Source of the DNA: Pyrinomonadaceae bacterium
GTDB taxonomy: Bacteria; Acidobacteriota; Blastocatellia; Pyrinomonadales; Pyrinomonadaceae
Direction of reading: 5' to 3'
Assembly: GCA_036001745.1 (NCBI GenBank)
Contig: DASYTZ010000142.1
Coordinates: 1,131 to 65,130 of the forward strand
DNA: 64,000 nucleotides
The stretch's first letter is position 1; each line of letters begins with the position of its first letter. This document shows, in pieces, positions 1 through 64,000 of the stretch. The translations under genes were made by a program, and so were the position numbers. A model generated the notes under the pieces. That model was given only the letters and a program-made list of their open reading frames with translations. It made no database searches and was not told where the DNA came from.

Positions 1-64
1 AAAATTACCGCGTGGCATTTTCGGATGAGGATGTAGATTCGGAGTACAAGGTGGTGTAACAACA

Positions 65-98
65 GACATCAGAAGTCAGAAGTCAGAAGTCAGATGTC
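65..98. repeat. Left arm of a heptamer-array inverted repeat (CAGAAGT x3 then CAGATGT) flanking the four-helix-bundle gene
   Basis: Read directly: GACATCAGAAGTCAGAAGTCAGAAGTCAGATGTC. The reverse complement of 561..590 matches about 25 of 29 aligned positions. Confidence 0.85.
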
Positions 99-131
99 AA
101 AGATCTTAGCCCCCACTGAGAGAGGTGAACA

Positions 132-542
132 ATGCCTGTCGAAGCGACTGCGAAACAGCCTATCCGGATAAACTCTGCCAAAGATTTGCAGGTGTACAAG
201 GTTGCTTACGAGCTGGCGATGAAAATCTTTGAAATTAGCAAGAGATTTCCGCCTGAAGAACGATTCGCGTTAACAAGTCAGATTCGACGATCCTCGCGGT
301 CCGTTTGCCTGAATCTTCGGGAAGCGTGGGCAAAACGGCGATATGAGGCACACTTTGTCAGCAAGCTTACCGATTGTGATGGCGAAAACAGTGAAACCGA
401 CTCATCACTAGACTTCGCGCGCGACTGTGGCTATATAACGACTGAACAGCATGCTCGTTTGGTAGCCCGGTGCGAAGAGGTCGGCAAGATGCTCGGAAGT
501 ATGATCAAACATCCCGTTTCGTTTTTGATATCCTTTCACTGA
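132..542 (+). CDS. Four-helix-bundle protein (23S rRNA intervening-sequence protein family, same family as DGR Avd)
   Basis: The ATG is preceded by GAGAGGTG. The sequence VYKVAYELAMKIFEISKRFPPEERFALTSQIRRSSRSVCLNLREAW...EQHARLVARCEEVGKMLGSMIK is typical of this family. The gene looks AT-richer than its flanks by eye. Confidence 0.85.
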   Translation: MPVEATAKQPIRINSAKDLQVYKVAYELAMKIFEISKRFPPEERFALTSQIRRSSRSVCLNLREAWAKRRYEAHFVSKLTDCDGENSETDSSLDFARDCGYITTEQHARLVARCEEVGKMLGSMIKHPVSFLISFH

Positions 543-560
543 CCAGCACGCCGCGTTGTT

Positions 561-590
561 CTGACGTCTGATATCTGACGTCTGATGTCT
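561..590. repeat. Right arm of the heptamer-array inverted repeat (CTGACGT CTGATAT CTGACGT CTGATGT)
   Basis: Read directly. It is complementary to 65..98. It contains the first ATG (585) of the downstream cyclase ORF. Confidence 0.85.
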
Positions 591-2465
591 ATGCCTTTTC
601 GCCAATTCCATTACCGCTGGCAATTCGATCTCCGATCTTCTCCCGAAAAACTTTGGCCTCTGGTCGCCGACACGAATCGCTTTAATCGCGACACGGGTGT
701 GCCGGCGGTGGAGGCGGTTGGCGAAAAGAGCGGGACCGCCCGTCGTTTGAGGTTGTCGAGTTTTGGAATTCCTGTCGAATGGGAAGAGCAGCCTTTCGAG
801 TGGGTGCGGCCGCAGCGCTTCGGCGTTGTCCGTCGTTACACCAAAGGCCCGATCGCTGAGTTGCGTGTGCTGGCACAGTTGACGCCGATCGAAAACGCAG
901 CTGGCGGTTCATCATCGGACCGTCGCGCCAACGGTTCGGTTGGGACGAAGCTCATCTACGAAGTCTGGGCGAAACCGAAAAATCTTCTCGGGACGTTGGC
1001 CATTCCAATTCAAATCGGCATCATCAGCGCACGAAATTTCGCCCGCACGTTTCGGCAGTACGATGAACTGGCGCAAAGCGAATCTGCGGCAGCGACGACT
1101 CCTGCTGCCGAAGTTGAATTCACTCCCGGAGGTCGCTCGCGGCTCGTGGAACTCGGTGAGCGCCTCATTGCGAACACCTGCGACGAAGAGTTGGTTGCCC
1201 TGCTTGTCGATCACATCGAGAACGCTGACGATTTTGCATTGTCGCGCATTCGGCCTTATCGACTTGCGAAGCACTGGCAGAAGCCGCGCCGCGATGTTTT
1301 GGAGCTTTGCTTTCAGGCCACGCGCGTGGGCATGCTCGACCTGCAATGGAATCTCGTCTGCCCGATGTGCCGCGGCGGCGACGCAAAGGAATCGCTCAGC
1401 GAGCTGTCGGCGAATGTGCACTGCGCCGGCTGCAACATAGATTTCGGCGTGAACTTCGAGCAGTCAGTCGAACTCACGTTTCGTCCCAATCCGTCGATTC
1501 GGAATATAGACGTGGAAACGTTCTGCATCGGCGGTCCGCAGGTCACGCCGCACATCGTCGCGCAACAGTTGCTTGCGCCCCAGTCGCAAAGATCGGTCAG
1601 CATTCAACTCGAGGAGGGTCGTTATCGTTTGCGGACGTCTGGTCTGTCAGGCCGGCAACATCTGCGCGTGACAGAGGATGGTCCGTGCGGAACGGTTTTG
1701 CGGGCGTGTCCGGATGGTTGGTCAAACAGCGAAGTGGAGATCTCCAGAACTTGTAAACTGGAACTCGAGAACGCCACGACTGATGAGCAACTCTTCATTC
1801 TTGAGCGCACCGAATTCTCGGACGAAGCGGCGACGGCGGCGGAAGTAACCGCGGTTCAGATGTTCCGTGATCTGTTTGCGCGCGAAGCTCTGCGTCCAGG
1901 TGAACAGATTTCAGTTGGGACGCTCACGGTGCTTTTTACAGATTTGAAAAACTCGACCAGGTTGTATCGCGAAATAGGCGACGCGACTGCCTTCGGCCGC
2001 GTGATGAATCACTTCGACGTTCTGAAGCAGACCATCGCTTCGGAAGACGGCGCGCTGGTTAAGACGATTGGCGATGCCGTGATGGCTGTGTTCCGCCGGC
2101 CCGCAAATGCTCTGCGTGCGATGCTCGAAGCGCAGCAGCAGCTCGCGAATCCACCTGACGGAATGTTGCCACTGACGTTGAAAGCCGGATTGCACACCGG
2201 CCCATGCATCGCGGTGACGCTGAATGATCGTCTTGATTATTTCGGCTCGACCGTAAATTTGGCGGCGCGTCTGGAAGGCCAATCGACCGGTGATGACGTC
2301 ATTATTTCTAACGTCGTCTATTCTGATCCCGAAGTACGCGAACTATTGAGCGAGTGCCCGGCCGGTCTTGCTGCGACGCGATTCACGATTCCGTTGAAGG
2401 GATTCGACGATGAGCAATTCGAGTTGTGGCGCGTCGCGCGCGCCGCCGCCGTACATGCAAAATAA
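585..2465 (+). CDS. Class III adenylate/guanylate cyclase with an N-terminal SRPBCC-like region and a Cys4 cluster
   Basis: The C-terminal FTDLKNSTRLY...KTIGDAVMAVF...GLHTGPC...DYFGSTVNLAARLE matches the class III cyclase catalytic domain. A CPMCRGG...CAGCN cluster lies mid-protein. The start is 585 or 591; both are ATG. Confidence 0.85.
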   Translation: MSMPFRQFHYRWQFDLRSSPEKLWPLVADTNRFNRDTGVPAVEAVGEKSGTARRLRLSSFGIPVEWEEQPFEWVRPQRFGVVRRYTKGPIAELRVLAQLTPIENAAGGSSSDRRANGSVGTKLIYEVWAKPKNLLGTLAIPIQIGIISARNFARTFRQYDELAQSESAAATTPAAEVEFTPGGRSRLVELGERLIANTCDEELVALLVDHIENADDFALSRIRPYRLAKHWQKPRRDVLELCFQATRVGMLDLQWNLVCPMCRGGDAKESLSELSANVHCAGCNIDFGVNFEQSVELTFRPNPSIRNIDVETFCIGGPQVTPHIVAQQLLAPQSQRSVSIQLEEGRYRLRTSGLSGRQHLRVTEDGPCGTVLRACPDGWSNSEVEISRTCKLELENATTDEQLFILERTEFSDEAATAAEVTAVQMFRDLFAREALRPGEQISVGTLTVLFTDLKNSTRLYREIGDATAFGRVMNHFDVLKQTIASEDGALVKTIGDAVMAVFRRPANALRAMLEAQQQLANPPDGMLPLTLKAGLHTGPCIAVTLNDRLDYFGSTVNLAARLEGQSTGDDVIISNVVYSDPEVRELLSECPAGLAATRFTIPLKGFDDEQFELWRVARAAAVHAK

Positions 2466-2558
2466 CCACAGAGGACACAGAGGAAGACCTCCGACACAAG
2501 CTGAAATCACAGGCTCTGCATTTTCTGTAGTTGCTGCATTCTCTGTGTCCTCTGTGGT
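2465..2558. repeat. Perfect 18-bp inverted repeat (ACCACAGAGGACACAGAG / CTCTGTGTCCTCTGTGGT) with a 58-nt spacer
   Basis: Arms at 2465..2482 and 2541..2558, read directly. The left arm is built from tandem CACAGAGGA units. It fills the gap between the cyclase stop and the ABC ATPase start. Confidence 0.9.
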
Positions 2559-2567
2559 GAAAGCCAA

Positions 2568-3239
2568 ATGCCAATAATCGAAACCCGCCAAGTCACTCGT
2601 ATCTACCAAATGGGAGCCAACCAGGTTGCGGCGCTGGACGGCGTCAGCATGGGCGCTGACGAGGGCGAGTTCGTCGCGATTCAGGGGACTTCCGGTTCCG
2701 GAAAGTCTACACTTTTGAATGTTCTCGGCGGACTTGATCGGCCGACAAGCGGCGATGTTTTATTTGACTCGCAGCTGCTCGGGCCGCGCACTAAAAAGCA
2801 AATGGCGCGCTATCGCCGCTTCTCAGTCGGGATGATCTTTCAAAATTTCAACTTGATCCCGACGATGACGGCGGCTGAGAACGTGCGACTGGCGCTGGCA
2901 TTTGGCGGAGTGCGCGGAGTTGAGCGGCGCCAGCGTGCGGCCGAGTTGCTCGAACGCGTCGGCTTGTCTGATCGAAGGGAGCATCGTCCGGGCGAGTTGT
3001 CTGGCGGCGAGCAGCAGCGCGTCGCAATCGCGCGAGCATTGGCGAACCGGCCGCGCGTTTTGCTTGCCGATGAACCGACAGGAAACTTGGACTCGACGCG
3101 CGCTCACGAACTCTTGTCACTTCTGCGCGAGATGGTCGACCGCGACCGTTTGACTGTGTTGTTGGTCACGCACGATCGCGAACTGGCGAGCAGCTTCGCT
3201 GACAGAATCATCACGATGAAAGACGGACGAGTAGCGTAG
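2568..3239 (+). CDS. ABC transporter ATP-binding protein (MacB/LolD/FtsE-like), no adjacent permease
   Basis: Walker [10 protein letters not shown], signature LSGGEQQR, Walker B LLADEPT. Confidence 0.9.
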
Positions 3240-3289
3240 CGCAAGTTGTTAACTTGCGTTCACATTCGCAAATTAACAATTTGCGCTAC
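3236..3289 (+). promoter_or_regulatory. Nested palindrome: two near-identical 19-nt hairpins (CGCAAGTT-GTT-AACTTGCG and CGCAAATT-AAC-AATTTGCG) whose outer segments are also complementary
   Basis: Four segments at 3236..3247, 3251..3258, 3267..3274 and 3278..3289. Pairings 1:2, 3:4, 2:3 (7 of 8) and 1:4 (11 of 12) are all possible. It lies between the ABC ATPase stop and the GAGG-ATG of the cNMP-binding gene. Confidence 0.4.
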
Positions 3290-3307
3290 ATTCATGAGGT
3301 AAATCCC

Positions 3308-4198
3308 ATGTCAACACCGATTCCCCATGGCATGACCATCGAAGCGATTCGATCCGTGCCGCTTTTTGCTTCGCTGACTGATGAAGACGCGCAGGAACTG
3401 CTCACGCTTTTGCAGAGTCGCGCCATCACAGCCGGCACGTCGTTATTTCACGCGGGCGAACTGGGCGACGCGATGTATCTGATTCAGAGTGGTCGCGTGC
3501 GCATCGCGGTGAAGGACGCGGAAGGGAAGCAGATCGTTTTGGCCGAGCTGGCGCAGGGCGATTTCTTCGGCGAAATGTCCATCATCGATGGCAAGCAGCG
3601 TTCAGCCGATGCGGCCGTAATCGAAGACGCGCATCTTTCTGTTCTATCGCGCGAAGATTTCCTGCGGTTCGTCAACACCAATCCGGGCGTCGCGCTCGAA
3701 ATGTTGAGCGCTGTCTTCCAGCGTCTGCGGCATACCGACAAGATGTTGCAACAACGTGTGTCGCGCAACGTTAATGAAGAGCAAGACAAGCGGATGACAA
3801 TCGCGGATCGCGCTGCGGATGTCATCGCCGAATTTGGCGGTAGCTGGAAGTTCATTATCACTGCCATCGGAATCATCATCGCTTGGATCATCTTCAACTC
3901 TTACGTGCTGGTTAGAGGATTCGACCCCGTGCCTTACCAGATGCTGAACCTCGTCATGGGCATCATTGCCGGGTTGCAAGCGCCGATCATCATGATGTCG
4001 CAGAATCGCCAGGGCTCGAAAGATCGTCTCCGCGCCGATCTGGATTATCAAGTGAACCTAAAGAATGAAATCGCGCTTTCCGAAGTGCTGCGACGGCTCG
4101 ATGTGCTTGAGAGCGAGCGCCTGCCGCTTTTGTTTGCGCAGCAGAACGAGCGATTGGTGGAAGTGAAAACTACGGCAGCTGCTGGTCCGCAATCCTAA
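3308..4198 (+). CDS. Cyclic-nucleotide-binding domain protein fused to a DUF1003-type membrane domain
   Basis: N-terminal cNMP-binding pattern: LFASLTDEDAQEL...GELGDAMYLIQSGRVRI...GDFFGEMSIIDGKQRSADA. C-terminal GSWKFIITAIGIIIAWII...MMSQNRQGSKDRLRADLDYQVNLK is DUF1003-like. I chose the ATG at 3308 (GAGG 10 nt upstream) over the track TTG at 3254, which lies inside the palindrome. Confidence 0.8.
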   Translation: MSTPIPHGMTIEAIRSVPLFASLTDEDAQELLTLLQSRAITAGTSLFHAGELGDAMYLIQSGRVRIAVKDAEGKQIVLAELAQGDFFGEMSIIDGKQRSADAAVIEDAHLSVLSREDFLRFVNTNPGVALEMLSAVFQRLRHTDKMLQQRVSRNVNEEQDKRMTIADRAADVIAEFGGSWKFIITAIGIIIAWIIFNSYVLVRGFDPVPYQMLNLVMGIIAGLQAPIIMMSQNRQGSKDRLRADLDYQVNLKNEIALSEVLRRLDVLESERLPLLFAQQNERLVEVKTTAAAGPQS

Positions 4199-4200
4199 AA

Positions 4201-4893
4201 GTGATCCAGGCAATCTTTTTCGATTTCAATGGTGTCATCATTAACGACGAGCAGATTCATCTGCGCGCATATCGCGAGGTGTTGCAAGAGCACGCAGTGG
4301 AACTGACTGACGACGATTACTTAAAGTGTCTCGGGATGGATGACGTGGCATTCACGCGCGCCGCATTCGCGCGCGCGGAACTCGAGGTGGATGACGAAAC
4401 GGCACGGTCGATTATCGATCGCGAACACGAACTTCATCGGTCGATCATCGAGGCCGAAGTGCCGTTCGCTCCCGGCGTCATCACGTTCATCAAGGAAGCC
4501 GCACGGAAATACGAACTTGCCATCGTCAGCATGGCTGAACTTTCGGAAATCGAGCACGTGCTCATTCCGCCGAATCTGCTTCAATACTTTGCGGTGACAG
4601 TGACCGCCGAACCAGGCCTGAATCATAAGCCTGCGCCCGATTGTTACCGGCGCGCGCTGGAGCTTCTGAACTCGAAGCGCCGCACCAATCGAAAATTGCC
4701 GCTGGTCCCAAATGAATGTCTGGTGATTGAAGACGCCCCGCCAGGAGTCGAGGCCGCGCGGGCCGCCGGTATGCGAACACTGGCTGTAACGAACACGGTC
4801 GCAGAAGAGTTGTTGCGAGCCGCAGGCGCTGAGGTGGTGACTGCAAGTCTCGCCGACTGGAACACGGATGCCGTGCGCTTGGTATTTAGATAA
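4201..4893 (+). CDS. HAD-IA family hydrolase (beta-phosphoglucomutase-like)
   Basis: N-terminal FFDFNGVII (DxD-type motif I variant) and C-terminal VIEDAPPGVEAARAAGM. GTG start 3 nt after the upstream stop. Confidence 0.8.
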   Translation: MIQAIFFDFNGVIINDEQIHLRAYREVLQEHAVELTDDDYLKCLGMDDVAFTRAAFARAELEVDDETARSIIDREHELHRSIIEAEVPFAPGVITFIKEAARKYELAIVSMAELSEIEHVLIPPNLLQYFAVTVTAEPGLNHKPAPDCYRRALELLNSKRRTNRKLPLVPNECLVIEDAPPGVEAARAAGMRTLAVTNTVAEELLRAAGAEVVTASLADWNTDAVRLVFR

Positions 4894-5223
4894 CCGGCTC
4901 ACCAAGCTTCGTGTTCGGGAGTGCTGCCGCACGGCCCTGACAAGTGCAATCTTGCCCCACACTTATTTCTCAAGTTTTACTTCGCCGCAGTTCAAAACCG
5001 CTCGGTCTGCTGCTGCAAAATCGTACGATTTAATTGCACCGATTTTGTGACTCCCTTGTTCTTTCGTGATTCACTTCCAAATGAACAACGATTCGCGCGA
5101 TGATCGCCTCTGAACTTTGTCCATTGGAATACGAGTTGCTGAATCACTGGCCGTTGCAGTCAATCGAAATGCACAGACTTCGTCATTGGTGACTTCAGTA
5201 ATCAGCTCTCCCCAGCACTAATT

Positions 5224-7344
5224 ATGCAAACACTTTCGAACGCATCGCTTAAAGATCGACTGTCTGCTGCCGAGCCCGTGCGCGCCAAGCTCACGGTGGC
5301 CCCGGCGCCAGAGCGGCGGCTGCTGAATCGCGAGATCAGCCTGATCGAATTCTTTCGTCACGTGCTGGATGAAGCGCGTGATGAGAGCAATCCGCTGCTC
5401 GAACGGCTGCGATTTCTAACTATTTTCTCCAGCATCGTGGACGAGTTCTTCATGGTCCGCGTTTCCGGCCTGAAGGAAGAAGTCGAGCACGGATACACGC
5501 AGCCTTCGCCGGATGGCCTGACGGCTGCTGAACAGTTGCGGGAAATTCGCAGCCGGCTTGAACCGATGTTCGCCGAACAGATGCGCTGTTTGCAGGAAGA
5601 GATCCTGCCGGAGCTCGCGCGCCACGGAATCGAAGTCGCTCCGTATGCTTCATTGTCGAACATTGAACGCGAACAAGCCGACGAGTACTTTGCTCATCAT
5701 GTCTTCCCGGTGCTGACGCCGCTGGCGGTCGATCCATCGCACCCGTTCCCTTACATTTCGGGCCTAAGCCTGAATTTCGGAATCATGGTGAAGGCCGCGG
5801 AATCAGACGATGAAAAGGGATCGTTTGTGCGTCTGAAAGTTCCGCCGACGCTGCCGGGTTTGGTGTTGGTTGGCCCGCACGCGAAGTACACATTTCTGAG
5901 CGATGTAGTTACCGCGAATCTGAGTTCGTTGTTTCCGGGAATGACGGTCTTGCAAGCGCACACGTTCCGCGTCACGCGCGATGCCGACATCGATGTGCGC
6001 GAAGACGAAGCCGAGGATTTGCTGCGTGCGTTGCAGAAAGAGCTGCGCAAGCGGCGGTTTGGCGCGCCCGTGCGTCTCGAAATTTCAAAGGGGATGCCTG
6101 ACGAGATGGCGGCGTATCTGATGGAATCAATCGGCGTCGAGCCTGACGATGTCTACGTGCTTGACGGGCCGCTGAACATCCAGGACATGGACCAGCTTTG
6201 CGAATTGGATCGTCCGCATTTGAAGTACCGGCCGCTGCGCACAATCATTCCAGCGCCGTTACAGGAGCGGGAGTCGATCTTTGATGCGATCAAGCGCCGA
6301 GACGTGCTGCTGCATCACCCGTACACAGACTACTCGGTCGTGGTTGATTTCATCCGGGCGGCTGCGTTTGATCCGAATGTGTTGGCGATCAAGATTTGCT
6401 TGTACCGAACTGGGCAGCAATCTGAAATCGCCGAGGTGTTGCATCAAGCCGGCGAAATGGGCAAGCAGGTCACCGCGTTAATCGAGCTGAAGGCGCGCTT
6501 CGACGAAGAGAACAACATCGAGTGGGCGCAGCGGCTCGAGCGCGCGGGCGTGCACGTTGTCTATGGGCTCATTGGTTTGAAGACGCACTGCAAGTTGTCG
6601 CTGGTCGTGCGGCGCGAAGGAGAGACGCTGCGTCGTTATGTGCACATCGCCACGGGCAACTACAATCCGACGTCGTCCTCGACCTACACGGATTTCGGCA
6701 TCTTCACCGCTGACGAACAAATCGGCGAGGACGCGACTGAATTCTTCAATTATTTAACTGGGCACTCGCGGCAGGCAGAGTATCGAAAGCTGCTGGTCTC
6801 GCCGGTGAATCTGCGCGAGAAGCTTACGCAGCTAATTGAGCGGGAAACCGCGCACGCAAAATCAGGACGACAGGGGCGAATTGTCGCAAAACTGAATCGG
6901 CTTGCTGACGGGGCAATCATTGAAAGCTTGTACGAGGCTTCGCAGGCCGGCGTCTCGATCGATTTAATCGTGCGCGGCATCTGCATGTTGCGTCCGGGCG
7001 TTCCTGGACTGTCGGAAAACATTCGCGTGCGCAGCATTGTCGGCCGGTTCCTCGAGCACAGTCGAGTGATCTACTTCCTGAACGACGGCAACGAAGAGAT
7101 CTATCTCGGCAGTGCTGACTGGATGGTTCGCAATCTAAATCGACGCGTCGAGATCGTGATGCCGGTGCAGGATCCCCGTTTGAAAAAGTATCTCAAGGAA
7201 GACGTGCTCGAAGTCTATCTGCGCGATAACGTCAAAGTGCGCGAGCTGCAACCCGACGGCTCGTACGTTCGCGTCTGCCGCGACGACGGCGCCGACGGCT
7301 TCGACAGCCAGATGTACTTCGAAGGCATCGACATCAACACCTGA
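5224..7344 (+). CDS. ppk: Polyphosphate kinase 1
   Basis: 706 aa. NREISLIEFFRHVLDEA...NPLLERLRFLTIFSSIVDEFFMVRV and the C-terminal PLD-like repeats (RFLEHSRV) are typical of PPK1. Confidence 0.95.
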   Translation: MQTLSNASLKDRLSAAEPVRAKLTVAPAPERRLLNREISLIEFFRHVLDEARDESNPLLERLRFLTIFSSIVDEFFMVRVSGLKEEVEHGYTQPSPDGLTAAEQLREIRSRLEPMFAEQMRCLQEEILPELARHGIEVAPYASLSNIEREQADEYFAHHVFPVLTPLAVDPSHPFPYISGLSLNFGIMVKAAESDDEKGSFVRLKVPPTLPGLVLVGPHAKYTFLSDVVTANLSSLFPGMTVLQAHTFRVTRDADIDVREDEAEDLLRALQKELRKRRFGAPVRLEISKGMPDEMAAYLMESIGVEPDDVYVLDGPLNIQDMDQLCELDRPHLKYRPLRTIIPAPLQERESIFDAIKRRDVLLHHPYTDYSVVVDFIRAAAFDPNVLAIKICLYRTGQQSEIAEVLHQAGEMGKQVTALIELKARFDEENNIEWAQRLERAGVHVVYGLIGLKTHCKLSLVVRREGETLRRYVHIATGNYNPTSSSTYTDFGIFTADEQIGEDATEFFNYLTGHSRQAEYRKLLVSPVNLREKLTQLIERETAHAKSGRQGRIVAKLNRLADGAIIESLYEASQAGVSIDLIVRGICMLRPGVPGLSENIRVRSIVGRFLEHSRVIYFLNDGNEEIYLGSADWMVRNLNRRVEIVMPVQDPRLKKYLKEDVLEVYLRDNVKVRELQPDGSYVRVCRDDGADGFDSQMYFEGIDINT

Positions 7345-7441
7345 GTCGTTGTTGCCAATCCTTCCCAAATCCCATATAAGTCGCGACTTGGGCTTTTGCT
7401 AACCGGATTTATTCGGTCGGGTGTAGTCTTAGAACCGAAGC

Positions 7442-9244
7442 ATGAAACAGAAGAAGATTCGCATCACGGACCTGCTTTATCCGCACGCGCCGAGCCTCGC
7501 GCTCGCGTTCGTCGCGGTGCTGGGCGAGAGCATCACGGACTTGCTCGAGCCGTGGCCGCTAAAGGTCGTCTTCGATTACGTTTTCGGCTCAAAGCAGATG
7601 CCCGAGTGGCTGGCGACGATCGTTGGCTTCATCGGCTCAGACAAACTTTCAATTCTCAATTTCGCGGCGCTGGCGGTGATTGCGATTGCCGTCTTTGGCG
7701 CGATCAGTTCTTACGGTGAAAAGTATCTGACGACGAGCGTCGGCCAGTGGGTGATGCATGACCTGCGGCGGGTGCTCTACAGCCACATTCAAAAACTCTC
7801 GCTGTCTTATCACGATCAAAAGCGCACCGGTGATTTGATCAGCCGTGTCACGAGCGACATCGATGCGGTCCAGAATCTGATCTCTAACGTCTTGCTCGGC
7901 ATGGTGGTGAACGTGTTGACGCTTGTCGGCATGCTCGCCGTGATGACGTACCTGAACTGGCAATTCACACTGATTGCGATGGTGGTCGCGCCGGGATTGT
8001 TCTGGGTCGTCTATCACTACACCCGTCGCATCAAGGAAGCATCGCGCGACGTGCGCCGCAAAGAAGGCGAAGTTGTTTCCGTGCTTGAAGAAGTGCTGTC
8101 GTCGATTCGCGTGGTGAAAGCGTTCGCGCGCGAAGATTACGAGCAGGAGCGATTCGAAAAACAGAGCCTGGAAAGTGTCGAGCGCGCCTTGGCCGCGCGC
8201 AGCCTGAAGGCGAAGCTAGCGCCCCTGGTCGAAGTGATTGTCGCGTGCGGCACTTGTCTGGTGCTTTGGTGGGGCGCGCGTCTGGTCGTGTCGGGCGCGT
8301 TGACCTCGGGAGAGCTGCTGGTCTTTCTGCTTTACCTCGGCAAGATGTACAAGCCGATGCGCGAGCTTTCGAAGATGACTGACACCATTTCGAAAGCCGA
8401 CGTGGGTTGGGAACGCATTCGCGAAGTTCTTGAGAACGAAACGCAAGTTAAGAATCTTCCCGGCGCCAAACGCGCGCCGAAATTCAAAGGCGACATCGAA
8501 TTTGATCGCGTGTCTTTCGCGTACAACAAGGAGCAGCCGTTGCTTGCCGATCTGAGCCTGAAAATCCAGCCCGGACAGTTAGCGGCTTTGGTTGGGCCAA
8601 CTGGCGCGGGCAAGACGACGATCGTGAGTCTGTTGCCGCGATTCTACGATGTGACTTCAGGCAGCATCCGCATCGACGGCCAGGACATTCGCCGGTACAA
8701 ACTGAAGTCGCTGCGCCGTCAAATCAGTTTTGTTTTGCAGGAAACAATTCTGTTTCGCGCGCCAATCTGGCAGAACATCGCCTACGGAAAACCCGAAGCC
8801 ACCCGCGAAGAAATCATTCGCGCGGCGCAGCTCGCTAATGCCGAAGAGTTCATTCTGCGCATGCCGGAAGGCTATGACACGATGGTTGGCGAACGCGGCA
8901 TGACCTTGTCAGGCGGTCAGCGTCAACGCGTCACCATTGCCCGCGCTATCATTCGCGAAGCGCCGATTCTCGTTATGGATGAACCATCGTCGGGTCTGGA
9001 CGCGGAGTCTGAGAATTTGGTCTTCGACGCGTTGTCGAATTTGATGGCTGGCAAGACTTCAATCGTGATCGCCCATCGCCTCGCCACCGTCAGCCGCGCC
9101 GACGTGATCTTCGTCATCGACGGCGGCCGCGTCGCCGAGCAGGGAACTCATCAGGAACTGCTGGCGCGCGGCGGTTTGTATTCACGTCTGTACGAGTTGC
9201 AATTCAAGCGTGAAGACGAAGAGAGAGAAGTCGTAACGGTGTAG
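7442..9244 (+). CDS. ABC exporter, fused permease and ATPase (MsbA/type I exporter-like)
   Basis: Six-TM N-terminal half, then GPTGAGKTT, LSGGQRQR and ILVMDEPSS. Confidence 0.9.
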   Translation: MKQKKIRITDLLYPHAPSLALAFVAVLGESITDLLEPWPLKVVFDYVFGSKQMPEWLATIVGFIGSDKLSILNFAALAVIAIAVFGAISSYGEKYLTTSVGQWVMHDLRRVLYSHIQKLSLSYHDQKRTGDLISRVTSDIDAVQNLISNVLLGMVVNVLTLVGMLAVMTYLNWQFTLIAMVVAPGLFWVVYHYTRRIKEASRDVRRKEGEVVSVLEEVLSSIRVVKAFAREDYEQERFEKQSLESVERALAARSLKAKLAPLVEVIVACGTCLVLWWGARLVVSGALTSGELLVFLLYLGKMYKPMRELSKMTDTISKADVGWERIREVLENETQVKNLPGAKRAPKFKGDIEFDRVSFAYNKEQPLLADLSLKIQPGQLAALVGPTGAGKTTIVSLLPRFYDVTSGSIRIDGQDIRRYKLKSLRRQISFVLQETILFRAPIWQNIAYGKPEATREEIIRAAQLANAEEFILRMPEGYDTMVGERGMTLSGGQRQRVTIARAIIREAPILVMDEPSSGLDAESENLVFDALSNLMAGKTSIVIAHRLATVSRADVIFVIDGGRVAEQGTHQELLARGGLYSRLYELQFKREDEEREVVTV

Positions 9245-9265
9245 TGCGCCAAACATAGTCGATTG

Positions 9266-9295
9266 AAAAGGGCCGCCAAATGAGGCGGCCCTTTG
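9266..9295. terminator. Bidirectional intrinsic terminator between convergent genes
   Basis: AGGGCCGCC-AAATGA-GGCGGCCCT stem-loop, with an A-run upstream and TTTGTAATT downstream. Confidence 0.7.
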
Positions 9296-9320
9296 TAATT
9301 AGCGGCTAAACCGTTTTAGT

Positions 9321-10394
9321 TTACCGCACTCTTCGCGACCTGCTTGCCAACTGCGTATCGCGCAATCGATTCAGTTCGTTGATTCGATTTCGCATCGCGC
9401 GGACATACGCATCCTGCGTTTGGCGATCGTAGCCGGCCGCGCGGAACGCGTCACGCAATTGATCGTCCGATAACTGCGCCATCTTCGAACCGATCCAGGC
9501 CGCATCGCTGACCGGAACTTTATTCATCGTCGTGGTCGCTTTGTGTTGCCGAATGAAATACGGCGGATAGAAGACACTGAAGAGTCCCAGCTTCTTCGGA
9601 TGCAGATCGTAAGCAAACTTCACCTTGTCGCCTTCGACTTTGGTTACGTATCGCGAGCGAGTGTAGTCGCGCACGTTGTTTTTTGACCGACCAGCTCCGA
9701 TTCCCGCAGCCCGGCCCATCGTCGCGCCGAGGTCGGATACGGTGTAGCGGTCTTCGCCGGTGTCTTTGTCGTGCAGCACCTTATTGTTTTTCTTGAAAGT
9801 GTCCCAATTACCAACCATCACCATCATCGTTTTCAGCCCGTTCAATTCGCGCGTGTTTTTGAACGGATTCTTGCGCCAGCTCCATTGGTCGCCGCGCTTG
9901 ATGTTTTCGCGTCGCGGCTCGAAACGAGCGCCGATGACCGAATCGCCCTGCACGTACTTCTGTCCGCGCGACAGCTTCTTCATGCCGTCGATATGAGCGC
10001 GATTGAGATAGTAAGACTCCTCCGCGTTGTAGCCGGCCGCCCACACTAAGCGTGACGCGGCCGTCTCAGCCTGCGCCTCGGGACCCAGCTTGACGCGCCA
10101 CTTCACACCGCGCGCGTCTTCGACTTCGAACTTCGGCATGCCGCCTTCTTTTACTTCCTTCAAGAAGCGGAACGGCGGTTTTGGCGCCAGCGCCTCTGAA
10201 CCCGGCCCATAGTACAAATCACGCCGCCGCATGTTGCCTGGATCGCGCCAAAGCACAGGCGCGCCTTTTTCCTTCTGCTTCTTTTTCTCAGCTTTGACGA
10301 CCGAGAAGACCTCGACCGAGGCGATGACGATCAGCAGGCTCGCGATCAACGCGAGCACTCGATTCTTCCTCAAGGATTGCATTGAATTCCTCAA
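9321..10394 (-). CDS. Exported or membrane-anchored hypothetical protein with protein-kinase-like motifs
   Basis: N-terminal hydrophobic anchor LALIASLLIVIASV. Then KWRVKLG...EAQAETAASRLVWAAGY, GNWDTFKKNN (D-x4-N) and SDLG about 17 residues later. This order matches the kinase Lys / alphaC Glu / catalytic loop / DFG. The function is inferred only. Confidence 0.6.
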   Translation of the reverse strand: MRNSMQSLRKNRVLALIASLLIVIASVEVFSVVKAEKKKQKEKGAPVLWRDPGNMRRRDLYYGPGSEALAPKPPFRFLKEVKEGGMPKFEVEDARGVKWRVKLGPEAQAETAASRLVWAAGYNAEESYYLNRAHIDGMKKLSRGQKYVQGDSVIGARFEPRRENIKRGDQWSWRKNPFKNTRELNGLKTMMVMVGNWDTFKKNNKVLHDKDTGEDRYTVSDLGATMGRAAGIGAGRSKNNVRDYTRSRYVTKVEGDKVKFAYDLHPKKLGLFSVFYPPYFIRQHKATTTMNKVPVSDAAWIGSKMAQLSDDQLRDAFRAAGYDRQTQDAYVRAMRNRINELNRLRDTQLASRSRRVR

Positions 10395-10542
10395 TTCAGG
10401 AGAGCGTAAACAAGCGAGTTCAGCTGGCGCGGCTGCGCGCGGGGGAAGTGTTGGCGCTGAGGTACGAGCAATTCGCGTGCGTCAAACGACGCGACAGCGT
10501 ATCGCAAGAGAAGTGTTACAAGGCTGCAAGACTGAGCCGAAG

Positions 10543-10580
10543 AACAACAAAAAAGAGCCGCCGCAGTGCGCGACGGCTCT
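10543..10580 (-). terminator. Intrinsic terminator downstream of the phosphatase gene
   Basis: On the minus strand: AGAGCCGTCGC-loop-GCGGCGGCTCT (11-bp stem, 1 mismatch) followed by TTTTTTGTTGTT. Confidence 0.65.
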
Positions 10581-10614
10581 CATTTAGACTGCTTCACAGA
10601 GTCAGGCTGCGGTC

Positions 10615-11208
10615 TTACCGGCGACCTTGGGTCGCGATCGGTGTAGCAGTTTCGGACTGCACATGCTGTGCATAGTTCTCAACGAACTTCTTCTGGCCAC
10701 CGTGGCCGTTTGAAGTATAGAAATCGAACTTCAGCATTTCGTTGTAGACCTGGTCGAAATTCCAGTGATAGTTGTTGAATCGGTAGATCGCTCCCATCAC
10801 GCCCGTGCGGTGACGGCCGCCGGCGCAGTGCACGTAGAACTTGCCGGTTGCCGGATCGTTGACGGTTTTCATGAACTGGGCAATCTGCGCATCGCTCGGA
10901 TCGCGCTTGTCAGGAATCGCGATGTTGACGTAACGCAGGCCGGCGGCTTCAGCGTAACCTCTCTCTTCAGGCGTGTTGTCGGTCAAGTCGATGATTGTCC
11001 GAATGCCCAACGCCTTTAGGGTCTGGAAATCCTTCTGTTTTGGCCGCGCGCCACGATAAAAACGTTCGTCCATCTGGCCGAAGTTACTAATCTTGATATT
11101 CGAAAATCCATTATCGGAATTCTTTTTTGCAAGAGCCGCGGTGCTAAGGGCGAGAACAATCGCTACGGTCGCACTGATTTTCTTAAAGATATTTCTGGGG
11201 TTTTTCAT
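10615..11208 (-). CDS. Secreted Cys-based (dual-specificity/tyrosine) protein phosphatase
   Basis: CX5R active-site loop HCAGGRHRTG. Signal peptide MKNPRNIFKKISATVAIVLALSTAALA. ATG at 11208 has GGAGAA upstream; the track start is 11244. Confidence 0.8.
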   Translation of the reverse strand: MKNPRNIFKKISATVAIVLALSTAALAKKNSDNGFSNIKISNFGQMDERFYRGARPKQKDFQTLKALGIRTIIDLTDNTPEERGYAEAAGLRYVNIAIPDKRDPSDAQIAQFMKTVNDPATGKFYVHCAGGRHRTGVMGAIYRFNNYHWNFDQVYNEMLKFDFYTSNGHGGQKKFVENYAQHVQSETATPIATQGRR

Positions 11209-11510
11209 CTTCGTAATTCTCCGTTTCGTTCCGTTACCAGCCAAGGCTGGCGATTACGCAAGACCGGCATCAGTGAGTTTGCCGTGTGAGGGCTTTCACT
11301 TCCTTGATTTAGTCTCGCCTGTTATTTGAACCGCGTCGGGGGTTTTTCGACGCCACTACTTTGATTCAAATGCAGCGCCTTAAGTTGCACAGAGATTCGC
11401 GTTCGCGCCATGATTTTTGGCCAAAAACGCGCCAAAATTGGCCGTAAAACCGCACATTCTGTGCGTGCTCGAAATAGGTTATCCTAACAGGGTTTTTGCT
11501 CCATTTCGTC

Positions 11511-13004
11511 ATGCCTTTTTTTGATCTACTGCGCCTGTCGCTACGAAATCTTCGCGAGGCGAAACTGCGCGCGACGCTGACGTCGATGGGCGTCATCGTT
11601 GGCGTCGCCGTAATCGTCACAATGGTTTCGTTCGGCCTCGGGCTCCAGCGCAACATGCTTACGCGGTTTCGCGCGCTGGACTTGTTTAATGAAATTCGGG
11701 TGTTCGGGAAGAGCGTTTTCTCGATGGCGATGACGAACGTCGATCCGAAGCTGCGCCGCGACGAGACTCCTGGCGATCGGCGCGGCCCGGCGTTCAGAAC
11801 GAACCAGGCACCGACCCGAATCCTGGACGACGACGCCGTGGCTGAGATTCAGAAGATTCCGGGCGTCGCCTATGTTGAGCCGGACATTAGTTTCAACGTC
11901 TACGTTCGCTGCAATGGCCGCGTCGCGCCGCAAAGCGTCGCCGGCGCATCGGTGCCGAATGCCTCCTCTCGATTCAAGACATTCGCGGCCGGCAAGATGA
12001 TCACCAGCATGGATGCGGACGAAGCCGTCATCGATGACGTGGTGGCTGAGACCTGCGGCTATGCGAAGCCGGTGGACGCGATCGGGCAAACGATTGAGTT
12101 CCTGACGACGCGAGGCGAAACGGATAATCAGAACGAATCAGCGAAGGCTGAGGCCGATCAATCCGAAGAGGATACGGGACTAAGTTTCTTCGGACTGCCG
12201 CTCGAGGAAAATGATAGTCCGCCAGCCAACAAGATCGCGGCGCGCACGCTGCGCATCGCGGGCGTGCTGGGTCGAGAAAAGCGGGAAGGCGCGGCGCAGG
12301 GCGGGCCCACCGGCTTGATGATGAACGCGCAGATTTATGTGCCCCTGCCAGTGGCGCGCGATTGGGCGCGGACACATCGCAATCCAATGAGCGAAGTCGC
12401 GCTGGCACTTGCGCGACAAAGTGGCCAGCTCAACGAATCGCAAAACGAAGGCTATGGCTCGGCGGTAGTGCGCGTGAGTGATCCGGTGGCGCTGACTGAA
12501 GTGCGAAAGCGAATTGCGGAACTCGGCTTTGGGAGCTTCTCGATCGTCGATCAGCTCGATCAGATTCGGACGGTGTTTCTCATCATTGATTCCGTCCTGG
12601 GATTGTTGGGCGGGATTTCTCTGCTGGTCGCAAGTTTCGGAATCGCGAACACGATGATCATGTCGATCCTCGAACGCACGCGCGAGATTGGAATCATGAA
12701 AGCGATCGGTGCGGAGGATCGTGAAATTAAGCTGATCTTCTTCTTTGAGGCTGCGGTGATTGGTCTGACTGGAGGAGTCATCGGTTCGCTGGCCGCGTGG
12801 GGGATTGACGCCGTCGCGAACCGGCTGGCTTATCGATTCATCTTGAAGCCGCAGGGCGCATCGTTTGTTGATTTCTTCTCGCTGCCGCCGTATCTGTGGT
12901 TGGGCGCGATTGTGTTCGCGCTGTTGGTTTCAATCCTGGCGGCGCTTTATCCCGCGTCACGCGCGGCGCGCATCGATCCGGTGCGGGCACTGCGACATGA
13001 CTAA
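11511..13004 (+). CDS. ABC transporter permease, FtsX/MacB-type, no adjacent ATPase
   Basis: N-terminal LSLRNLREAKLRATLTSMGVIVGVAVIV, a large extracytoplasmic domain, and a C-terminal FtsX-like 3-TM bundle (ERTREIGIMKAIGA). ATG at 11511. Confidence 0.85.
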   Translation: MPFFDLLRLSLRNLREAKLRATLTSMGVIVGVAVIVTMVSFGLGLQRNMLTRFRALDLFNEIRVFGKSVFSMAMTNVDPKLRRDETPGDRRGPAFRTNQAPTRILDDDAVAEIQKIPGVAYVEPDISFNVYVRCNGRVAPQSVAGASVPNASSRFKTFAAGKMITSMDADEAVIDDVVAETCGYAKPVDAIGQTIEFLTTRGETDNQNESAKAEADQSEEDTGLSFFGLPLEENDSPPANKIAARTLRIAGVLGREKREGAAQGGPTGLMMNAQIYVPLPVARDWARTHRNPMSEVALALARQSGQLNESQNEGYGSAVVRVSDPVALTEVRKRIAELGFGSFSIVDQLDQIRTVFLIIDSVLGLLGGISLLVASFGIANTMIMSILERTREIGIMKAIGAEDREIKLIFFFEAAVIGLTGGVIGSLAAWGIDAVANRLAYRFILKPQGASFVDFFSLPPYLWLGAIVFALLVSILAALYPASRAARIDPVRALRHD

Positions 13005-13258
13005 GTCCTGTTAGTGAGCCCTACCGTCACAATCACGATCAAGAACACGACAAATTGAAAAATTAGTATTCCCGTCGCGACCATTCCGCAGATTCGTCCT
13101 GCCTTTGTTAAATCCCGGCCACCCGAATCCATTCGGCCTTCATCCATCTCTTTTAGATCCGCGTTTCCCATTGTCCACGCGGCGATGCCGAAAAGCTGAC
13201 AAAGAACGAGCCCAAGAATGCCGAAGACTAAAATTGAAACGCCGCGATGAGCTTTCAT
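13001..13258 (-). CDS. Small two-TM membrane protein (DUF4190-like)
   Basis: 85 aa with two hydrophobic helices and AGGA upstream of the ATG. Its stop overlaps the convergent permease stop by 4 nt. Confidence 0.6.
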   Translation of the reverse strand: MKAHRGVSILVFGILGLVLCQLFGIAAWTMGNADLKEMDEGRMDSGGRDLTKAGRICGMVATGILIFQFVVFLIVIVTVGLTNRT

Positions 13259-13301
13259 GTGGTGAATCCTAAACTAAGAACGCGGCAATGTTGAGGCGGT
13301 T

Positions 13302-13871
13302 TCAGATTGTGAGTGACTTGCCACACGAGTTACAGAATCTTGCCGTCGCATCTTTCTGCATCGCGTTGCAGTGTGGACACGAGAGTCCCATGCGAAGATT
13401 TGCGCCGCATGCTGAACAGTAAGCTGCGCCGGCGCTGGCGGCCGCACCGCAGGTCCCGCAACGTCCGGGCAGTGGTGGAACATAACCGCCGGCTTTGCGC
13501 GCGATGTGCGCTTCGATTTTGGTCCACGCGTCCTGGGTGAGCTTGTATTGCCAGTAAGCTCCGAGCGCAGGCAGCGCGATCAGCAATCCCGCCGACAGTG
13601 CAAGCGCGACTGCGGCAACCGCGGCTTTGTCGAACCACTTCTGCATCCCGATCTCGACGCGCGTGCCGCCGCTCTCGGGCGTGACCTTAATCGTCAGCGC
13701 CGCCGACAGTCCGGTGATGTCGCGCAACGTGCTAGACTTACGCGCTTGCAGCACGGCCGTCGAAGACACTTGCATCGTTTGAACTTCGAAATCTTCGTCG
13801 AACAGATCGCGAAGTTCGACCATCAGCTTGATTGTGTCGGCTTCGACGCCAGGATAGTAGCGGCTTTCCAT
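13302..13871 (-). CDS. Hypothetical membrane protein with a C-terminal double zinc-ribbon
   Basis: CGTCG...CSACG and CPHCN...CNSCG pairs at the C-terminus, one central TM helix, GAGGAAA upstream of the ATG. Confidence 0.65.
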   Translation of the reverse strand: MESRYYPGVEADTIKLMVELRDLFDEDFEVQTMQVSSTAVLQARKSSTLRDITGLSAALTIKVTPESGGTRVEIGMQKWFDKAAVAAVALALSAGLLIALPALGAYWQYKLTQDAWTKIEAHIARKAGGYVPPLPGRCGTCGAAASAGAAYCSACGANLRMGLSCPHCNAMQKDATARFCNSCGKSLTI

Positions 13872-13936
13872 TTTGTTTTTCCTCAGAGCATTTTACGTGA
13901 AGCGGCGAGAGATAGTTCAAAGATTTCAGCACATGA

Positions 13937-14057
13937 GTGTCAGAACCGCGAGCGGTAGCGACCGGATAATAATGGTAACTTGGAAACAACGCGACACAGT
14001 CCTCGCTTAACCATCGGATTAGCATGATCCGGTCGCTACCGCTCGCGGTTCTGACAC
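13937..14057. repeat. REP-like element: perfect 31-bp inverted repeat (GTGTCAGAACCGCGAGCGGTAGCGACCGGAT) with a 59-nt spacer
   Basis: Arms at 13937..13967 and 14027..14057 are exact reverse complements. A degenerate second copy lies at 59799..59881. Confidence 0.9.
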
Positions 14058-14078
14058 GGTCTTATCGGAGGTTAGTTA

Positions 14079-16238
14079 ATGAAACAAACAAGGCGAATTG
14101 TGGTGCTTGTCGTCTTCGCTGTCTTTTCTTTCCAGTCGATCGGTTTCGCACAGGACCGATCAGCCATCGATGGATTTGCACGTGATGCTTCAATCACGCA
14201 GCGCAACTTCGAACAACAATTTCGCAGTGTCCCTTCGCCCGCAAACGCTCGCGAAGAGTTGCGCCGGCTGACTTCTGAAGCGCACATCGCCGGTTCACCG
14301 GAAGATTACGCGACCGCGATTTACGTGCGCGATCAGATGCGCGGCTTCGGATTGCATTCAGAGTTGAAAGAGTACCAGGTGCTGCTGCCTTTCCCACGCA
14401 CGCCCAGCATCGTCGAATTGTTCGCGCCACGCCGCGAGCGGCTGCAAGTCCGTGAAGACGTTCTGGCGCAGGACCCAACTTCGTCAAGCAAAAAGATTGT
14501 GCCGCTTTACAACGGTTATGGCGCCAGTGGCGATGTGACCGCGCCGCTCGTCTACGCGAACTACGGACTGCCGAACGACTATGACGATTTGAAGAAGGCC
14601 GGCGTCGATGTGAAGGGAAAGATCGTCATCGCGCGTTATGGAAATTCGTTCCGCGGCGTCAAGGCGAAAGTCGCTGAAGACAATGGCGCGCGGGCCCTTC
14701 TCATCTATTCCGATCCGGCCGACGATGGCTACGCGCAGGGCGACGTTTATCCAAAGGGCCCCTGGCGGCCGGAGAGCTCCGCGCAACGCGGTTCCGTGCA
14801 ATTTCTGTTCGTGCATCCGGGCGATCCTCTGACGCCGGGAACTCCGGCGATTCCGGGCACGCCGCGCATTAAGAAAGAAGAAGCGACGAACCTTCCGCAC
14901 ATCCCGGTGCAGCCGATCTCCTACGGTGACGCGCGTCGTCTCTTGCAGCCGCTGCGTGGACCTTTGCGCCCGAAAGGATTTCAGGGCGCACTGGCGTTTC
15001 CGTATCACCTCGGCGGCACGAATGACGTGCGGGTTCATCTGAAAACCGACATTGAGTTCGTGACGAAAACAATTTGGAACGTCATCACGACGATCGACGG
15101 GGCCATGGAGAAAGATCGTTGGGTCGTGATGGGCAATCATCGTGATGCGTGGGTTTTCGGCGCAGTCGATCCGAACAGCGGCACAACGGCGATGCTCGAA
15201 GCCGGCCGTGGCTTTGGTCAATTGATCAAATCGGGTTGGCAACCAAGGCGCACAATCATCATGTGCAGTTGGGACGCGGAAGAGCAGGGACTGATCGGCT
15301 CGACTGAATGGGCGGAAGAGAACGCCGCCGAATTGCAGCAGAAAGCCATTGCGTACCTGAATATGGACGCCGCCGTGTCTGGCCCAAACTTTGGTGCGTC
15401 GTCGGTGCCGACACTTTGGAGATTGATTCGCGGCGCGGCACAAGAAATTCGCGATCCGAAAACGGGCAAGAGCGTTTATGAAGCGTGGCGCGATCGCGCA
15501 TGGGAGAATACTTCGGAATCGGATCGGTACGACAACAACGGAAACGAGAAACCGGTGCCCGCGCCGCGCATCGGTCCGCTCGGTTCTGGTTCCGATTACA
15601 CACCATTTCTTCAACACCTCGGAATTCCTTCGCTCGACATGAGTTTTGGCGGCGACTACGGCGTCTACCATTCTGCTTACGATTCGTTCTACTGGATGTC
15701 GCACTTCGGCGATCCTACATTTCAATATCACGTCGCGGCGGCACAGATTTGGGGCACAGTCGCAATGCGTCTGGCCGGCGCTGCGGCGCTTCCGTTCGAC
15801 TACAACGATTACGCTGCTGAGCTTCGCGAGTTCGTAAGGGAAACGAAGCGCTTGGCGAATCAAAAGAAGCGCGGCGACTGGGTTGACGAGAGGCCGCTGC
15901 TCGATGCCATTAATGATTTGGCAGATGAAGCTGCGAAGATTGAGAAACGCCGGCGCGACTTGCTGGACGATACGACAAGAAATGCAACGAAACTTCAGAG
16001 AATCAACGATGCGCTGATTCAAGCAGAGCGCGCGCTAATTGACGGACGCGGCTTACGCGGCCGAGGCTGGTACAAGCATCAAATTTACGCGCCGGGTTTT
16101 TACACTGGATATGCGGCCCTGCCCTTGCCGGATCTGCGGCAGGCGATTGAAGACGGGCGTGCTGACGACGCGCGCGACGCAGCCGCTCGGATTATGGAAG
16201 CAATCGAAGGTGCGGCTGAGGTCCTTAAGCGCGGGTAA
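14079..16238 (+). CDS. M28 family metallopeptidase, glutamate carboxypeptidase II / transferrin-receptor-like
   Basis: Signal peptide, PA-domain region, VVMGNHRDAWVFGAVDPNSGTTAMLE and a C-terminal helical dimerisation-like domain. GGAGG lies upstream of the ATG. Confidence 0.9.
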   Translation: MKQTRRIVVLVVFAVFSFQSIGFAQDRSAIDGFARDASITQRNFEQQFRSVPSPANAREELRRLTSEAHIAGSPEDYATAIYVRDQMRGFGLHSELKEYQVLLPFPRTPSIVELFAPRRERLQVREDVLAQDPTSSSKKIVPLYNGYGASGDVTAPLVYANYGLPNDYDDLKKAGVDVKGKIVIARYGNSFRGVKAKVAEDNGARALLIYSDPADDGYAQGDVYPKGPWRPESSAQRGSVQFLFVHPGDPLTPGTPAIPGTPRIKKEEATNLPHIPVQPISYGDARRLLQPLRGPLRPKGFQGALAFPYHLGGTNDVRVHLKTDIEFVTKTIWNVITTIDGAMEKDRWVVMGNHRDAWVFGAVDPNSGTTAMLEAGRGFGQLIKSGWQPRRTIIMCSWDAEEQGLIGSTEWAEENAAELQQKAIAYLNMDAAVSGPNFGASSVPTLWRLIRGAAQEIRDPKTGKSVYEAWRDRAWENTSESDRYDNNGNEKPVPAPRIGPLGSGSDYTPFLQHLGIPSLDMSFGGDYGVYHSAYDSFYWMSHFGDPTFQYHVAAAQIWGTVAMRLAGAAALPFDYNDYAAELREFVRETKRLANQKKRGDWVDERPLLDAINDLADEAAKIEKRRRDLLDDTTRNATKLQRINDALIQAERALIDGRGLRGRGWYKHQIYAPGFYTGYAALPLPDLRQAIEDGRADDARDAAARIMEAIEGAAEVLKRG

Positions 16239-16309
16239 ACACAATCAGCTTGGGCATCGAGTTGGATGGCGCTGCTCGCAAACGTTCGATTCGCGCGGGG
16301 AGCTGGACA

Positions 16310-16888
16310 TCAGCCATGCTCGCCTTTCGCGCGCGACCGGCTGATCTCAAGGCTCCGGAAAAACTGCTCTTTCATTACGTCTGATTCCGAGCCCTTCCGG
16401 GCACCGTAGACTATTCCCCACACGTCATTGCCGCCCACAAAGAATTTTCCGTGAAACGTTAACTGATCAGTTTCGCAGGTAAACTCGATCCCTGGAATGT
16501 TGGCCGATGGGGAAGCGTACTCGATAGACTTTGTTGACGTCACAGTTGCCGACAAGGCCTTGACGAAATTATCGACGTTGGCCTGGAGCTCTTTCTCAGT
16601 ATTGACTGTCCCGCCTTGATAGCTCGTGAACACGGTTCGAAACACCTGCCCTTCGAGTGTGGCCGTGTACATCTCAATCGAATAGGTAAATCCCTTCTCG
16701 GTTTTGGGAGGCTCAACTTGCCGCTCCGCCGGAGCGGGGAAAATAACGCTGTAGTGCCCCTCAGTTGAAGTGACTTTCGTGGCCTGCCCCAGCAGCAGAG
16801 TCGGAACGACTAGCACGATCAGCAGCGCCAGCAGACTTTGACGTACAGCTTGGAATCGTGAACCGAAAGTCCGGAACTCGCAGTTCAT
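16310..16888 (-). CDS. Exported hypothetical protein (beta-rich)
   Basis: ATG at 16888 with GGAGAC upstream. Signal-like LLALLIVLVVPTLLLGQA. The track start at 17002 would overlap the upstream gene. Confidence 0.6.
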   Translation of the reverse strand: MNCEFRTFGSRFQAVRQSLLALLIVLVVPTLLLGQATKVTSTEGHYSVIFPAPAERQVEPPKTEKGFTYSIEMYTATLEGQVFRTVFTSYQGGTVNTEKELQANVDNFVKALSATVTSTKSIEYASPSANIPGIEFTCETDQLTFHGKFFVGGNDVWGIVYGARKGSESDVMKEQFFRSLEISRSRAKGEHG

Positions 16889-16928
16889 AAGGGTCTCCTC
16901 TGAATTTGACGATCTTCCCGGAACGCGG

Positions 16929-17507
16929 TCACGGGTTCTTTTTCTTCTTATCAATGGATTCGGCGGGCAGCTTGCTTCCCACTTCGATGATCTGATTGGC
17001 ATTCTCGAGTGCTCGTTCTATCGCTGACAGCTCGTCATCATCCTTTGTTTGTTTACTCAGAGCGGTTAGCTGCGTCGCGTAACTGGAGGCCGCGGCGCTC
17101 AACTTTCGTAATGAACGTGAAATCAGCGGGTTCTTCTCGTCACGCCGCGCGACGTCATCAATGTTCGTGATCGCCTCATCCAGAATGCCGGCAATGTCGC
17201 CAACCAACTCAGCTCGGGTGCCTTTCGGAACGTCGCCCCAGTCGGGCTCGTCTTTCACGATCTTTTTTGTTTTCGGTTGAGCGACACCATTGATAATCGC
17301 GAAGCGTCGATCGATCGCTTTGATAAAAACTTCAATCCGTTTATCTAACTCCTGATGAAATCGGACCAGCTCGGTTTCCTGATCGGTGAGGTGATCGCGT
17401 GTCTGTCCTGCGGCGAGTGCCACGAACAATGGCAATGCGAGCAACGTGACTAACAAACGCGCGCAACCGGCAAAGACGTTAGCGAGTGGGAAGCCCGGCG
17501 TAGTCAT
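16929..17507 (-). CDS. Exported helical hypothetical protein, probable paralog of 17515..18093
   Basis: Hydrophobic N-terminus LLVTLLALPLFVALAAG. It shares ELVGDIAGILDEAITNI...RRDEKN with EVLGNYLGLIEEAMRFI...PRDKN in the neighbour. The start is uncertain: ATG at 17507 or GTG at 17552. Confidence 0.55.
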   Translation of the reverse strand: MTTPGFPLANVFAGCARLLVTLLALPLFVALAAGQTRDHLTDQETELVRFHQELDKRIEVFIKAIDRRFAIINGVAQPKTKKIVKDEPDWGDVPKGTRAELVGDIAGILDEAITNIDDVARRDEKNPLISRSLRKLSAAASSYATQLTALSKQTKDDDELSAIERALENANQIIEVGSKLPAESIDKKKKNP

Positions 17508-17514
17508 TGGTGGT

Positions 17515-18093
17515 TCACGGCCGCTTGTTCTCCGGCGAAGAATTTTTGACACCGTTCGTTTGCGTCGCTTCTTCCCGCAAGACTGTGTGGCCGTAGAACG
17601 AATCTAACGCTTCGGAGCGCACGTTGCGCGCGAACTCTTCGGCTGCCTTCAAATGAAGCGAGTACTCTGCCGGTGTGTCGCGCCGCATGACCGCCAGCCG
17701 CGGAATTTGGGCGCGTAAGGCAATATCCAGCCGCCGATAGAGATCACGCGTGCTGTTCTTGTCACGCGGCATGCCGCCGATGAAGCGCATCGCCTCCTCA
17801 ATTAGTCCCAGATAATTGCCCAGGACTTCAGATGCCTGTTCGAACATTTTGTGTGAAGTCAGCTCCTCCATGTGCGTCAAGTGTGCCTCAGCCAGTGCAA
17901 TCGTCAGGCGCACTCGCGCCTTGGCATCTTTCGTCGCGTTCAATTGCGCACGGTCATCATGCGCGACATAACGCATGGGCGGCGGGGACGGCAGTTGTGG
18001 TAAGGCCGGCTGGGCTGAGGCGCTGGTAGACAGTAAGAAAGCTGCGGCTGCGAAGGAAAAAAGTGACGACGTATGTGCGAGACGGATTCGCAT
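17515..18093 (-). CDS. Exported helical hypothetical protein
   Basis: Signal peptide MRIRLAHTSSLFSFAAAAFLLSTSASAQ, followed by predicted helical sequence. Confidence 0.65.
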   Translation of the reverse strand: MRIRLAHTSSLFSFAAAAFLLSTSASAQPALPQLPSPPPMRYVAHDDRAQLNATKDAKARVRLTIALAEAHLTHMEELTSHKMFEQASEVLGNYLGLIEEAMRFIGGMPRDKNSTRDLYRRLDIALRAQIPRLAVMRRDTPAEYSLHLKAAEEFARNVRSEALDSFYGHTVLREEATQTNGVKNSSPENKRP

Positions 18094-18117
18094 GTTTTCG
18101 CCGCTAAGGATTAGACA

Positions 18118-19551
18118 TCAAGACGCTTTTCGTTTGCCCTGGCCTCGCTTAATTTGCGCTCGCAAGACCGGCAGCCGTAAGTTTACCTTGTCAATCTCGA
18201 GCTGGTTAGTCGCTGGATTCGCGCGCGCCAGAAACCTCTCGTACGCGTCGAGCGCCTCCTGATACTCCTGGAGATTATCATGCGCGATTGCCAGATAGAA
18301 GTAAGTCGTCGCCAATTCAGGCCGCGCCGCTGCAATCCATTCGTACTCAGGTATCGCCGCGCGGAAATCCTTTGATTCGTAGAGAGCCAACGCGAGGTTG
18401 GTGTGCGCGGTGTATTCGTCCGGCGTCCTGGCGATGACGCGACGCAGAATCGTGACTGCCTCAGCGAAGTGGCGGCCCTGAATCAGAGCGGCGGCATAGC
18501 CGATGGCAAACTTCGAATTCGCCGGCTCGATTTGCAGCGCGCGGTAGTAGTAATCCTGAGACTTCAACGGGTCGATTCGACGATAGGCCGCGCCCAGACG
18601 CGCCAGCAACGCGGCGTTCTTCGGTTCGCGTTCCAGCATTAGCTCAAAGGCAGCGCGTTCCTCCGCGGTTGATCCATCGCTCCCGGCAAGCTCCGCGCGT
18701 AAGGCGATGATTTCCGGTGTGTGCCGATCCTTTTCCGGCAGCGCGTCCAACATCCGAAGCGCCTCATCGTTTCTCCCCGCGCGCTCGTAAAGTTGAGCCA
18801 GCTCGAAAGCTCCAGGCACGTTGTTACCGTGACCCGCTCGATCCAGCGCAACCAAATCCTCAAGCGCCCCAGCTTTATCGCCAACGTCTAGTCGCAGTTT
18901 TGCTCGATCGTATCGCGCGCCCAAATCACTCGGATCGATGGATAGCGCTTTGTCCACGCTGGCAAGCGCCGCGATTCTGTCTCCCGCTCTTATCTCAATG
19001 AAAGAGCGCTTTCGCCAGGTCGATCCAGTCGCGTCCTTTGATGACGTGGCGGCCTTGCTCAGGTTAAGGGCCTCGTTGATGTTGCCGGCGCGCGCCCGCA
19101 AGTCGGCCAGAGCGACCAACGCTTCCACGTTTTGCGGGTCGATTTCAATCGCCCGGCGGAGAATCGGCTCCCCGTTCTTGTCGTCGTTGTAATAAGAGGA
19201 CAGAAGCGATCCGAACCTTGCGTACGCGAACCCCCAATCCGGTCGCAGCTCAACCGCGCGATTGAAACCCTTCAGCGCTTCTTCTTTCTGATTGGAAAAC
19301 AGCAACGCCAGAGCTCGTTGAAATTCCGCTTCCGGAAATTCAGGCTTCAGCTTGATGGCGGCGTCGTAGAATTCGATCGCCTTCTTGTAATCATTCTTCG
19401 CGTGAGCATCCTGACCTCGCTCGAACAGTTTTACCGGATCGTCCTGGTCGAGAGGGTTAGTCTGGGCGCACACGCTCGCAAGTGTCGCGCTCAGGCAAAA
19501 CAGAACGAGCGCAACGCCAAGTCCAAAACGCCGCTGCGAGACATTGATCAT
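18118..19551 (-). CDS. Exported tetratricopeptide-repeat protein
   Basis: Signal peptide, then many TPR-like units (e.g. AIEFYDAAIKLKPEFPEAEFQRALAL). Confidence 0.85.
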   Translation of the reverse strand: MINVSQRRFGLGVALVLFCLSATLASVCAQTNPLDQDDPVKLFERGQDAHAKNDYKKAIEFYDAAIKLKPEFPEAEFQRALALLFSNQKEEALKGFNRAVELRPDWGFAYARFGSLLSSYYNDDKNGEPILRRAIEIDPQNVEALVALADLRARAGNINEALNLSKAATSSKDATGSTWRKRSFIEIRAGDRIAALASVDKALSIDPSDLGARYDRAKLRLDVGDKAGALEDLVALDRAGHGNNVPGAFELAQLYERAGRNDEALRMLDALPEKDRHTPEIIALRAELAGSDGSTAEERAAFELMLEREPKNAALLARLGAAYRRIDPLKSQDYYYRALQIEPANSKFAIGYAAALIQGRHFAEAVTILRRVIARTPDEYTAHTNLALALYESKDFRAAIPEYEWIAAARPELATTYFYLAIAHDNLQEYQEALDAYERFLARANPATNQLEIDKVNLRLPVLRAQIKRGQGKRKAS

Positions 19552-19718
19552 TGACTGTTAAGAAGTGATTGCGCCGACCGTTTTGACTTCGATGTTAACA
19601 CGTCGCGGAGCGTTGCGTGCTGCGAGAAGGCCTGCGGTTGCGCGCTGTAAACGCATGAGTTAACATCCGCGCATCAGAATCCCTCAAGCTTTGCACATGT
19701 CATCGCTGGAGCATCAGT

Positions 19719-20999
19719 ATGTCCACTGCCTTAGTTGACGATATCAAAGAGATAAAAGAAGCGAATCCTTTTGAATCGATGATGTCGCGCTTCGACCGAG
19801 CGGCCCAGTTGCTGCAATTGGATCCTGACTTATACGCCGTGATGCGCGTGCCCAATCGGGAATTGAAAGTTTACATTCCGACGCGCATGGATTCGGGTCG
19901 GATTCAAGTGTTCGAAGGATTTCGCGTTCAGCATAACTTTGCGCGCGGTCCGGCGAAGGGCGGCATTCGCTACTCTCCTGACGTAAACATTGACGAAGTA
20001 CGCGCGCTGGCGGCTTGGATGACCTGGAAATGTGCCGTGGTGAATGTGCCGTTCGGTGGCGCCAAGGGCGGGATTATTTGTGACCCAACGCAAATGTCGC
20101 AGGGTGAGCTGGAACGAATGACGCGACGTTACGCGGCAGAACTGCTGGATTTCATTGGGCCGGAAAAAGACGTGCCGGCGCCCGACATGAACACGAACGA
20201 GCAGACGATGGCGTGGATCATGGATACGTACTCCATGCATGCTCGTCACACGGTCAACGCGGTCGTCACCGGAAAGCCGATCGACCTGGGTGGATCGCGC
20301 GGACGCCGCGAAGCAACCGGACGTGGATTGTTGATCGTCGTTCAGGAAGCGGCGAAACGCTTCAAGATGAACCCGAGCACGACGCGCATCGTGGTGCAGG
20401 GAAGTGGCAACGTCGGAGGCATCGCGGCCCTGCTTTTCCACGAAGCCGGATTCAAGGTCGTGGGGATATCCGACGTTCACGGCGGCATTTACAATTCGAA
20501 GGGACTCGACATTCCCGCGGCGATGAAGCACCTTCAGACGACAAAATCCTTCGAAGGATTTTCAGGCACACAATATGTGAGTAATTCCGAGCTGCTGGAA
20601 CTCGACTGTGATGTGCTGGTTCCCGCGGCGACTGAAAACCAGATTACCTCGCAGAACGCTGAACGCTTGAAATGCAAAGTGCTGGCTGAGGGCGCCAATG
20701 GCCCGACAACCGCAGCAGCTGACGAGATTCTTTATGAAAAGGGGGTCTTTGTGATTCCAGACATTTTGGCGAATGCAGGTGGCGTGACCGTTTCATACTT
20801 TGAATGGGTACAGGATCGAATGGGTTATTTTTGGCGCGAAGACGTCGTAAACGAGCGGCTGCAAGATACGATGGTCGCAAGCTTCAACGACCTGTGCCGG
20901 TATGCCGATGCGCATTCAGTGGACACCCGGACGGCGGCCTACATGTTGGCCATCGATCGGGTCGCGTACGACACGCGCATGCGCGGGATTTACGCGTGA
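19719..20999 (+). CDS. gdh: Glutamate dehydrogenase (Glu/Leu/Phe/Val dehydrogenase family)
   Basis: [20 protein letters not shown] and the Rossmann motif VQGSGNVGG. Confidence 0.95.
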
Positions 21000-21149
21000 C
21001 CGAAAAAACATATTAAAATCGCCCCTAAGTCGTGAAAAAGTCTTGATTTCACGAAATGGCAATGGTAGGCTTCGACCGTATTTCTGCTAGGCGCCGACAA
21101 CTCGAAAAGCGCTGAATATCGGGATGGTCGTAGCGCGCGGAAATCCTAG

Positions 21150-21178
21150 TTGACAGAGGCGCTGAGTTTCCTTATAAA
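21150..21178 (+). promoter_or_regulatory. Near-consensus sigma70-type promoter (TTGACA-17 nt-TATAAA)
   Basis: -35 at 21150..21155 and -10 at 21173..21178, read directly. It lies about 275 nt upstream of the ATG at 21454. Confidence 0.5.
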
Positions 21179-21453
21179 GTAGCGCTAGATTATTCGGTAT
21201 TAACAGTTAGGGGAGGCAGGGCTTCTTCGTTTTGTGCCTCTCAATTATGACCTCAAGTGGCGCGCAAGCGTGGTTGAGGCTGGAAATTTAGTTAACGTTT
21301 CTCGTTGGCGCTTGCAGTTCGAGCGTCCGTGTCCCCTGGGTTAACTGGCGGCGTGATGCTTCGAGCAAAGAAATCACTCAAAGTTCGGCGGCCAGTGACT
21401 CACGAAGGATTCGGCCCCGAGAAAAATTTTCACCACATGGCAGGAGGAACGCG

Positions 21454-23988
21454 ATGAAACTCGCGAATAGAGTGCTCATTTGTGCGCTCGCAATTTTTGT
21501 ATTGTCCGCTGTTGCGTCTGCTCAGCGACTGAGGAATGAGAATGATCCCAGAAACGTTTCGCCGTCAGTCGGAACAGGCGGACCGGAAGGCGGCCCCACC
21601 GGGTTGTTTACTATCTACGATGGGCAAACGATCCGTCGTGGCGAGTACACGTTCAGCATTGCTTACAGCAATTATGATCGTGATCCGGGCAACGTTGACA
21701 TAGTGGACGTTCCGCTCAGCTTCAACGTCGGCTTGAACGATCACCTCGAATTGTTCTTCAAGACCAACGGCTATCGCGGCATTAAGGTTAACAACCCGCA
21801 GAATCTTTCGGGCTTCTACCTGCCCAACTCGCAGTTGAAGTTCCCGTCCCTCGGCAGCGGGGCGGCGATTATTTTGGCGCCGAATAATTTGCCGGCTGGA
21901 TGCGCCAGCATCAACGGCACGGCTGTCTTCCGGCCGGCATTCAGCCAGCCATTTGTACAGTATCCGTTTATCGGTGGTGCGTCTTCAAATCTCGGCTTAA
22001 CGGGCCCCAACCCACTCGGAAGTACTGGCTGCCCGGGCCCTGCGAGCCCAACTATCGGCGCTAACACCTCGCCTAACAGTGGTACGTTTGGCCCGGCGGA
22101 CAACTTCCCGGGCATGGGTTCTACGGTCGGCGGTATTCTGCCGGGAATCGTGTTGGCGACTGAAACGTTGCCGGCTACTGCCCTGACAAACCCAATCACT
22201 GTTCCGGTGACGTTCACAATTGCGCCTAGCTACCTGCCCGACGCGCCGTTCCTCAATCGACTCTACGGTGAGTCAAGCTTTAACAATTTCGTCTTTGGCG
22301 CCAAGTGGCGATTTACGGGCCCGAACAACCCGTTGGGTGTGGGTGTCATTCCGTTTTACCGCTGGTGGCCTGACAAGGCTAATGATTTCTCGGGATTCAA
22401 TCAGATGCAGCGCGGCGCTGGACCGGGTGGCGACATAGGCGACTTTGGTCTCATCGGTTTCCTCGATGCGCGCTTGAGCCGTTCAGTCAATGTCTCGGTA
22501 AACGGTGGCTACATTCTCAACAGCAATCCGAAGAACTCAGGCGATTTCGTACTGCTGGACCGCCCAGACGAGTTTATCGCGGGCGTCGGATTTGATTTCC
22601 CAATTAACAAGTACTTCCAGCCAATTCTGGAGTTGCGTTCGACGCAGTATGTCGGTGGCCGCACACCGAATGCGTTTGAAAACAGCCCGGTTGAAGGGCT
22701 GGCTGGCGTGAAGGTCTATCCGCACCGCTGGCTCGGTTTTGGTTTGTGGTATCGCATGCATTTCAACCAGCAGGACAAGTCGTTGTTCAATGGTAAGGAT
22801 TTCAACACTTCGATCCAGCAGATCACCAACGTCAATGTGCCGGGACGTGGTTTAGTGGTCGTGCCCGGAACGAGCCGTACTGCGACGGCTGGCGGATTCC
22901 CGCGTGGTTTTAACTTCTCTGACGATGCGAACGGATTCGGAGCCCAGTTCTGGGTCGGACATCGCAACAACCGCGAGCCGGACGTGCTGCCGAACCAGGC
23001 GCCCGTCATCAGCGCGTTCGCCGCGTCAACCTCGACGATTACTATGCCGTGTCCGGAAGGGACGCACTCCTCTTCGGGAGCTTGCCCGACCACGGCGACC
23101 AGTTCTGTTGGGCTGACAACAACGGCAACAGATCCTGATGGCGATACACTGCTTTACACCTACAGCACGACGGGTGGAAGAATTACCGGTGAAGGTGCAA
23201 ACGTCACTTGGGACCTGAGCGGACTCGCTCCGGGAACCTACACGGCGTCGGTCGAAGTTGATGATGGCTGCGGCTGCATCAGCTTCTCGTCCACAACCGT
23301 AACGATTGCGAACTGCAACGACTGCATACCGAATCTGGTTTGCCCGACTGTTTCAGTGACCTGCTCAGACGCAGTTGACGAAGGTCAGCCGGCAACATTC
23401 ACGGCGAGATTCGACCAAGGCACGCCTACGGTTTCTGAAACCTACAACTGGACAGTTTCGGCCGGAACGATCACCAGTGGCCAGGGCACGAACTCGATCA
23501 CGGTGGATACCAAGGGTCTCGGTAGCCAGTCAGTAACGGCCACAGTCGAAATCGGCGGCGTCGATCCGACTTGCAACCGCACCGCATCCTGCACGACTCC
23601 GGTCAGGCCGATTCGGGTGCCGAAGAAGATCGACGAGTATGGCAACATCCGGTTCAACGATGAGAAGGCCAGACTCGACAACTACGCGATCGAGTTGCAG
23701 AACGATCCGAGTGCCCAGGGCTACATCATTGCCTACGGCTCTTGCGACGCCGAGGGTCAGACGCGAGGCAATCGCGCCAAAGACTACCTGGTCAACACGC
23801 GCGGCATCGACGCCGGCCGCATCGTGGTGGTTGATGGTGGCTGCATGCCTGACCTGAAGGTTGAGCTGTGGATCGTGCCCTCGGGTGCGACACCACCGTC
23901 GCCCGAAACGGCCGGAGCGGTTTCGCCTTGCCCGGATTGCAAGAAGGCGCCGCGCAAGCCGCGCCGGGGCCGCAGGGGCGAAGAGTAA
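21454..23988 (+). CDS. Large exported protein: N-terminal beta-barrel-like region, two Ig/PKD-like repeats, C-terminal OmpA_C-like module (tentative)
   Basis: AGGAGG RBS and a signal peptide. Repeats DPDGDTLLYTYSTTGGRITGEGANVTWDL...GTYTASVEVDD and YNWTVSAGTITSGQGTNSITVD. The tail ARLDNYAIELQNDPSAQGYIIAYG...RAKDYLVNTRGIDAGRIVVVDGG follows the OmpA_C pattern loosely. Confidence 0.7.
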   Translation: MKLANRVLICALAIFVLSAVASAQRLRNENDPRNVSPSVGTGGPEGGPTGLFTIYDGQTIRRGEYTFSIAYSNYDRDPGNVDIVDVPLSFNVGLNDHLELFFKTNGYRGIKVNNPQNLSGFYLPNSQLKFPSLGSGAAIILAPNNLPAGCASINGTAVFRPAFSQPFVQYPFIGGASSNLGLTGPNPLGSTGCPGPASPTIGANTSPNSGTFGPADNFPGMGSTVGGILPGIVLATETLPATALTNPITVPVTFTIAPSYLPDAPFLNRLYGESSFNNFVFGAKWRFTGPNNPLGVGVIPFYRWWPDKANDFSGFNQMQRGAGPGGDIGDFGLIGFLDARLSRSVNVSVNGGYILNSNPKNSGDFVLLDRPDEFIAGVGFDFPINKYFQPILELRSTQYVGGRTPNAFENSPVEGLAGVKVYPHRWLGFGLWYRMHFNQQDKSLFNGKDFNTSIQQITNVNVPGRGLVVVPGTSRTATAGGFPRGFNFSDDANGFGAQFWVGHRNNREPDVLPNQAPVISAFAASTSTITMPCPEGTHSSSGACPTTATSSVGLTTTATDPDGDTLLYTYSTTGGRITGEGANVTWDLSGLAPGTYTASVEVDDGCGCISFSSTTVTIANCNDCIPNLVCPTVSVTCSDAVDEGQPATFTARFDQGTPTVSETYNWTVSAGTITSGQGTNSITVDTKGLGSQSVTATVEIGGVDPTCNRTASCTTPVRPIRVPKKIDEYGNIRFNDEKARLDNYAIELQNDPSAQGYIIAYGSCDAEGQTRGNRAKDYLVNTRGIDAGRIVVVDGGCMPDLKVELWIVPSGATPPSPETAGAVSPCPDCKKAPRKPRRGRRGEE

Positions 23989-24038
23989 CTTGAACGTTCG
24001 CCGTCCCGAATGGTCGGGACCGCGACCTTCTTCCGAAC

Positions 24039-24078
24039 ATGGGCGATGCTCGAAAGGGCATCGCCCATTTCGCTTTTT
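24039..24078 (+). terminator. Strong intrinsic terminator
   Basis: ATGGGCGATGC-TCGAAAGG-GCATCGCCCAT (11-bp perfect stem) followed by TTCGCTTTTT. Confidence 0.8.
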
Positions 24079-24134
24079 CGCACTCCATTTCGCGCCGCAG
24101 AGTCCCTCAGGCAGCGAAATCTTCAACCGCGCTA

Positions 24135-24163
24135 TCGAAAAGAGTTCGGCAAACGTTTATAAT
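24135..24163 (+). promoter_or_regulatory. Candidate promoter (TCGAAA-17 nt-TATAAT) for the BNR-repeat gene
   Basis: Perfect -10 at 24158..24163, 58 nt upstream of the ATG at 24221. The -35 matches 4 of 6. Confidence 0.4.
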
Positions 24164-24220
24164 GCGGAGTGGCGGGCCCCCTTGAGAATCAGTGAGACCT
24201 ATTCGAAAGAGAATTAACTC

Positions 24221-26602
24221 ATGAAGCGATTTACCTTCAGTCTTGTCGTCGCGATGTTCGCGATTGTCCTGCTTGGAAATTCGTATCTCCGCTCATCAGT
24301 TCACGCGAGCGTCACAGACACTGGCGTTCCTTACTCGAGCGATTGGCGGATTACCGGCCCTAGTGGTGGTGATGTCCGCGCGCTCGTGGTCGATCCCAGC
24401 GACCCGGACCGCTTTTACTTTGGGACGCTCGACGGCCAGATTTATACGTCAACCGATGGCGCGCGAAGCTGGCGTCTGCTGGTCAATCTCAATCGGCCGC
24501 GCTTGTTCGTCGATCACATCATCGTCGATCCCCGAAATTCAAGAGTGCTTTACGTGGCGGCGCACCGTCACAAAGAACCAGGCGGCTTTTTTAAATCGAC
24601 AGATGGAGGATTGACGTGGCGTGAGTCGCCAGAGTTGAGAAATGAAGCGCTTCACTCGTTGACGCAATCCGACAAAAACCCGGACCTCCTGATCACCGGA
24701 ACATTCAATGGCATCTATCGCTCGCTGGACGCGGGCGAAACCTGGACTGCGCTGCCGACGCAAAACACGCCGGGCCTGGTGCACGTGGAATCACTCGCCA
24801 TCGATCCACGCAACGCCAACATTATTTACGCGGGCACGTGGTACCTGCCTTACAAATCGACGGATGGCGGACAAACGTGGCGCATCATCAAGAACGGCAT
24901 CATCGATGACTCCGATATTTTTGCGATCAACCTCGATCCGCGAAATCCGAATCACATCATTGCCTCAGCATGCAGCGGCATTTATGAAACCCCGGACGGC
25001 GGTGACAACTGGCATAAAGTTCAAGGCATCCCTTCGCAGTCGCGACGGACGCGCGCAATTTTGCAGCACCCGACGATTCCCGGGCTCGTGTTCGCCGGCA
25101 CGACTGAAGGTTTCTGGCGTTCGGCGAAAGGTGGCGAAAACAATTCGTGGATGGTCACCACGTCGCGGCAACTCGAGATTAATTCGATCGCGGTCCATCC
25201 GCGCACGCCGGATACGGTTTATATCGCCACGAATAACTACGGCGTCATGGTCTCGCGCGATGGCGGCCGAAACTTTGTGCCGACGAACTCCGGCTTCAGT
25301 GGCAGGTTCGTTAACACTATTGTTCCCGACAGGGAAATGCCGAACCGCGTTTATGCGACGACAATTAACACCACGACAGGCGGCGGATTCTTCTTCGTGA
25401 GCAACGACGGGGGCAGCACCTGGCAGCCATCCATGCGCAACATGCCGCCGCGTCTGATTGGCTATGCTCTGCTGCAAGACGAGCGGAATCCAAGCACGAT
25501 CTATTTGGGAACAAACTTGGGGGTCTATCGGTCGCTCGATCGAGGCGCATCATGGTCCACAATCGTCGGCAAGAAACCGGCGCCGAAACGGACCATCCGT
25601 CGTAAGACTCGGAGTGCGTCGGCACGGACTACTACACCCGCGCGTACACAGCGCCCCAGCAGCCCCGGCGAGCGCATTGTCGTTGCGCCGCCCAAAGCTT
25701 CCGATGAAGTTGTGCGCAAAGCGCAGGAGGCGCTTGATCGCGCTGGTTATGAAATCGGCACTCCCGATGGGCGGATGGGCCAGCGCACGATTGCCGCGAT
25801 TAAGCGGTTCCAATCCGATCGGTACCTGCCAGTGACTGGCGAGCTGGATGAAGCGACGATTGCGGCGTTGGGTTTGGGCAGCGTGGCGGCGAACGCCTTG
25901 GCGCACGTGATTACTTTGAGTGAGCCCATCAACGCGCTCGCGTCCTTTTCAGATGCGAACGGAAAGTGGGGAATGGCGGCGGCTACGAACGCAGGTTTGT
26001 ATCGCACACTCGACCCGGCACAGGGTTGGGATCGGGTCAATTACGGCCGCGGCTTCGATGCGCGCACCAACGCTATTTCGATAAGCCAGCAAGACCCGCG
26101 GCTGATCTTCGTCGGCACGGCGAGTTCCGGCGTTCTGGTTTCGCGAGACAGTGGGGAAACATGGCAACAAGTAGCGGGCGTTCCGGCGACTTCGCCAGTG
26201 AACATTATCGCCCAGGATCCGACCCGACCCGCGTACATTTACGTCGGCACGAAACAGGCGTTTTATCTGTCGCATGACTCTGGTGAACATTGGTCTCGGC
26301 GTGGAGGCGATCTTCCGTACGGAGATTTCACCAGCATTCTGATTAATCCGCGAAACCCGAACGAGATTTTCGCCGGCAACGCGTATCAAACCAGCGATAA
26401 GGGCGGTGGCGTGTTCCGCTCAACGGACGGCGGCATGACCTGGCAACGCATCGACACGCGCGACCTGCATTTGCCGAGCATGCGAATCTGGGCGCTGGCG
26501 CTCGATCCCCGCGATCAGAATACATTGTTTGTCGGCTCGCATTCGGCTGGTGTTTATGTCGTCTCGCGTGGAAGCGAGGCCTCGCTCAATTCACTTCGTT
26601 AG
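24221..26602 (+). CDS. Exported BNR/Asp-box beta-propeller protein (Ycf48/sialidase-like) with an internal peptidoglycan-binding domain
   Basis: Many S-x-D-x-G-x-T-W units (STDGARSW, STDGGLTW, SLDAGETW, STDGGQTW, SNDGGSTW, SRDSGETW, STDGGMTW). The central AQEALDRAGYEIGTPDGRMGQRTIAAIKRFQSDRYLPVTGELDEATIAALG matches PG_binding_1. Confidence 0.85.
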   Translation: MKRFTFSLVVAMFAIVLLGNSYLRSSVHASVTDTGVPYSSDWRITGPSGGDVRALVVDPSDPDRFYFGTLDGQIYTSTDGARSWRLLVNLNRPRLFVDHIIVDPRNSRVLYVAAHRHKEPGGFFKSTDGGLTWRESPELRNEALHSLTQSDKNPDLLITGTFNGIYRSLDAGETWTALPTQNTPGLVHVESLAIDPRNANIIYAGTWYLPYKSTDGGQTWRIIKNGIIDDSDIFAINLDPRNPNHIIASACSGIYETPDGGDNWHKVQGIPSQSRRTRAILQHPTIPGLVFAGTTEGFWRSAKGGENNSWMVTTSRQLEINSIAVHPRTPDTVYIATNNYGVMVSRDGGRNFVPTNSGFSGRFVNTIVPDREMPNRVYATTINTTTGGGFFFVSNDGGSTWQPSMRNMPPRLIGYALLQDERNPSTIYLGTNLGVYRSLDRGASWSTIVGKKPAPKRTIRRKTRSASARTTTPARTQRPSSPGERIVVAPPKASDEVVRKAQEALDRAGYEIGTPDGRMGQRTIAAIKRFQSDRYLPVTGELDEATIAALGLGSVAANALAHVITLSEPINALASFSDANGKWGMAAATNAGLYRTLDPAQGWDRVNYGRGFDARTNAISISQQDPRLIFVGTASSGVLVSRDSGETWQQVAGVPATSPVNIIAQDPTRPAYIYVGTKQAFYLSHDSGEHWSRRGGDLPYGDFTSILINPRNPNEIFAGNAYQTSDKGGGVFRSTDGGMTWQRIDTRDLHLPSMRIWALALDPRDQNTLFVGSHSAGVYVVSRGSEASLNSLR

Positions 26603-26643
26603 ATTTCCGTCAAAGTTTTCCCGCACAAACAATTGCAGTCGCC

Positions 26644-26673
26644 TTGACACTCAGTCAGGGCGACGTGTAAATT
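26644..26673 (+). promoter_or_regulatory. Weak candidate rpsA promoter (TTGACA-18 nt-TAAATT)
   Basis: Hexamers read directly. The -35 lies in the loop of the GTCGCC...GGCGAC hairpin. About 220 nt upstream of rpsA. Confidence 0.25.
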
Positions 26674-26890
26674 CCGAAACATCCGGTCACGCGATCGGTG
26701 ATAGTCGGACCAAGCGGGAGACTACGGGCACGACGGAAATCGAAACTGTTAACCTCTTTCCAACTTCTTAACGCTCGCCTCTCAAATTTACTCCGACCAA
26801 TCACCAACTGAAACGCGCTGCTAGGAAATAGTGGTTCGTATTCGGGCGCTCTGCCGGGACCGCCGACGAAAGCGTTAAGCAGGAGTGTTC

Positions 26891-28759
26891 ATGTCCACTG
26901 ACGAAACCAATACGGCTGGAGAGGCCGAAAGCCACCAGCCTTCACCTGAAAATAACCTGGCGACCGGTGTCGCCGCTGCGCAAACCGATCAGCAAGCACC
27001 ACCACAGGCTGATCAGCCGGCATCACCGGCGGACGATCAGCGCGACGAAGACGAACGTCGTACCTCGAGCGAGGACTTCGGGCAACTGCTCGATCAGTTC
27101 GAGCAGGAACAGTCCGCATTGCAGGAAGGCGAAGTCGTCCGCGGCACCGTCGTCGGCATTACTGAGCGCGGCGTGCTGATCGATTTCGGCTACAAGTCGG
27201 AAGGCATAGTCAATCCGGCGGAGTTTATGGAAAACGGCGAGGTGGCCGTCAAGCGCGGGGACGAAGTCGATGTGCTGGTGAAAGCAATGGAAACCAGCGA
27301 AGGATTTCCAGTGCTTTCGCGCGCCGACGCGGTGCGGCTGCGTGCCTGGGATGACGTCGAGAAGGCCTTCAACGAAGGAACGCCTGTTAAGGGTCGTGTG
27401 ATCGAAAGGATCAAGGGCGGCCTGCGTGTGGACGTGGACGGAATCGCGGCGTTTCTGCCGGGTTCGCAGGTAGACACGCGACCAATTCGAAATCTCGATT
27501 CGTTGCGGGGCAAAGAGATCGAAGCGAAGGTCATCAAGCTGAATCGCAAACGCTCGAACGTCGTCCTTTCGCGCAAGGCTGTGCTCGAGGAGCGCAATGC
27601 CGATAAGAAGGATCATACGCTCGGCCAGATCGAAGAGGACATCATCGTCGAAGGTCAGATAAAAAACCTGACCGACTACGGCGCGTTCGTTGACCTGGGC
27701 GGTATCGATGGATTACTGCACGTCACGGACATGTCCTGGGGTCGTCTGCAAAATCCGGCGGAGATGTTCAAGGTCGGCGACTCGGTGCAGGTAAAAGTGC
27801 TCCGCTTTGATCGCGAGCGCGAACGCGTCTCGCTGGGATACAAACAGCTACTGCCCGATCCGTGGGAAACAATCGAAGAGCGGTTTCCGCCCAGCACTCG
27901 CATAACCGGAAAAGTTGCCAGCGTTACCGACTATGGCGCGTTCGTCGAACTCGAACCCGGCGTCGAAGGGCTGGTGCACGTTTCGGAGATGAGTTGGTCC
28001 AAGCGCGTCAAGCACCCAAGCAAACTGGTTGGCCCCGGCGACACGGTCGAGGTCGAAGTGCTCAGCGTCGATCCAAAAGCGCGCCGCATCAGCCTTGGCA
28101 TGAAACAGGTTCAGGACAATCCCTGGCGCACACTCGCGGAAAGATACCAGGTGGGCGATCGTGTTCATGGCCGAGTCCGCAATCTCACCGATTTTGGCGC
28201 GTTCATCGAAGTAGAGGACGGAGTGGATGGCCTGGTTCACGTTTCAGATATTTCCTGGTCACGACGAATCAAGCATCCGGGTGAGCTGCTGAAGAAGGGG
28301 CAGGCGGTGGACGCGGTGATCACCGCGATTGACCCAGAGAATCGCCGCATGTCGCTGTCGATTAAGGACCTTGAGCCCAACGCCTGGAACGATTTTGTCG
28401 CTTCGCATAAGCCGGGAGACGTCGTCAAAGGAAAGATTGCGCGGTTTGCCAGCTTCGGAGCGTTCGTTGAATTGGGGGACAACCTCGAAGGACTTTGTCA
28501 TGTCTCTGAGTTGTCGGACGAGCGGGTGAACAAGCCCGAGGACGCCGTTCAGCTAGGCCAGGAAATGGACTTCAAAATCCTGCGCATCGATGCCGAGAAT
28601 CGAAAGATCGGATTGTCGGCCCGCGCGGCCAGTCATAACGAGCCGATCGTCGAAACGAAGATTTACACGTCCGAAGCAGGAGGCGGCATGGCGTCGCTCG
28701 GCGAGTTGGCCGATTTCGGCATCAGCAGTAAAACCACGAACGAGTCCGACGAGTCCTAG
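26891..28759 (+). CDS. rpsA: 30S ribosomal protein S1 with an acidic, Q/P-rich N-terminal extension
   Basis: Six S1 motifs (e.g. GTVVGITERGVLIDFGYKSEG, GQIKNLTDYGAFVDLGGIDGLLH). AGGAG lies 5 nt before the ATG at 26891. Confidence 0.95.
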   Translation: MSTDETNTAGEAESHQPSPENNLATGVAAAQTDQQAPPQADQPASPADDQRDEDERRTSSEDFGQLLDQFEQEQSALQEGEVVRGTVVGITERGVLIDFGYKSEGIVNPAEFMENGEVAVKRGDEVDVLVKAMETSEGFPVLSRADAVRLRAWDDVEKAFNEGTPVKGRVIERIKGGLRVDVDGIAAFLPGSQVDTRPIRNLDSLRGKEIEAKVIKLNRKRSNVVLSRKAVLEERNADKKDHTLGQIEEDIIVEGQIKNLTDYGAFVDLGGIDGLLHVTDMSWGRLQNPAEMFKVGDSVQVKVLRFDRERERVSLGYKQLLPDPWETIEERFPPSTRITGKVASVTDYGAFVELEPGVEGLVHVSEMSWSKRVKHPSKLVGPGDTVEVEVLSVDPKARRISLGMKQVQDNPWRTLAERYQVGDRVHGRVRNLTDFGAFIEVEDGVDGLVHVSDISWSRRIKHPGELLKKGQAVDAVITAIDPENRRMSLSIKDLEPNAWNDFVASHKPGDVVKGKIARFASFGAFVELGDNLEGLCHVSELSDERVNKPEDAVQLGQEMDFKILRIDAENRKIGLSARAASHNEPIVETKIYTSEAGGGMASLGELADFGISSKTTNESDES

Positions 28760-28921
28760 CTTCGTCGCTGCGCTGGCGAAGTCTGTAAGCTGTTGCTGTA
28801 CAAGCTCTTCAACCTTGCCGGAAAGCAGGTCGTTTGATAACCTAAGCCGCCAGGATTCCTGACATGATGCTCATCCGGCAATTCTTTTCTTGAGCTGATC
28901 GTTTTCGAACGAGGTGATCGC

Positions 28922-29242
28922 ATGACCAAGGCTGATCTCGTTGATGACGTAGCAAACGCTGCCGAACTGACCAAGAAAGACGCCGAGCGGCTGGTTGAGA
29001 TTGTCTTCGACAGCATCATCCAGAGCTTGAATAACGGCGAGAAGATCGAGCTTCGTGGATTCGGCAGCTTCCGCGTCCGCGGCCGCGGCGCGCGTCGGGG
29101 TCGCAATCCGAAGACTGGAGAGCCGGTCAACATCCCCGCCAAACGAGTTCCGTACTTCAAAGCCGGCAAGGAACTCAAAGAACTGATCAATCAAAACTCG
29201 GCGGCGCCGATTCTGACGAGCGGCGACAACGGGATCGGATAG
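28922..29242 (+). CDS. ihfB: Integration host factor beta-like / HU-family DNA-binding protein
   Basis: IELRGFGSFRVRGRGARRGRNPKTGEPVNIPAKRVPYFKAGKELK aligns closely with IhfB. The rpsA-ihfB order is a conserved synteny. Confidence 0.75.
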   Translation: MTKADLVDDVANAAELTKKDAERLVEIVFDSIIQSLNNGEKIELRGFGSFRVRGRGARRGRNPKTGEPVNIPAKRVPYFKAGKELKELINQNSAAPILTSGDNGIG

Positions 29243-29270
29243 GGCTCGTCGCGTCGGGGGAGCAAAGCCT

Positions 29271-29762
29271 GTGGAACGACTTTGGAGTCCCTGGAGGCAC
29301 GAATACATCGCCGCAGCTACATCCAAAATGTCCCACGAGGAACGCTGCATCTTCTGCGACGCCGAGCAGAATCCTGCCGACGACGAAAAGAATTTCGTGC
29401 TGCATCGCGCCTCGAATAATTTCGTAATCCTAAATCGCTATCCTTACATCAGCGGACATCTGATGATTGCGCCGAATGCGCACCTCAGCGAATTCGACTC
29501 AGCGCCGAAGGAAACGACCGACGAGATGATGGATTTGGCGAAGCGCTGCCAGGCGGCCCTGCGCGAGGTCTACCACCCGGACGGATTCAACCTGGGGATG
29601 AATTTGGGACGCGCCGCCGGCGCCGGCGTGGTCGATCACTTTCACTTGCACCTCATGCCGCGTTGGAATGGCGACACGAACTTCATGTCCACAGTGGGCG
29701 AAACGCGCGTGCTGTCGGAAGACTTGCCGACAACTTTTCGCAAGCTCAAATCGAAATTTTAG
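29271..29762 (+). CDS. HIT family nucleotide hydrolase/transferase
   Basis: Histidine triad HFHLHLMPR and N-terminal LWSPWRHEYI. GTG start. Confidence 0.85.
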   Translation: MERLWSPWRHEYIAAATSKMSHEERCIFCDAEQNPADDEKNFVLHRASNNFVILNRYPYISGHLMIAPNAHLSEFDSAPKETTDEMMDLAKRCQAALREVYHPDGFNLGMNLGRAAGAGVVDHFHLHLMPRWNGDTNFMSTVGETRVLSEDLPTTFRKLKSKF

Positions 29763-31444
29763 CTTCGGATTAAGCCACGCACGCTCGTGGCTACCTCGAT
29801 TTGTTCCAGCAACGGTGCCAGTGTCGAAGGATTTGTTGCGGAGATCGCGAGGTTCTCAGCGCCTGTCTGCGTGCGCATTTCTCGCTGCATTGCGCCCAGA
29901 GTTTCGGAGTCGATCGCATCTGCCTTGTTAAAGACCAGAAGCCGCGGAATGCGGTTCAACTCAAGTTCAGCCAGCGTGCGATCGACTGAGGCGATTTGCT
30001 GTTGCCACCGCGGATTCGCAGCATCGACGAGGTGAATCAGCAGCGAGCTGCCGGCGATTTCCTCGATCGTTGATCGGAACGCCGCCAACAGATCCGGCGG
30101 CAGATCGCGAATGAACCCGACTGTGTCATTGATGATCACTTCGCGCTCACGCGGCAAACGCAAACGCCGTGTCGTAGGGTCGAGCGTCGCGAACATCCGC
30201 TTCTCGGCCACGACGTGACTGGCCGTCAGCACATTTAGCAGCGTTGACTTGCCCGCGTTTGTGTAACCGACAATCGAAACAATCGGCACGTGATGACGCA
30301 ACCGCTCTTTCCGACGTTGTTCGCGATGAACACGCTGTGACGCAAGTTCCTTCTCGAGCCGATGAATGCGATCCCGCACGCGGCGGCGATCCGTTTCCAG
30401 CTTGGTTTCCCCCGGTCCACGGCCGCCAATGCCTCCTGCCAGCCGCGAAAATGCTGAGTTCTGCCCGACCACCAGGCGCGGCAGAATGTATTTGAGTTGC
30501 GCCAGCTCGACCTGGATTTTGCCTTCGCGTGACTGCGCGCGCTGTGCGAAGATGTCGAGGATTAGTTGCGAGCGGTCGATGACTTTCAAATCAGTCGCTT
30601 CGGAGATCGAGCGCACCTGCGCCGGCTGTAACTCACGATCGAAAATGACGGCGTCAGCGCCAAGTTGCATCGCGCGAATCAGCAGCTCGTCCAGTTTTCC
30701 TTTCCCCATCACAGTGCGCGGATCGATTGCGGCTCGCCGCTGAATTATTTCATCGAGCACCGCCCCGCCGGCCGACAAGGACAACTCGCGCAACTCGGCC
30801 ATCGAATCTTCGGCCTCGCTGATAGATCCGGTTGTTACGTTTACCAAAATCGCCGCGTCACCGGCGCCGGTGCGCTTGACGGTCCGGCGGTTGCGGGCCA
30901 TCTCGGCTTCCAGCGCATCCATCAAGGCGATGAAATCAACGTGCAGTTGACTTGGAACTGCCGGTTCGAGAAATCCAAACTGATCGCCCTGTCCGTTGTC
31001 GGCGACATTCGTCGGCGTGGTCGGCAAGATGTGCGCCGCGCGCACAACACCGGGCAAGCCGGTGCGTGCGTCGACGTCAATCGCAGCCATCAGGTCCAGC
31101 CGCAGCAATGCCAAATCGGTGAGGTCATCGCGAGTCAACTCCTCGCCCCGCAAATGTGTGTGCACGCAACGCAGTCCGCGAAAGCGGTCCGCGGCGACGC
31201 GCACGCGCTTGAAGTCGGGCAACTCGATGCGCCGCGCATCGCCGACCATCACGTGCTCGACGTAACCCTTGCGATCGATAAGCACGCCAATTTGCCGGTT
31301 AGTTTCATGCGATAATTCGCTTAGCTGCCGCGCAAACTCAGGGGTGACGATTTGATCCGGACTGACGCGGCGCTGGTAAAGCTTCTGAATGCGGCGCAGT
31401 TGGTTTGGTTTCAGACCGTGAGTGTTTCCGTGCAGACTCCTCAT
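29759..31444 (-). CDS. hflX: GTPase HflX, long form with an N-terminal extension of about 190 aa
   Basis: GYTNAGKSTLLN (G1), DTVGF (G3), NKAD (G4) and the HflX N-domain KIQVELAQLKYILPRL. Confidence 0.9.
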   Translation of the reverse strand: MRSLHGNTHGLKPNQLRRIQKLYQRRVSPDQIVTPEFARQLSELSHETNRQIGVLIDRKGYVEHVMVGDARRIELPDFKRVRVAADRFRGLRCVHTHLRGEELTRDDLTDLALLRLDLMAAIDVDARTGLPGVVRAAHILPTTPTNVADNGQGDQFGFLEPAVPSQLHVDFIALMDALEAEMARNRRTVKRTGAGDAAILVNVTTGSISEAEDSMAELRELSLSAGGAVLDEIIQRRAAIDPRTVMGKGKLDELLIRAMQLGADAVIFDRELQPAQVRSISEATDLKVIDRSQLILDIFAQRAQSREGKIQVELAQLKYILPRLVVGQNSAFSRLAGGIGGRGPGETKLETDRRRVRDRIHRLEKELASQRVHREQRRKERLRHHVPIVSIVGYTNAGKSTLLNVLTASHVVAEKRMFATLDPTTRRLRLPREREVIINDTVGFIRDLPPDLLAAFRSTIEEIAGSSLLIHLVDAANPRWQQQIASVDRTLAELELNRIPRLLVFNKADAIDSETLGAMQREMRTQTGAENLAISATNPSTLAPLLEQIEVATSVRGLIRS

Positions 31445-31542
31445 TAGTTCTGGAATTCATTTTAGCTCCGCCGTCTTCCGTTCCGAAGCGCCGCAGGTTC
31501 GACAATGTCTGCGGCCGCCGCTACCATGAGCTTTTGTTCCGC

Positions 31543-32589
31543 ATGAGCAATGACCCGATCATTGAACGAATCGCGCCGTCGGCGGCAATTCCGGGCGGCG
31601 AAATTGCGATTGATCTCGCCTCAGCTAAACACCTGAATCCAAAAAGCGTCGTCATAGATGGAGTCGAAGCTCACGTGGTGGCAGCTTCCGCCCAACGGAT
31701 CCTCACGTTGGTTCCGAACGAGAGTGAGGGCGGTGAAGTGCTGATCGGCCTTGGCCAAGACACCGCGCAATTCGGCGAACCTGCAAAGTTCCTCATCGGC
31801 ACCAGGCTGGCAGGGGACCTTCATCCGGTCGCTAATCCGGCCTTCGATCCCGCCGACGGATCGCTTTACGTAACCCGCTCTGGCTCGCGCGGCGAACACG
31901 TGCCGGTGTCGCTGTATCGCATCACGTCCGAAGGCATCGTCGAAGAATTTTCGGGCGACATCACGAATCCGACGGCAATTGCGTTTTCGCCGCGCCAGCA
32001 GATGTTTGTGACCAGTCGATTCGACGGCACAGTTTATCGCGTGTCGTCGTTGGAGGAGTGTTCGGTATTCGCAAGTGATCTCGGCATCGCAACGGGTTTG
32101 GCGTTCGATGCGGAGGGTGACCTGTTGGTGGGCGATCGTAGCGGAACGATCTTTCGGGTCAATGAGATCGGCGAAGCGGTTCGCTGGGCCGAACACGAGC
32201 CATCGGTTTCGGCTTACCACCTGGCGTTTGGTGCCGACGGCGCGCTTTATGTGACCGGGCCGACCGTCTCGAGCTTCGATTCCGTAACGCGCTTCGATAA
32301 AGCCGGCACCCCAACCGTGTTCTACCAAGGGCTGGGCCGACCTCAAGGTCTGGCATTCGACGTTGACGGCAATCTGTACGTTGCAGCTTCGCTGCGCGGG
32401 CGCCGTGGCATCGTGAGAATTTCTTCGGATGCAAAGGATGCCGAGCTGGTGGTGGCCGGCATGAACGTCGTTGGTCTCGCGTTCGGTCCCGGCGGAGACA
32501 TGATGGTTGCGACTAATGACGCTGTTTACCGACTGAAGATCGGAATACAGGGGCTCTTGTTTTCGCAGGACTGGTCTTTGACGCGCTAA
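31543..32589 (+). CDS. NHL / SMP-30-gluconolactonase-like beta-propeller protein with an N-terminal IPT/TIG-like domain
   Basis: Repeated GLAFDAEGDLLVGD and GLAFDVDGNLYVA blades. I used the ATG at 31543 because the track start at 31405 overlaps hflX. Confidence 0.7.
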   Translation: MSNDPIIERIAPSAAIPGGEIAIDLASAKHLNPKSVVIDGVEAHVVAASAQRILTLVPNESEGGEVLIGLGQDTAQFGEPAKFLIGTRLAGDLHPVANPAFDPADGSLYVTRSGSRGEHVPVSLYRITSEGIVEEFSGDITNPTAIAFSPRQQMFVTSRFDGTVYRVSSLEECSVFASDLGIATGLAFDAEGDLLVGDRSGTIFRVNEIGEAVRWAEHEPSVSAYHLAFGADGALYVTGPTVSSFDSVTRFDKAGTPTVFYQGLGRPQGLAFDVDGNLYVAASLRGRRGIVRISSDAKDAELVVAGMNVVGLAFGPGGDMMVATNDAVYRLKIGIQGLLFSQDWSLTR

Positions 32590-32650
32590 ACAGCGTGATG
32601 TTAAGTTCGGCGAGCACTAACAGTTTGACCTCAAGGCACTCGAAACCTTA

Positions 32651-33349
32651 ATGGGCAACATTGACGGCACCGCAATTGGTCAGTTTCTTCTTTCAATGGT
32701 AGCGCTGATCTTCTCTCTCTCAGTGCATGAGTCTGCGCACGCATGGATGTCGAACCGTTTTGGCGACGACCTGGCCAGGTTGCAAGGCCGCATCACCTTG
32801 AACCCGGTAGCGCATGTCGATCCGATTGGCACACTCTTGCTTCCCGCGATTGCCTTCTTCACTCACATCCCGGTGATTGGTTGGGCAAAGCCTACGCCGG
32901 TGAACCCCTTACGCTGGCGAAATAAACGAGTAGCCAATTTCTGGGTGTCTGCGGCCGGAGTGATCTGCAATTTCATCATGGCGATTATTGCCGGGATCGT
33001 TATGAGACTCTTGTTTGAAGCGAATCTTGTGGAGCTGGCCACGGATGGCTATCGCATCGTAGTGATTCCGCACAGCACCTCGCTGGTGGCAGAAGGCGCA
33101 GGACTCTTGCTGTCGATCTTTTTTACGCTGAATTTTGCGCTCGGCATTTTCAATCTGATTCCGATTCCGCCTCTGGATGGCAGCAAGGTGCTGCAAAGCA
33201 TTTTGCCGCCCGAGTTCGAGTCCGGATTCGATGCGCTCGAGCGTTTTGGCTATTTGCTGCTGATGGTGGCGATGTTCACCGGCATATTTGGTGTGATCTT
33301 CAGGATTTTCATGCCTCTTGGGGTAAAGCTCGTCCTGATCGGGACGTAA
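32651..33349 (+). CDS. Site-2 protease family (M50-like) membrane metalloprotease
   Basis: HESAHAW zinc motif within a TM helix, NLIPIPPLDGSKV second motif, multiple TM segments. Confidence 0.8.
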   Translation: MGNIDGTAIGQFLLSMVALIFSLSVHESAHAWMSNRFGDDLARLQGRITLNPVAHVDPIGTLLLPAIAFFTHIPVIGWAKPTPVNPLRWRNKRVANFWVSAAGVICNFIMAIIAGIVMRLLFEANLVELATDGYRIVVIPHSTSLVAEGAGLLLSIFFTLNFALGIFNLIPIPPLDGSKVLQSILPPEFESGFDALERFGYLLLMVAMFTGIFGVIFRIFMPLGVKLVLIGT

Positions 33350-33353
33350 CGAT

Positions 33354-34343
33354 ATGAAAAGAATTTTCAGCGGCGCGCAGCCGACCGGAAACGTTCATCT
33401 CGGCAATTACCTTGGCGCGCTGCGCAATTGGGTGGCGCTCCAGCACGAGTACGTGAGCTTCTTCTGCATTGTGAACCTGCACGCTGTTACGCTGCCTCAA
33501 GATCCGAAGATGCTGGTTGAGAAGACCCGCGAGCTTGCACGGATTTATCTCGCGGTCGGAATTGATCCGGAGGTCTCGACCGTGTTCGTGCAATCTGATG
33601 TTCCGGAACATGCGGAGCTGACTTGGCTGCTGAACTGCGTGACGCGGATGTCGGAACTCGAACGAATGACCCAGTTCAAAGACAAAGCTCGCAAGCAGGA
33701 AGAGAACGTCGGCGTCGGCTTGTTCGACTATCCGGTGTTGATGGCGTCCGATATTCTGCTGTATCAAACGGATCTGGTTCCGGTCGGCGAAGATCAGAAG
33801 CAGCACCTTGAGTTGACGCGTGACATTGCGATTCGGTTCAACCGGGATTACGGCGAGACCTTCCGCGTGCCCGACCCGTTTATTCCCAAAGTCGGCGCGC
33901 GCATCATGTCTCTGGCTGATCCGACGAAGAAGATGTCGAAGTCTGACGAGGAGAGCGAAGCCGGCTGCGTCATGCTGCTCGACAGCGACGATGCCGTGCG
34001 GCGGAAATTCAAGCGTGCGGTGACCGATTCGGGAACGGACATTCGGTTCGATCCAAACCGGCCGGCGATCAACAACCTGCTGACGATTTATCAACTGCTG
34101 ACGAACAAAACGTCAGATGAAATTGAAGAACATTTCAGCGGCAATGGATATGCGAAGCTGAAAGAAGAACTCGCCGATGTGACGGTTGAATTTCTGAAGC
34201 CGATTCAGGAGCGCGTGAAAGCGATTGATGATGGTAAACTGAACGCGATCCTGGAACGTGGCGCGACGCACGCGCAGGGCATCGCGCGAGTGACACTTGC
34301 GGACGCGAAAACGAAAATGGGATTGATTGGTGCGCGAAAATAA
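33354..34343 (+). CDS. trpS: Tryptophan--tRNA ligase
   Basis: GAQPTGNVHLGNYLGA (HIGH-type) and KMSKS. Confidence 0.95.
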   Translation: MKRIFSGAQPTGNVHLGNYLGALRNWVALQHEYVSFFCIVNLHAVTLPQDPKMLVEKTRELARIYLAVGIDPEVSTVFVQSDVPEHAELTWLLNCVTRMSELERMTQFKDKARKQEENVGVGLFDYPVLMASDILLYQTDLVPVGEDQKQHLELTRDIAIRFNRDYGETFRVPDPFIPKVGARIMSLADPTKKMSKSDEESEAGCVMLLDSDDAVRRKFKRAVTDSGTDIRFDPNRPAINNLLTIYQLLTNKTSDEIEEHFSGNGYAKLKEELADVTVEFLKPIQERVKAIDDGKLNAILERGATHAQGIARVTLADAKTKMGLIGARK

Positions 34344-35164
34344 TGGAGCATTCCGAACCCAACGACACGGTGACAAACCCAACTGAACCCGTGGCGGAAA
34401 CCGCGCCGGCGATCAGTGTCGCGGGTGCTGCGCCGGCAATCGCTCCCGACCGCGAAACTGATCAGCTAAGAGTAACGCTCGGCGAATTTGAAGGCCCGCT
34501 GGACCTGCTGCTGTACCTAATCCGGCAAGATCAAGTGAACATCTACGACATTCCGATTGCGCGAATCACAGACGAATACCTGCGTTATCTCAACCTGATG
34601 CAGGAGCTGGATCTGGCCGTGGCCGGAGACTTTTTGGTGATGGCGGCGCAGCTCATCGAGTTGAAGTCGCGCATGCTTTTGCCGCGCGATCCGTTTGCTG
34701 CCGAAGAGGAAGTCGAGGATCCAAGGGCAGACCTCGTCAATCGTCTGCTCGAGCACGAAAAATTCAAAGCGGCGGCGGAAATGCTCTGGTCGCGCGCGAC
34801 TGTAGAACGAGCCGTGTTCATGCGGGCCGAGATCGAAACCGACAAAAACAACCCGGAAGTCGCCGTTGGATTGTTCGACCTGTTGACCGTTTTTCAAAAG
34901 ATTCTCGCGCGGCACAAAGAAGAAGTGCTGATGGAAATAGAGCGCGAGGAAGTTACCATGGCTGAAATGATCGAACGCCTGCGGAACATGGTTCGCTCGG
35001 CGGGTGAACTGAACGTGATGAAGTTTTTTGAGCAAGCCAAGTCGCGTCGCGAGTTGGTCGTCGCATTTCTTTCGGTGCTCGAACTGGTGCGATTGGCCGA
35101 GATTTCGTTGACGCAGCGGGAGACATTCGGCGAAATCACTGCGCGAGCAGTAAACCCGGCGTAA
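34343..35164 (+). CDS. scpA: Segregation and condensation protein A
   Basis: FEGPLDLLLYLIRQDQVNIYDIPIARIT is the ScpA signature. TAATG overlap with trpS. Confidence 0.85.
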   Translation: MEHSEPNDTVTNPTEPVAETAPAISVAGAAPAIAPDRETDQLRVTLGEFEGPLDLLLYLIRQDQVNIYDIPIARITDEYLRYLNLMQELDLAVAGDFLVMAAQLIELKSRMLLPRDPFAAEEEVEDPRADLVNRLLEHEKFKAAAEMLWSRATVERAVFMRAEIETDKNNPEVAVGLFDLLTVFQKILARHKEEVLMEIEREEVTMAEMIERLRNMVRSAGELNVMKFFEQAKSRRELVVAFLSVLELVRLAEISLTQRETFGEITARAVNPA

Positions 35165-35171
35165 CAGAGTT

Positions 35172-35801
35172 ATGAGCGAACAAGCAAAAGCCGCGAAAGA
35201 AGCTGAAGCCGATCTCGCCGAGATGGTTGAATCCGACGAAATCGAAGGCACTCGGGAAATCTCGTCTTCGGAGTTGAAAGCGATCACTGAGGCTTTGATT
35301 TTCGTCGCAGACGATCCGCTTGATTCGAAGACAATCGCGAGAGTCCTGCGCGTCGATCAGTCCGCGGTGGACGAAGCGATCCGGTCGCTGGTCGAGGAAT
35401 ACTCAGGCCGCAGCGGCGGTTTGCAACTGCGCGAAATCGCAGGCGGCTGGCAGGTTTCGACTCGGCCTGAGCATCACGAACATGTCCGGGCGTATTTGAA
35501 ATCGAAGCCGAGCGCGAAGCTGTCGCTCGCATCATTGGAAACTTTGGCGGTCATCGCCTACAAACAACCCGTCACGGTCCCCGAGATTCTGGAAATCCGC
35601 GGCGTGCAATCGCCCTCGGCGATCAAAACGCTTCTCGACAAGCGGCTGATTGTCGCGAAAGGTCGCAAAGAAACCGTCGGACGGCCGATGATGTATGGGA
35701 CTTCAAAAGAGTTTCTCATTCAGTTTGGCCTGAAAGATTTGTCCGAGCTTCCGAGCATTGAAGATTTTCAGGACCTCGCCGGCGACGTCAGAAACGAATG
35801 A
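35172..35801 (+). CDS. scpB: SMC-Scp complex subunit ScpB
   Basis: LKAITEALIFVADDPL...LAVIAYKQPVTVPEILEIRGV...TSKEFLIQFGL. Confidence 0.85.
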   Translation: MSEQAKAAKEAEADLAEMVESDEIEGTREISSSELKAITEALIFVADDPLDSKTIARVLRVDQSAVDEAIRSLVEEYSGRSGGLQLREIAGGWQVSTRPEHHEHVRAYLKSKPSAKLSLASLETLAVIAYKQPVTVPEILEIRGVQSPSAIKTLLDKRLIVAKGRKETVGRPMMYGTSKEFLIQFGLKDLSELPSIEDFQDLAGDVRNE

Positions 35802-35814
35802 TCGACCACTTCAA

Positions 35815-36597
35815 ATGCAAGAGCGCCTGCAAAAGATAATTGCCGCCGCAGGCATCGCCTCACGCCGTCACGCAGAAGAACTAATCACATCCGGCCGGGT
35901 GACGGTCAACGGGAAGGTCGTTAACGAGCTCGGCACGAAAGCAGATCCCGGGACCGATCACATCAAAGTAAACGGACGTCTCATCAATCCGTTGCTCCAG
36001 CCGCGTGAAAAAGTTTATGTGTTGCTCAACAAACCAAAGGGCTATCTGAGCAGCTTATCCGATCCGAAGCGTCGCCCGCTGGTCACGGATCTGGTTCCGT
36101 CGTCGCTCGGACGACTGCATCCGGTGGGGCGTCTGGACTTCAATACGGAAGGGCTGTTATTGCTGACGAACGATGGCGAATTCACGAATCACGTTACGGC
36201 GGCGCGCAATCGCATCCCGAAGATTTACAAGGTGAAGGTGAAAGGCATTCCGTCCGAGAACGCGATTGCACGCTTACGTCGCGGAGTTCGGCTTAACGAT
36301 GGCCATCGCGCGGCGCCCGCAGAAATTCGACGGCTGAAGGAGACGGGCGTGAATGCCTGGTTTGAAGTCACGTTGCACGAAGGCCGCAATCAGCAAATTC
36401 GTCGCATGCTCGACGCGATCGGCCATTCAGTGTTGAAGCTTTCCCGCATTCAAATCGGCCCGCTGACTAATTCGAAATTGAAACCAGGCGATTGGCGATT
36501 GCTTACGCCAATCGAGGTCAGGAGGTTCTATCGACCCGCTAATTCTCATCGTGACTCGAAACAGCTTCGCCGAGGACTGCGAGTTTCATCGCGTTAG
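35815..36597 (+). CDS. rluB: Pseudouridine synthase, RsuA/RluB family
   Basis: S4 domain (RLQKIIAAAGIASRRHAEELITSGRVTVNG) and catalytic GRLDFNTEGLLLLTNDG. ATG at 35815. Confidence 0.85.
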   Translation: MQERLQKIIAAAGIASRRHAEELITSGRVTVNGKVVNELGTKADPGTDHIKVNGRLINPLLQPREKVYVLLNKPKGYLSSLSDPKRRPLVTDLVPSSLGRLHPVGRLDFNTEGLLLLTNDGEFTNHVTAARNRIPKIYKVKVKGIPSENAIARLRRGVRLNDGHRAAPAEIRRLKETGVNAWFEVTLHEGRNQQIRRMLDAIGHSVLKLSRIQIGPLTNSKLKPGDWRLLTPIEVRRFYRPANSHRDSKQLRRGLRVSSR

Positions 36598-36623
36598 GTT
36601 ACAATGACTGTTCGATAGTGATG

Positions 36624-36650
36624 ACGACAGGCATTTAGGCCTGTCGTTTC
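36624..36650 (+). terminator. Possible terminator after rluB
   Basis: ACGACAGGC-ATTTAG-GCCTGTCGT, a 9-bp stem, but followed only by TTC, so the U-tract is weak. Confidence 0.35.
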
Positions 36651-36690
36651 AGTGTGTGGCGAACGCGCGCTGAGACGAAAGCGATTATTA

Positions 36691-37836
36691 ATGGAATTCG
36701 AACTTACTGAAGAACAGCAACAAATGAAGATGAGCGTGCGCGAGTTCGCCGAAAGTGAGATCGCGCCGCACGTCAGCGAATGGGATGAAACGCAACATTT
36801 TCCGATTGAATTGCAGCCGAAGCTCGCAGAGCTGGGTCTGCTCGGTGTCATCTTTCCGGAAGAATACGGTGGCGCGGGACTGGGTTACGTCGAATACGCC
36901 ACGGTCATCGACGAGCTGTCGCGGGTTGATGGCTCAGTTGGGATATCGGTAGCGGCCCACACGTCGCTCTGCTCTAATCACATTTTCCAGTACGGCACCG
37001 AAGCGCAGAAACGAAAGTACCTGGTGCCGCTCGCGAATGGTGAACACCTCGGCGCATGGGGATTGACCGAGCCCGGTGCAGGTTCGGACGCATCGGGGAC
37101 ACGAACGACCGCGGTGAAGAAAGACGGCGGCTGGGTCATCAACGGCGCGAAGAACTTCATCACGCACGCGATTCACGCCGATACCTGTGTCGCGTTTGCC
37201 TCCAGCGATCGTTCGAAGCACAGCAAAGGGATTACCGGCTTCATTTTTGAAAAGGGAATGAAAGGCTTTTCGCCTTCAAAGAAGGAAAACAAGCTGGGGC
37301 TGCGCGCATCGGAAACCGCCAGTGTGATTTTTGAAGACTGCTTTGTGCCGGATGAGAATCGCGTTGGCGACGAAGGCATGGGCTTCGTGAACGCGATGGA
37401 AATTCTCGACGGTGGCCGCATCTCGATTGCGGCGTTGGCCGTCGGCATCGCGCAGGGCGCTTACGAATCGGCGCTCCGGTATTCGGGCGAGCGACAGCAA
37501 TTCGGAAAACCGATTCGCGAATTTCAGGCCATTCAATTCAAGCTCGCCGACATGGCGACCCAAATCGACGCCGCGCGGCTGCTGATGTACCGGGCCGCGT
37601 GGATGAAGGATCGAGGGAAGAAGACTACCAGGGAGTCGTCGATGGCGAAGCTGTTTGCGTCCGAGATCAGCGTGAAGGTTTGCGAAGAAGCAATTCAAAT
37701 TCACGGTGGCTATGGCTATACCAAGGATTATCCGGCGGAAAAATACTGGCGCGACTCGAAGCTCTGCACGATCGGCGAAGGCACTTCCGAGATTCAACGG
37801 ATCATCATCGCGCGCGAAATTCTCAAACAGGCCTGA
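36691..37836 (+). CDS. Acyl-CoA dehydrogenase
   Basis: The ACAD pattern is present throughout ([42 protein letters not shown]). ATG at 36691. Confidence 0.9.
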
Positions 37837-37843
37837 CGTTCAA

Positions 37844-38788
37844 ATGACTACGCTCATCGATCGCATCACTTCCGGCGACCCGAATGCAGTCGCTCGCGCA
37901 ATCTCACGAGTTGAAGACGGTGCGCCTGATGCTTCGGAATTGATGAAAGACGTGTTTGCGCGCACCGGCCGGGCGTTGGTGATCGGAATAACCGGCGCGC
38001 CCGGCGCTGGGAAGTCAACGATCGTGGACAAGCTCGCGGCGTTCTATCGAACAAAAGGCGAGCGCGTCGGTATCATCGCCGTCGATCCGTCGAGTCCTTT
38101 TTCCGGCGGCGCGATTCTCGGCGATCGCATTCGGATGCAGACGCTGTCGCTGGACAAGGGCGTCTTCATTCGATCGATGGCCACGCGTGGAAATCTCGGC
38201 GGTCTGGCGCGCGGAACGGTTGACGCCGTGGCGATCCTGGATGCTGCCGGTTATCAAAAGATTCTGGTTGAAACTGTCGGCGTTGGACAGGACGAAGTTG
38301 AGATCGTCAAGACCGCCGATGTTTGCGCCGTGGTGCTGGTTCCCGGCATGGGCGACGACGTACAGACGCTGAAAGCCGGCATCATGGAAATCGGTGACGT
38401 GCTCGTGCTGAACAAAGCAGACCGTGAGGGCGCTCTGCGTGCCGAAAAAGAGTTGCAGGGCCTGCTGATGTTGGCAGTGCGCGAAGATGCCTGGCAACCG
38501 ACGATCGTGAAGACGGTTGCGACTGAGAGTAAAGGCATTGAAGAGCTTGCTGCGGCGATCGAGCAGTGCCGAAAGTTTCAGCAGTCACGTCCGGAAACCA
38601 GTGAACGCCGTCGCGCCATTGCGCGTTGGCGGATTCTCGAGTTACTGCGCGAACAACTGGTGAAGCGGGCGCTGAATGGAAACGGCGCGGTCGAGAAGCT
38701 CGATCGACTGGCGGCGGAAGTCGCATCAAAACAGCGCGATCCATATTCGGCGGTGGAGCAGCTGATGAAACCAGAGGTCAAAGATTAG
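37844..38788 (+). CDS. meaB: Methylmalonyl-CoA mutase-associated G3E GTPase MeaB/ArgK
   Basis: GITGAPGAGKST, VETVGVGQ, LVLNKADR. I used the ATG at 37844 because the track start overlaps the ACAD gene. Confidence 0.85.
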   Translation: MTTLIDRITSGDPNAVARAISRVEDGAPDASELMKDVFARTGRALVIGITGAPGAGKSTIVDKLAAFYRTKGERVGIIAVDPSSPFSGGAILGDRIRMQTLSLDKGVFIRSMATRGNLGGLARGTVDAVAILDAAGYQKILVETVGVGQDEVEIVKTADVCAVVLVPGMGDDVQTLKAGIMEIGDVLVLNKADREGALRAEKELQGLLMLAVREDAWQPTIVKTVATESKGIEELAAAIEQCRKFQQSRPETSERRRAIARWRILELLREQLVKRALNGNGAVEKLDRLAAEVASKQRDPYSAVEQLMKPEVKD

Positions 38789-38790
38789 AG

Positions 38791-38872
38791 GTCAGATGTC
38801 AGACGTCAGAACCAACCGTTAGGGACGCGTGAGGTCGCTTACTGACATCTGACATCTGATCTCTGACATCTG
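38791..38872. repeat. Empty heptamer-array hairpin (GTCAGAT GTCAGAC GTCAGAA ... CTGACAT CTGACAT CTGATCT CTGACAT)
   Basis: Arms at 38791..38811 and 38842..38872, with 17 of 19 aligned positions complementary and a 30-nt loop. It fills the meaB-mce gap. It uses the same unit family as 65..98 / 561..590. Confidence 0.85.
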
Positions 38873-38877
38873 CTGTT

Positions 38878-39279
38878 ATGAAGATTCATCACATCGGCAT
38901 CGCCACGAGTGGCATCGACGGCGCTGCGGAAGTCTGGAGCGATCTGCTCGGATTGCAGGCGGGCCACACTGAAGATGTGCCGGGACAAAAAGTGCGCGTT
39001 TGCATGTTACCGGTTGGCGAATCGCGTTTGGAATTGCTCGAACCGATGTCGCCGGATTCGCCGATCTCAAAGTTTCTCGAGAAGCGTGGGGCTGGCATCC
39101 ATCATATCGCGGTGAGCGTCGAAGACATTCGCTCAGTTTTGGACGATTTGAAAGCGAAGGGCGCCAGGTTAATCGATGAAGAGCCGCGAACGGGCGCGGG
39201 CGGTTGCCTTGTCGCCTTCATTCATCCATCATCGACCGGAGGCGTATTGCTGGAACTTGTAGAAGATCCAAAACCGTAG
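38878..39279 (+). CDS. mce: Methylmalonyl-CoA epimerase (VOC family)
   Basis: MKIHHIGIAT...ELLEP...GAGIHHIAVSVEDI...GGVLLELVE is typical of MCE. Confidence 0.85.
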   Translation: MKIHHIGIATSGIDGAAEVWSDLLGLQAGHTEDVPGQKVRVCMLPVGESRLELLEPMSPDSPISKFLEKRGAGIHHIAVSVEDIRSVLDDLKAKGARLIDEEPRTGAGGCLVAFIHPSSTGGVLLELVEDPKP

Positions 39280-39298
39280 ACCCTCGGTTTTCTATTTT
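39270..39298 (+). terminator. Weak candidate terminator overlapping the mce stop
   Basis: AAAACCG-TAGACCCT-CGGTTTT followed by CTATTTT. The 7-bp stem is AU-rich. Confidence 0.3.
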
Positions 39299-39312
39299 GA
39301 AAGGATTTTGTT

Positions 39313-40545
39313 TTGAACTCAATTACCAAAGCCTGGATTGCCGCCGGTGTCGGCATTCTTTTTTCCGTTAGCCTGATTTTTTGGCAGGTGCGCGCCAGTC
39401 ACGCCGCGGCTATTAATCTTAGCGCCGATGACATGTCGCTGATTGCCGCCGATCAGGCGCCGCAGATGCGCATGCGTCTGGCTTCGGACGACGCCGCGCG
39501 TAGAGAATTCGCGAAAAATGTTCGCGAGCTGTTTGCGGTCGCAGAGGAAGCTCGCGCTAAGGGTTTCGCGAACCGTCCCGAGGTCAAGCGTCAGCTCGAG
39601 TTGATGCGCGCGTTCCTCATTTCTCAAAACTACTCGCAAACGCAGGCGGCTGGGCCGGTGACGGACGCAGAGGTCGAAAACTTTTTCAAAGAGCCGGGTC
39701 AGGAAGAGCGTTTGAAGCAATTCATTGCCGACGCGCAAGCGCGCAATCCGATGATGAAGGGGCAACAAATTCCCGAAGAGCAGATGAAGGAAATCCGGCA
39801 GCAGTTTGGGCAAGTGCTGATTGCCGAACGTCGCGGAGTTGCCGCCGGCATCGATCAGCAACGAAAGGTGCAGTTGCAGATCATGCTGCAACAAGCGCGT
39901 CTGCTTGCCTCGATGTACGAAGAAGAGAGCCTGGCGAAATCCGTAAAGGCCACGCAGGCGGAGATCGATGAATACCTCAAAACGCATCCCGAAGAGCAGG
40001 TGCACGCGCGCCACATTCTCATCTCGATCAAATCGCCGGACGCTCCTTCTGAAGGAGGGCTGGATAAAGCTCAGGCGCGCGTGAAAGCGGAAGAAGTTTT
40101 GAAGCGCGTGAAGGCAGGCGAGAGCTTTGAATCGCTGGCGAAGGAATACTCCACCGATCCGGGCAGCAAAGAGAGTGGCGGCGACCTCGGGTGGTTTGGT
40201 CGCGGTCGCATGGTCCCAGAGTTCGAAAAGGCGGCGTTCGCTTTGCAGACGGGACAGACCAGCGAGATCGTCGAGTCACCATTCGGCTTTCACATCATAA
40301 AAGTCGAAGGTCGTCGCAATGGCGATCCGCAGCAAGCCGCCCAGGAGGCCGAGCAAGAGAAAGAGAAGAAGCTCATCGAAGAAATCGTGAAGCGACAGAG
40401 CGGCCACATCACGATTGCTGATAACTTTGCCGTGCAAGCGCCGCCTCCGCCGCAGATGCAACAGGGGCTGCCGTTCGCGCCCGAGGCGCCACCGGCAACT
40501 TCATCTCCGGCTCCGAGAGGCAAGAGCTCACCGAAGAAGCGCTAA
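39313..40545 (+). CDS. Parvulin-type peptidyl-prolyl isomerase (SurA/PrsA-like), exported
   Basis: HARHILI...GGDLGWFGRGRMVPEFEKAAFAL...SPFGFHIIKV is a parvulin domain. N-terminal anchor. TTG start, which is uncertain. Confidence 0.8.
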   Translation: MNSITKAWIAAGVGILFSVSLIFWQVRASHAAAINLSADDMSLIAADQAPQMRMRLASDDAARREFAKNVRELFAVAEEARAKGFANRPEVKRQLELMRAFLISQNYSQTQAAGPVTDAEVENFFKEPGQEERLKQFIADAQARNPMMKGQQIPEEQMKEIRQQFGQVLIAERRGVAAGIDQQRKVQLQIMLQQARLLASMYEEESLAKSVKATQAEIDEYLKTHPEEQVHARHILISIKSPDAPSEGGLDKAQARVKAEEVLKRVKAGESFESLAKEYSTDPGSKESGGDLGWFGRGRMVPEFEKAAFALQTGQTSEIVESPFGFHIIKVEGRRNGDPQQAAQEAEQEKEKKLIEEIVKRQSGHITIADNFAVQAPPPPQMQQGLPFAPEAPPATSSPAPRGKSSPKKR

Positions 40546-40557
40546 TCTTTTTTGGCG

Positions 40558-41394
40558 ATGAAGTTTGGCGACTATCGCGTCGAAATCGTACCTGATTGTG
40601 AGTTTCGACTCGACGGCGGGGCAATGTTCGGCGTTGTGCCGCGCAACCTTTGGTCGAAATTCTGCCCCCCGGACGATCAGAATCGGATTCGCATGAGCAT
40701 GAACTGCGTGTTTATCGAAGCGGGCAACGAGCGGGTGCTGATCGAGACTGGCATCGGCGATAAATGGTCCGAGAAGCATCGGGCGATGTACGGCATCGAT
40801 CGCCGGCGGAGTCTGGCTGAGTCAGTGCAAGACGTTGGTGGCGTGACGCCGGAAGAAGTAACGATTGTGGTTAACACGCATCTGCATTTCGATCACGCCG
40901 GCGGGAATACAAAGTTGGACGAGTCAGGGAAAGCCGTGCCGCAGTTTCCTAAGGCGCGCTACTTCATATCTCAGGCGGAGTACGAACACGCTGAGTCGCC
41001 AACCGATCGTGACAAGGCGAGCTATTTTCCTGAGAACTGGCGGCCGTTGAAAGAGAGTGGACAATTGGAACTTAAGCCTGCGAGTTATGAGGTCGTACCG
41101 GGACTAACGATGGAAACGTATCCAGGTCACAATCGTTCAATGCAGTGTTGGCGCTTGCAACAGAACGGTCGGACGCTGTTTGGATTTGCGGACCTGGTCC
41201 CGATGCGCGCGCACGTGCCGTTCGCGTGGGTGATGGGTTACGACCTTTATCCGGTCGAAACGGTGGAGGCGAAAAAGAAGTTGTTGCCGCAAGCGGCGCG
41301 CGAAAGATGGACGTGTTTGTTTTATCACGATCCGGAGCAGCCTTTAGGTAGAATAGTTCCGAGTGATAAAGGCTTTCGGGCTGAATATGTCTAG
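40558..41394 (+). CDS. MBL-fold metallo-hydrolase
   Basis: NTHLHFDHAGGN motif. ATG at 40558 (track TTG at 40552). Confidence 0.8.
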   Translation: MKFGDYRVEIVPDCEFRLDGGAMFGVVPRNLWSKFCPPDDQNRIRMSMNCVFIEAGNERVLIETGIGDKWSEKHRAMYGIDRRRSLAESVQDVGGVTPEEVTIVVNTHLHFDHAGGNTKLDESGKAVPQFPKARYFISQAEYEHAESPTDRDKASYFPENWRPLKESGQLELKPASYEVVPGLTMETYPGHNRSMQCWRLQQNGRTLFGFADLVPMRAHVPFAWVMGYDLYPVETVEAKKKLLPQAARERWTCLFYHDPEQPLGRIVPSDKGFRAEYV

Positions 41395-41402
41395 CGTTCC
41401 GT

Positions 41403-41657
41403 ATGTCTCAAAAGACGAAGTTCCTCGAACAAGTTCTCAGCGGTCGGGCTGATGCGAATATCAATTTCAACCAGTTGTTAGGACTTCTGCGAAGTTTTGA
41501 GTTTGAGGAGCGCATCAAGGGTAGTCACCACATCTTTACTCGTTCAGGCGTTGGAGAAATACTGAACCTACAACCAAAAGGGGCCAAGGCAAAGTCGTAT
41601 CAGGTGAAGCAAGTGCGACAAGTAATCCTAAAGTACCGCTTGGGAGGAGATGTATGA
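41403..41657 (+). CDS. hicA: Type II toxin HicA family (mRNA interferase)
   Basis: FEFEERIKGSHHIFTRSG...YQVKQVRQVI matches the HicA/YcfA pattern with the GSHH motif. Confidence 0.8.
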   Translation: MSQKTKFLEQVLSGRADANINFNQLLGLLRSFEFEERIKGSHHIFTRSGVGEILNLQPKGAKAKSYQVKQVRQVILKYRLGGDV

Positions 41658-41863
41658 GTAAGTATGAAGTGATCATCTATTGGAGCGAAGAAGACCAGGC
41701 GTATCTCGCTGAAGTTCCCGAATTGCCGGGCTGTATGGCTGATGGCTCTACCTATCAAGAAGCGCTCGCGAATGCCGAAACTATTATTCAAGAGTGGATT
41801 GAAACAGCGACCGAACTGGGACGCCCAATTCCGGAACCAAAAGGTCGACTAACTTATGCGTAG
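41654..41863 (+). CDS. hicB: HicB-family antitoxin (UPF0150 N-domain only)
   Basis: YEVIIYWSEEDQAYLAEVPELPGCMADGSTYQEALANAETIIQEWIE. ATGA overlap with hicA. Confidence 0.8.
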   Translation: MSKYEVIIYWSEEDQAYLAEVPELPGCMADGSTYQEALANAETIIQEWIETATELGRPIPEPKGRLTYA

Positions 41864-41866
41864 ATC

Positions 41867-42739
41867 ATGACAGCAGCAAAAATCGGAATCATGGGCGGCA
41901 GTGGGCTGTATCAGATGCCCGAACTCACGGACGTCGAAGAGATCGAAGTCCAGACTCCGTTCGGAAATCCTTCTGACAAGTTTATTCTCGGGACGCTTGA
42001 AGGCGAGCGGGTTGCGTTTCTGCCGCGACACGGTGTTGGCCATCGGTTCACCCCGACAGAGGTTCCGTTTCGCGCGAACATCTACGCGATGAAGCTACTC
42101 GGAGTTGAGCAAATTCTGTCCGCGTCGGCAGTTGGGTCGTTGCAGGAAAAGTACGCGCCGCTCGACATGGTGATTCCCGATCAGTTCTTCGATCGGACGC
42201 GCGGTCGAGTTCGCGAATCAACCTTCTTCGGCGAAGGCATCGTGGCGCATATTGCGTTCGCGCATCCCGTCTGTGCATCACTGGGAGACGCGCTCGAAGC
42301 GTCGTGCAAAGAGACGAATGTCAACGTACATCGCGGCGGAAGGTACATCTGCATGGAAGGGCCGGCGTTTTCGACATTCGCCGAATCCAACGTTTATCGT
42401 TCGTGGGGCATGGATATCATCGGCATGACTAACTTGCAGGAAGCGAAGCTCGCGCGCGAAGCGGAGATTTGTTACGCGACGCTGGCGCTGGTGACCGATT
42501 ACGATTGCTGGCATCCTGGACATGATGCTGTGACAGTAGAAACGGTGATCGAGTACTTGAGTCAGAATGTGCGAAATGCACAGCTAATCATCAAGGGCGC
42601 GGTCAAAACCCTGTCCGGTCAACCACGAGATTGTAAATGCGGTTCCGCGCTGAAAAATGCGATCTTTACCGCGCCTGACCTTTGGCCGGAAGCAACCGTG
42701 CGGAAGCTGCAAGCCATCATTGGTAAGTACGGGAAGTAG
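41867..42739 (+). CDS. mtnP: S-methyl-5'-thioadenosine phosphorylase
   Basis: [10 protein letters not shown]...[30 protein letters not shown]...[15 protein letters not shown]. Confidence 0.9.
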
Positions 42740-42764
42740 TCTCAGTTTTCGAGTTGGAGTTGAT

Positions 42765-43256
42765 ATGAGAAAGATTCTGTTCCTGACAACGTTGATGGCG
42801 GTTCTGCTGGGCGTGCAGTCGATCGTTTACGCGCAGGGCGGCGCGAAGCAGGGACCGCAGGCCAGCCGTGATTTGGAGTTGGACAAGGATTCGCTGCACA
42901 ACCTTGAAGTTGCGCGCCACTATTTCAAACTGAAGAAAGCTTACGTGGCGGCGCTACAGCGGTGCGAAGAAATAAAAGCAGCCAATCCAACGTTCTATAA
43001 GATTGACGAGGTCTTGTATATCGCGGGTGAAAGCAGCCTCAACCTCGCTGCAGGAAAGGGGAGGCAGAAACCCTCGCTCTACGTGGTTCGTGAAGGCGAG
43101 ACCAAACGCACGCCCACGCCCGACGAGTTTCGCGACATGGCGCGCGATTACTTTTCGCAGTTGGTGAACAGTTATCCAGAAAGTTCTTTTCGCGGTCAAG
43201 CAGAAGACGCGCTCCGCGCGCTCGGTGGACCGAAGCCAAAGAGCAGTGGGCAGTAG
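42765..43256 (+). CDS. Exported small TPR-like protein, BamD-like (tentative)
   Basis: Signal peptide MRKILFLTTLMAVLLGVQSIVYAQ. ARHYFKLKKAYVAALQRCEEI and LVNSYPESSFRGQAEDALRAL resemble BamD/YfiO half-TPRs. The stop codon lies inside the heptamer array. Confidence 0.55.
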   Translation: MRKILFLTTLMAVLLGVQSIVYAQGGAKQGPQASRDLELDKDSLHNLEVARHYFKLKKAYVAALQRCEEIKAANPTFYKIDEVLYIAGESSLNLAAGKGRQKPSLYVVREGETKRTPTPDEFRDMARDYFSQLVNSYPESSFRGQAEDALRALGGPKPKSSGQ

Positions 43257-43298
43257 CAAGCGGGCAGTGAGCAGTGGGCAGTAGGCAGTAGGCAGTGG
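43243..43298. repeat. Eight tandem heptamers, consensus GCAGTRG
   Basis: GCAGTGG GCAGTAG CAAGCGG GCAGTGA GCAGTGG GCAGTAG GCAGTAG GCAGTGG, read directly. I saw no complementary arm nearby. Confidence 0.9.
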
Positions 43299-43320
43299 AG
43301 GCGCTACGTTCGTTCAGTTC

Positions 43321-43355
43321 AAAATCCCAAATCTAAAATCAGAAATCGAAAATCC
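43321..43355. repeat. Five tandem A-rich heptamers (AAAATCN)
   Basis: AAAATCC CAAATCT AAAATCA GAAATCG AAAATCC, immediately before the ATG at 43360. Confidence 0.7.
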
Positions 43356-43359
43356 AGAC

Positions 43360-44298
43360 ATGTCCCTTCTCGTCGTCGGTTCCGTCGCCTTTGATTCAGT
43401 CGAAACTCCTTTTGGTAAACGCGAGCAGATGCTCGGAGGGTCGGCGTCTCACTTTTCGATCTCGGCCAGCTTCTTCAGTGAGGTGCGCGTGGTTGCGGTC
43501 GTCGGCGGTGATTTCGGTGACGAAGAGCGCGCAGTGTTTGAGCGCCGCAACGTTGATACGACTGACCTGGAGGTTGTTGCTGACGGCAAGACTTTTCGCT
43601 GGTTTGGTCGCTACGAGTACGACTTGAATGTCGCGCACACGCTGGATACGCATCTGAATGTGTTTGCCGGTTTTCAGCCAAAACTTTCAGACGGTTCGAA
43701 GAATTCACGATTGGTCTTCCTTGGTAATATTCAGCCGGACCTGCAGCGCCGCGTGCGCGAACAGGTTCCCCACGCGGAACTGGTCGCTCTCGACACGATG
43801 AATCTTTGGATCAATACAACGCGCGACAGCTTGCAGAAGACAATCGAAGTCGTTGACCTGCTGATCGTAAACGACGCTGAGGCGCGGCAACTTGCAGAAG
43901 AGCCGAATTTGATCAAGGCTGCGCGCAAAATCCTTTCGTGGGGTCCGCACACTCTGATTGTGAAGCGCGGCGAGTACGGCGCGGCGATGTTCACGAAGAA
44001 CGAGTACTTTGCAATTCCCGCTTACCCGCTGGAATCAGTTTTTGATCCGACTGGTGCAGGAGACACTTTCGCCGGAGGCTTGATGGGCTATCTCGGCAGT
44101 CAGGAAAAGCTCGATGAAGCGGCGCTGCGCCGGGCGATGATCTTTGGCTCGGTGATGGCGTCGTTCAACGTCGAAGAGTTTGGCACTGAGCGCGTCCAGC
44201 GTCTGACTCACGACGAGATCAATAAACGCTTTCGCGACTTCAAACGGTTCACTAACTTCGAAGAGATTCCGTTTGAGCGGGCGGTGCGGGCCATATGA
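43360..44298 (+). CDS. PfkB-family sugar/nucleoside kinase
   Basis: DPTGAGDTFAGG ATP-binding motif and N-terminal LVVGSVAFD. Confidence 0.85.
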   Translation: MSLLVVGSVAFDSVETPFGKREQMLGGSASHFSISASFFSEVRVVAVVGGDFGDEERAVFERRNVDTTDLEVVADGKTFRWFGRYEYDLNVAHTLDTHLNVFAGFQPKLSDGSKNSRLVFLGNIQPDLQRRVREQVPHAELVALDTMNLWINTTRDSLQKTIEVVDLLIVNDAEARQLAEEPNLIKAARKILSWGPHTLIVKRGEYGAAMFTKNEYFAIPAYPLESVFDPTGAGDTFAGGLMGYLGSQEKLDEAALRRAMIFGSVMASFNVEEFGTERVQRLTHDEINKRFRDFKRFTNFEEIPFERAVRAI

Positions 44299-44376
44299 CC
44301 CAAAGGGTTCGCTTCGCGATGATTTCGCTTCCGCAAATGGCGCATTCCAACTGATTTTCCGGTATTCTTGTCACCG

Positions 44377-45435
44377 ATGCGCGTTCTAATCGTCAGACTC
44401 TCATCGATGGGTGACGTTGTGCATACGCTGCCGGCGCTTACGGACGCTGCACGCGCACATCCAGCAATCCGATTCGATTGGGCGGTCGATGAAGCGTTTG
44501 CTGATATTCCCGCTTGGCATTCGCACGTTGATCGAGTATTTCCTGTTGATCTTCGTCGTTGGCGAAGGGGTCTGACATCAGCGAGCGGACGCGCTGCAAT
44601 TAGAGAAGAGTTGAGATCGATTCGATCTCAACAATACGACGTGATCGTCGACTTGCAGGGCGAGTTCAAAAGCGCATTCGTCGCTCGTCTGGCTCGGGGC
44701 GCGCGTCACGGATATGACGGCGCGTCTGCGCGCGAATGGGGCGCGCAGCTCGTTTATCGCCATCGATATGCGGTCGCCAAAGGCGTTCATTCAATGACGC
44801 GCATGCGGAAACTGCTCTCGCAGGCGCTGTCGTATTCCTACGATGAACAGGTGATCGATTATGGAATTCAACGTGAGCGGCTGGCGTCGCCTGCGCTCAA
44901 TGTCGGTCGACCCTACGTGGTTTTCATTCACAGCACGAGTTGGCAATCAAAAAATTGGCCCGAGCAGTATTGGAGCGACCTGGCTGAGCGTGTGACGACA
45001 GCGGGATTTTCGATCGTGCTACCGTGGGGGAGCGAAGCCGAGCGCGCACAATCTCTGCGCATCGCGAACGGCCACGCGAACACAATCGTCTTGCCGAAGC
45101 TGTCGATTTCCGAAAAGGCTTCAATCATTGCTGGCGCCGCAGCTACCATTGGACTGGATACTGGCCTGAGTCACATTGCGGCCGCGCTCGCCGTTCCGTC
45201 GGTTACTTTGTATGGCGCCACCGATCCGAACTTGTGCGGCGCGATTGGCGAGAATCAGATTCACATCCAGTCTGACTTCGAGTGTGTTGGTTGTCATGAA
45301 AGTGTCTGCTCGTTCACGAAGAGCGATTTCAAACCTGCTTGTTTTGAAAAGGTCGAGCCGAACAAGGTCTGGCGACAACTGGAACAACTGCTGGCCGCGC
45401 CGGTAAAATCAGAACGCGTCTATCAAACTGCCTGA
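44377..45435 (+). CDS. waaC: Lipopolysaccharide heptosyltransferase I (GT9)
   Basis: MRVLIVRLSSMGDVVHTLPALTDA...IRFDWAVDEAFADIPAWH is very close to the enterobacterial WaaC N-terminus. Confidence 0.85.
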   Translation: MRVLIVRLSSMGDVVHTLPALTDAARAHPAIRFDWAVDEAFADIPAWHSHVDRVFPVDLRRWRRGLTSASGRAAIREELRSIRSQQYDVIVDLQGEFKSAFVARLARGARHGYDGASAREWGAQLVYRHRYAVAKGVHSMTRMRKLLSQALSYSYDEQVIDYGIQRERLASPALNVGRPYVVFIHSTSWQSKNWPEQYWSDLAERVTTAGFSIVLPWGSEAERAQSLRIANGHANTIVLPKLSISEKASIIAGAAATIGLDTGLSHIAAALAVPSVTLYGATDPNLCGAIGENQIHIQSDFECVGCHESVCSFTKSDFKPACFEKVEPNKVWRQLEQLLAAPVKSERVYQTA

Positions 45436-45447
45436 GAATGGAGAACT

Positions 45448-45840
45448 ATGTTTTGTCCAGTCTGCGAATCTGAATACGAAAGCGGAATCAACACCTGTCC
45501 TGACGATGGCGCTCAATTGGTCGAGCGACTTTCGCCCGAAGGCGGCGCGCAAGATGACAGTGAAGCGAAATTTGTCACGCTGCACACGTTGTCTTCGCCC
45601 ATGGAAGCTGAAATGGTCAACGACATCATGCGGCAGAACGGCGTGCGGTCAGTCGTGCAGTCGGGCGGAAATGACGCGTTCTCGCCAGTGTTTTCCGCAG
45701 TGTCGCCCGGCGCGGCCGTGTTGGTGGATGAACGCGATCTCGATCAGGCAAGGGAACTCTACGCCTCGTTTTTTGGCGACGACACATCACCGCTGACCGG
45801 CCCCGCAGACGAAATTGAAGACGAAACAGAAGCGGAATGA
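45448..45840 (+). CDS. DUF2007-like small protein with an N-terminal zinc-ribbon-like CxxC
   Basis: MFCPVCESEYESGINTCPDDG, then ...SPMEAEMVNDIMRQNGV... GGAGAA RBS. ATGA overlap with cutA. Confidence 0.65.
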   Translation: MFCPVCESEYESGINTCPDDGAQLVERLSPEGGAQDDSEAKFVTLHTLSSPMEAEMVNDIMRQNGVRSVVQSGGNDAFSPVFSAVSPGAAVLVDERDLDQARELYASFFGDDTSPLTGPADEIEDETEAE

Positions 45841-46160
45841 CAGACGCGATCGTTGTCTTCATGACGGCCGCGAGCCCTGACGAGGCGCGAGGCATCGCCG
45901 ATCACCTGGTCAGCTCGCAATTGGCTGCCTGCGTGCAAGTCCTGCCGGAAATCGAATCAGTCTATCGTTGGAAAGGTGAAGTTCAGCACGAGAAGGAAGT
46001 GCTGGTTCTGGCCAAGACAACCGCGGCGCAATTCGCGGAATTGGAAAAAGCTGTGCGCGCAATTCACAGCTACGAAACGCCTGAGATTGTCGCAGTGTCG
46101 ATGTCGGCCGTCTCGGAACCGTATCGCGCGTGGTTGGTTGAGAACGTTGGCGCTGAATAA
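45837..46160 (+). CDS. cutA: Divalent-cation tolerance protein CutA
   Basis: LAACVQVLPEIESVYRWKGEVQHEKEVLVLAKT...HSYETPEIV. Confidence 0.85.
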   Translation: MTDAIVVFMTAASPDEARGIADHLVSSQLAACVQVLPEIESVYRWKGEVQHEKEVLVLAKTTAAQFAELEKAVRAIHSYETPEIVAVSMSAVSEPYRAWLVENVGAE

Positions 46161-46183
46161 CTTTTGCGTCGTGAGAAGCGGCG

Positions 46184-46906
46184 CTAACTAATATTCGACA
46201 GCGCGCTTTTGTTGCGGGAAACGATCTCGACAATCTCGGCGGGCGAGTCAACAACGTGAAGCCGCCGAAAGTCCTCATCAATGATTTTGCCCTCGCGAAG
46301 CATCGGCCCCTTCAGCCATTCCAACATGCCACTCCAGTATTCCGAGCTGTAAAGCACCACCGGAAAATTGTGAATCTTGCCCGTCTGAATCAGCGTGAGC
46401 GCTTCAAAGAGCTCATCGAGCGTGCCGAAGCCGCCGGGAAAGATGATGAACGCATCGCTGTACTTCACGAACATCATCTTGCGCACGAAGAAGTATTTAA
46501 ATTTCAGTGAAAGCGTGAGGTAATCGTTGGATTTTTGTTCGTGCGGCAATTCGATGTTGCAACCGACCGAGATGCCGCCCGCTTCAAACGCGCCGCGGTT
46601 CGCGGCCTCCATTATTCCCGGCCCACCGCCAGTAATAACGGCAAACCCCGCGCGTGCCAAGAGACCGGCGGTTTCCTGCGCTGCCTTGTAAACAGGATCA
46701 TCCGGCGACGTGCGGGCTGAACCGAATATCGCGACGCCGTTGGTTATGTGCGCGAGGTCCTCGAATCCCTGCACGAACTCGCCCATGATGCGGAACACGC
46801 GCCACGTGTCGGTGTGCAGAAACTCGTCGGGGTGTGGCGTTTCCAGCAGACGCTCGTCATGAGTCCCGCCGGGAACATTTCGGTAGTCGTCGTTATTCAC
46901 AATCAA
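46184..46906 (-). CDS. LOG family / TIGR00730 Rossmann-fold nucleotide-binding protein
   Basis: GGGPGIMEA and PGGFGTLDELFE motifs. The start is TTG at 46906 (TTGA overlap with the fabI stop) or GTG at 46900. Confidence 0.85.
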   Translation of the reverse strand: MIVNNDDYRNVPGGTHDERLLETPHPDEFLHTDTWRVFRIMGEFVQGFEDLAHITNGVAIFGSARTSPDDPVYKAAQETAGLLARAGFAVITGGGPGIMEAANRGAFEAGGISVGCNIELPHEQKSNDYLTLSLKFKYFFVRKMMFVKYSDAFIIFPGGFGTLDELFEALTLIQTGKIHNFPVVLYSSEYWSGMLEWLKGPMLREGKIIDEDFRRLHVVDSPAEIVEIVSRNKSALSNIS

Positions 46907-47667
46907 AGCCCCATGATGTTATAGCCGCAATCGACGAAAATCGTTTCGCCGGTGATGCCGGACGAAAGCGGGCTGCAAAGAAACAGCGCGGTGTCGCCCA
47001 CCTCGCGCACTTCGACGTTTCGTTTCAGCGGAGAGCGTTCGGCGTGATGTTTGAGCATCGTCGATAGACCGGCGACGCCGCGCGCAGACAACGTCTGAAT
47101 TGGGCCTGCACTAACGGCGTTCACGCGAATGTTCTTCGGCCCGAGGTCCGCGGCGAGATATCTTACACTTGATTCGAGCGCGGCCTTGGCGACACCCATC
47201 ACGTTGTAGCCCTGATAAACCTTTTCGGCTCCATGAAAAGTCATCGTCACAATGCTGCCGCCTTCGGTCATCAATGGCGCTGCGGCCCGCGCCAGTTGCG
47301 TCAGCGAATACGCGCTGATTTCCAAAGCAGCAAGAAAAGCGTCGCGGTCGACCTTCATGTATTCGCCTTCGAGCGCTTCCCGTGGCGCAAACGCGATGCT
47401 GTGAATCAGGAAATCGAGCCGCCCAAATTCTTCGCCCACGCGTTTGAATGTCGCGTCGACTTCCTCCTGCTTCGTCACATCGCACGAGTACAAAGGCGAG
47501 TCAGGCATTTCAGCCTTTGTGAGACTCTCAACGTTTTCTTTCAGCCGCTCGCCTTGATAAGCAAACGCCAAACGTGCGCCCGCTTCATGCAGCGCTTGTG
47601 CGGTGGCCCACGCGATTGAGCGCTTGTTGGCAACACCAAAAATAATTCCATTCTTGTTGGTCAGCAT
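46903..47667 (-). CDS. fabI: Enoyl-[acyl-carrier-protein] reductase (NADH)
   Basis: GIIFGVANKRSIAW, catalytic Y...K region (YNVMGVAKAALE), IRVNAVSAGPI. Confidence 0.9.
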   Translation of the reverse strand: MLTNKNGIIFGVANKRSIAWATAQALHEAGARLAFAYQGERLKENVESLTKAEMPDSPLYSCDVTKQEEVDATFKRVGEEFGRLDFLIHSIAFAPREALEGEYMKVDRDAFLAALEISAYSLTQLARAAAPLMTEGGSIVTMTFHGAEKVYQGYNVMGVAKAALESSVRYLAADLGPKNIRVNAVSAGPIQTLSARGVAGLSTMLKHHAERSPLKRNVEVREVGDTALFLCSPLSSGITGETIFVDCGYNIMGL

Positions 47668-47675
47668 GTTTCGGA

Positions 47676-48062
47676 TTACTGCTCGCGCTCCTTCATTTGA
47701 GCTTTCAATTCGGTCGTGCGGTTGTTGGTGACATCGGCGAGGCAGATGGCGGCAATCATCGGCCGCATCGAGCCGCCTTTGTACTCGTCGGCGACGAAGT
47801 CGCAGTTCGCGTCACGATATTTGAGCCAAGCCAGTTGCGCATTCTTAAGTTGCACTTTCTCTTCGTCGTTCAGTTTCGAGGCGAATTGCCCATAGACCTT
47901 ATTGAGCCGGGCATCTGCGGCTTTATACTCCTTGCCCCAGCAGATGTTCAGCTCAGCCTGGCTCTGCGCATCGGCGCACGGATCCGTTTTTTTCGGCTCC
48001 TGGGCCGATGCGATCGCGCACCCAAACAGGAGTGGAATAACAACCTTAACGGCGACTTTCAT
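47676..48062 (-). CDS. DUF1311 / LprI-family (lysozyme-inhibitor-like) exported protein
   Basis: ELNICWGKEYKAADARLNKVY...AQLAWLKYRDANCDF. The start is ATG at 48062 (AAAGGA upstream) or 48077. Confidence 0.75.
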   Translation of the reverse strand: MKVAVKVVIPLLFGCAIASAQEPKKTDPCADAQSQAELNICWGKEYKAADARLNKVYGQFASKLNDEEKVQLKNAQLAWLKYRDANCDFVADEYKGGSMRPMIAAICLADVTNNRTTELKAQMKEREQ

Positions 48063-48085
48063 TTGCGATCCTTTCATGATGACGC

Positions 48086-49111
48086 TTAGGGACCTGTTGC
48101 GTATTTTGTCACCTTGCCATCCTCGATCACGAAGTTTCGATTCGGACAGCAGTCATAAGCCCATTCTGACTTAGGCTGGCCCTTGTCGCCGACCGTTACC
48201 GTAAGCGCCTGGACATAGAAATGAAGGCCGCAGGCCGCGGCGACCATCTCTTCTGTCATCCCGACAGTAACCTCGCCTTTTCTAACTTGGCTCCAAATGT
48301 CCGGAGTCCAATCTGAATGCTGGCTAGCGGGGTCAACAAAATAGAAAAACTTATTAACGTCCCACTCGTATTCTCGCGGCCCGCATTCCTTCCCGGGATA
48401 AAACTGTGCCTTGAAAGCCATGCCGCCGCCAAAATCTGTTCCCATGTAAAGAGCGCCTTCCTGGCCGTCGTCCTTTTTGAGGCGAACGAGAATCTGCGCG
48501 CCGATCACGCCAGGCTCAACTTGCGAGACCATCAACCTCTCCAGGTTTGCCACACTTGTGCTTTCTTCTGTGATATTAGGCGCGGAAATTAGTGTGTGGC
48601 CGGGCTTGTATAAGTTAAAGGCGCCTCTCGCCCAAACTGTCTTTCCTTCCAATTCACCTTTGACCTTCTGAAGCAAAGATAACGGGCAGATGTATTGGGT
48701 GCTCTTGGTCTCGAGCCGTTCTCCGCTGCCTTCGATTTCGATAACGTACTTGCCAAGTACAATGTTGTCCGGCGCTACTTGATTCGTGTCCTCAACCACG
48801 ACTCCGGTCTTGCCGGCGTAAGTGGCGCTCGACAACCCCTGCTTCGGTTTCCCCTCGGGATGAATTCCCATCTCGTCAAAGAGAGGGTCACCACCGATGA
48901 ACTCCTTCTCAGTCAGGTATCCTGACGTGGGATTCCCGAGAATCGCGACTCGTTCACCCTTCAGATTTGCGATCGTTAGTTTTGGCTTGTCATCTTTCTG
49001 CGGCATCGTGGCGAGCGCGCTGGGACCACTATTCGCATTATTAGACTGCGATTTTTGTCCGTTACAAGCGCCCAGAGTAAGGACTAAGGCGAACGGAAGC
49101 AAAGCTTTCAT
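48086..49111 (-). CDS. Hypothetical lipoprotein
   Basis: Lipobox LTLGAC after a signal sequence. I recognised no family. Confidence 0.65.
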   Translation of the reverse strand: MKALLPFALVLTLGACNGQKSQSNNANSGPSALATMPQKDDKPKLTIANLKGERVAILGNPTSGYLTEKEFIGGDPLFDEMGIHPEGKPKQGLSSATYAGKTGVVVEDTNQVAPDNIVLGKYVIEIEGSGERLETKSTQYICPLSLLQKVKGELEGKTVWARGAFNLYKPGHTLISAPNITEESTSVANLERLMVSQVEPGVIGAQILVRLKKDDGQEGALYMGTDFGGGMAFKAQFYPGKECGPREYEWDVNKFFYFVDPASQHSDWTPDIWSQVRKGEVTVGMTEEMVAAACGLHFYVQALTVTVGDKGQPKSEWAYDCCPNRNFVIEDGKVTKYATGP

Positions 49112-49144
49112 CGGAAGACCTCCTTTGAACAGCAGATACTCCAG

Positions 49145-50851
49145 TTAATGCTTGAAATGTCTAATGTCGGTCAAGACCATTGACAGATCATGTTCGTCGG
49201 CGGCGGCAATCACTTCTTCATCGCGTACGGAGCCGCCGGGTTGAATTACCGCGGTGATGCCGTGCTTCGCGGCTTCATCAATGCCATCACGGAAAGGGAA
49301 GAACGCGTCGGATGCCATGACTGAACCGGCAATCGGCAGTTGAGCACGCATCGCGCCAATTTTCACTGAATCGACGCGCGACATTTGGCCCGCGCCGACG
49401 CCTACGGTTTGTTGGTGGCGCGCGTAGACAATCGCATTTGACTTTGTGTGCTTGCAAACGGTCCAGGCGAACAGCAGATCGTCAATTTCTTTATCCGACG
49501 GCGCGCGCTTCGTTACTACTTTCAAAGCCTCGCGCGTCAGCTTATGCGTGTCGCGCGTCTGCGCGAGCATTCCGCTGGTAATCTGCCTGTATTCGAAACC
49601 TTGCGACGGTTTCGGTTTGCCGATGCGAAGCACGCGGAGGTTTTTCTTGCTGGCGAAAACTTCGAGGGCCGCTTCGTCGAAATCGGAAGCGATAACCACT
49701 TCGACGAAGATTTCGCCGACGGCGCGCGCTGCGGCCGCATCAACCGCACGATTAAATGCGACGATGCCACCGAAAGCCGAAACCGGATCACATGCCAGCG
49801 CGCGGCGATACGCCTCTTCGGCAGACGCGCCCAGGGCCGCGCCGGCAGGATTCGTGTGCTTGATGATCGCGCAAGCCAGTTCATCGAAATCACACACGAG
49901 TTGCCACGCCGCATCCGCATCAACGTAATTGTTGAAGGACATCTCTTTGCCGCCGAGTTGCTCGGCAGCGGCTACGCCTTCTGAAACATTCATCCCACCG
50001 CGGACGCTCATTTCGTACAACGCCGCGGCTTGATGAGGGTTCTCGCCGTACCGCAACGCAGAAATCTTGTTGAGCGAGAGTTGTTGCTGCTCCGGAAACT
50101 GGTCGTCTTCTGCGGCGGCCTCAAGCTCGTCACCGTGCAGAGACTTCATCGCTGTCGAAAACAGATTCATGTATGTCGACATCCGCTCGATAATTTCTGG
50201 AATCGGCGGAAACATCTTGGACTGTTTCGCGCCCGCGAGATTCGCGCTCAGGTAAGGGAAAATTGCCGAGTCATAGAACGCAGTGCACATGAAAGCGAGC
50301 CGCGCAAGTTGCTCGCGCGTGGCGAGCGTCAACGCGCCGTCATCGATAATCATTTCTGTCCGGATTTGCCGGTATAAATCGGGCGAAGTGACGACGGCGA
50401 CGTCGCGGTAATTCTTTGCCGCTGAGCGGATCAAGGCCGGTCCGCCGATGTCGATCTGTTCGATGGCGTCGGCCAACGCGGTCTCTTCCCGAGCGACTGT
50501 TTGTTCGAACGGGTAAAGATTAACCACGACCATATCCACTGGTTCGATACCGTGTTGTTGCATGGCCGCCCTGTGCTCCGGATTGTCGCGAACCGCCAAA
50601 AGCGCGCCATGAATCTTCGGATGCAAAGTCTTCACGCGTCCGTCCATCATCTCCGGAAAGCCGGTGATGTCAACGACATCGAGAACATCGATGCCAGCCT
50701 CGCGCAGCGTCTTTGCCGTGCCGCCGGTGCTAATGATTTCCGCGCCAAAACTTTTCAGCTCGAGCGCGAAATCGGCGATACCGGTTTTGTCAGAAACGCT
50801 GATCAGCGCGCGTCGAATCTTGCGCAGGCCTGCGTCGGTTTTTTCAGCCAT
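49145..50851 (-). CDS. purH: Bifunctional AICAR formyltransferase / IMP cyclohydrolase
   Basis: RRALISVSDKTG, GTAKTLREAGI, KTLHPKIHGALL, C-terminal QPGGSVRD. Confidence 0.95.
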   Translation of the reverse strand: MAEKTDAGLRKIRRALISVSDKTGIADFALELKSFGAEIISTGGTAKTLREAGIDVLDVVDITGFPEMMDGRVKTLHPKIHGALLAVRDNPEHRAAMQQHGIEPVDMVVVNLYPFEQTVAREETALADAIEQIDIGGPALIRSAAKNYRDVAVVTSPDLYRQIRTEMIIDDGALTLATREQLARLAFMCTAFYDSAIFPYLSANLAGAKQSKMFPPIPEIIERMSTYMNLFSTAMKSLHGDELEAAAEDDQFPEQQQLSLNKISALRYGENPHQAAALYEMSVRGGMNVSEGVAAAEQLGGKEMSFNNYVDADAAWQLVCDFDELACAIIKHTNPAGAALGASAEEAYRRALACDPVSAFGGIVAFNRAVDAAAARAVGEIFVEVVIASDFDEAALEVFASKKNLRVLRIGKPKPSQGFEYRQITSGMLAQTRDTHKLTREALKVVTKRAPSDKEIDDLLFAWTVCKHTKSNAIVYARHQQTVGVGAGQMSRVDSVKIGAMRAQLPIAGSVMASDAFFPFRDGIDEAAKHGITAVIQPGGSVRDEEVIAAADEHDLSMVLTDIRHFKH

Positions 50852-50909
50852 GTGTTTTTGAAGCGTGGGATATCTTCACTGAATCATGGCATGTGTGCAA
50901 GTTCAGCAT

Positions 50910-51938
50910 TCAATGGACGACAAACTTGTGAGTGTTCGCATAACCGCGATCACCAACCTGATATTCAATTCCGGCCGGAAGGCTCAACGACAAAGGATGT
51001 CGCTTGCCATCGTGCGCCTTTTCATTCAGATAAAAGCCAACCAGGTACTGGCTCTTCAGGTCATCTTCAATCGCCCGAAACACTGGCGTGAGATCGACTT
51101 TGTCCCGGGTCGAGAAAGGCGTGTCACTAACCAGAAAATATTTTCCGCCGGTCTTTTCCGCGAGTTGGCGGAAACCGTTTGCCGCGCGACGGACCGAAAG
51201 ACGTCCATCGCGGGGCTCGAACAGCGGCAGATGAATCACATAAAACGAAATGGTCTTTTCGCGCGCGGCGTCAATGACTGCGCTAGCTCTTGTCTTGCTG
51301 GCATTGTCTAACCCATCGCTTATGAGAATGACGATGCGCCGCTCGCTTCGCACTCGCGGCAGCGCATCAAACATCGCAACGGCTCTGGTCGCCGCATCAA
51401 AAATTGCGGTGTGTTGATTCGCTCGCGCTGCCAGGTCAAATGTGGATTTCGCTGCCGCTGTGTCTCGCGCGAAAGGCGCGACAATCGTTGGCGTTTCGGC
51501 GAAGTGCAGGACAGCGATACTCGACTTGCTTCCGAACCGTTGATAAAGGCCAAGCGCCGCGTCCCTTTGCTCGTTAATGATGTCGCGCAGGCTACCGGAT
51601 TCGTCGAGGGCGAAGACCATTGCAACGCGATCCACACCGGCTGATAAATAAAGATTGTTGGTGACGCGGTCTGGATCTTTCACGAACAGATCGCGGTCGG
51701 TGAGTCCATTCGGTCTCTGCCCGCGCTGATCGCGAATGCGCGCGGGAAAGAGAATCAAGTCGGTGTTGACGCGCAGAATTTCGTCGTCGTCTGCGCGAGG
51801 CCGATCGGTCTGTGCAACAACTTCAGAAGGCGATGAAAGAGTTACTGAGAGAAAGGCGAAGAAAAGACAGCGAGCAAAGAATTTTGGAGCAGGTGCAAGC
51901 CGGAAGGCGGCTTCGCGAAAGACTGTTTGCCGGAACAT
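50910..51938 (-). CDS. Exported VWA-domain protein (VWFA-related, acidobacterial type)
   Basis: MIDAS-like VAMVFALDESGS, plus IVILISDGLDNAS and the C-terminal YLVGFY motif typical of this family. Confidence 0.8.
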   Translation of the reverse strand: MFRQTVFREAAFRLAPAPKFFARCLFFAFLSVTLSSPSEVVAQTDRPRADDDEILRVNTDLILFPARIRDQRGQRPNGLTDRDLFVKDPDRVTNNLYLSAGVDRVAMVFALDESGSLRDIINEQRDAALGLYQRFGSKSSIAVLHFAETPTIVAPFARDTAAAKSTFDLAARANQHTAIFDAATRAVAMFDALPRVRSERRIVILISDGLDNASKTRASAVIDAAREKTISFYVIHLPLFEPRDGRLSVRRAANGFRQLAEKTGGKYFLVSDTPFSTRDKVDLTPVFRAIEDDLKSQYLVGFYLNEKAHDGKRHPLSLSLPAGIEYQVGDRGYANTHKFVVH

Positions 51939-51948
51939 CCGCAGCCCG

Positions 51949-52032
51949 CTAAAACAAAAAGCGGCCGAACAGCAGGATGCTGAGGATGATCACGACTGTG
52001 ATGACTATGAGTTTGACCAGCGTCATTGCCAT
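51949..52032 (-). CDS. Possible 27-aa hydrophobic micro-protein (MAMTLVKLIVITVVIILSILLFGRFLF)
   Basis: Not in the ORF track (below its size cut-off). ATG with GAGG 3 nt upstream. The stop lies 10 nt before the VWA start. Support is coding geometry only. Confidence 0.2.
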   Translation of the reverse strand: MAMTLVKLIVITVVIILSILLFGRFLF

Positions 52033-52125
52033 ACCTCAGGACTGGCGCAAGTTTAGTTAACGGCGATCGCGCGTGTCAATAGGGTTCGGGCTGACGCTGA
52101 ACAAATTTACAAAAATTTAACAACT

Positions 52126-53340
52126 TTAGTTCCAGGCCCTGGTAACGTTCTCGACGACCCACGCAGCACGTTCGAGAATCTTCGCAAGCCCAATCCGACC
52201 GAGATAATTGCCCACTAGAGCGATATTTGGCGGCGGCGCTGGCAGCTGCGAGAGAATTTTCTCCAACCCAACCGAATAGTGTGGGAGCGCGTTTGGCCAA
52301 CGCGTGATATGCACGGCAAGCGGTAAATCGTCTTTGCTGTAGAAACGGCGACGGTCGCTGAGAATTAGTTGCCGGATTTGGTTATCGTCGAGACTTACGA
52401 CTTCCGGATCGAGCGCACCGCCGAAAATCCAGGTTTCGGCGTGTGCGGGACCACGGCCTTCGAAGATGCAATCGTTAAAGAGCACGCCGCGCCCACGAAA
52501 TCCCTGGTCGCTTGGAAATAGACACCCGAAACCTTTGAGACTGGCGGCATTGCGATCGAAGAAGCAAGTCGTCGTCAGCAGCGACAGCATTTCAATTTGC
52601 GCGAGTGACGCGGCGAGTTCGGGAGCAGCTTCTGCCAAATATTCAGCCGACGCGCGCGCCGAAAGACAAACGATTGTCGACTGATCCGATTGAGACTGCT
52701 GAGAGGTTTCAAAAAGAAATTCGACACCTTTCTGTCGCAGGTAATCAATTAGACTATCGATCATCTGCTGCATTCCGTTCGGCGGCGCCACCGTACCGCG
52801 GACCTTCGCTTTTTGCGGCCGATAGGTTTGCAGATGATCGGGTAATTCCGCCCGTCCAAGAATCAAACTTGCGCTCATTCGATTTGGATCGCCCGCGTAA
52901 ATGCCGCCCAGCGCGGGAATCAGAAGATATTCAGTCGCGCCTTTGTTGAGAACGCGTCTTCCCCAATCGGCAATCGTCTCAAACGGGCGTGGTCGCAAGC
53001 GCGTGGCGTTCAAGGCAAGTCCCAGAGGAATGCGCAAGGCTTCATTTGGCGTGAGGGGTAGTTGTCGTGGTTTGCCACGATAGATGAATCGTTTTCTCGC
53101 CTCACGACGCGTCGGTAGCAGCGGCACGCCAATGTCTGCGCACATCGCTTCAACGCGGGCGGAGTTCAGAATTCCATTCGCGGCGGTTTCGATGAGGCCA
53201 TGTTCAGTTCGGATGGTTTTGATGAGCCCGCCGGCGCGCGAGGTCTTTTCGATCACACGTACGTGGCGGCCTGTTTTCGTCAGCAGGTAGGCGGTTACGA
53301 GTCCGGAGAAACCTGCGCCAACGACTGTGATGGGTTTCAC
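52126..53340 (-). CDS. hemY: Protoporphyrinogen/coproporphyrinogen oxidase, FAD-dependent HemY type
   Basis: ITVVGAGFSGLVTAYLL...EKTSRAGGLI dinucleotide fold. I chose the GTG at 53340 so the gene does not overlap hemN. The track ORF extends to 53448. Confidence 0.8.
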   Translation of the reverse strand: MKPITVVGAGFSGLVTAYLLTKTGRHVRVIEKTSRAGGLIKTIRTEHGLIETAANGILNSARVEAMCADIGVPLLPTRREARKRFIYRGKPRQLPLTPNEALRIPLGLALNATRLRPRPFETIADWGRRVLNKGATEYLLIPALGGIYAGDPNRMSASLILGRAELPDHLQTYRPQKAKVRGTVAPPNGMQQMIDSLIDYLRQKGVEFLFETSQQSQSDQSTIVCLSARASAEYLAEAAPELAASLAQIEMLSLLTTTCFFDRNAASLKGFGCLFPSDQGFRGRGVLFNDCIFEGRGPAHAETWIFGGALDPEVVSLDDNQIRQLILSDRRRFYSKDDLPLAVHITRWPNALPHYSVGLEKILSQLPAPPPNIALVGNYLGRIGLAKILERAAWVVENVTRAWN

Positions 53341-53353
53341 GATGACTCGAGGA

Positions 53354-54697
53354 TCAAAGGGCCTGCGAGAAGGTCTTCGCCTGTGGCTGCTGTCGCCGTA
53401 GGCGGTAGTCGAAAAACATGCAGGCATTCCGCAAGAAAGGTCGGCCACTTTCCGTTAGTGTCAGTTTTTCATCGCGGACTTCGACCAGCCCGTCGTTGAT
53501 GAGCGACGACAAAAAGTTTTTCGCATCATCACGCTGATCGTCGCGCAGCTCGACTTCAAATCGCGTCATGAACTTCAGTATCTGTTCCCGCAGTTGCCGA
53601 TCTTCTTCGGAAAGTAAATGACCGCGGAACGTCGGAATCTCGCCCTGGCGCACGCGCCGCTCGTAAACCGGAAAAGCCTTTTCGTTTTGATGAAAGCATG
53701 TCGGCGCTTCGGAAATCGCGCTGACCCCAAGCCCGAGCAGCACGCTGGTTCGTGTTTCCGTGTAGCCCTGAAAATTGCGATGCAGCGTCCCTTTGCGCTG
53801 CGCCTCAGCCATGCCGTCGTGCGGCAGAGCGAAGTGATCCATACCGATTTCGACATAACCAGCATTCTCCAGTTTTGTGCGCGCCATTTCGTAAAGCGCC
53901 CGCTTTTCGCCCGCTTTCGGGATGTCTTCGTCGGTGTAACTGCGCTGTGCCGGCTTAATCCAGGGGACGAGCGCAAAACTGTACAGCGCGATGCGATCGG
54001 GACGCAGGTCGATTGTCTTGTCAATGCTTTCAGCGAACCGATTGAGGGTCTGTTTCGGCAATCCGTAAATCAAATCGTAGTTGACAGACGTGAAGCCCAA
54101 CTCGCGCGCCATGTCGGTGCAGGTCTTCGTCACCTCGTAAGGCTGATTGCGGTTGACGATGCGTTGTACTTCCGGATCGAAATCCTGTACGCCGATCGAG
54201 ATTCGCGTGAAACCAAGCTCGCGAAGTGTTACGAGGTGTTCGCGCGTCGTATGGCCGGGATGAACTTCGACCGAAGCCTCAAACCTTTCCTGATCGATCT
54301 GAGTTTCGGACAAAATCGGTTTCAGAATCTGCTGCAAATTCTCGGGCGCGAAAAACGTTGGGGTGCCGCCGCCAAGATGAACACCCAACAGGGGGCGCTC
54401 GCGCAGTTTCGGAATTCGATCGAGGTAGTAACTCCATTCTTTGAGCAACAGCTCTTTGTAGCCTTCCTCCCTGCCGTGGTTGCGCGTAATCACAGTGTTG
54501 CATGCGCAGAAAGTGCAGAGCGATTCGCAGAAGGGAAGATGGAAATAAAGCGACCAATTCGCTAATTCATCATCAAAGGCTTTCTCCAACTCGTTCAGCC
54601 ACTGCTCAGTAGTCGGCATGTCGCTCCAGAAGGGAACTGTCGGGTAGCTGGTGTAACGCGGCGCCGGGACGTCGTACTTGGCAAAAAGATCGTTCAC
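53354..54697 (-). CDS. hemN: Oxygen-independent coproporphyrinogen III oxidase (radical SAM)
   Basis: PRYTSYPT N-terminal motif and the CESLCTFCAC radical-SAM cluster. The GTG at 54697 forms a GTGA overlap with the hemE stop. Confidence 0.9.
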   Translation of the reverse strand: MNDLFAKYDVPAPRYTSYPTVPFWSDMPTTEQWLNELEKAFDDELANWSLYFHLPFCESLCTFCACNTVITRNHGREEGYKELLLKEWSYYLDRIPKLRERPLLGVHLGGGTPTFFAPENLQQILKPILSETQIDQERFEASVEVHPGHTTREHLVTLRELGFTRISIGVQDFDPEVQRIVNRNQPYEVTKTCTDMARELGFTSVNYDLIYGLPKQTLNRFAESIDKTIDLRPDRIALYSFALVPWIKPAQRSYTDEDIPKAGEKRALYEMARTKLENAGYVEIGMDHFALPHDGMAEAQRKGTLHRNFQGYTETRTSVLLGLGVSAISEAPTCFHQNEKAFPVYERRVRQGEIPTFRGHLLSEEDRQLREQILKFMTRFEVELRDDQRDDAKNFLSSLINDGLVEVRDEKLTLTESGRPFLRNACMFFDYRLRRQQPQAKTFSQAL

Positions 54698-55866
54698 TGC
54701 AAAACCTCTCTGACTGTATTCACAAATAGTCGGACGTTTTCTTCGGGAGTCTTCGGCAAGACGCCATGACCCAGGCCGCAAATCCAACCGGTGCGATCGT
54801 GCTTCAATAATGGCTTAAGAAATTGTTCAAGATGTGATTTGAGCTCGTCACGGCTGGCGAGCAGAAGGTTCTGATCGAAGTTTCCCTGCACGAAGCCTTG
54901 AGCAAACATGTCAAAGGCTTCGCGCAAATCCCAGTGATGATCGACTCCGATACCAGCCCAGTCTCCGTTCGTGAACAGACTATGATTCAGATGATCGCGC
55001 GTGGTTGCTTTCGAGTAATAGCCAAGGCGTGACGGAAAATTGCGCGTAAGGCGCTCAAGCTGTGGAACAACTTCTGTCTGAAAAACTTCCGGCGCCAATT
55101 CACCCGCCGCCGTGTCGAAAATCATGACCACTTCGGCTCCATTCGCGAGCTGGATTTCTATGTTTCGAATCAGCAGCGGCACCAGCGTTTCGCAGAACTG
55201 TTCGAACAGCTTTAGTTCTTTGACGGCGCGCTCGACGTTCTTGTGTGTGCCTTCGACCGCATAAACGAAAAGCGTCCACGGCCCGCCGACAAAGCCAATC
55301 AAGCTCTTATCATCCGGCAGTAACGTTCGCGTTTCGCGCACCGCATGACCTTGAAACAGGAGATGCGGCCACGCTTCTTTAATGCCGCGCAGTCTCTCGA
55401 CCGTTTGGGCCGTAAGTTGCCGGCCGAGTTGCGGCCCGGCGTCCGTGTAGTCAAGCCCCATCCCCAGCGCTTCGAGCGGGAACAGCAGATCGCTGAACAA
55501 AATTGCCGCATCAAAATCGAAATCCAGAACGGGCCCGAGCGCAACGTGTGCCGCCAGCTCCGGCTGCTTGCACAAATCCATGAACGAAAATTGGTGGCGC
55601 AGATCCTGATAGTGCCGATGATAACGACCGGCCTGGCGCATCAGCCAAATCGGAGGCGTTGCCTGCGGAATTCGAGCCAAAGCGTTTTGGAACCGAGTAT
55701 TTGCTGGACGATCGTTGGCCGCGCTTTCAATCTCAGTCACACCTCGCTTCAGCGAGGTGGATTCGCTCACGGCGAGGTCGTCGAGCCGTTTCAACGGCTT
55801 ATCAAAAAACGGTTGGTCTTTGTCACCTCGCTGAAGCGAGGTGTTAATGAGAGTTTCTTTTGTCAT
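54694..55866 (-). CDS. hemE: Uroporphyrinogen decarboxylase with an unusual N-terminal extension of about 45 aa
   Basis: NDR...PIWLMRQAGRY aligns with the canonical HemE N-terminus. The ATG at 55866 overlaps the regulator stop (ATGA). An in-frame GTG at 55740 is an alternative start. Confidence 0.9.
   Translation of the reverse strand: MTKETLINTSLQRGDKDQPFFDKPLKRLDDLAVSESTSLKRGVTEIESAANDRPANTRFQNALARIPQATPPIWLMRQAGRYHRHYQDLRHQFSFMDLCKQPELAAHVALGPVLDFDFDAAILFSDLLFPLEALGMGLDYTDAGPQLGRQLTAQTVERLRGIKEAWPHLLFQGHAVRETRTLLPDDKSLIGFVGGPWTLFVYAVEGTHKNVERAVKELKLFEQFCETLVPLLIRNIEIQLANGAEVVMIFDTAAGELAPEVFQTEVVPQLERLTRNFPSRLGYYSKATTRDHLNHSLFTNGDWAGIGVDHHWDLREAFDMFAQGFVQGNFDQNLLLASRDELKSHLEQFLKPLLKHDRTGWICGLGHGVLPKTPEENVRLFVNTVREVLQ
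55740..55843. repeat. Pair of 20-nt palindromes (CACCTCGC-TTCA-GCGAGGTG and CACCTCGC-TGAA-GCGAGGTG) bracketing a third hairpin (AGCCGTT-TC-AACGGCT)
   Basis: Copies at 55740..55759 and 55824..55843 are exact reverse complements of each other. The central hairpin is at 55784..55799. All of it lies inside the 5' part of the hemE ORF. Confidence 0.8.
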
Positions 55867-56531
55867 GCCTCAGCATTCCATTGATATCCAACCCCGCGCA
55901 CAGACCTTATGAACTCGCTGTGGGTATCGCCCAGCGACTGCCGCAGGTGCACGATCATGTTGTCCACCGTTCGCTGATTTCCCAGTTTGTCTTCGCCCCA
56001 GAGCCTATCGATGATTTCGTTGCGGCTCACCGCGCGCGGCGCGCTCGTAATCAGCAACTCAAGCAACTCGAAATCTCTGGCCGCCAGATATTCGCGTTGG
56101 CCGTCAGGCTGCACGATGGTGCGGCTATCCAGCTCAATCGTGCGGCCGTTGCACGTCACGTGATGGCGCACCGGATGTCTTTCAAAAACGTGCTGCACGC
56201 GCAAAAGCAACTCGCGCAGGTGAAAAGGCTTCGGGATAAATTCTTCGGCCCCGATTTCAAAGCCTTCCAAACGGTTCTCTGCGGTTCCCAACGCGGTCAT
56301 GAACATAATCGGCACTGACGAATTCGTTTTCACGTGACGTGCTATCTCAAAACCGGACCCGTCCGGTAACCCCACGTCCAGGATAACCAAGTCCCACAGC
56401 CTCTCGCCGAACTTCTTCAGTGCTCGTTGCTTCGTTTCGACCCATGAAACTTCGTAACCCTCGCGCGCGAGCCGATCGCGCAAGGTTGCTCCCAGCGAGC
56501 GATCATCTTCGACAAGGAGAATCGACTTCAT
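55863..56531 (-). CDS. OmpR/PhoB-family response regulator
   Basis: Receiver domain (LLVEDD...DLVILDVGLPDGSG...K) plus a winged-helix domain (RTVDNMIVHLRQSL...IRSVRGVGYQW). Confidence 0.9.
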   Translation of the reverse strand: MKSILLVEDDRSLGATLRDRLAREGYEVSWVETKQRALKKFGERLWDLVILDVGLPDGSGFEIARHVKTNSSVPIMFMTALGTAENRLEGFEIGAEEFIPKPFHLRELLLRVQHVFERHPVRHHVTCNGRTIELDSRTIVQPDGQREYLAARDFELLELLITSAPRAVSRNEIIDRLWGEDKLGNQRTVDNMIVHLRQSLGDTHSEFIRSVRGVGYQWNAEA

Positions 56532-57442
56532 GCCAGCTTGTGTCTCTGCTGCTCCGCCAAAACAGGTTGCGGCACGCTGGGCAGGTTCAACTCAGCGACA
56601 AATCCGCCGTCAGCTCCCGGCGCGAAATCTAGCGTCGCATCCATTCGTTTCGCCAGTTGGCGCGAAATATAAAGACCCACGCCGCTGCCGCTGCCGCGCG
56701 CATGCCGCACAAAGAGCTGGCCCAACTGTTTGAAGTCGCCCTTGAAACCTGTGCCGTTATCGGCGACGCGCAGCGTCAAACGGCCGCCGCTCAAATCGGT
56801 ACTAATTCGAATTTCAGATGCGTCGCCATGCGTCACGGCATTGTGGATCAAGTTCGTCAGTATGCTTTCGAGCGCACGACTGTCGCCTCGTACCACGCCG
56901 TCGCCTCTCTGGACAATCGACAAGTTCGGCCAGTGATATCGCAACACGTCCACGATTTGTCCGATGCGTACCGGCTCGTTCAGCAAGCGTCCGGTCGGCA
57001 GGTTCACTAAGAACAGCGAATTCTCGAGTTGGAGTTGCAGACGCAGTGTGTCCTGAAGCAAGCGGTCAAGCAGCGGATTCGGATTCGCGCCGAGATCTTC
57101 CTTCAAACTCTCGGCTTGCAAACGCAAACTCGCCAACGCCGTCTTCGCGTCATGCGTGAACGCGGCGAAGAACTCTTCAACTTGGGCATGCCGCTTCTGC
57201 TCGCGCCGCGCGTAATAAAAAAGCGCGAGTCCGCCGCCCACGAGCGATACGATCAGGATGCCGCCTTCCCACAAAAGCATCTGATAATGCCGCTGAAGCT
57301 GGTCTGCCTGTTCGACGTGAAACTGGCTCAACAAATCCAACTGGCGCAAGCCAAAGATCAGCCACCACACCGCGAGCGTGACGGTGAACGTGACCCAAAG
57401 GGCCACCAACAGAATCTTTATTCGGTCGCCTCCTTGCTTCAT
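56528..57442 (-). CDS. Sensor histidine kinase, minimal intramembrane-type (two TM helices, no HAMP/PAS)
   Basis: TM1 [23 protein letters not shown], a loop of about 25 aa, TM2 [19 protein letters not shown], then directly the H-box [13 protein letters not shown]-box [10 protein letters not shown]-boxes DNGTGF and GSGSGVGL. Confidence 0.9.
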
Positions 57443-58761
57443 TGTTGATTGCGTGATTCTTTAGCTGCTTCCAAAATCGCGGCGCTCGCATTTTCGATTA
57501 TTCCGTCGTTGTGCGCGAGCGACACGAAACTAACCTCGTAACCGCTCGGCGCGAAATAAACTCCGCGATTCAATGCACTGTGAAAGATCCCCGCGAACTG
57601 TTCTGCATGTCCCGGCGGAATATCCTCGAGACGGCGAATGACCTTGTCCGTTTTCCCGTGCAGCCAAAACATAGAAGCAACGTACGTCAGTGCGAATGGC
57701 AAACCGCGTTGGTCGAACTCGGCGTTCAATTCATCACAGAAGCGCTTTGTGCGTTGCTCAAGTTGCGCGAATGCGTTGACGCGTTCGATTTTCTGGAGCG
57801 TGGCCAAACCTGCGCGCATGCCCACAGGATTCGCGCTCAATGTCCCGGCCTGGTAAACCGGACCCGACGGCGCGACCACTTCCATCAAGTCGCGGCGGCC
57901 GCCATAAGCGCCCACGGGGAATCCGCCGCCAATCACTTTGCCGTATGTGACCAAATCAGGCCGGATACCGAGCAGTTCGGCCATGCCGCCCATCGCGACC
58001 CGAAAACCCGAAATTACTTCGTCGAAAATTACCAAAGCGCCGTTCTGTCGCGCGATATTGACCGTTTGTTCTATGAACTCCCGGCGTTGAATCAGCAAAC
58101 CGTAGTTTGCCGGTTGCGGTTCGAGAATGACTGCCGCGATTTCCGGACCGTGCCGATCGAAAATGGCGCGCACACTCTCTTCGTCATCCAGCGACGCGAC
58201 CAATGTTTCGCTCGCGACGTTTTCAGAAACACCGGCGCTTGAACTAGCGGCAACGCCTGCCAGGCCGCTGCCGGCTTTGACGAGCAGGGAATCAGCGTGG
58301 CCGTGATAACAACCTTCGAATTTGAGAATTCGTGACCGACTGGTTGCCGCGCGGGCAACGCGCAGCGCGCTCATTACGGCCTCCGTGCCGGACGAAACGA
58401 AACGCAGCATCTCGACCCAAGGGACGCGCGCAACGATCCATTCGGCGAGCTCAAGCGAATAAGGTTCGCAAGCTCCGAAGCTCCAGGCCGTACTAATCGC
58501 TTCGTTGACAGCTTCGCTCACGTCCGGGTCGCGATGACCGAGCATCAACGGCCCGAAGCTCTGACAGAAATCAATATACTCGCGACCTTCGACTGACGTG
58601 AGAATTGCGCCTTGGCCGCTGCGGAAGAAGATCGGCGTGCCGCCAACGCCCTTGAACGCGCGCACGGGGCTGTGAACGCCGCCGGGGGAGACGCGCAGCG
58701 CACGGTCGAAGTAATCGCGTGATGTTTGTTCTTGAGCCTGAGCCGGCCTTTGAGAAGTCAT
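57439..58761 (-). CDS. hemL: Glutamate-1-semialdehyde 2,1-aminomutase
   Basis: [12 protein letters not shown] and the class-III aminotransferase body (DEVISGFRV). ATG at 58761. The stop overlaps the kinase ATG (ATGA). Confidence 0.9.
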
Positions 58762-58815
58762 GTCAGGAATTATCCAAAGCGCCGTCGCCGCTGCGCTCTG
58801 CCGGCGCACTCCAAA

Positions 58816-59790
58816 TCAGATTCCGAGTCGCTTCGCGTAGCGCGCACCGTACGTGATGATGAACTGCGCGCCGGCGCGCTTGAAAACGTGCCACGTTTCC
58901 AAAAGCCCTCGATCAAAATCAATCAAGCCATTATCTGCCAGAAGCGACAGCCCCGCATACTCGCCACTAACTTGATAAGCGCCGACCTGAAGCGAAGTCG
59001 CATTCTTGATCGGTGTAATCAAATCCAACGAAGTCAGCCCCGGCTTGACCATCAAGAGGTCTGCGCCTTCTTCAGCACACCTGACGCTGCATGCGACCGC
59101 GTCTGTTCGATTGCGCACGTCGAGCTGATAAGCCTTGCGGTCGCCAAACTGCGGCGCCGAATCAGCCGCATTTCGAAAGGGCCCGTAGAAATTGCTGGCG
59201 AACTTTGTGCTGTAGCTCATCACCGGCACGAGATCGAAACCGTTTTCGTCCAGCTTCGCGCGAATGCGGGCCACGCGCCCGTCCATCATGTCGCTCGGGC
59301 TGATGCCGTCGGCGCCGGCTTCGGCAAAAGCCAGCGCGGAATTCGCGAGTTCGTCGAGCGTCGTCGGATGATCAATTCCTCTGTCATTCAATACTGCGCA
59401 ATGTCCGTGCGTCGTGTACGCGCACAAGCACGTGTCGACCCAAAGACAGAGACTGGAGCCGAACTGTTTGCGAATTTGCGAAATGATTTCACGTTCGAAG
59501 GCATGACTAAATTTGCTTTCGCGCTTTTCGCCGGGGACCGGGAATAGCAGGAAGTGCGTCACACCATCTTTCAGATCACTTTCAATCTGTTGCAAGGCAG
59601 ACGCAAGGCTGAGGCGTACGTTGCCACGCAGTCCGGCGATCGGTTCATCGGCGCCCAGGCCTTCAACTACAAAAAAGGGCTGAATTAGTTGCGCGCGATT
59701 GAACTCAGTTTCCGCGCCCAGATCGCGCAGATGTTGGCTCGCGCGCAGGCGCATCAAACGTTTCATCACTCGCTCATCTCCTTCAGCCAT
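58816..59790 (-). CDS. hemB: Porphobilinogen synthase (ALA dehydratase)
   Basis: LIQPFFVVEG, GISPSDMMDGRV, LMVKPG, YQVSGEY. The start is uncertain: 59790 or internal ATGs 8 and 12 codons downstream. Confidence 0.9.
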   Translation of the reverse strand: MAEGDERVMKRLMRLRASQHLRDLGAETEFNRAQLIQPFFVVEGLGADEPIAGLRGNVRLSLASALQQIESDLKDGVTHFLLFPVPGEKRESKFSHAFEREIISQIRKQFGSSLCLWVDTCLCAYTTHGHCAVLNDRGIDHPTTLDELANSALAFAEAGADGISPSDMMDGRVARIRAKLDENGFDLVPVMSYSTKFASNFYGPFRNAADSAPQFGDRKAYQLDVRNRTDAVACSVRCAEEGADLLMVKPGLTSLDLITPIKNATSLQVGAYQVSGEYAGLSLLADNGLIDFDRGLLETWHVFKRAGAQFIITYGARYAKRLGI

Positions 59791-59798
59791 TGCTCCGA

Positions 59799-59881
59799 TT
59801 CAGAACCCGGAGCGGTAGTCACGGGATCATGATCTCAAGTTGCGCTCTTGATCCGGTCGCTACTGCTCTCGGTTCTGACAC
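59799..59881. repeat. Degenerate second copy of the REP-like inverted repeat (TTCAGAACCCGGAGCGGTAGTCACGGGATCA ... TGATCCGGTCGCTACTGCTCTCGGTTCTGACAC)
   Basis: Same core as 13937..14057 (CAGAACCG.GAGC.GTAGCGACCGGAT), with imperfect arms and a 19-nt spacer. The right arm contains the last six codons and the TAG of hemC/D. Confidence 0.8.
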
Positions 59882-61359
59882 ATTTCTGTTAGCCATTCTT
59901 CGTGATCCAAGAATATGTGTGGCTGAACTCCGTTACGTTCAAGCGTCATCTGCGTATTTCCCGGCCCGCAGAAATGCGTGGATGATTTTAGCAATGGATG
60001 AAGCTGTTGCGCTCGTTCGAAACTCGAGCCGCTCGTCCAAAACAAATACTGCTTTCCGTCCAGGCTCGGACCGTTTTCTTTCGCAATCAGTCTGTACGTC
60101 GGCAGCGTTTCCATTCCGTTTTCGGCTGGGGCATCAGCGTGCGTCAGCTTCAGCCACTGCACGTCTCTTCCAACTAGCGTCTTAATTCGCGCGGTTTCCT
60201 GCTCGCCCAAGCCTTCAGCGCAACCATTCACCCAGACGCCGCGTTGCGCCAGACGCTCCCACGTTTTTAATCCGCTGGTCCAAACAATCTGCGAATCTGA
60301 GATAGACGAGCTATCAGGCAGCGCGTCTGCCTTGGCAATCCACAGCGGCGAATCCGGTATTCTCGCAGGTATTTTCTCGCGTTTGAACCAGTCCGCGTCG
60401 GATGTCTTTAACGGCCACATCAATTCGCGGGAAATCTTTGGTGGCCGCGGCCGAGCCGGCGCTAATCGGCAGTCACTGAGCACAATTCCCTCGTCAGTCA
60501 CCCCACGAACAAAAGTAATCTCGCCATACGGCCGCCGCAGGACGCTCGCGCCGATTTTCTGGTGGCACCCGCCGCCGTAGCTGCTGAGAATCTGCCGCTC
60601 ACGCGCGGCGCTCTCGAATGCGTCACGACAGTTCAGCGACGACAAAGCGTCTCGCAATTCCGGTCGGCCAATCTTGATTTCGACCGCCAGAGCGCCTTGC
60701 GCCGGCGCGCTTGGATTAGCGCGCAACGGCAAAACCATCCAGCGACATTGCGACAGCGACTTTCGTAATTCTGCTTGTGTCGCAGCGAACTCTTCTTCGG
60801 GCGCTTCTAGCAAACGGTCGAGCGCGGCCTTCGCGACAATCAATCCGTCGGCGCCGGGGTTCCATATTTTGCGCACGCGCGTCGGGACGTTGCCGCGCAC
60901 CGGCTCAAAAATTAACTCATCGATTTGCGTCGGCAGAGCAACGCGCAGAAATGAATCGAGGTTGTAGCTGCGGCGCGGCGACGAAGTCAAAATCGTTATG
61001 CGACGCGTCTGCTGAACCTCTTCCCATCTATCGCGGCGCACGAGCAGCAAATCGCGCATGTCAGCGCGCGGCAACGTGGCCGCAATCTCAGTCTCGGCAT
61101 CAGCTTCGATTGCCAAGTCCTTCCATGAGTGCACGGCGAGGTCATAGCGCCCGGCGAGCAAACCGTCGCGCAGATCCTGTGTGAAGACGCCTTTCTCAGG
61201 CATCTGCCAAAGCGGATCGTTTTGGTTCTTATCGCCGAGGGATTCGTGGAAGGAATACTCGAGCGTAATTTGCGAGTGTGTTACTTGAAGAGCGCGGCCG
61301 ACCTGAAATGCCTGAATACGCGCCAACTCGCTGCGACGCGCAGCGAGAATTACGCGCAT
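59860..61359 (-). CDS. hemC: Hydroxymethylbilane synthase fused to a C-terminal uroporphyrinogen-III synthase-like domain
   Basis: The N-terminal ~300 aa are HemC-like (RRSELARIQ..., GDKNQ, KGVFTQDL, DLAVHSWKDL). The C-terminal ~190 aa (IVWTSGLKTWERL...YLFWTSGSSFERA) resemble HemD half-domains. ATG at 61359. Confidence 0.8.
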   Translation of the reverse strand: MRVILAARRSELARIQAFQVGRALQVTHSQITLEYSFHESLGDKNQNDPLWQMPEKGVFTQDLRDGLLAGRYDLAVHSWKDLAIEADAETEIAATLPRADMRDLLLVRRDRWEEVQQTRRITILTSSPRRSYNLDSFLRVALPTQIDELIFEPVRGNVPTRVRKIWNPGADGLIVAKAALDRLLEAPEEEFAATQAELRKSLSQCRWMVLPLRANPSAPAQGALAVEIKIGRPELRDALSSLNCRDAFESAARERQILSSYGGGCHQKIGASVLRRPYGEITFVRGVTDEGIVLSDCRLAPARPRPPKISRELMWPLKTSDADWFKREKIPARIPDSPLWIAKADALPDSSSISDSQIVWTSGLKTWERLAQRGVWVNGCAEGLGEQETARIKTLVGRDVQWLKLTHADAPAENGMETLPTYRLIAKENGPSLDGKQYLFWTSGSSFERAQQLHPLLKSSTHFCGPGNTQMTLERNGVQPHIFLDHEEWLTEMCQNREQ

Positions 61360-62252
61360 AAATCTTCCCAACCGAAGGGGCGGAACTGTGCCTGTTCGAT
61401 TAGCCTTTGAGTGGCCTGCTTGATTTCATCTCGCGCGGCAGCGACGCGCGCGGCAAGTTTTGGCCGCTCGTTTTTCAGAGCGGCAAACATCTCTGACAAG
61501 CGGATGACAGGCAGCGAACTATTCAACGGATCGGTTTCAGCTTCGCCGCGAAGGTCGATGACCTTCACGAGAGGCGCTGATTGAGCACGCATCCATGACT
61601 CGACGTCACTCGCCTTGATTGGCGCAGCGATCACGATTGCCGTTTCCCGAGTTTCATCGATTGAAACGCCGGCCGTGAATTGCGCTAGTTTGGTTGCCGG
61701 AAACTCCTGAGTGATCCAGTTAGCGCGATCCAGATTCCTGGCGCAAACCGTCACGTCGGTCTTGCCCACGATCCACGGCAGAATTTCCTCGGCGAGTTGT
61801 CCCGCGCCCAGCACAACGACGGATGGAATTCCCTTCAAATGTTGACGCACCATACCGCCGTACGATTGACTGCCGAGGCCTTCGAGATGACGATTCCGCA
61901 CGCGCTTCGCATCGACCAGCAAATCCGAAGTCATGTGGCGGAGGAAGTGACCCCATTCATTCGACGGAAACCTCGCGTGCGCGCAGAACTCTTTGAACTG
62001 GCTCATGACCGCTGTCTCTGCCAGCAACGGCGAACGCAATCCACAAATGACTTCGAGCAGAAAATTGTAGGCGGCCTGGCCTCCGTAAATTTCGGAACCT
62101 TCAGGCAGAGCCGGAATCAACGCGGCGCTTTCAGATTTGTGCAGCAGGACGATTCGGCGCAGGCAGGTCTGCCATTCGAGACCGTTGATGGCGACCGGCC
62201 ATTTTTCTCCCGGTTTGGCGGCGTGGTGTAGAACTACGAGATCGTCCAGCAC
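61350..62252 (-). CDS. hemA: Glutamyl-tRNA reductase, short form (300 aa)
   Basis: WQTCLRRIVLL corresponds to STCNRxE. ICGLRSPLLAETAVMSQFKEF corresponds to GLDSMVLGExQILGQVK. NADPH site VVVLGAGQLAEE. GTG start. There is no C-terminal dimerisation domain. Confidence 0.75.
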   Translation of the reverse strand: MLDDLVVLHHAAKPGEKWPVAINGLEWQTCLRRIVLLHKSESAALIPALPEGSEIYGGQAAYNFLLEVICGLRSPLLAETAVMSQFKEFCAHARFPSNEWGHFLRHMTSDLLVDAKRVRNRHLEGLGSQSYGGMVRQHLKGIPSVVVLGAGQLAEEILPWIVGKTDVTVCARNLDRANWITQEFPATKLAQFTAGVSIDETRETAIVIAAPIKASDVESWMRAQSAPLVKVIDLRGEAETDPLNSSLPVIRLSEMFAALKNERPKLAARVAAARDEIKQATQRLIEQAQFRPFGWEDLCA

Positions 62253-62282
62253 GCCCCCATTTTAGAAATCCGAAAACGGCGA

Positions 62283-62300
62283 TTGTCATAGTTTTGTCAT
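62283..62300 (-). promoter_or_regulatory. Direct repeat ATGACAA-N4-ATGACAA (11-bp period) upstream of hemA; candidate OmpR-family regulator site overlapping a -35 position
   Basis: The minus strand reads CCAA ATGACAA AACT ATGACAA TCGCCGTTTTCGGATTTC TAAAAT GGGGGC GTG. The proximal repeat lies 18 nt upstream of a TAAAAT hexamer. Confidence 0.35.
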
Positions 62301-62358
62301 TTGGCTGAGGAAATTTCAGATTTTCGCCGCCGTTTGTGACGCTGATCACGAACGGAAC

Positions 62359-64000
62359 TCAGTTCGGCAGAAATCGCCAGCTCGTCTTGAAATCGCGTGT
62401 CAGCCTCTGGTTCGTCAGAATCGCGCGCACCATTTCGACAGGGATGCGGTTCTCTTTGTAAATCCAATCGTGAAACTCGCGGTTCTTCATCTTGCCTGAG
62501 TCAACCAGCTCGTGATGCAGCGCGTAGAACTGCCGCCCGCCGACCAGGTAAGCGATCTGATAAAGCGGTCCATAACTGCCGTCGAAACTTCTTCGTACTT
62601 CCGCCGTTGCGTTGTCACGTTCGTGGCCGACGCGATTCACGAGAAAATCAATGCACTGCTGTGGTGTCATCTTTTCCAGATGAAAGCTGAGCGAAAAAAT
62701 AATCCGCGCACAGCGGTGCATATGCCAGAACAACATGCCGATGCGGTTCTCGGGCGTCTTTGGGAAACCCATGTCCCAGAACAAAAGCTCCCAATACAGC
62801 GCGCCGCCTTCCGTCCAGAATGGCGTTCCGAAGAGACCGCGGTACGGTTTGTATCGCGCCGTCATAAACCCTTGCAGGTGATGGCCAGGTATTAGCTCGT
62901 GAAAGACCGTCGCGCGTGCGAAATGCCGGTTGTTGCCACGCATCGACATCATCTTTTGTTCATGCGACATGGTGTTGGTCGGATAAGAAACCAGGATGGT
63001 TTCGCCGCCGAGAAAGAACGGGCTGACCAGTTGCCGCTCTGGCGTCATCATTTCCATGCGCCATGTGTCGCGCGCCAGTTGAGGCACCGTGATGAGGTCA
63101 TTGTCGTCGACGTATTTAATTGCTTCGAGCGCGAGGTCGCGAATCATCTCAGGTTGCTTGCCCGGCTCCACGTAAAGATTTTTCACGTGCTCGAGCGCTT
63201 TCTTCCAATCGTCGCCGTAGCCGAGATCTCGCGAAGCCTTCTTCATCTCGTTCTCGCACCAGGCGAATTCTTTTTCAGCGAACGCAATCAGTTCTTCCGG
63301 CGTGTAGGGAATCATCTCGAATTGTAGTTCGCTGATGAGCGCGTCGCGGCCAATCGGATCGCCGACAATGTCACTGGTATCGCCGGCGCGTGGTGCGGCA
63401 ACCGTCCGTTGACCCTGGGGTGGGCCGCCACCTTGACCGCCCGCACGTGGGCCGCCCTGGGTCGCCGCTGCGGCTGCACTGCGCAATCCAACTACACGTT
63501 CGCTGAGGAAAGACGCGTAGCCATTAAGCGATTCATCCAGGGCCTTATAAGGTTCTTCATTCCACCACGTGAACACAGGATCGTAGCCGTTGTAGAACGT
63601 GTACCAGTTGCGCAGGTTGTTTCGCAGATTGTTGATCGCGCCGACGGCGCGAAAGGCAACGGTCTTCTTCGCTCTGATTACGTCGTTTTCGTCGGCTGCG
63701 GCCTTCAACCCGGCTTCGATTACTTTGCGAGTGTCGTCAATCTGTTTTTTCAAACTAGTTAAGGTTGCTGCCGTTTTCGCGGAATCGATCGGCTCCATCC
63801 GGCGGCGCGCTTCTTCCAAGTCGACAATCGTTTGCGCAAACGGAATCAACGATTGCATCTCGGCGAGTTGTTTCTCTTCGATGTCCAACTGACGCAGTTC
63901 ATGTTCGAGATGATTGCGAAACAAAATGTAGTCCACCTTGCCGGCTTCACTCATTGCGTCAAAATCGAGTTGCCGAAGGCGTTGGAGCGCGTCGGAATAG
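62359..64000 (-). CDS. DUF885-family (metallopeptidase-like) protein, 5'-truncated by the window edge
   Basis: FHELIPGHHLQ motif and overall DUF885 layout. The frame stays open upstream of the first ATG (63954) to position 64000 (YSDALQRLRQLDFDA...). Confidence 0.75.
   Translation of the reverse strand, partial: YSDALQRLRQLDFDAMSEAGKVDYILFRNHLEHELRQLDIEEKQLAEMQSLIPFAQTIVDLEEARRRMEPIDSAKTAATLTSLKKQIDDTRKVIEAGLKAAADENDVIRAKKTVAFRAVGAINNLRNNLRNWYTFYNGYDPVFTWWNEEPYKALDESLNGYASFLSERVVGLRSAAAAATQGGPRAGGQGGGPPQGQRTVAAPRAGDTSDIVGDPIGRDALISELQFEMIPYTPEELIAFAEKEFAWCENEMKKASRDLGYGDDWKKALEHVKNLYVEPGKQPEMIRDLALEAIKYVDDNDLITVPQLARDTWRMEMMTPERQLVSPFFLGGETILVSYPTNTMSHEQKMMSMRGNNRHFARATVFHELIPGHHLQGFMTARYKPYRGLFGTPFWTEGGALYWELLFWDMGFPKTPENRIGMLFWHMHRCARIIFSLSFHLEKMTPQQCIDFLVNRVGHERDNATAEVRRSFDGSYGPLYQIAYLVGGRQFYALHHELVDSGKMKNREFHDWIYKENRIPVEMVRAILTNQRLTRDFKTSWRFLPN

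Follow-up and report, generated by a model that had tools for sequence, protein, structure and literature searches.

A PF05635 four-helix-bundle gene between inverted heptamer arrays in a Pyrinomonadaceae genome: one copy of a cassette architecture that recurs across bacterial phyla

The window (the whole 64,000-nt stretch of DNA analysed) contained a single PF05635 open reading frame, a four-helix-bundle gene of 136 aa (PF05635/TIGR02436; S23p / IVS-protein / Avd-like) at positions 132–542. The gene was bracketed by inverted heptamer arrays, as the preliminary description of this DNA had claimed, and all features of the locus lay on the forward strand. The left arm (64–99) was comprised of tandem heptamers of the GTCAGA+N type (three CAGAAGT units and one CAGATGT unit) and began 5 nt past the TAA stop codon (57–59) of a Fer4/nuoI-like upstream gene. 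A leader read from the sequence (100–131) lay within the loop and contained a Shine-Dalgarno-like GAGAGAGG at 118–125, 6 nt upstream of the ATG at 132. The right arm (560–590) contained the heptamers CTGACGT, CTGATAT, CTGACGT and CTGATGT, complementary to the left arm, and directly abutted the start codon of the downstream host gene, which encodes DUF5939 and a class III adenylate/guanylate cyclase (591–2465). The neighbourhood was protein-coding, as first described: the flanks were these two host genes and no rRNA, and no Rfam family, rRNA included, matched anywhere in the 64-kb window. No sigma-70-like promoter or intrinsic terminator was detected in positions 1–1000 of the window, and PADLOC found no defence family.

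Tandem Repeats Finder reported 4.4 copies of TCAGAAG at 69–99 and 4.4 copies of TCTGATG at 560–590, and inverted repeats were the sole kind reported by a repeat search of positions 1–1000. The best inverted pair joined 64–94 with 560–590 over 31 nt at 87% complementarity (27/31, close to the 25/29 estimated earlier). RNA folds of positions 55–600 recovered the proposed stem: the minimum-energy and centroid structures alike contained the long-range pairing, with a 1-nt mismatch per 7 nt. The GC content of the gene was 48.9%, against 56.1% in the remaining window, and the gene was thus AT-richer than its surroundings, as had been judged initially. As proposed, the right arm contributes an ATG in frame with the cyclase ORF, at 585; comparison of orthologues favoured the ATG at 591, just past the arm, as the conserved start.

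The 132–542 protein matched PF05635 (E 3e-31, 108.2 bits; cut-off 33.8) and TIGR02436 (100.2 bits; cut-off 24). It matched bAvd PF22296 weakly (50.8 bits) and scored 41.5 bits against DivGenRetAVD NF033474, under the cut-off of 80. PF05635 and PF22296 were the only Pfam matches of the gene, with no Y1 (HUH) transposase (PF01797). Sequence matches to 2RLD and 2GSC were found at E about 2e-8. The same two structures, each deposited with five chains, were the top Foldseek matches (probability 1.0, TM 0.55–0.67) and were followed by Avd, for an AlphaFold2 model with a mean pLDDT of only 62.5. The weak PF22296 and DivGenRetAVD scores and the Avd chains among the fold matches would suit an Avd accessory gene of a diversity-generating retroelement. 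Against this assignment, the DivGenRetAVD score is well under its cut-off, the gene is alone in its stop-to-start spacer, and no reverse transcriptase was present within ~3.5 kb on either side at six orthologous loci and in the window (called genes of L081–L085; open reading frames of L001 and the window). These three observations essentially refute a retroelement origin, which we consider very improbable.

The flank survey covered about 150 PF05635 genes, drawn from two separate protein clades and from more than 10 phyla, along with size-matched control ORFs; it used an ungapped complementarity score with a match threshold of 14. Inverted flanks scoring at least 14 were found at 68% of 148 PF05635 genes and at 0.5% of 598 control ORFs. 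Across PF05635 genes the median length of the inverted match was about 31–32 nt. Flanks compared in direct orientation matched 9% of the time, and arms swapped between clades matched 0% of the time. RNAduplex stem strength over 160-nt flanks did not discriminate, as real and control pairs all formed long gapped duplexes.

In the A-type, the protein clade of the window, 61/83 copies had an upstream array and 48/83 a downstream array. Arrays were found at 44/64 genes of the C-type, the second sampled clade, and their upstream and downstream units were invariably reverse complements. The B-type, a third protein subfamily, had CGAAATT arms in both of two phyla. About one third of the family members, such as a Calothrix plasmid copy, were without detectable arrays, and in a Pseudanabaena copy the flanking arrays were direct, not inverted. 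No A-type relatives were found among viral contigs, and the 23S motif was absent from all of the ~170 sampled PF05635 loci. The architecture of a gene plus inverted arms is systematic across phyla and protein subfamilies.

The heptamer unit had the skeleton G-T-Y-N-N-A-R with a variable seventh base. A sense-strand GT was present in 131/153 long arrays, against a chance expectation of ~36%. Position 7 was both the most variable (0.244, compared with 0.04–0.13 elsewhere) and the least paired (71%, compared with 86–97% for the other positions). Unit sequence covaried with protein clade (rho 0.58, a value reached by 0/200 permutations). Units matched at 6/7 positions or more in 90% of the pairs with at least 85% protein identity and in at most 1% of the pairs below 55% protein identity, where chance is ~1%. 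GTCAGGA/GTCAGAA arms also accompanied a Nostoc protein that shared just 30% identity with that of the window, and on this ground a strict code of one protein to one heptamer was rejected. The covariation itself could stem from common descent of gene and arms and not from recognition. Non-Watson-Crick positions in the arms were G·U in 147 cases and A·C in 144, with no sign of selection for an RNA helix of the sense strand; this equality means that inverted repeats at the DNA level fit the data equally well. The result of a shifted-register control was attributable to edge effects and does not indicate that the two arms carry their units in mirrored order.

The arrays would be coincidental simple-sequence repeats beside an ordinary small gene if other PF05635 genes lacked them, as the preliminary description noted, and most of the genes surveyed carried them. 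In favour of coincidence, many bacterial genomes hold a general excess of heptamer repeats (PMC4692102). The window, however, held four arrays of period 7, where shuffled sequence gave 0.1, and flank units were always mutual reverse complements. The flank enrichment over control ORFs, together with the covariation of unit and clade, refutes chance repeats, an explanation that is now hardly credible at all.

Cassettes were placed in a regular manner. The upstream neighbour was on the same strand in 99/108 cassettes (92%) and both neighbours were in 87/108; with arms counted, the gaps between cassette and neighbours had medians of 86 and 49 nt. The cassette fits precisely between the stop of one gene and the start of the next, nearly always on the same strand. 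Two Nostoc plasmids each had an array-free stop-to-start spacer of 3 nt where the other plasmid held a cassette. No target-site duplication was present at these filled and empty sites, where the 3-nt spacer was replaced. Adjacent spacers of one Nostoc operon held two different cassette types.

Among the Pyrinomonadaceae, orthologous spacers contained a full cassette, copies broken by a stop codon or a frameshift, other array types, or nothing. In one internal-deletion derivative the arms and about 20 codons were left, forming an almost gene-less hairpin. Identical spacer positions held different unit types in different lineages. Arm lengths differed among relatives in exact 7-nt steps; the left arm at one related locus (L001), for example, was longer than that of the window by exactly one 7-nt unit. 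Arms and gene come and go as a single unit, and individual copies degenerate through stop codons, frameshifts or internal deletions. The filled and empty states proposed earlier are supported at these loci, which were full, broken, internally deleted or array-free.

Joint gain and loss of arms and gene, and the occurrence of gene-less derivatives, would also be produced by a mobile element acting at the DNA level. The arrays would then be terminal inverted repeats moved by a recombinase encoded elsewhere, as RAYTs (REP-associated Y1 transposases) move REPIN hairpins, the four-helix-bundle gene would either be carried along as cargo or supply specificity, and any RNA stem would be incidental. 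The equal numbers of G·U and A·C mismatches, which carry no RNA-specific signature, and the parallel with the architecture of RAYT genes and REPINs (PMC3116915) point the same way. In one relative (L082), the spacer corresponding to that of the window's cassette contained a Y1-transposase-like gene between REP-like palindromes. On the other side, the Nostoc boundaries are clean and have no target-site duplication, and no transposase consistently accompanies the cassettes. Near the cassettes neither a recombinase nor a reverse transcriptase was found, and no mobility mechanism is in evidence. Exact stop-to-start placement with 92% same-strand orientation would be expected of a DNA transposon only under strong selection, and the equivalent stem of real 23S intervening sequences (IVS) is a demonstrated RNase III substrate. 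We consider a DNA-level mobile element unlikely.

Copies of the cassette appeared to be old. Intact gene copies had a pN/pS of 0.22, indicating purifying selection, and pS was saturated at 0.87. The GTCAGA core was kept in more than 10 phyla despite the saturated synonymous sites. Proteins were 70–80% identical across more than 10 phyla, and the GC content of cassette genes correlated with that of the host (r = 0.87). This tracking of host GC and the saturation of synonymous sites mark the copies as long-standing residents, not recent arrivals by transfer, and on the same two grounds recent horizontal transfer was rejected as a cause of the cross-phylum identity. Older horizontal transfer is likely to lie behind it.

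Related gene-less arrays had been reported near 38.8 kb, and these formed a hairpin at 38785–38872. Its left arm (38785–38811, forward strand; GTCAGAT, GTCAGAC and GTCAGAA) overlapped the stop codon of MeaB, and its right arm (38841–38872, forward strand; CTGACAT type) ended 5 nt ahead of the epimerase ATG at 38878. Pairing of 38787–38811 with 38842–38872 gave a hairpin of -45.3 kcal/mol (z = -4.6), which shared its unit type with the arms of the 64–590 cassette. The internal-deletion copy described above points to gene-less hairpins such as this one as decay products. At the MeaB/epimerase site, the eight related loci sampled held hairpin variants and one array-free spacer and no filled cassette.

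Persistence of the MeaB/epimerase hairpin among relatives with 83–98% epimerase identity is also what would be seen if intercistronic hairpins were evolved by the host. The arrays would in that case be general regulatory or stabilising elements, like the cyanobacterial STRR, with nothing mobile about them, and the four-helix-bundle gene would either merely lie between two arrays or encode a regulator that acts in trans and controls its own expression through the arrays. Several further observations accord with this. Heptamer arrays of many unit types occurred away from PF05635 genes in these genomes at 0.39 per kb, unpaired heptamer arrays were present at 43243–43354, a host gene was bracketed by arrays at one locus (L078), and the GC content of the cassette genes has drifted toward that of the host. 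Host-evolved hairpins do not account for inverted flanks being concentrated at PF05635 genes (68%, against 0.5% of control ORFs), for array-free empty sites and two cassette types in adjacent spacers of one operon in Nostoc, or for one spacer holding different unit types by lineage. The decay of individual copies to pseudogenes and the 70–80% protein identity across more than 10 phyla likewise count against them, and we regard this explanation as distinctly unlikely.

The reading that we favour, at a probability of roughly 60%, is that 64–590 is one copy of a widespread, unnamed class of cassette that would be co-transcribed with its host genes, processed by RNase III and bound at its repeats by its own protein. 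The cassette would have no promoter of its own and would be transcribed within the host operon. The arms would pair in the RNA as a stem of ~32 bp and, by analogy with the 23S IVS, this stem would be cleaved by RNase III. The predicted cleavage would free the four-helix-bundle mRNA and separate the flanking cistrons, as in ORF-bearing 23S IVS, which may be the same element residing in an rRNA helix. The repeats are probably a binding site of the Avd-like protein. In the Avd pentamer all five protomers touch an imperfect RNA stem-loop, and flipped-out RNA bases occupy crevices between protomers (bioRxiv 10.1101/2023.10.23.563531). A putative pentamer of the cassette protein may similarly bind its own repeat stem, with the variable seventh base as a candidate flipped-out contact. 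Such binding would explain why unit sequence is conserved beyond what complementarity requires and tracks protein clade.

A tentative and rather doubtful extension of this reading is that PF05635 pentamers bind their own GTYNNAR arrays in a sequence-specific manner and, together with the gene-less arrays, form a self-propagating system that spreads through an RNA intermediate. Such a system would be comparable to REPIN/RAYT, with an Avd-like RNA-binding cofactor replacing the transposase. In this scheme RNase III would excise a stem-loop RNA, the pentamer would bind it, and a reverse transcriptase provided in trans would copy it. The 23S IVS, the cyanobacterial STRR and the bacterial heptamer excess might then all be products of one element family.

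Three questions may share one answer: the nature and origin of ORF-bearing IVS in 23S rRNA, a puzzle since the early 1990s; the over-representation of tandem heptamers in many bacteria, remarked on in 2007; and the role of the very abundant, uncharacterised PF05635 "four helix bundle" proteins. If IVS are the rRNA-resident case, thousands of operons hold an intervening element, in Acidobacteria, Verrucomicrobia, Planctomycetes, Bacteroidota, Cyanobacteria and other phyla. The start codon of the downstream gene lies at the base of the stem, and the element would probably shape mRNA processing and the translation of that gene. The question is directly testable in culturable hosts (Nostoc punctiforme, Riemerella, Xanthomonas). 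A practical caution is that one could take these arrays for CRISPR-like repeats and PF05635 genes for CRISPR-associated ones. A 2015 paper stated that a detailed literature on bacterial heptamer repeats does not exist (PMC4692102), and a full-text search, subscription-only titles excepted, found no literature linking PF05635 genes to heptamer arrays beyond the Coxiella IVS.

Among known systems, the ORF-bearing 23S IVS of Coxiella, Leptospira, Brucella, Haemophilus and Xanthomonas encode S23p, a PF05635 protein of the same family as that of the cassette. The analogy drawn in the preliminary description is backed by the published build of the Coxiella IVS, which has a 28-bp terminal stem and tandem GACAGAT heptamers upstream of the ORF, is cut by RNase III inside the stem, and has a GC content under the genome average (PMC4990558). 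In both elements terminal inverted repeats form a stem of about 28–32 bp with the gene in its loop, and tandem heptamers lie directly 5' of the ORF (GACAGAT in Coxiella; GTCAGAA/GTCAGAT in the window). In both, unit number differs between strains, the ORF is prone to decay, and GC content is 6–7 points under that of the host. Unlike the IVS, the copy in the window lies outside rRNA, in the stop-to-start interval of two protein-coding genes, and the cassettes have a clade-specific heptamer type and many gene-less derivatives. Excision by RNase III has been demonstrated for the IVS of Coxiella, Leptospira and Salmonella (PMC4990558), whereas it is predicted for the cassette. The intervening sequences of rRNA would thus seem to be one special form within a far broader class of elements, as the cassette is so widespread.

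Avd has a homologous four-helix-bundle fold and binds an imperfect RNA stem-loop adjoining its own gene. Beside the cassette, in contrast, no reverse transcriptase was found within ~3.5 kb, the repeat search of positions 1–1000 reported only inverted repeats and no template/variable pair, and the protein scores below the Avd equivalog cut-off. The RNA bound by Avd is a 9–11 bp stem with a tetraloop, whereas the candidate RNA partner of the cassette protein is a periodic heptamer duplex.

REPIN/RAYT systems are alike in having a single- or low-copy gene between inverted copies of a short repeat, which is also scattered intergenically as gene-less hairpins, each gene clade having its own repeat (PMC3116915). 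The RAYT is a Y1 transposase, whereas the cassette gene encodes a four-helix bundle that does not look enzymatic; the cassette repeats are tandem heptamer arrays and not single palindromes.

The heptamer repeats of other bacteria (cyanobacterial STRR, Xanthomonas GGGAATC, Beggiatoa TAACTGA) are intergenic and tandem, like the cassette arms (PMC4692102, PMC4679880). Those of Xanthomonas often occur as convergent inverted pairs (70–75 cases), and bacterial heptamer repeats are transcribed, vary in length among relatives at conserved positions, and have no explained function (PMC4692102, PMC4679880). The cassette arrays belong with one protein family and their units shift from clade to clade, a link to PF05635 genes that the papers found on these other repeats do not draw.

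The 64 kb window contained a single PF05635 ORF, the plus-strand gene at 132-542. Its 136-aa product scored 108 bits (E 3e-31; cut-off 33.8) against PF05635, the 23S rRNA intervening-sequence protein family, and 100 bits (cut-off 24) against TIGR02436 "four helix bundle protein". Tandem Repeats Finder placed one heptamer array on each side of the gene: TCAGAAG x4.4 at 69-99 and TCTGATG x4.4 at 560-590. These matches and arrays agree with the preliminary description of a four-helix-bundle gene bracketed by inverted heptamer arrays. The arms were also complementary, as had been claimed; the top inverted pair joined 64-94 with 560-590 (31 nt, 87% complementarity). When 55-600 was folded as RNA, the long-range arm stem closed in both the minimum-energy and centroid structures, with a 1-nt mismatch at each seventh base. 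The lower GC content of the gene, previously judged by eye, was borne out by calculation (48.9% versus 56.1% elsewhere in the window). In total, four period-7 arrays were present in the window; shuffled sequence gave 0.1.

The gene-less arrays of like type that had been noted near 38.8 kb formed a hairpin (38785-38811 with 38841-38872; -45.3 kcal/mol, z = -4.6) with the same unit type as the cassette arms. This hairpin filled the spacer that separates a MeaB gene from a methylmalonyl-CoA-epimerase-like gene and differed by a 7-nt step in a related locus (L172). Two distinct, unpaired arrays, (GCAGTGG)x8 at 43243-43298 and (AAAATCN)x5 at 43321-43354, adjoined each other and filled the spacer that separates a YfiO-like gene from a PfkB kinase gene; neither a complementary partner nor a cognate PF05635 gene was found for them within the window. 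In a similar way, GCAGTGG was paired with CGAAACT arrays at another locus (L006, 3713-3872). At L078 (5349-5948), inverted AACACCG and CGGTGTT arrays bracketed a shikimate-kinase-like host gene; arrays of two adjacent spacers can thus enclose an ordinary gene too.

A genome scan yielded 80 loci of the window gene's protein clade (A-type; 70-98% identical to the window protein). These loci spanned more than 10 phyla, and their sources included: Acidobacteriota, Verrucomicrobiota, Planctomycetota, Ignavibacteriota, Chloroflexota, Bacteroidota, Desulfobacterota, Clostridia, Kiritimatiellota, and Neomarinimicrobiota. Among 83 A-type copies, 61 had an upstream GTCAGAG/GTCAGAA-type array and 48 had a downstream complementary CTCTGAC/TTCTGAC array. 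Inverted array pairs of other heptamers were present at these loci as well. Arm-to-arm spacing was bimodal (~45-100 nt or ~350-520 nt), and the widely spaced pairs built of other units contained PF05635 genes of other subfamilies. One of these, B-type (motif SVGANYREANRA), had CGAATTG/CGAAATT arms in Pyrinomonadaceae, Blastocatellia, and one deltaproteobacterial genome. An independent sample of 80 metagenome loci, drawn with a third subfamily (C-type), provided 64 genes with usable flanks. Arrays were found at 44 of these, the upstream and downstream units being reverse complements in every case, and the units (GTTTCAA, GTCCAAA, GTTCCAA, GTCTCAA, GTCCTGA, and others) differed from those of A-type and B-type.

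By a strict ungapped complementarity score, 68% of 148 PF05635 genes had a strong inverted flank match (median ~31 nt). The corresponding values were 9% in direct orientation and 0% for A-type left arms against C-type right arms; of 598 ORFs from the same loci that encode 90-170 aa and do not belong to PF05635, 0.5% had such a match. The excess over control ORFs answers affirmatively whether PF05635 genes are systematically flanked by inverted arrays and excludes chance flanking repeats. The window feature is assigned, with a probability of about 0.9, to a systematic class of gene-plus-arms cassettes. RefSeq-annotated cultured carriers were two Nostoc plasmids, Riemerella (GGTTTAA/TTAAACC), and Gemmatirosa; a Calothrix PF05635 copy was an exception without arrays. 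A further exception was the Pseudanabaena galeata plasmid NZ_CP112875.1 (L169, 1058-1700), on which a four-helix-bundle gene lay between cas6 and cas4 with arrays that were direct, not inverted (AGCTAAA x17 upstream, AGCCAAA x9 downstream). A CRISPR-discovery paper counts "23S rRNA IVP" among CRISPR-associated domains (PMC10910872); arrays of this kind could be misread as CRISPR repeats, or else the CRISPR association may be genuine.

Cassettes lay on the strand of the upstream neighbor in 99 of 108 cases and of both neighbors in 87, and nearly filled their spacers (with arms included, the median gap was 86 nt on the upstream side and 49 nt on the downstream side). The left arm of the window copy began 5 nt past the upstream stop codon and the right arm ended at the cyclase ATG; neither a sigma-70-like promoter nor an intrinsic terminator was found in positions 1-1000. 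The Pyrinomonadaceae MAG SMAG_U4684 (L001, DASXTE010000125.1) shared gene order and was 97% identical to window positions 1-700, which makes a close relative within the Pyrinomonadaceae (Acidobacteriota) the very probable source of the window; the sole length difference was one left-arm heptamer unit. Downstream host genes began 0-7 nt past the right arm, with no Shine-Dalgarno sequence, at window 585-593 and 38873-38880 and at L001 2393-2402. With these start codons at the foot of a ~30-bp stem, stem cleavage or melting is presumably required for translation.

The gene order NDK, DUF4190, DUF4440, Fer4, cyclase, ABC was kept in relatives (cyclase 71-97% identical), while the spacers before and after Fer4 ranged from a full cassette to nothing. 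L001, which extends past the left edge of the window, carried a B-type cassette before the Fer4/nuoI-like gene and the window-type cassette after it. Other relatives contained a copy whose arms were intact but whose ORF was interrupted by a stop codon (L082), a copy disrupted by a frameshift (L081), and an empty spacer of 14 nt. An internal-deletion derivative retaining only both arms and the first 20 codons (L085) indicates a route by which gene-less hairpins can arise. In more distant relatives, gene-less inverted TCTTAGG and GTTTCAA arrays stood at both orthologous spacers (L083, 2725-2844 and 3372-3490; L084, 3400-3495); GTTTCAA is a flanking unit of C-type genes at other loci. The two spacers appear to have been repeatedly colonized. 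The Fer4-cyclase spacer of L082 also held a 169-aa Y1-transposase-like gene (2970-3479) that matched PF01797 weakly and had REP-like palindromes (ccatccgcgtaagcggatgg) on its flanks, and the same intercistronic spacer seems to be used by different small elements.

On two Nostoc plasmids with a common operon, the spacer filled on one plasmid was empty on the other, and vice versa. The vacant spacers had the sequences "TAG gtt ATG" and "TAA ttt ATG" and lacked arrays; where filled, the spacer held left array, ORF, and right array at exactly that position, with no target-site duplication. Arms and gene thus come and go together, and their gain and loss as a unit is very probable. Comparison of orthologous loci, as the preliminary description had proposed, revealed filled, broken, deleted, and array-free spacers in Pyrinomonadaceae, and filled and array-free ones in Nostoc.

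Intact copies showed purifying selection (median pN/pS 0.22; pS was saturated, at 0.87), and gene GC tracked host GC (r = 0.87) at ~7 points lower. The copies have long been resident and did not arrive recently. The non-coding GTCAGA core was kept across phyla despite saturated synonymous sites, and the unit sequence itself seems to be maintained beyond mere complementarity. Units matched at 6/7 or more positions in 90% of gene pairs with at least 85% protein identity, 63-68% at 65-85%, 16% at 55-65%, and at most 1% below 55% (chance, ~1%). Unit and protein similarity were correlated (Spearman rho 0.58; reached by 0 of 200 permutations), which could also reflect common descent of gene and arms without recognition. 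A strict one-to-one mapping was rejected; a Nostoc punctiforme protein 30% identical to that of the window has GTCAGGA/GTCAGAA arms.

The sense-strand unit followed the skeleton G-T-Y-N-N-A-R, and GT was present in 131 of 153 long arrays (~36% by chance). A GT/AGT core also occurs in the STRR units CCCCAGT and CAACAGT of cyanobacteria and, on the reverse-complement strand, in Beggiatoa TAACTGA. Position 7 was the most variable within arrays (0.244 versus 0.04-0.13) and the least paired between arms (71% versus 86-97%). A unit thus comprises six core bases and a variable seventh, and this accounts for the periodic stem mismatch. The median stem was 32 nt long (interquartile range 27-37, ~4.6 units). 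Stem length peaked at 4-5 units and related proteins have been deposited as pentamers, a correspondence that is suggestive only, as the detection threshold discards short arrays.

By analogy with the Coxiella 23S intervening sequence, the cassette would be co-transcribed with its host operon, the arms would pair in RNA as a ~32-bp stem, and RNase III would cut it. In Coxiella, a gene for a PF05635-family protein lies inside a 28-bp terminal stem cut internally by RNase III, strain-variable numbers of tandem GACAGAT heptamers stand directly 5' of the ORF, and GC is ~6.5 points below the genome (PMC4990558). The odds that RNase III processes the stem within an mRNA are about even. The protein may in turn bind its own repeat stem. 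Its closest solved structures by sequence and fold were 2GSC and 2RLD, followed by Avd (low-confidence model). Avd forms a pentameric barrel that is positively charged and has been described as "similar to S23 ribosomal proteins"; all five protomers touch an imperfect RNA stem-loop whose flipped-out bases sit in crevices between protomers (bioRxiv 10.1101/2023.10.23.563531). A duplex with one poorly paired base per 7 nt would suit this binding mode; repeat binding is a tentative proposal, somewhat less probable than the cleavage. A role of the arms as DNA-level inverted repeats fits equally well, since G·U and A·C were equally common at mismatched arm positions (147 and 144), which counts against RNA-level action. 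No recombinase or reverse transcriptase was found near the cassette, and no viral carrier among viral contigs searched for A-type relatives.

A diversity-generating retroelement was rejected, as the Avd equivalog score fell under its cut-off and no reverse transcriptase was nearby. With REPIN/RAYT systems the cassettes share an inverted-repeat-flanked gene, scattered gene-less hairpins, and clade-specific repeats, but they lack the Y1 transposase. The arrays are of the same kind as the heptamer simple-sequence repeats of cyanobacteria, Xanthomonas, and Beggiatoa; a lack of detailed study of their over-representation has been pointed out (PMC4692102, PMC4679880). In the openly searchable full-text literature, no paper was found that ties PF05635 genes to heptamer arrays on their flanks, the Coxiella element excepted. 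The window copy works like ORF-bearing 23S intervening sequences but departs from their defining location, as it lies outside rRNA. The cassette is best read as an intervening-sequence element in what is apparently its more common habitat, between protein-coding genes, and this intercistronic form is distinguished by clade-specific heptamer arms and gene-less derivatives.

Follow-up and report, generated by a model that had tools for sequence, protein, structure and literature searches.

We found that a 64-kb stretch of Pyrinomonadaceae DNA (the window, meaning the whole of the sequence analyzed here) carries what is very probably the Acidobacteriota ortholog of the heme biosynthesis operon controlled by HemKR in Leptospira. 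In that genus, the two-component system is also known as Hklep/Rrlep and is encoded by LB014/LB015 in L. interrogans and by LEPBIa1422-1423 in L. biflexa. Because both the pair and its target site in the window correspond to Leptospira HemKR, the operon extends a known system into a new phylum; it is not a new kind of regulation. The function of the system has been studied experimentally in Leptospira; the window operon is described here from its sequence.

Nine co-directional open reading frames (ORFs) occupy the minus strand of the window at 52126-62252, in the order hemA-hemC/D-hemB-hemL-kinase-regulator-hemE-hemN-hemY. A preliminary description of this DNA had claimed a nine-gene hem operon with the signaling pair inside it, between hemL and hemE; we found every ORF at the coordinates it gave, and both the family assignments and the ORF map bear the claim out. 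The junctions that it listed also held when the sequence was read directly: ATGA at 57439-57442 (hemL/kinase), 56528-56531 (kinase/regulator), and 55863-55866 (regulator/hemE) and GTGA at 54694-54697 (hemE/hemN). The hemA/hemC overlap is 10 nt as described, provided that hemC starts at the ATG at 61359 (the hemA stop is the TAA at 61350-61352). Overlapping stop and start codons are family-wide features of the hem operon: the −4 kinase/regulator overlap is kept in 52 of 83 loci, the −4 hemE/hemN overlap in 49 of 65, and the −10 hemA/hemCD overlap in 51 of 59. Promoter-like and terminator-like sites were not overrepresented within the cluster. The arrangement suggests a single transcript from hemA to hemY, and promoters may lie within coding regions of the cluster. 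Ferrochelatase had been noted as missing from the cluster, and we likewise found no match to it among the tested ORFs of at least 180 aa across the window.

hemA (61350-62252, minus strand, as are all features below) encodes a short (300-aa), divergent, putative glutamyl-tRNA reductase (GluTR) that scores 29.9 bits against PF05201 and 32 bits against TIGR01035, below the latter's cutoff of 209. The hemA family profile matches the GluTR structures 1GPJ (E = 2.4e-13) and 4N7R, and every family member carries a TC[LM]R motif; the product lacks the C-terminal dimerization region. hemC/D (59860-61359) encodes a hydroxymethylbilane synthase in its N-terminal half (PF01379, TIGR00212), followed by a probable, cryptic uroporphyrinogen-III synthase domain. 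This putative HemD half, the C-terminal ~225 aa (59863-60540), had no match in Pfam or by PDB sequence profile. However, the top ten PDB fold matches of its AlphaFold model (pLDDT 72) were all uroporphyrinogen-III synthases (3RE1, E = 6e-6, with a TM score of about 0.45), and the Leptospira literature names the ortholog bifunctional HemC/D.

The remaining enzymes were assigned as follows. hemB (58816-59790) encodes porphobilinogen synthase (PF00490, E = 3e-105; NF006762, 347 bits, over cutoff), and hemL (57439-58809) encodes glutamate-1-semialdehyde 2,1-aminomutase (NF000818, 549 bits, over cutoff), starting at either the GTG at 58809 or the ATG at 58761. hemE (54694-55866) encodes uroporphyrinogen decarboxylase, with the PF01208 match (E = 1e-78) beginning at residue 55. 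The hemE reading frame runs uninterrupted from the ATGA, and its initial ~55 codons make up a variable extension that is present in the related loci L004, L005, L006, L009, and L010 and missing from the closest relative, L003. Thus, translational coupling of the regulator to hemE is plausible but not certain. hemN (53354-54697), whose GTG start overlaps the hemE stop, encodes oxygen-independent coproporphyrinogen III oxidase (TIGR00538, 426 bits, over cutoff). Last, hemY (52126-53340) encodes protoporphyrinogen oxidase (TIGR00562, 124 bits; cutoff, 98). Its start is most likely the GTG at 53340 and not the ORF maximum at 53448; homolog alignments start 12 to 17 nt past the hemN stop.

The kinase gene, hemK (56528-57442), encodes a 304-aa sensor histidine kinase in which Pfam detected HisKA and HATPase_c only, with no HAMP or PAS domain. 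Its hydrophobic segments center on residues 16-23 and 64-69, giving a layout of TM1 (~9-31), a loop of ~24 aa (~32-55), and TM2 (~56-77). The phospho-acceptor H97, with T101 at +4, lies ~20 residues past TM2, and there is therefore too little space for a HAMP or PAS domain. The domain scan and hydrophobicity thus agree with the earlier description of a minimal kinase with an intramembrane-sensing architecture, a term for an architectural class, not a homology family, in which at most about 25 aa join two TM helices and there is no other input domain. BceS/LiaS-type kinases of this class likewise have two TM helices, a ~25-residue linker, no cytoplasmic input domain, and fewer than 400 aa. Unlike them, the window pair has no partner ABC transporter or LiaF-like gene nearby, and its output would be cofactor biosynthesis instead of an envelope-stress response. 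Close homologs of the kinase have been automatically named PhoR, PrrB, or "HAMP domain-containing."

We aligned the kinase family, including L. interrogans HemK, and found W16, W26, M55, E59, and G70, all in or beside the TM helices, to be invariant and the loop to be variable. This pattern matches the finding that the loop of Leptospira HemK is dispensable and its TM region required (PMC2266917). Sensing probably occurs through the TM helices.

The regulator gene, hemR (55863-56531), encodes an OmpR/PhoB-type response regulator (Response_reg and Trans_reg_C) with D52 as its phospho-acceptor. Of 77 family members, at least 98% keep the recognition-helix residues R187, D190, and N191. The receiver is ~50% identical to PDB 4Q7E, by far the top-scoring receiver-only PDB match, which we take to be L. 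biflexa HemR (its name in the PDB table is generic). Among NCBIfam models, the lowest E-values for the pair belonged to PhoR and PhoB models, with scores far under the cutoffs: 49 bits for PhoR against the kinase (cutoff, 334) and 145 and 152 bits for PhoB models against the regulator (cutoffs, 296 and 270). KdpD scored 41 bits (cutoff, 1123).

The correspondence with Leptospira extends over the whole operon. The L. interrogans order, hemA-hemCD-hemB-hemL-hemK-hemR-hemE-hemN-hemY, is that of the window, and hemA and the kinase are of similar size (289 and 305 aa in L. interrogans; 300 and 304 aa in the window). hklep/rrlep lie between hemL and hemE and are cotranscribed with them, and Louvel et al. 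in 2008 remarked on the same linkage of the pair to hem genes in Bdellovibrio bacteriovorus (PMC2266917). The preliminary description had taken heme-responsive two-component systems to lie away from the tetrapyrrole operon; the L. interrogans order and the Bdellovibrio remark contradict this. The window kinase is 34% identical to L. interrogans HemK over residues 9-291, both TM helices included (E = 1e-57), and the window regulator shares 50% identity with HemR. The published L. biflexa kinase runs TM1, a 32-aa loop, TM2, and H98 (PMC2266917), and H97, T101, and D52 of the window are in register with H98, T102, and D53 of L. biflexa (PMC11426443, PMC2266917). Both systems have a short, putative GluTR, a predicted HemC/D fusion, an OmpR/PhoB-type regulator, and TGACA-N6-TGACA at the same distance upstream of hemA. 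They also differ: the window host belongs to the Acidobacteriota, with about 55% GC, and kinase identity is just the 34% given above. Unlike in Leptospira, hemN and hemY are not separated by a DUF5683 gene, a neighboring ferrochelatase is missing, the hemA GTG lies 6 nt past the −10, and hemE has its variable N-terminal extension.

Phospho-HemR binds a TGACA[N6]TGACA motif in Leptospira (PMC11426443). An exact copy, the predicted HemR operator or hem-box (TGACAaaactaTGACA, read directly), lies at 62284-62299, 31 nt upstream of hemA, as a direct repeat with 11-bp periodicity; it falls within the region 62270-62310 that the preliminary description had proposed for regulator binding. All 56 related loci that could be evaluated, from Acidobacteriota, Bdellovibrionota, and Leptospira, have a coding-strand hem-box ahead of hemA, and in 54 of these loci it is an exact match. 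Exact boxes numbered 65 in 1.29 Mb of loci, against a chance expectation of ~2.5. The second TGACA half-site occupies the −35 position (the Leptospira version is TTGACA), and a −10-like hexamer, TAAAAT (62259-62264), follows 19 nt after the box. This spacing is conserved, with 19 to 20 nt between the box and TAnnnT in 51 of 53 loci. Because the hexamer ends only 6 nt before the hemA GTG, an arrangement repeated in 30 loci, the hemA mRNA is probably leaderless or near-leaderless.

The pair is flanked by hem genes in 72 of 80 related genome loci, and hem-linked pairs span three phyla (Acidobacteriota, Bdellovibrionota, and Leptospira). The preliminary description had considered that the pair might be orthologous to an unrelated system that is not linked to hem genes in relatives; what we found instead was orthology to the related HemKR, with that linkage. 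The tree of kinase plus regulator and that of the enzymes agree in their major clades, and the pair therefore evolved together with the cassette. Orphan family members in Acidobacteriota adjoin a Fur-family gene, with a hem-box before a TonB-dependent receptor.

The mechanism that we consider most likely, by homology with Leptospira, is as follows. A single promoter before hemA, in which the HemR operator (62299-62284) overlaps the −35 position and is followed by the −10-like TAAAAT, would drive all nine genes as one tightly coupled transcript. Since the pair would be part of this transcript, it would be autoregulated along with the pathway. HemK, a minimal two-TM kinase, would phosphorylate HemR at D52, and phospho-HemR, dimerized head to tail in the manner of PhoB, would bind the tandem TGACA repeats and activate transcription. 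Accumulating 5-aminolevulinic acid (ALA) or a later tetrapyrrole intermediate would switch HemK to phosphatase activity through its H97-x3-T101 motif. Dephosphorylation of HemR would then lower operon transcription, and the pathway would thereby feed back negatively on GluTR, its committed step. In Leptospira, HemK begins to act as a phosphatase in response to ALA or a metabolite formed from it, and both hemA and hmuO are under phospho-HemR control (PMC11426443). Phosphorylation of HemR by HemK, hem-box binding by phospho-HemR, and the ALA-triggered phosphatase have been demonstrated in L. biflexa only. Feedback on tetrapyrrole flux, the role suggested in the preliminary description, would agree with the Leptospira experiments (PMC11426443, PMC2266917).

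The sign of control could be the reverse. If phospho-HemR mainly repressed the hemA promoter by occluding the TGACA −35 element, it would turn the operon off and not on. The second half-site does sit at the −35 position, as TTGACA in Leptospira, and the 19-nt gap from the second TGACA to the −10 fits occlusion of a weak promoter equally well. However, from what is generally known of OmpR/PhoB regulators, 11-bp tandem repeats at −35 with 19 to 20 nt to the −10 suit PhoB-type class II activation. The Leptospira experiments point both ways. HemR acts as a repressor at hmuO, and deletion of hemKR in L. biflexa left the hemA operon unchanged under standard conditions but raised the hem operon to ~8-fold above wild type under iron limitation (PMC11426443). 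On the other side, phospho-HemR was published as an activator of hemA: hklep/rrlep mutants had 2- to 10-fold-lower hemA, hemE, and hemL transcripts and required hemin or ALA (PMC2266917), and ALA-triggered dephosphorylation of HemR reduces hemA expression (PMC11426443). We therefore consider repression unlikely. Control in the window may still have another sign or strength, since HemKR affects the L. biflexa hemA operon modestly and in a composite way.

We also asked whether the kinase could sense iron status, redox state, or membrane stress and only coreside with the hem genes. HemKR adds to iron-starvation tolerance in L. biflexa (PMC11426443), and the Acidobacteriota orphans, with their Fur-family neighbor and TonB-dependent receptor, could be read the same way. 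However, ALA shuts down HemR phosphorylation in L. biflexa via HemK phosphatase, whereas Fe3+ does not (PMC11426443), the pair is kept within the hem operon in three phyla, and the operator stands at hemA, the gene for the step that sets how much ALA is made. A signal from outside the tetrapyrrole pathway is thus quite improbable. That the pair is an unrelated, generic system of the PhoRB, CreBC, or KdpDE type that is in the operon by chance is extremely improbable: the automatic names of homologs and the best NCBIfam E-values favor it, but the scores far under cutoff, the lack of a Pfam HAMP or PAS match in the kinase, and the conservation of position, architecture, and operator across phyla argue against it, and the conserved hem linkage and the hem-box led us to reject it.

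Other known systems share some features with HemKR. PhoR/PhoB resembles it in having a bifunctional kinase/phosphatase and an OmpR/PhoB-family regulator that binds direct repeats arranged in tandem, with 11-bp periodicity, and overlapping the −35; it differs in operator sequence and regulon, in the PAS domain of PhoR, and in sensing via PstSCAB/PhoU. HssRS and ChrSA/HrrSA share two-component control tied to heme homeostasis. However, HssS has a large extracytoplasmic domain and HAMP, while ChrS and HrrS cross the membrane several times and work with NarL-type regulators. These systems govern the export or breakdown of heme and are not known to lie inside a hem operon.

HemKR has hitherto been viewed as a leptospiral peculiarity, bar the one remark on Bdellovibrio. 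We find that many genomes of Acidobacteriota and Bdellovibrionota keep the whole unit, with its unusual, short, putative GluTR, cryptic HemC/D fusion, kinase, regulator, and operator at a fixed distance from the −10; public annotations label the kinases PhoR, PrrB, or "HAMP-containing," a labeling that we flag here. More speculatively, hemA to hemY, hemKR, and the hem-box with its leaderless promoter may be a self-contained cassette that spread by lateral transfer among Blastocatellia, Vicinamibacteria-type Acidobacteriota, Bdellovibrionota, and Leptospira, taking its regulator and operator along. The sensor of this cassette would read a tetrapyrrole-pathway intermediate inside the membrane via the invariant W16, W26, W27, M55, E59, G60, and G70. 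If this tentative reading is true, cross-phylum conservation pinpoints the HemK ligand site. The invariant TM residues, set against the variable loop, are a natural mutational map for the signal-binding site of HemK, and the comparison predicts regulon logic for uncultured soil bacteria.

The preliminary description presented the minus-strand interval 52126-62252 as an operon of nine co-directional genes, and ORF listing returned nine minus-strand ORFs there. Reading the junctions directly, we found ATGA at 57439-57442 (hemL/hemK), 56528-56531 (hemK/hemR), and 55863-55866 (hemR/hemE) and GTGA at 54694-54697 (hemE/hemN), as had been described. The 10-nt overlap of hemA with hemC holds if hemC starts at the ATG at 61359. 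Such stop/start overlaps are a family-wide feature across the related loci that we compared with the window. Pfam identified hemB (PF00490, E 3e-105) and hemE (PF01208, E 1e-78), while NCBIfam identified hemL (NF000818, 549 bits), hemN (TIGR00538, 426 bits), and hemY (TIGR00562, 124 bits, above cutoff). Together, these libraries assigned the N-terminal half of the second gene to hemC and the domains Response_reg and Trans_reg_C to the regulator. Promoter-like and terminator-like motifs within the cluster were no more frequent than in shuffled sequence, and the hairpin 3' of the upstream DUF885 gene was no better than shuffled sequence (z = -1.0).

The kinase was said to have two TM helices, and hydropathy placed hydrophobic segments at residues ~9-31 and ~56-77, separated by a loop of ~24 residues. 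It was also said to lack HAMP and PAS domains; none was detected in the domain scan, which gave HisKA and HATPase_c only. The distance from TM2 to H97, some 20 residues, is too short for either domain. PhoRB, KdpDE, and CreBC were ruled out as identities for the pair because the scores fell below the curated NCBIfam cutoffs. HssRS and ChrSA/HrrSA have another architecture and regulator type. Automated names of close homologs are of the PhoRB type, and these assignments fail the curated cutoffs as well.

The receiver domain of the regulator matched PDB entry 4Q7E with 116 bits, compared with at most 84 bits for other receiver-only entries. We take 4Q7E to be the receiver domain of Leptospira biflexa HemR; the PDB table gives a generic name only. 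A search with the 4Q7E sequence returned only short or partial proteins, among them a partial Leptospira interrogans regulator that led to the Leptospira locus. There, the order is hemA (289 aa), hemCD (542 aa), hemB, hemL, kinase (305 aa), regulator, hemE, hemN, a DUF5683 gene, and hemY. Between the window kinase and that of L. interrogans, the alignment covers residues 9-291, including both TM helices (34% identity, E 1e-57), and the window regulator shares 50% identity with L. interrogans HemR. In two L. interrogans assemblies (L001 and L002, 9900-10000), hemR appears split into 58 and 190 aa; a frameshift was ruled out, as translation shows a run of N that is an assembly gap.

In the Leptospira kinase, a loop of 32 residues joins two TM segments and the phospho-acceptor is H98, and its regulator has the phosphorylation site D53 (PMC2266917). 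The L. interrogans pair is cotranscribed with hemL and hemE, between which it lies inside hemACDBLENYH, and the authors of that work noted the same hem linkage in Bdellovibrio bacteriovorus (PMC2266917). The embedded pair had been put forward as a new arrangement; however, it is a known system whose linkage has been published (PMC2266917). The absence of ferrochelatase stood, as no match was found among the tested ORFs of at least 180 aa in the whole 64-kb window. This differs from L. interrogans, where hemH adjoins hemY (PMC2266917).

The regulatory DNA agrees with this identity. In Leptospira, phospho-HemR binds the hem-box TGACA[N6]TGACA (PMC11426443). The 106-nt region upstream of the window hemA holds ccaaaTGACAaaactaTGACAatcg at 62299-62284, an exact copy when read directly and 31 nt upstream of hemA, and L. 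interrogans carries TGACActtcttTGACA 34 to 37 nt before the hemA start. All 56 loci that include the region upstream of hemA have a hem-box there on the coding strand, and in 54 of them the box is exact. Overall, we counted 65 exact hem-boxes in 1.29 Mb of loci, while ~2.5 would be expected by chance. In 51 of 53 loci, the box is followed after 19 to 20 nt by a TAnnnT hexamer. Loci of the Pyrinomonadaceae type then have 6 nt and a GTG start, a spacing that occurs in 30 related loci. In the window, the hexamer is TAAAAT (62259-62264, minus strand), 6 nt before the hemA GTG, and there is no Shine-Dalgarno sequence. The 6-nt spacing between the -10-like hexamer and the GTG suggests that the hemA mRNA is leaderless and GTG initiated. 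A second exact box lies inside hemA in antisense orientation (61494-61509, plus strand) and was rejected as an operator. None of the 82 related loci has it, not even the closest relative (L003), although the hemA of that locus is 98% identical to that of the window; it is probably a chance match. The one-mismatch boxes at 3784 and 45292 are inside coding regions and do not exceed chance (4 found, 2.6 expected).

An exhaustive kinase search of 1.84 billion cluster representatives gave 272 homologs at E ≤ 1e-30; the best 150 of these are mostly ~280 to 310 aa and align nearly full length. More distant relatives were collected by scanning a single genome of each species for the H-box pattern KT[PSA]LASLRLQ, derived from a seven-sequence alignment. 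This pattern is narrow, so the relative counts are lower bounds: at least 127 relatives were found, and the best 80 of the 127 were analyzed. These 80 comprise 46 labeled Acidobacteriota (mostly Pyrinomonadaceae or Blastocatellia), 31 Bdellovibrionota, 2 Leptospira, and 1 Heliobacteriaceae; the restriction to the best 80 of 127, together with the narrow pattern, leaves most Leptospira species outside the set. At 96 to 98% identity to the window kinase, the kinases of the related loci L003 and L004 place the window in a Pyrinomonadaceae/Blastocatellia-type family. By tblastn with the nine window proteins over these best 80 of 127 loci, the pair is flanked by hem genes in 72 of 80. The shared order is hemA-hemCD-(hemB)-hemL-kinase-regulator-hemE-hemN-hemY, with hemB often missing in Bdellovibrionota. 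In L048, L050, L051, L054, L056-L058, L060, L061, and other loci of that phylum, hemL directly follows hemCD, and the hemB of these genomes must lie outside the cluster.

Trees of HemL+HemE+HemN and of the kinase plus regulator gave the same major clades (neighbor joining, no bootstrap), which argues that the pair evolved together with the cassette. In these trees, the Blastocatellia-type clade and the Acidobacteriota of Vicinamibacterales type do not cluster together, a hint of lateral transfer. A contig labeled "uncultured Heliobacteriaceae" (L041, CAZLYK010000074.1) carries the full cassette, and both trees place it within the Acidobacteriota clade; a misbinned or mislabeled MAG contig is the probable explanation.

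Within the enzymes, two genes required more than routine annotation. The window hemA product is 300 aa and scores 32 bits against a glutamyl-tRNA reductase (GluTR) equivalog cutoff of 209 (NCBIfam), and its sequence alone had no match in the PDB. A 27-member hemA family profile matched the GluTR structures 1GPJ (E 2.4e-13, including the NADPH domain) and 4N7R. The motif TC[LM]R is invariant in the family where canonical GluTR has its catalytic-cysteine motif, TCNR. Across the window and the 82 related loci, hemA encodes ~275 to 325 aa, compared with roughly 420 aa for canonical GluTR, and the cassette hemA lacks the C-terminal dimerization region. From the low score, the profile match, and the motif together, the window hemA reads as a short, divergent GluTR without that region. 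For HemC/D, the C-terminal ~225 residues (59863-60540, minus strand) had no Pfam family, either in the window domain or in 28 relatives, and the family profile had no PDB match. An AlphaFold model built from 16 homologs (pLDDT 72) had uroporphyrinogen-III synthases as its 10 best PDB fold matches (3RE1, E 6e-6). The domain is thus predicted to fold like uroporphyrinogen-III synthase; sequence searches gave no assignment, and its identification as HemD is by fold comparison only. The predicted fold agrees with the Leptospira literature, where the ortholog is called bifunctional. Public annotation names close homologs only "hydroxymethylbilane synthase" or "hypothetical protein."

A low-complexity N-terminal extension of ~55 codons (55702-55866, minus strand) runs into hemE from the ATGA overlap with hemR. 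It is present in L004, L005, L006, L009, and L010 and absent from L003 and more distant relatives, which leaves the real start of hemE uncertain. Just downstream of the hemY stop, a sigma-70-like site (TTGACA, 18 nt, TAAACT; 52050-52079, minus strand) stands upstream of a vWA-domain gene (50910-51938, minus strand) and then purH; it denotes both the following transcription unit and the 3' limit of the hem operon. At the far end of the window (585-4198, plus strand), three genes lie together: one for an adenylate/guanylate cyclase with a DUF5939 domain, one for an ABC ATPase, and one with cNMP-binding and DUF1003 domains. They may form a cyclic-nucleotide signaling module unrelated to the hem finding.

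By homology, HemK would phosphorylate HemR, and phospho-HemR would bind the tandem 11-bp repeats that overlap position -35 and activate the operon, including hemKR itself. ALA or a downstream intermediate would then switch HemK to a phosphatase, so that the GluTR step would come under negative feedback. Each step is supported by experiments in L. biflexa (PMC11426443, PMC2266917). The feedback control proposed in the preliminary description was therefore largely right, with the Leptospira HemKR experiments now behind it and homology carrying it to the window. The least secure part of this analogy is the sign of control at hemA, since the Leptospira data are composite (PMC11426443). The L. biflexa hemKR double knockout of 2024 needs no heme supplement for growth (PMC11426443). 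Intramembrane sensing had also been guessed. A 47-member kinase alignment shows five invariant residues (W16, W26, M55, E59, and G70) and three nearly invariant ones (T20, W27, and G60), together with a variable loop. This fits the Leptospira result that the loop of HemK is replaceable and the TM region required (PMC2266917), and it suggests that the signal is sensed in the membrane or close beside it.

Eight of the best 80 of 127 loci carry an orphan kinase-regulator pair. In three of them (L042, L043, and L044), an exact hem-box comes right after the regulator. In L042 (8722-14382), the kinase is preceded by a Fur-family gene, and the box fronts a TonB-dependent receptor gene and a DUF3386 gene. 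This arrangement resembles the Leptospira HemR regulon (PMC11426443) and suggests that the hemKR family in Acidobacteriota has a further role in controlling the uptake of heme or iron, as it does in Leptospira.

The window pair shows every testable defining feature of HemKR. The window operon belongs to this known kind of system and is not a new form of regulation; its phylum had not been mentioned before. The comparison has yielded, as by-products, cross-phylum conservation of operator and promoter and a set of candidate sensor residues.
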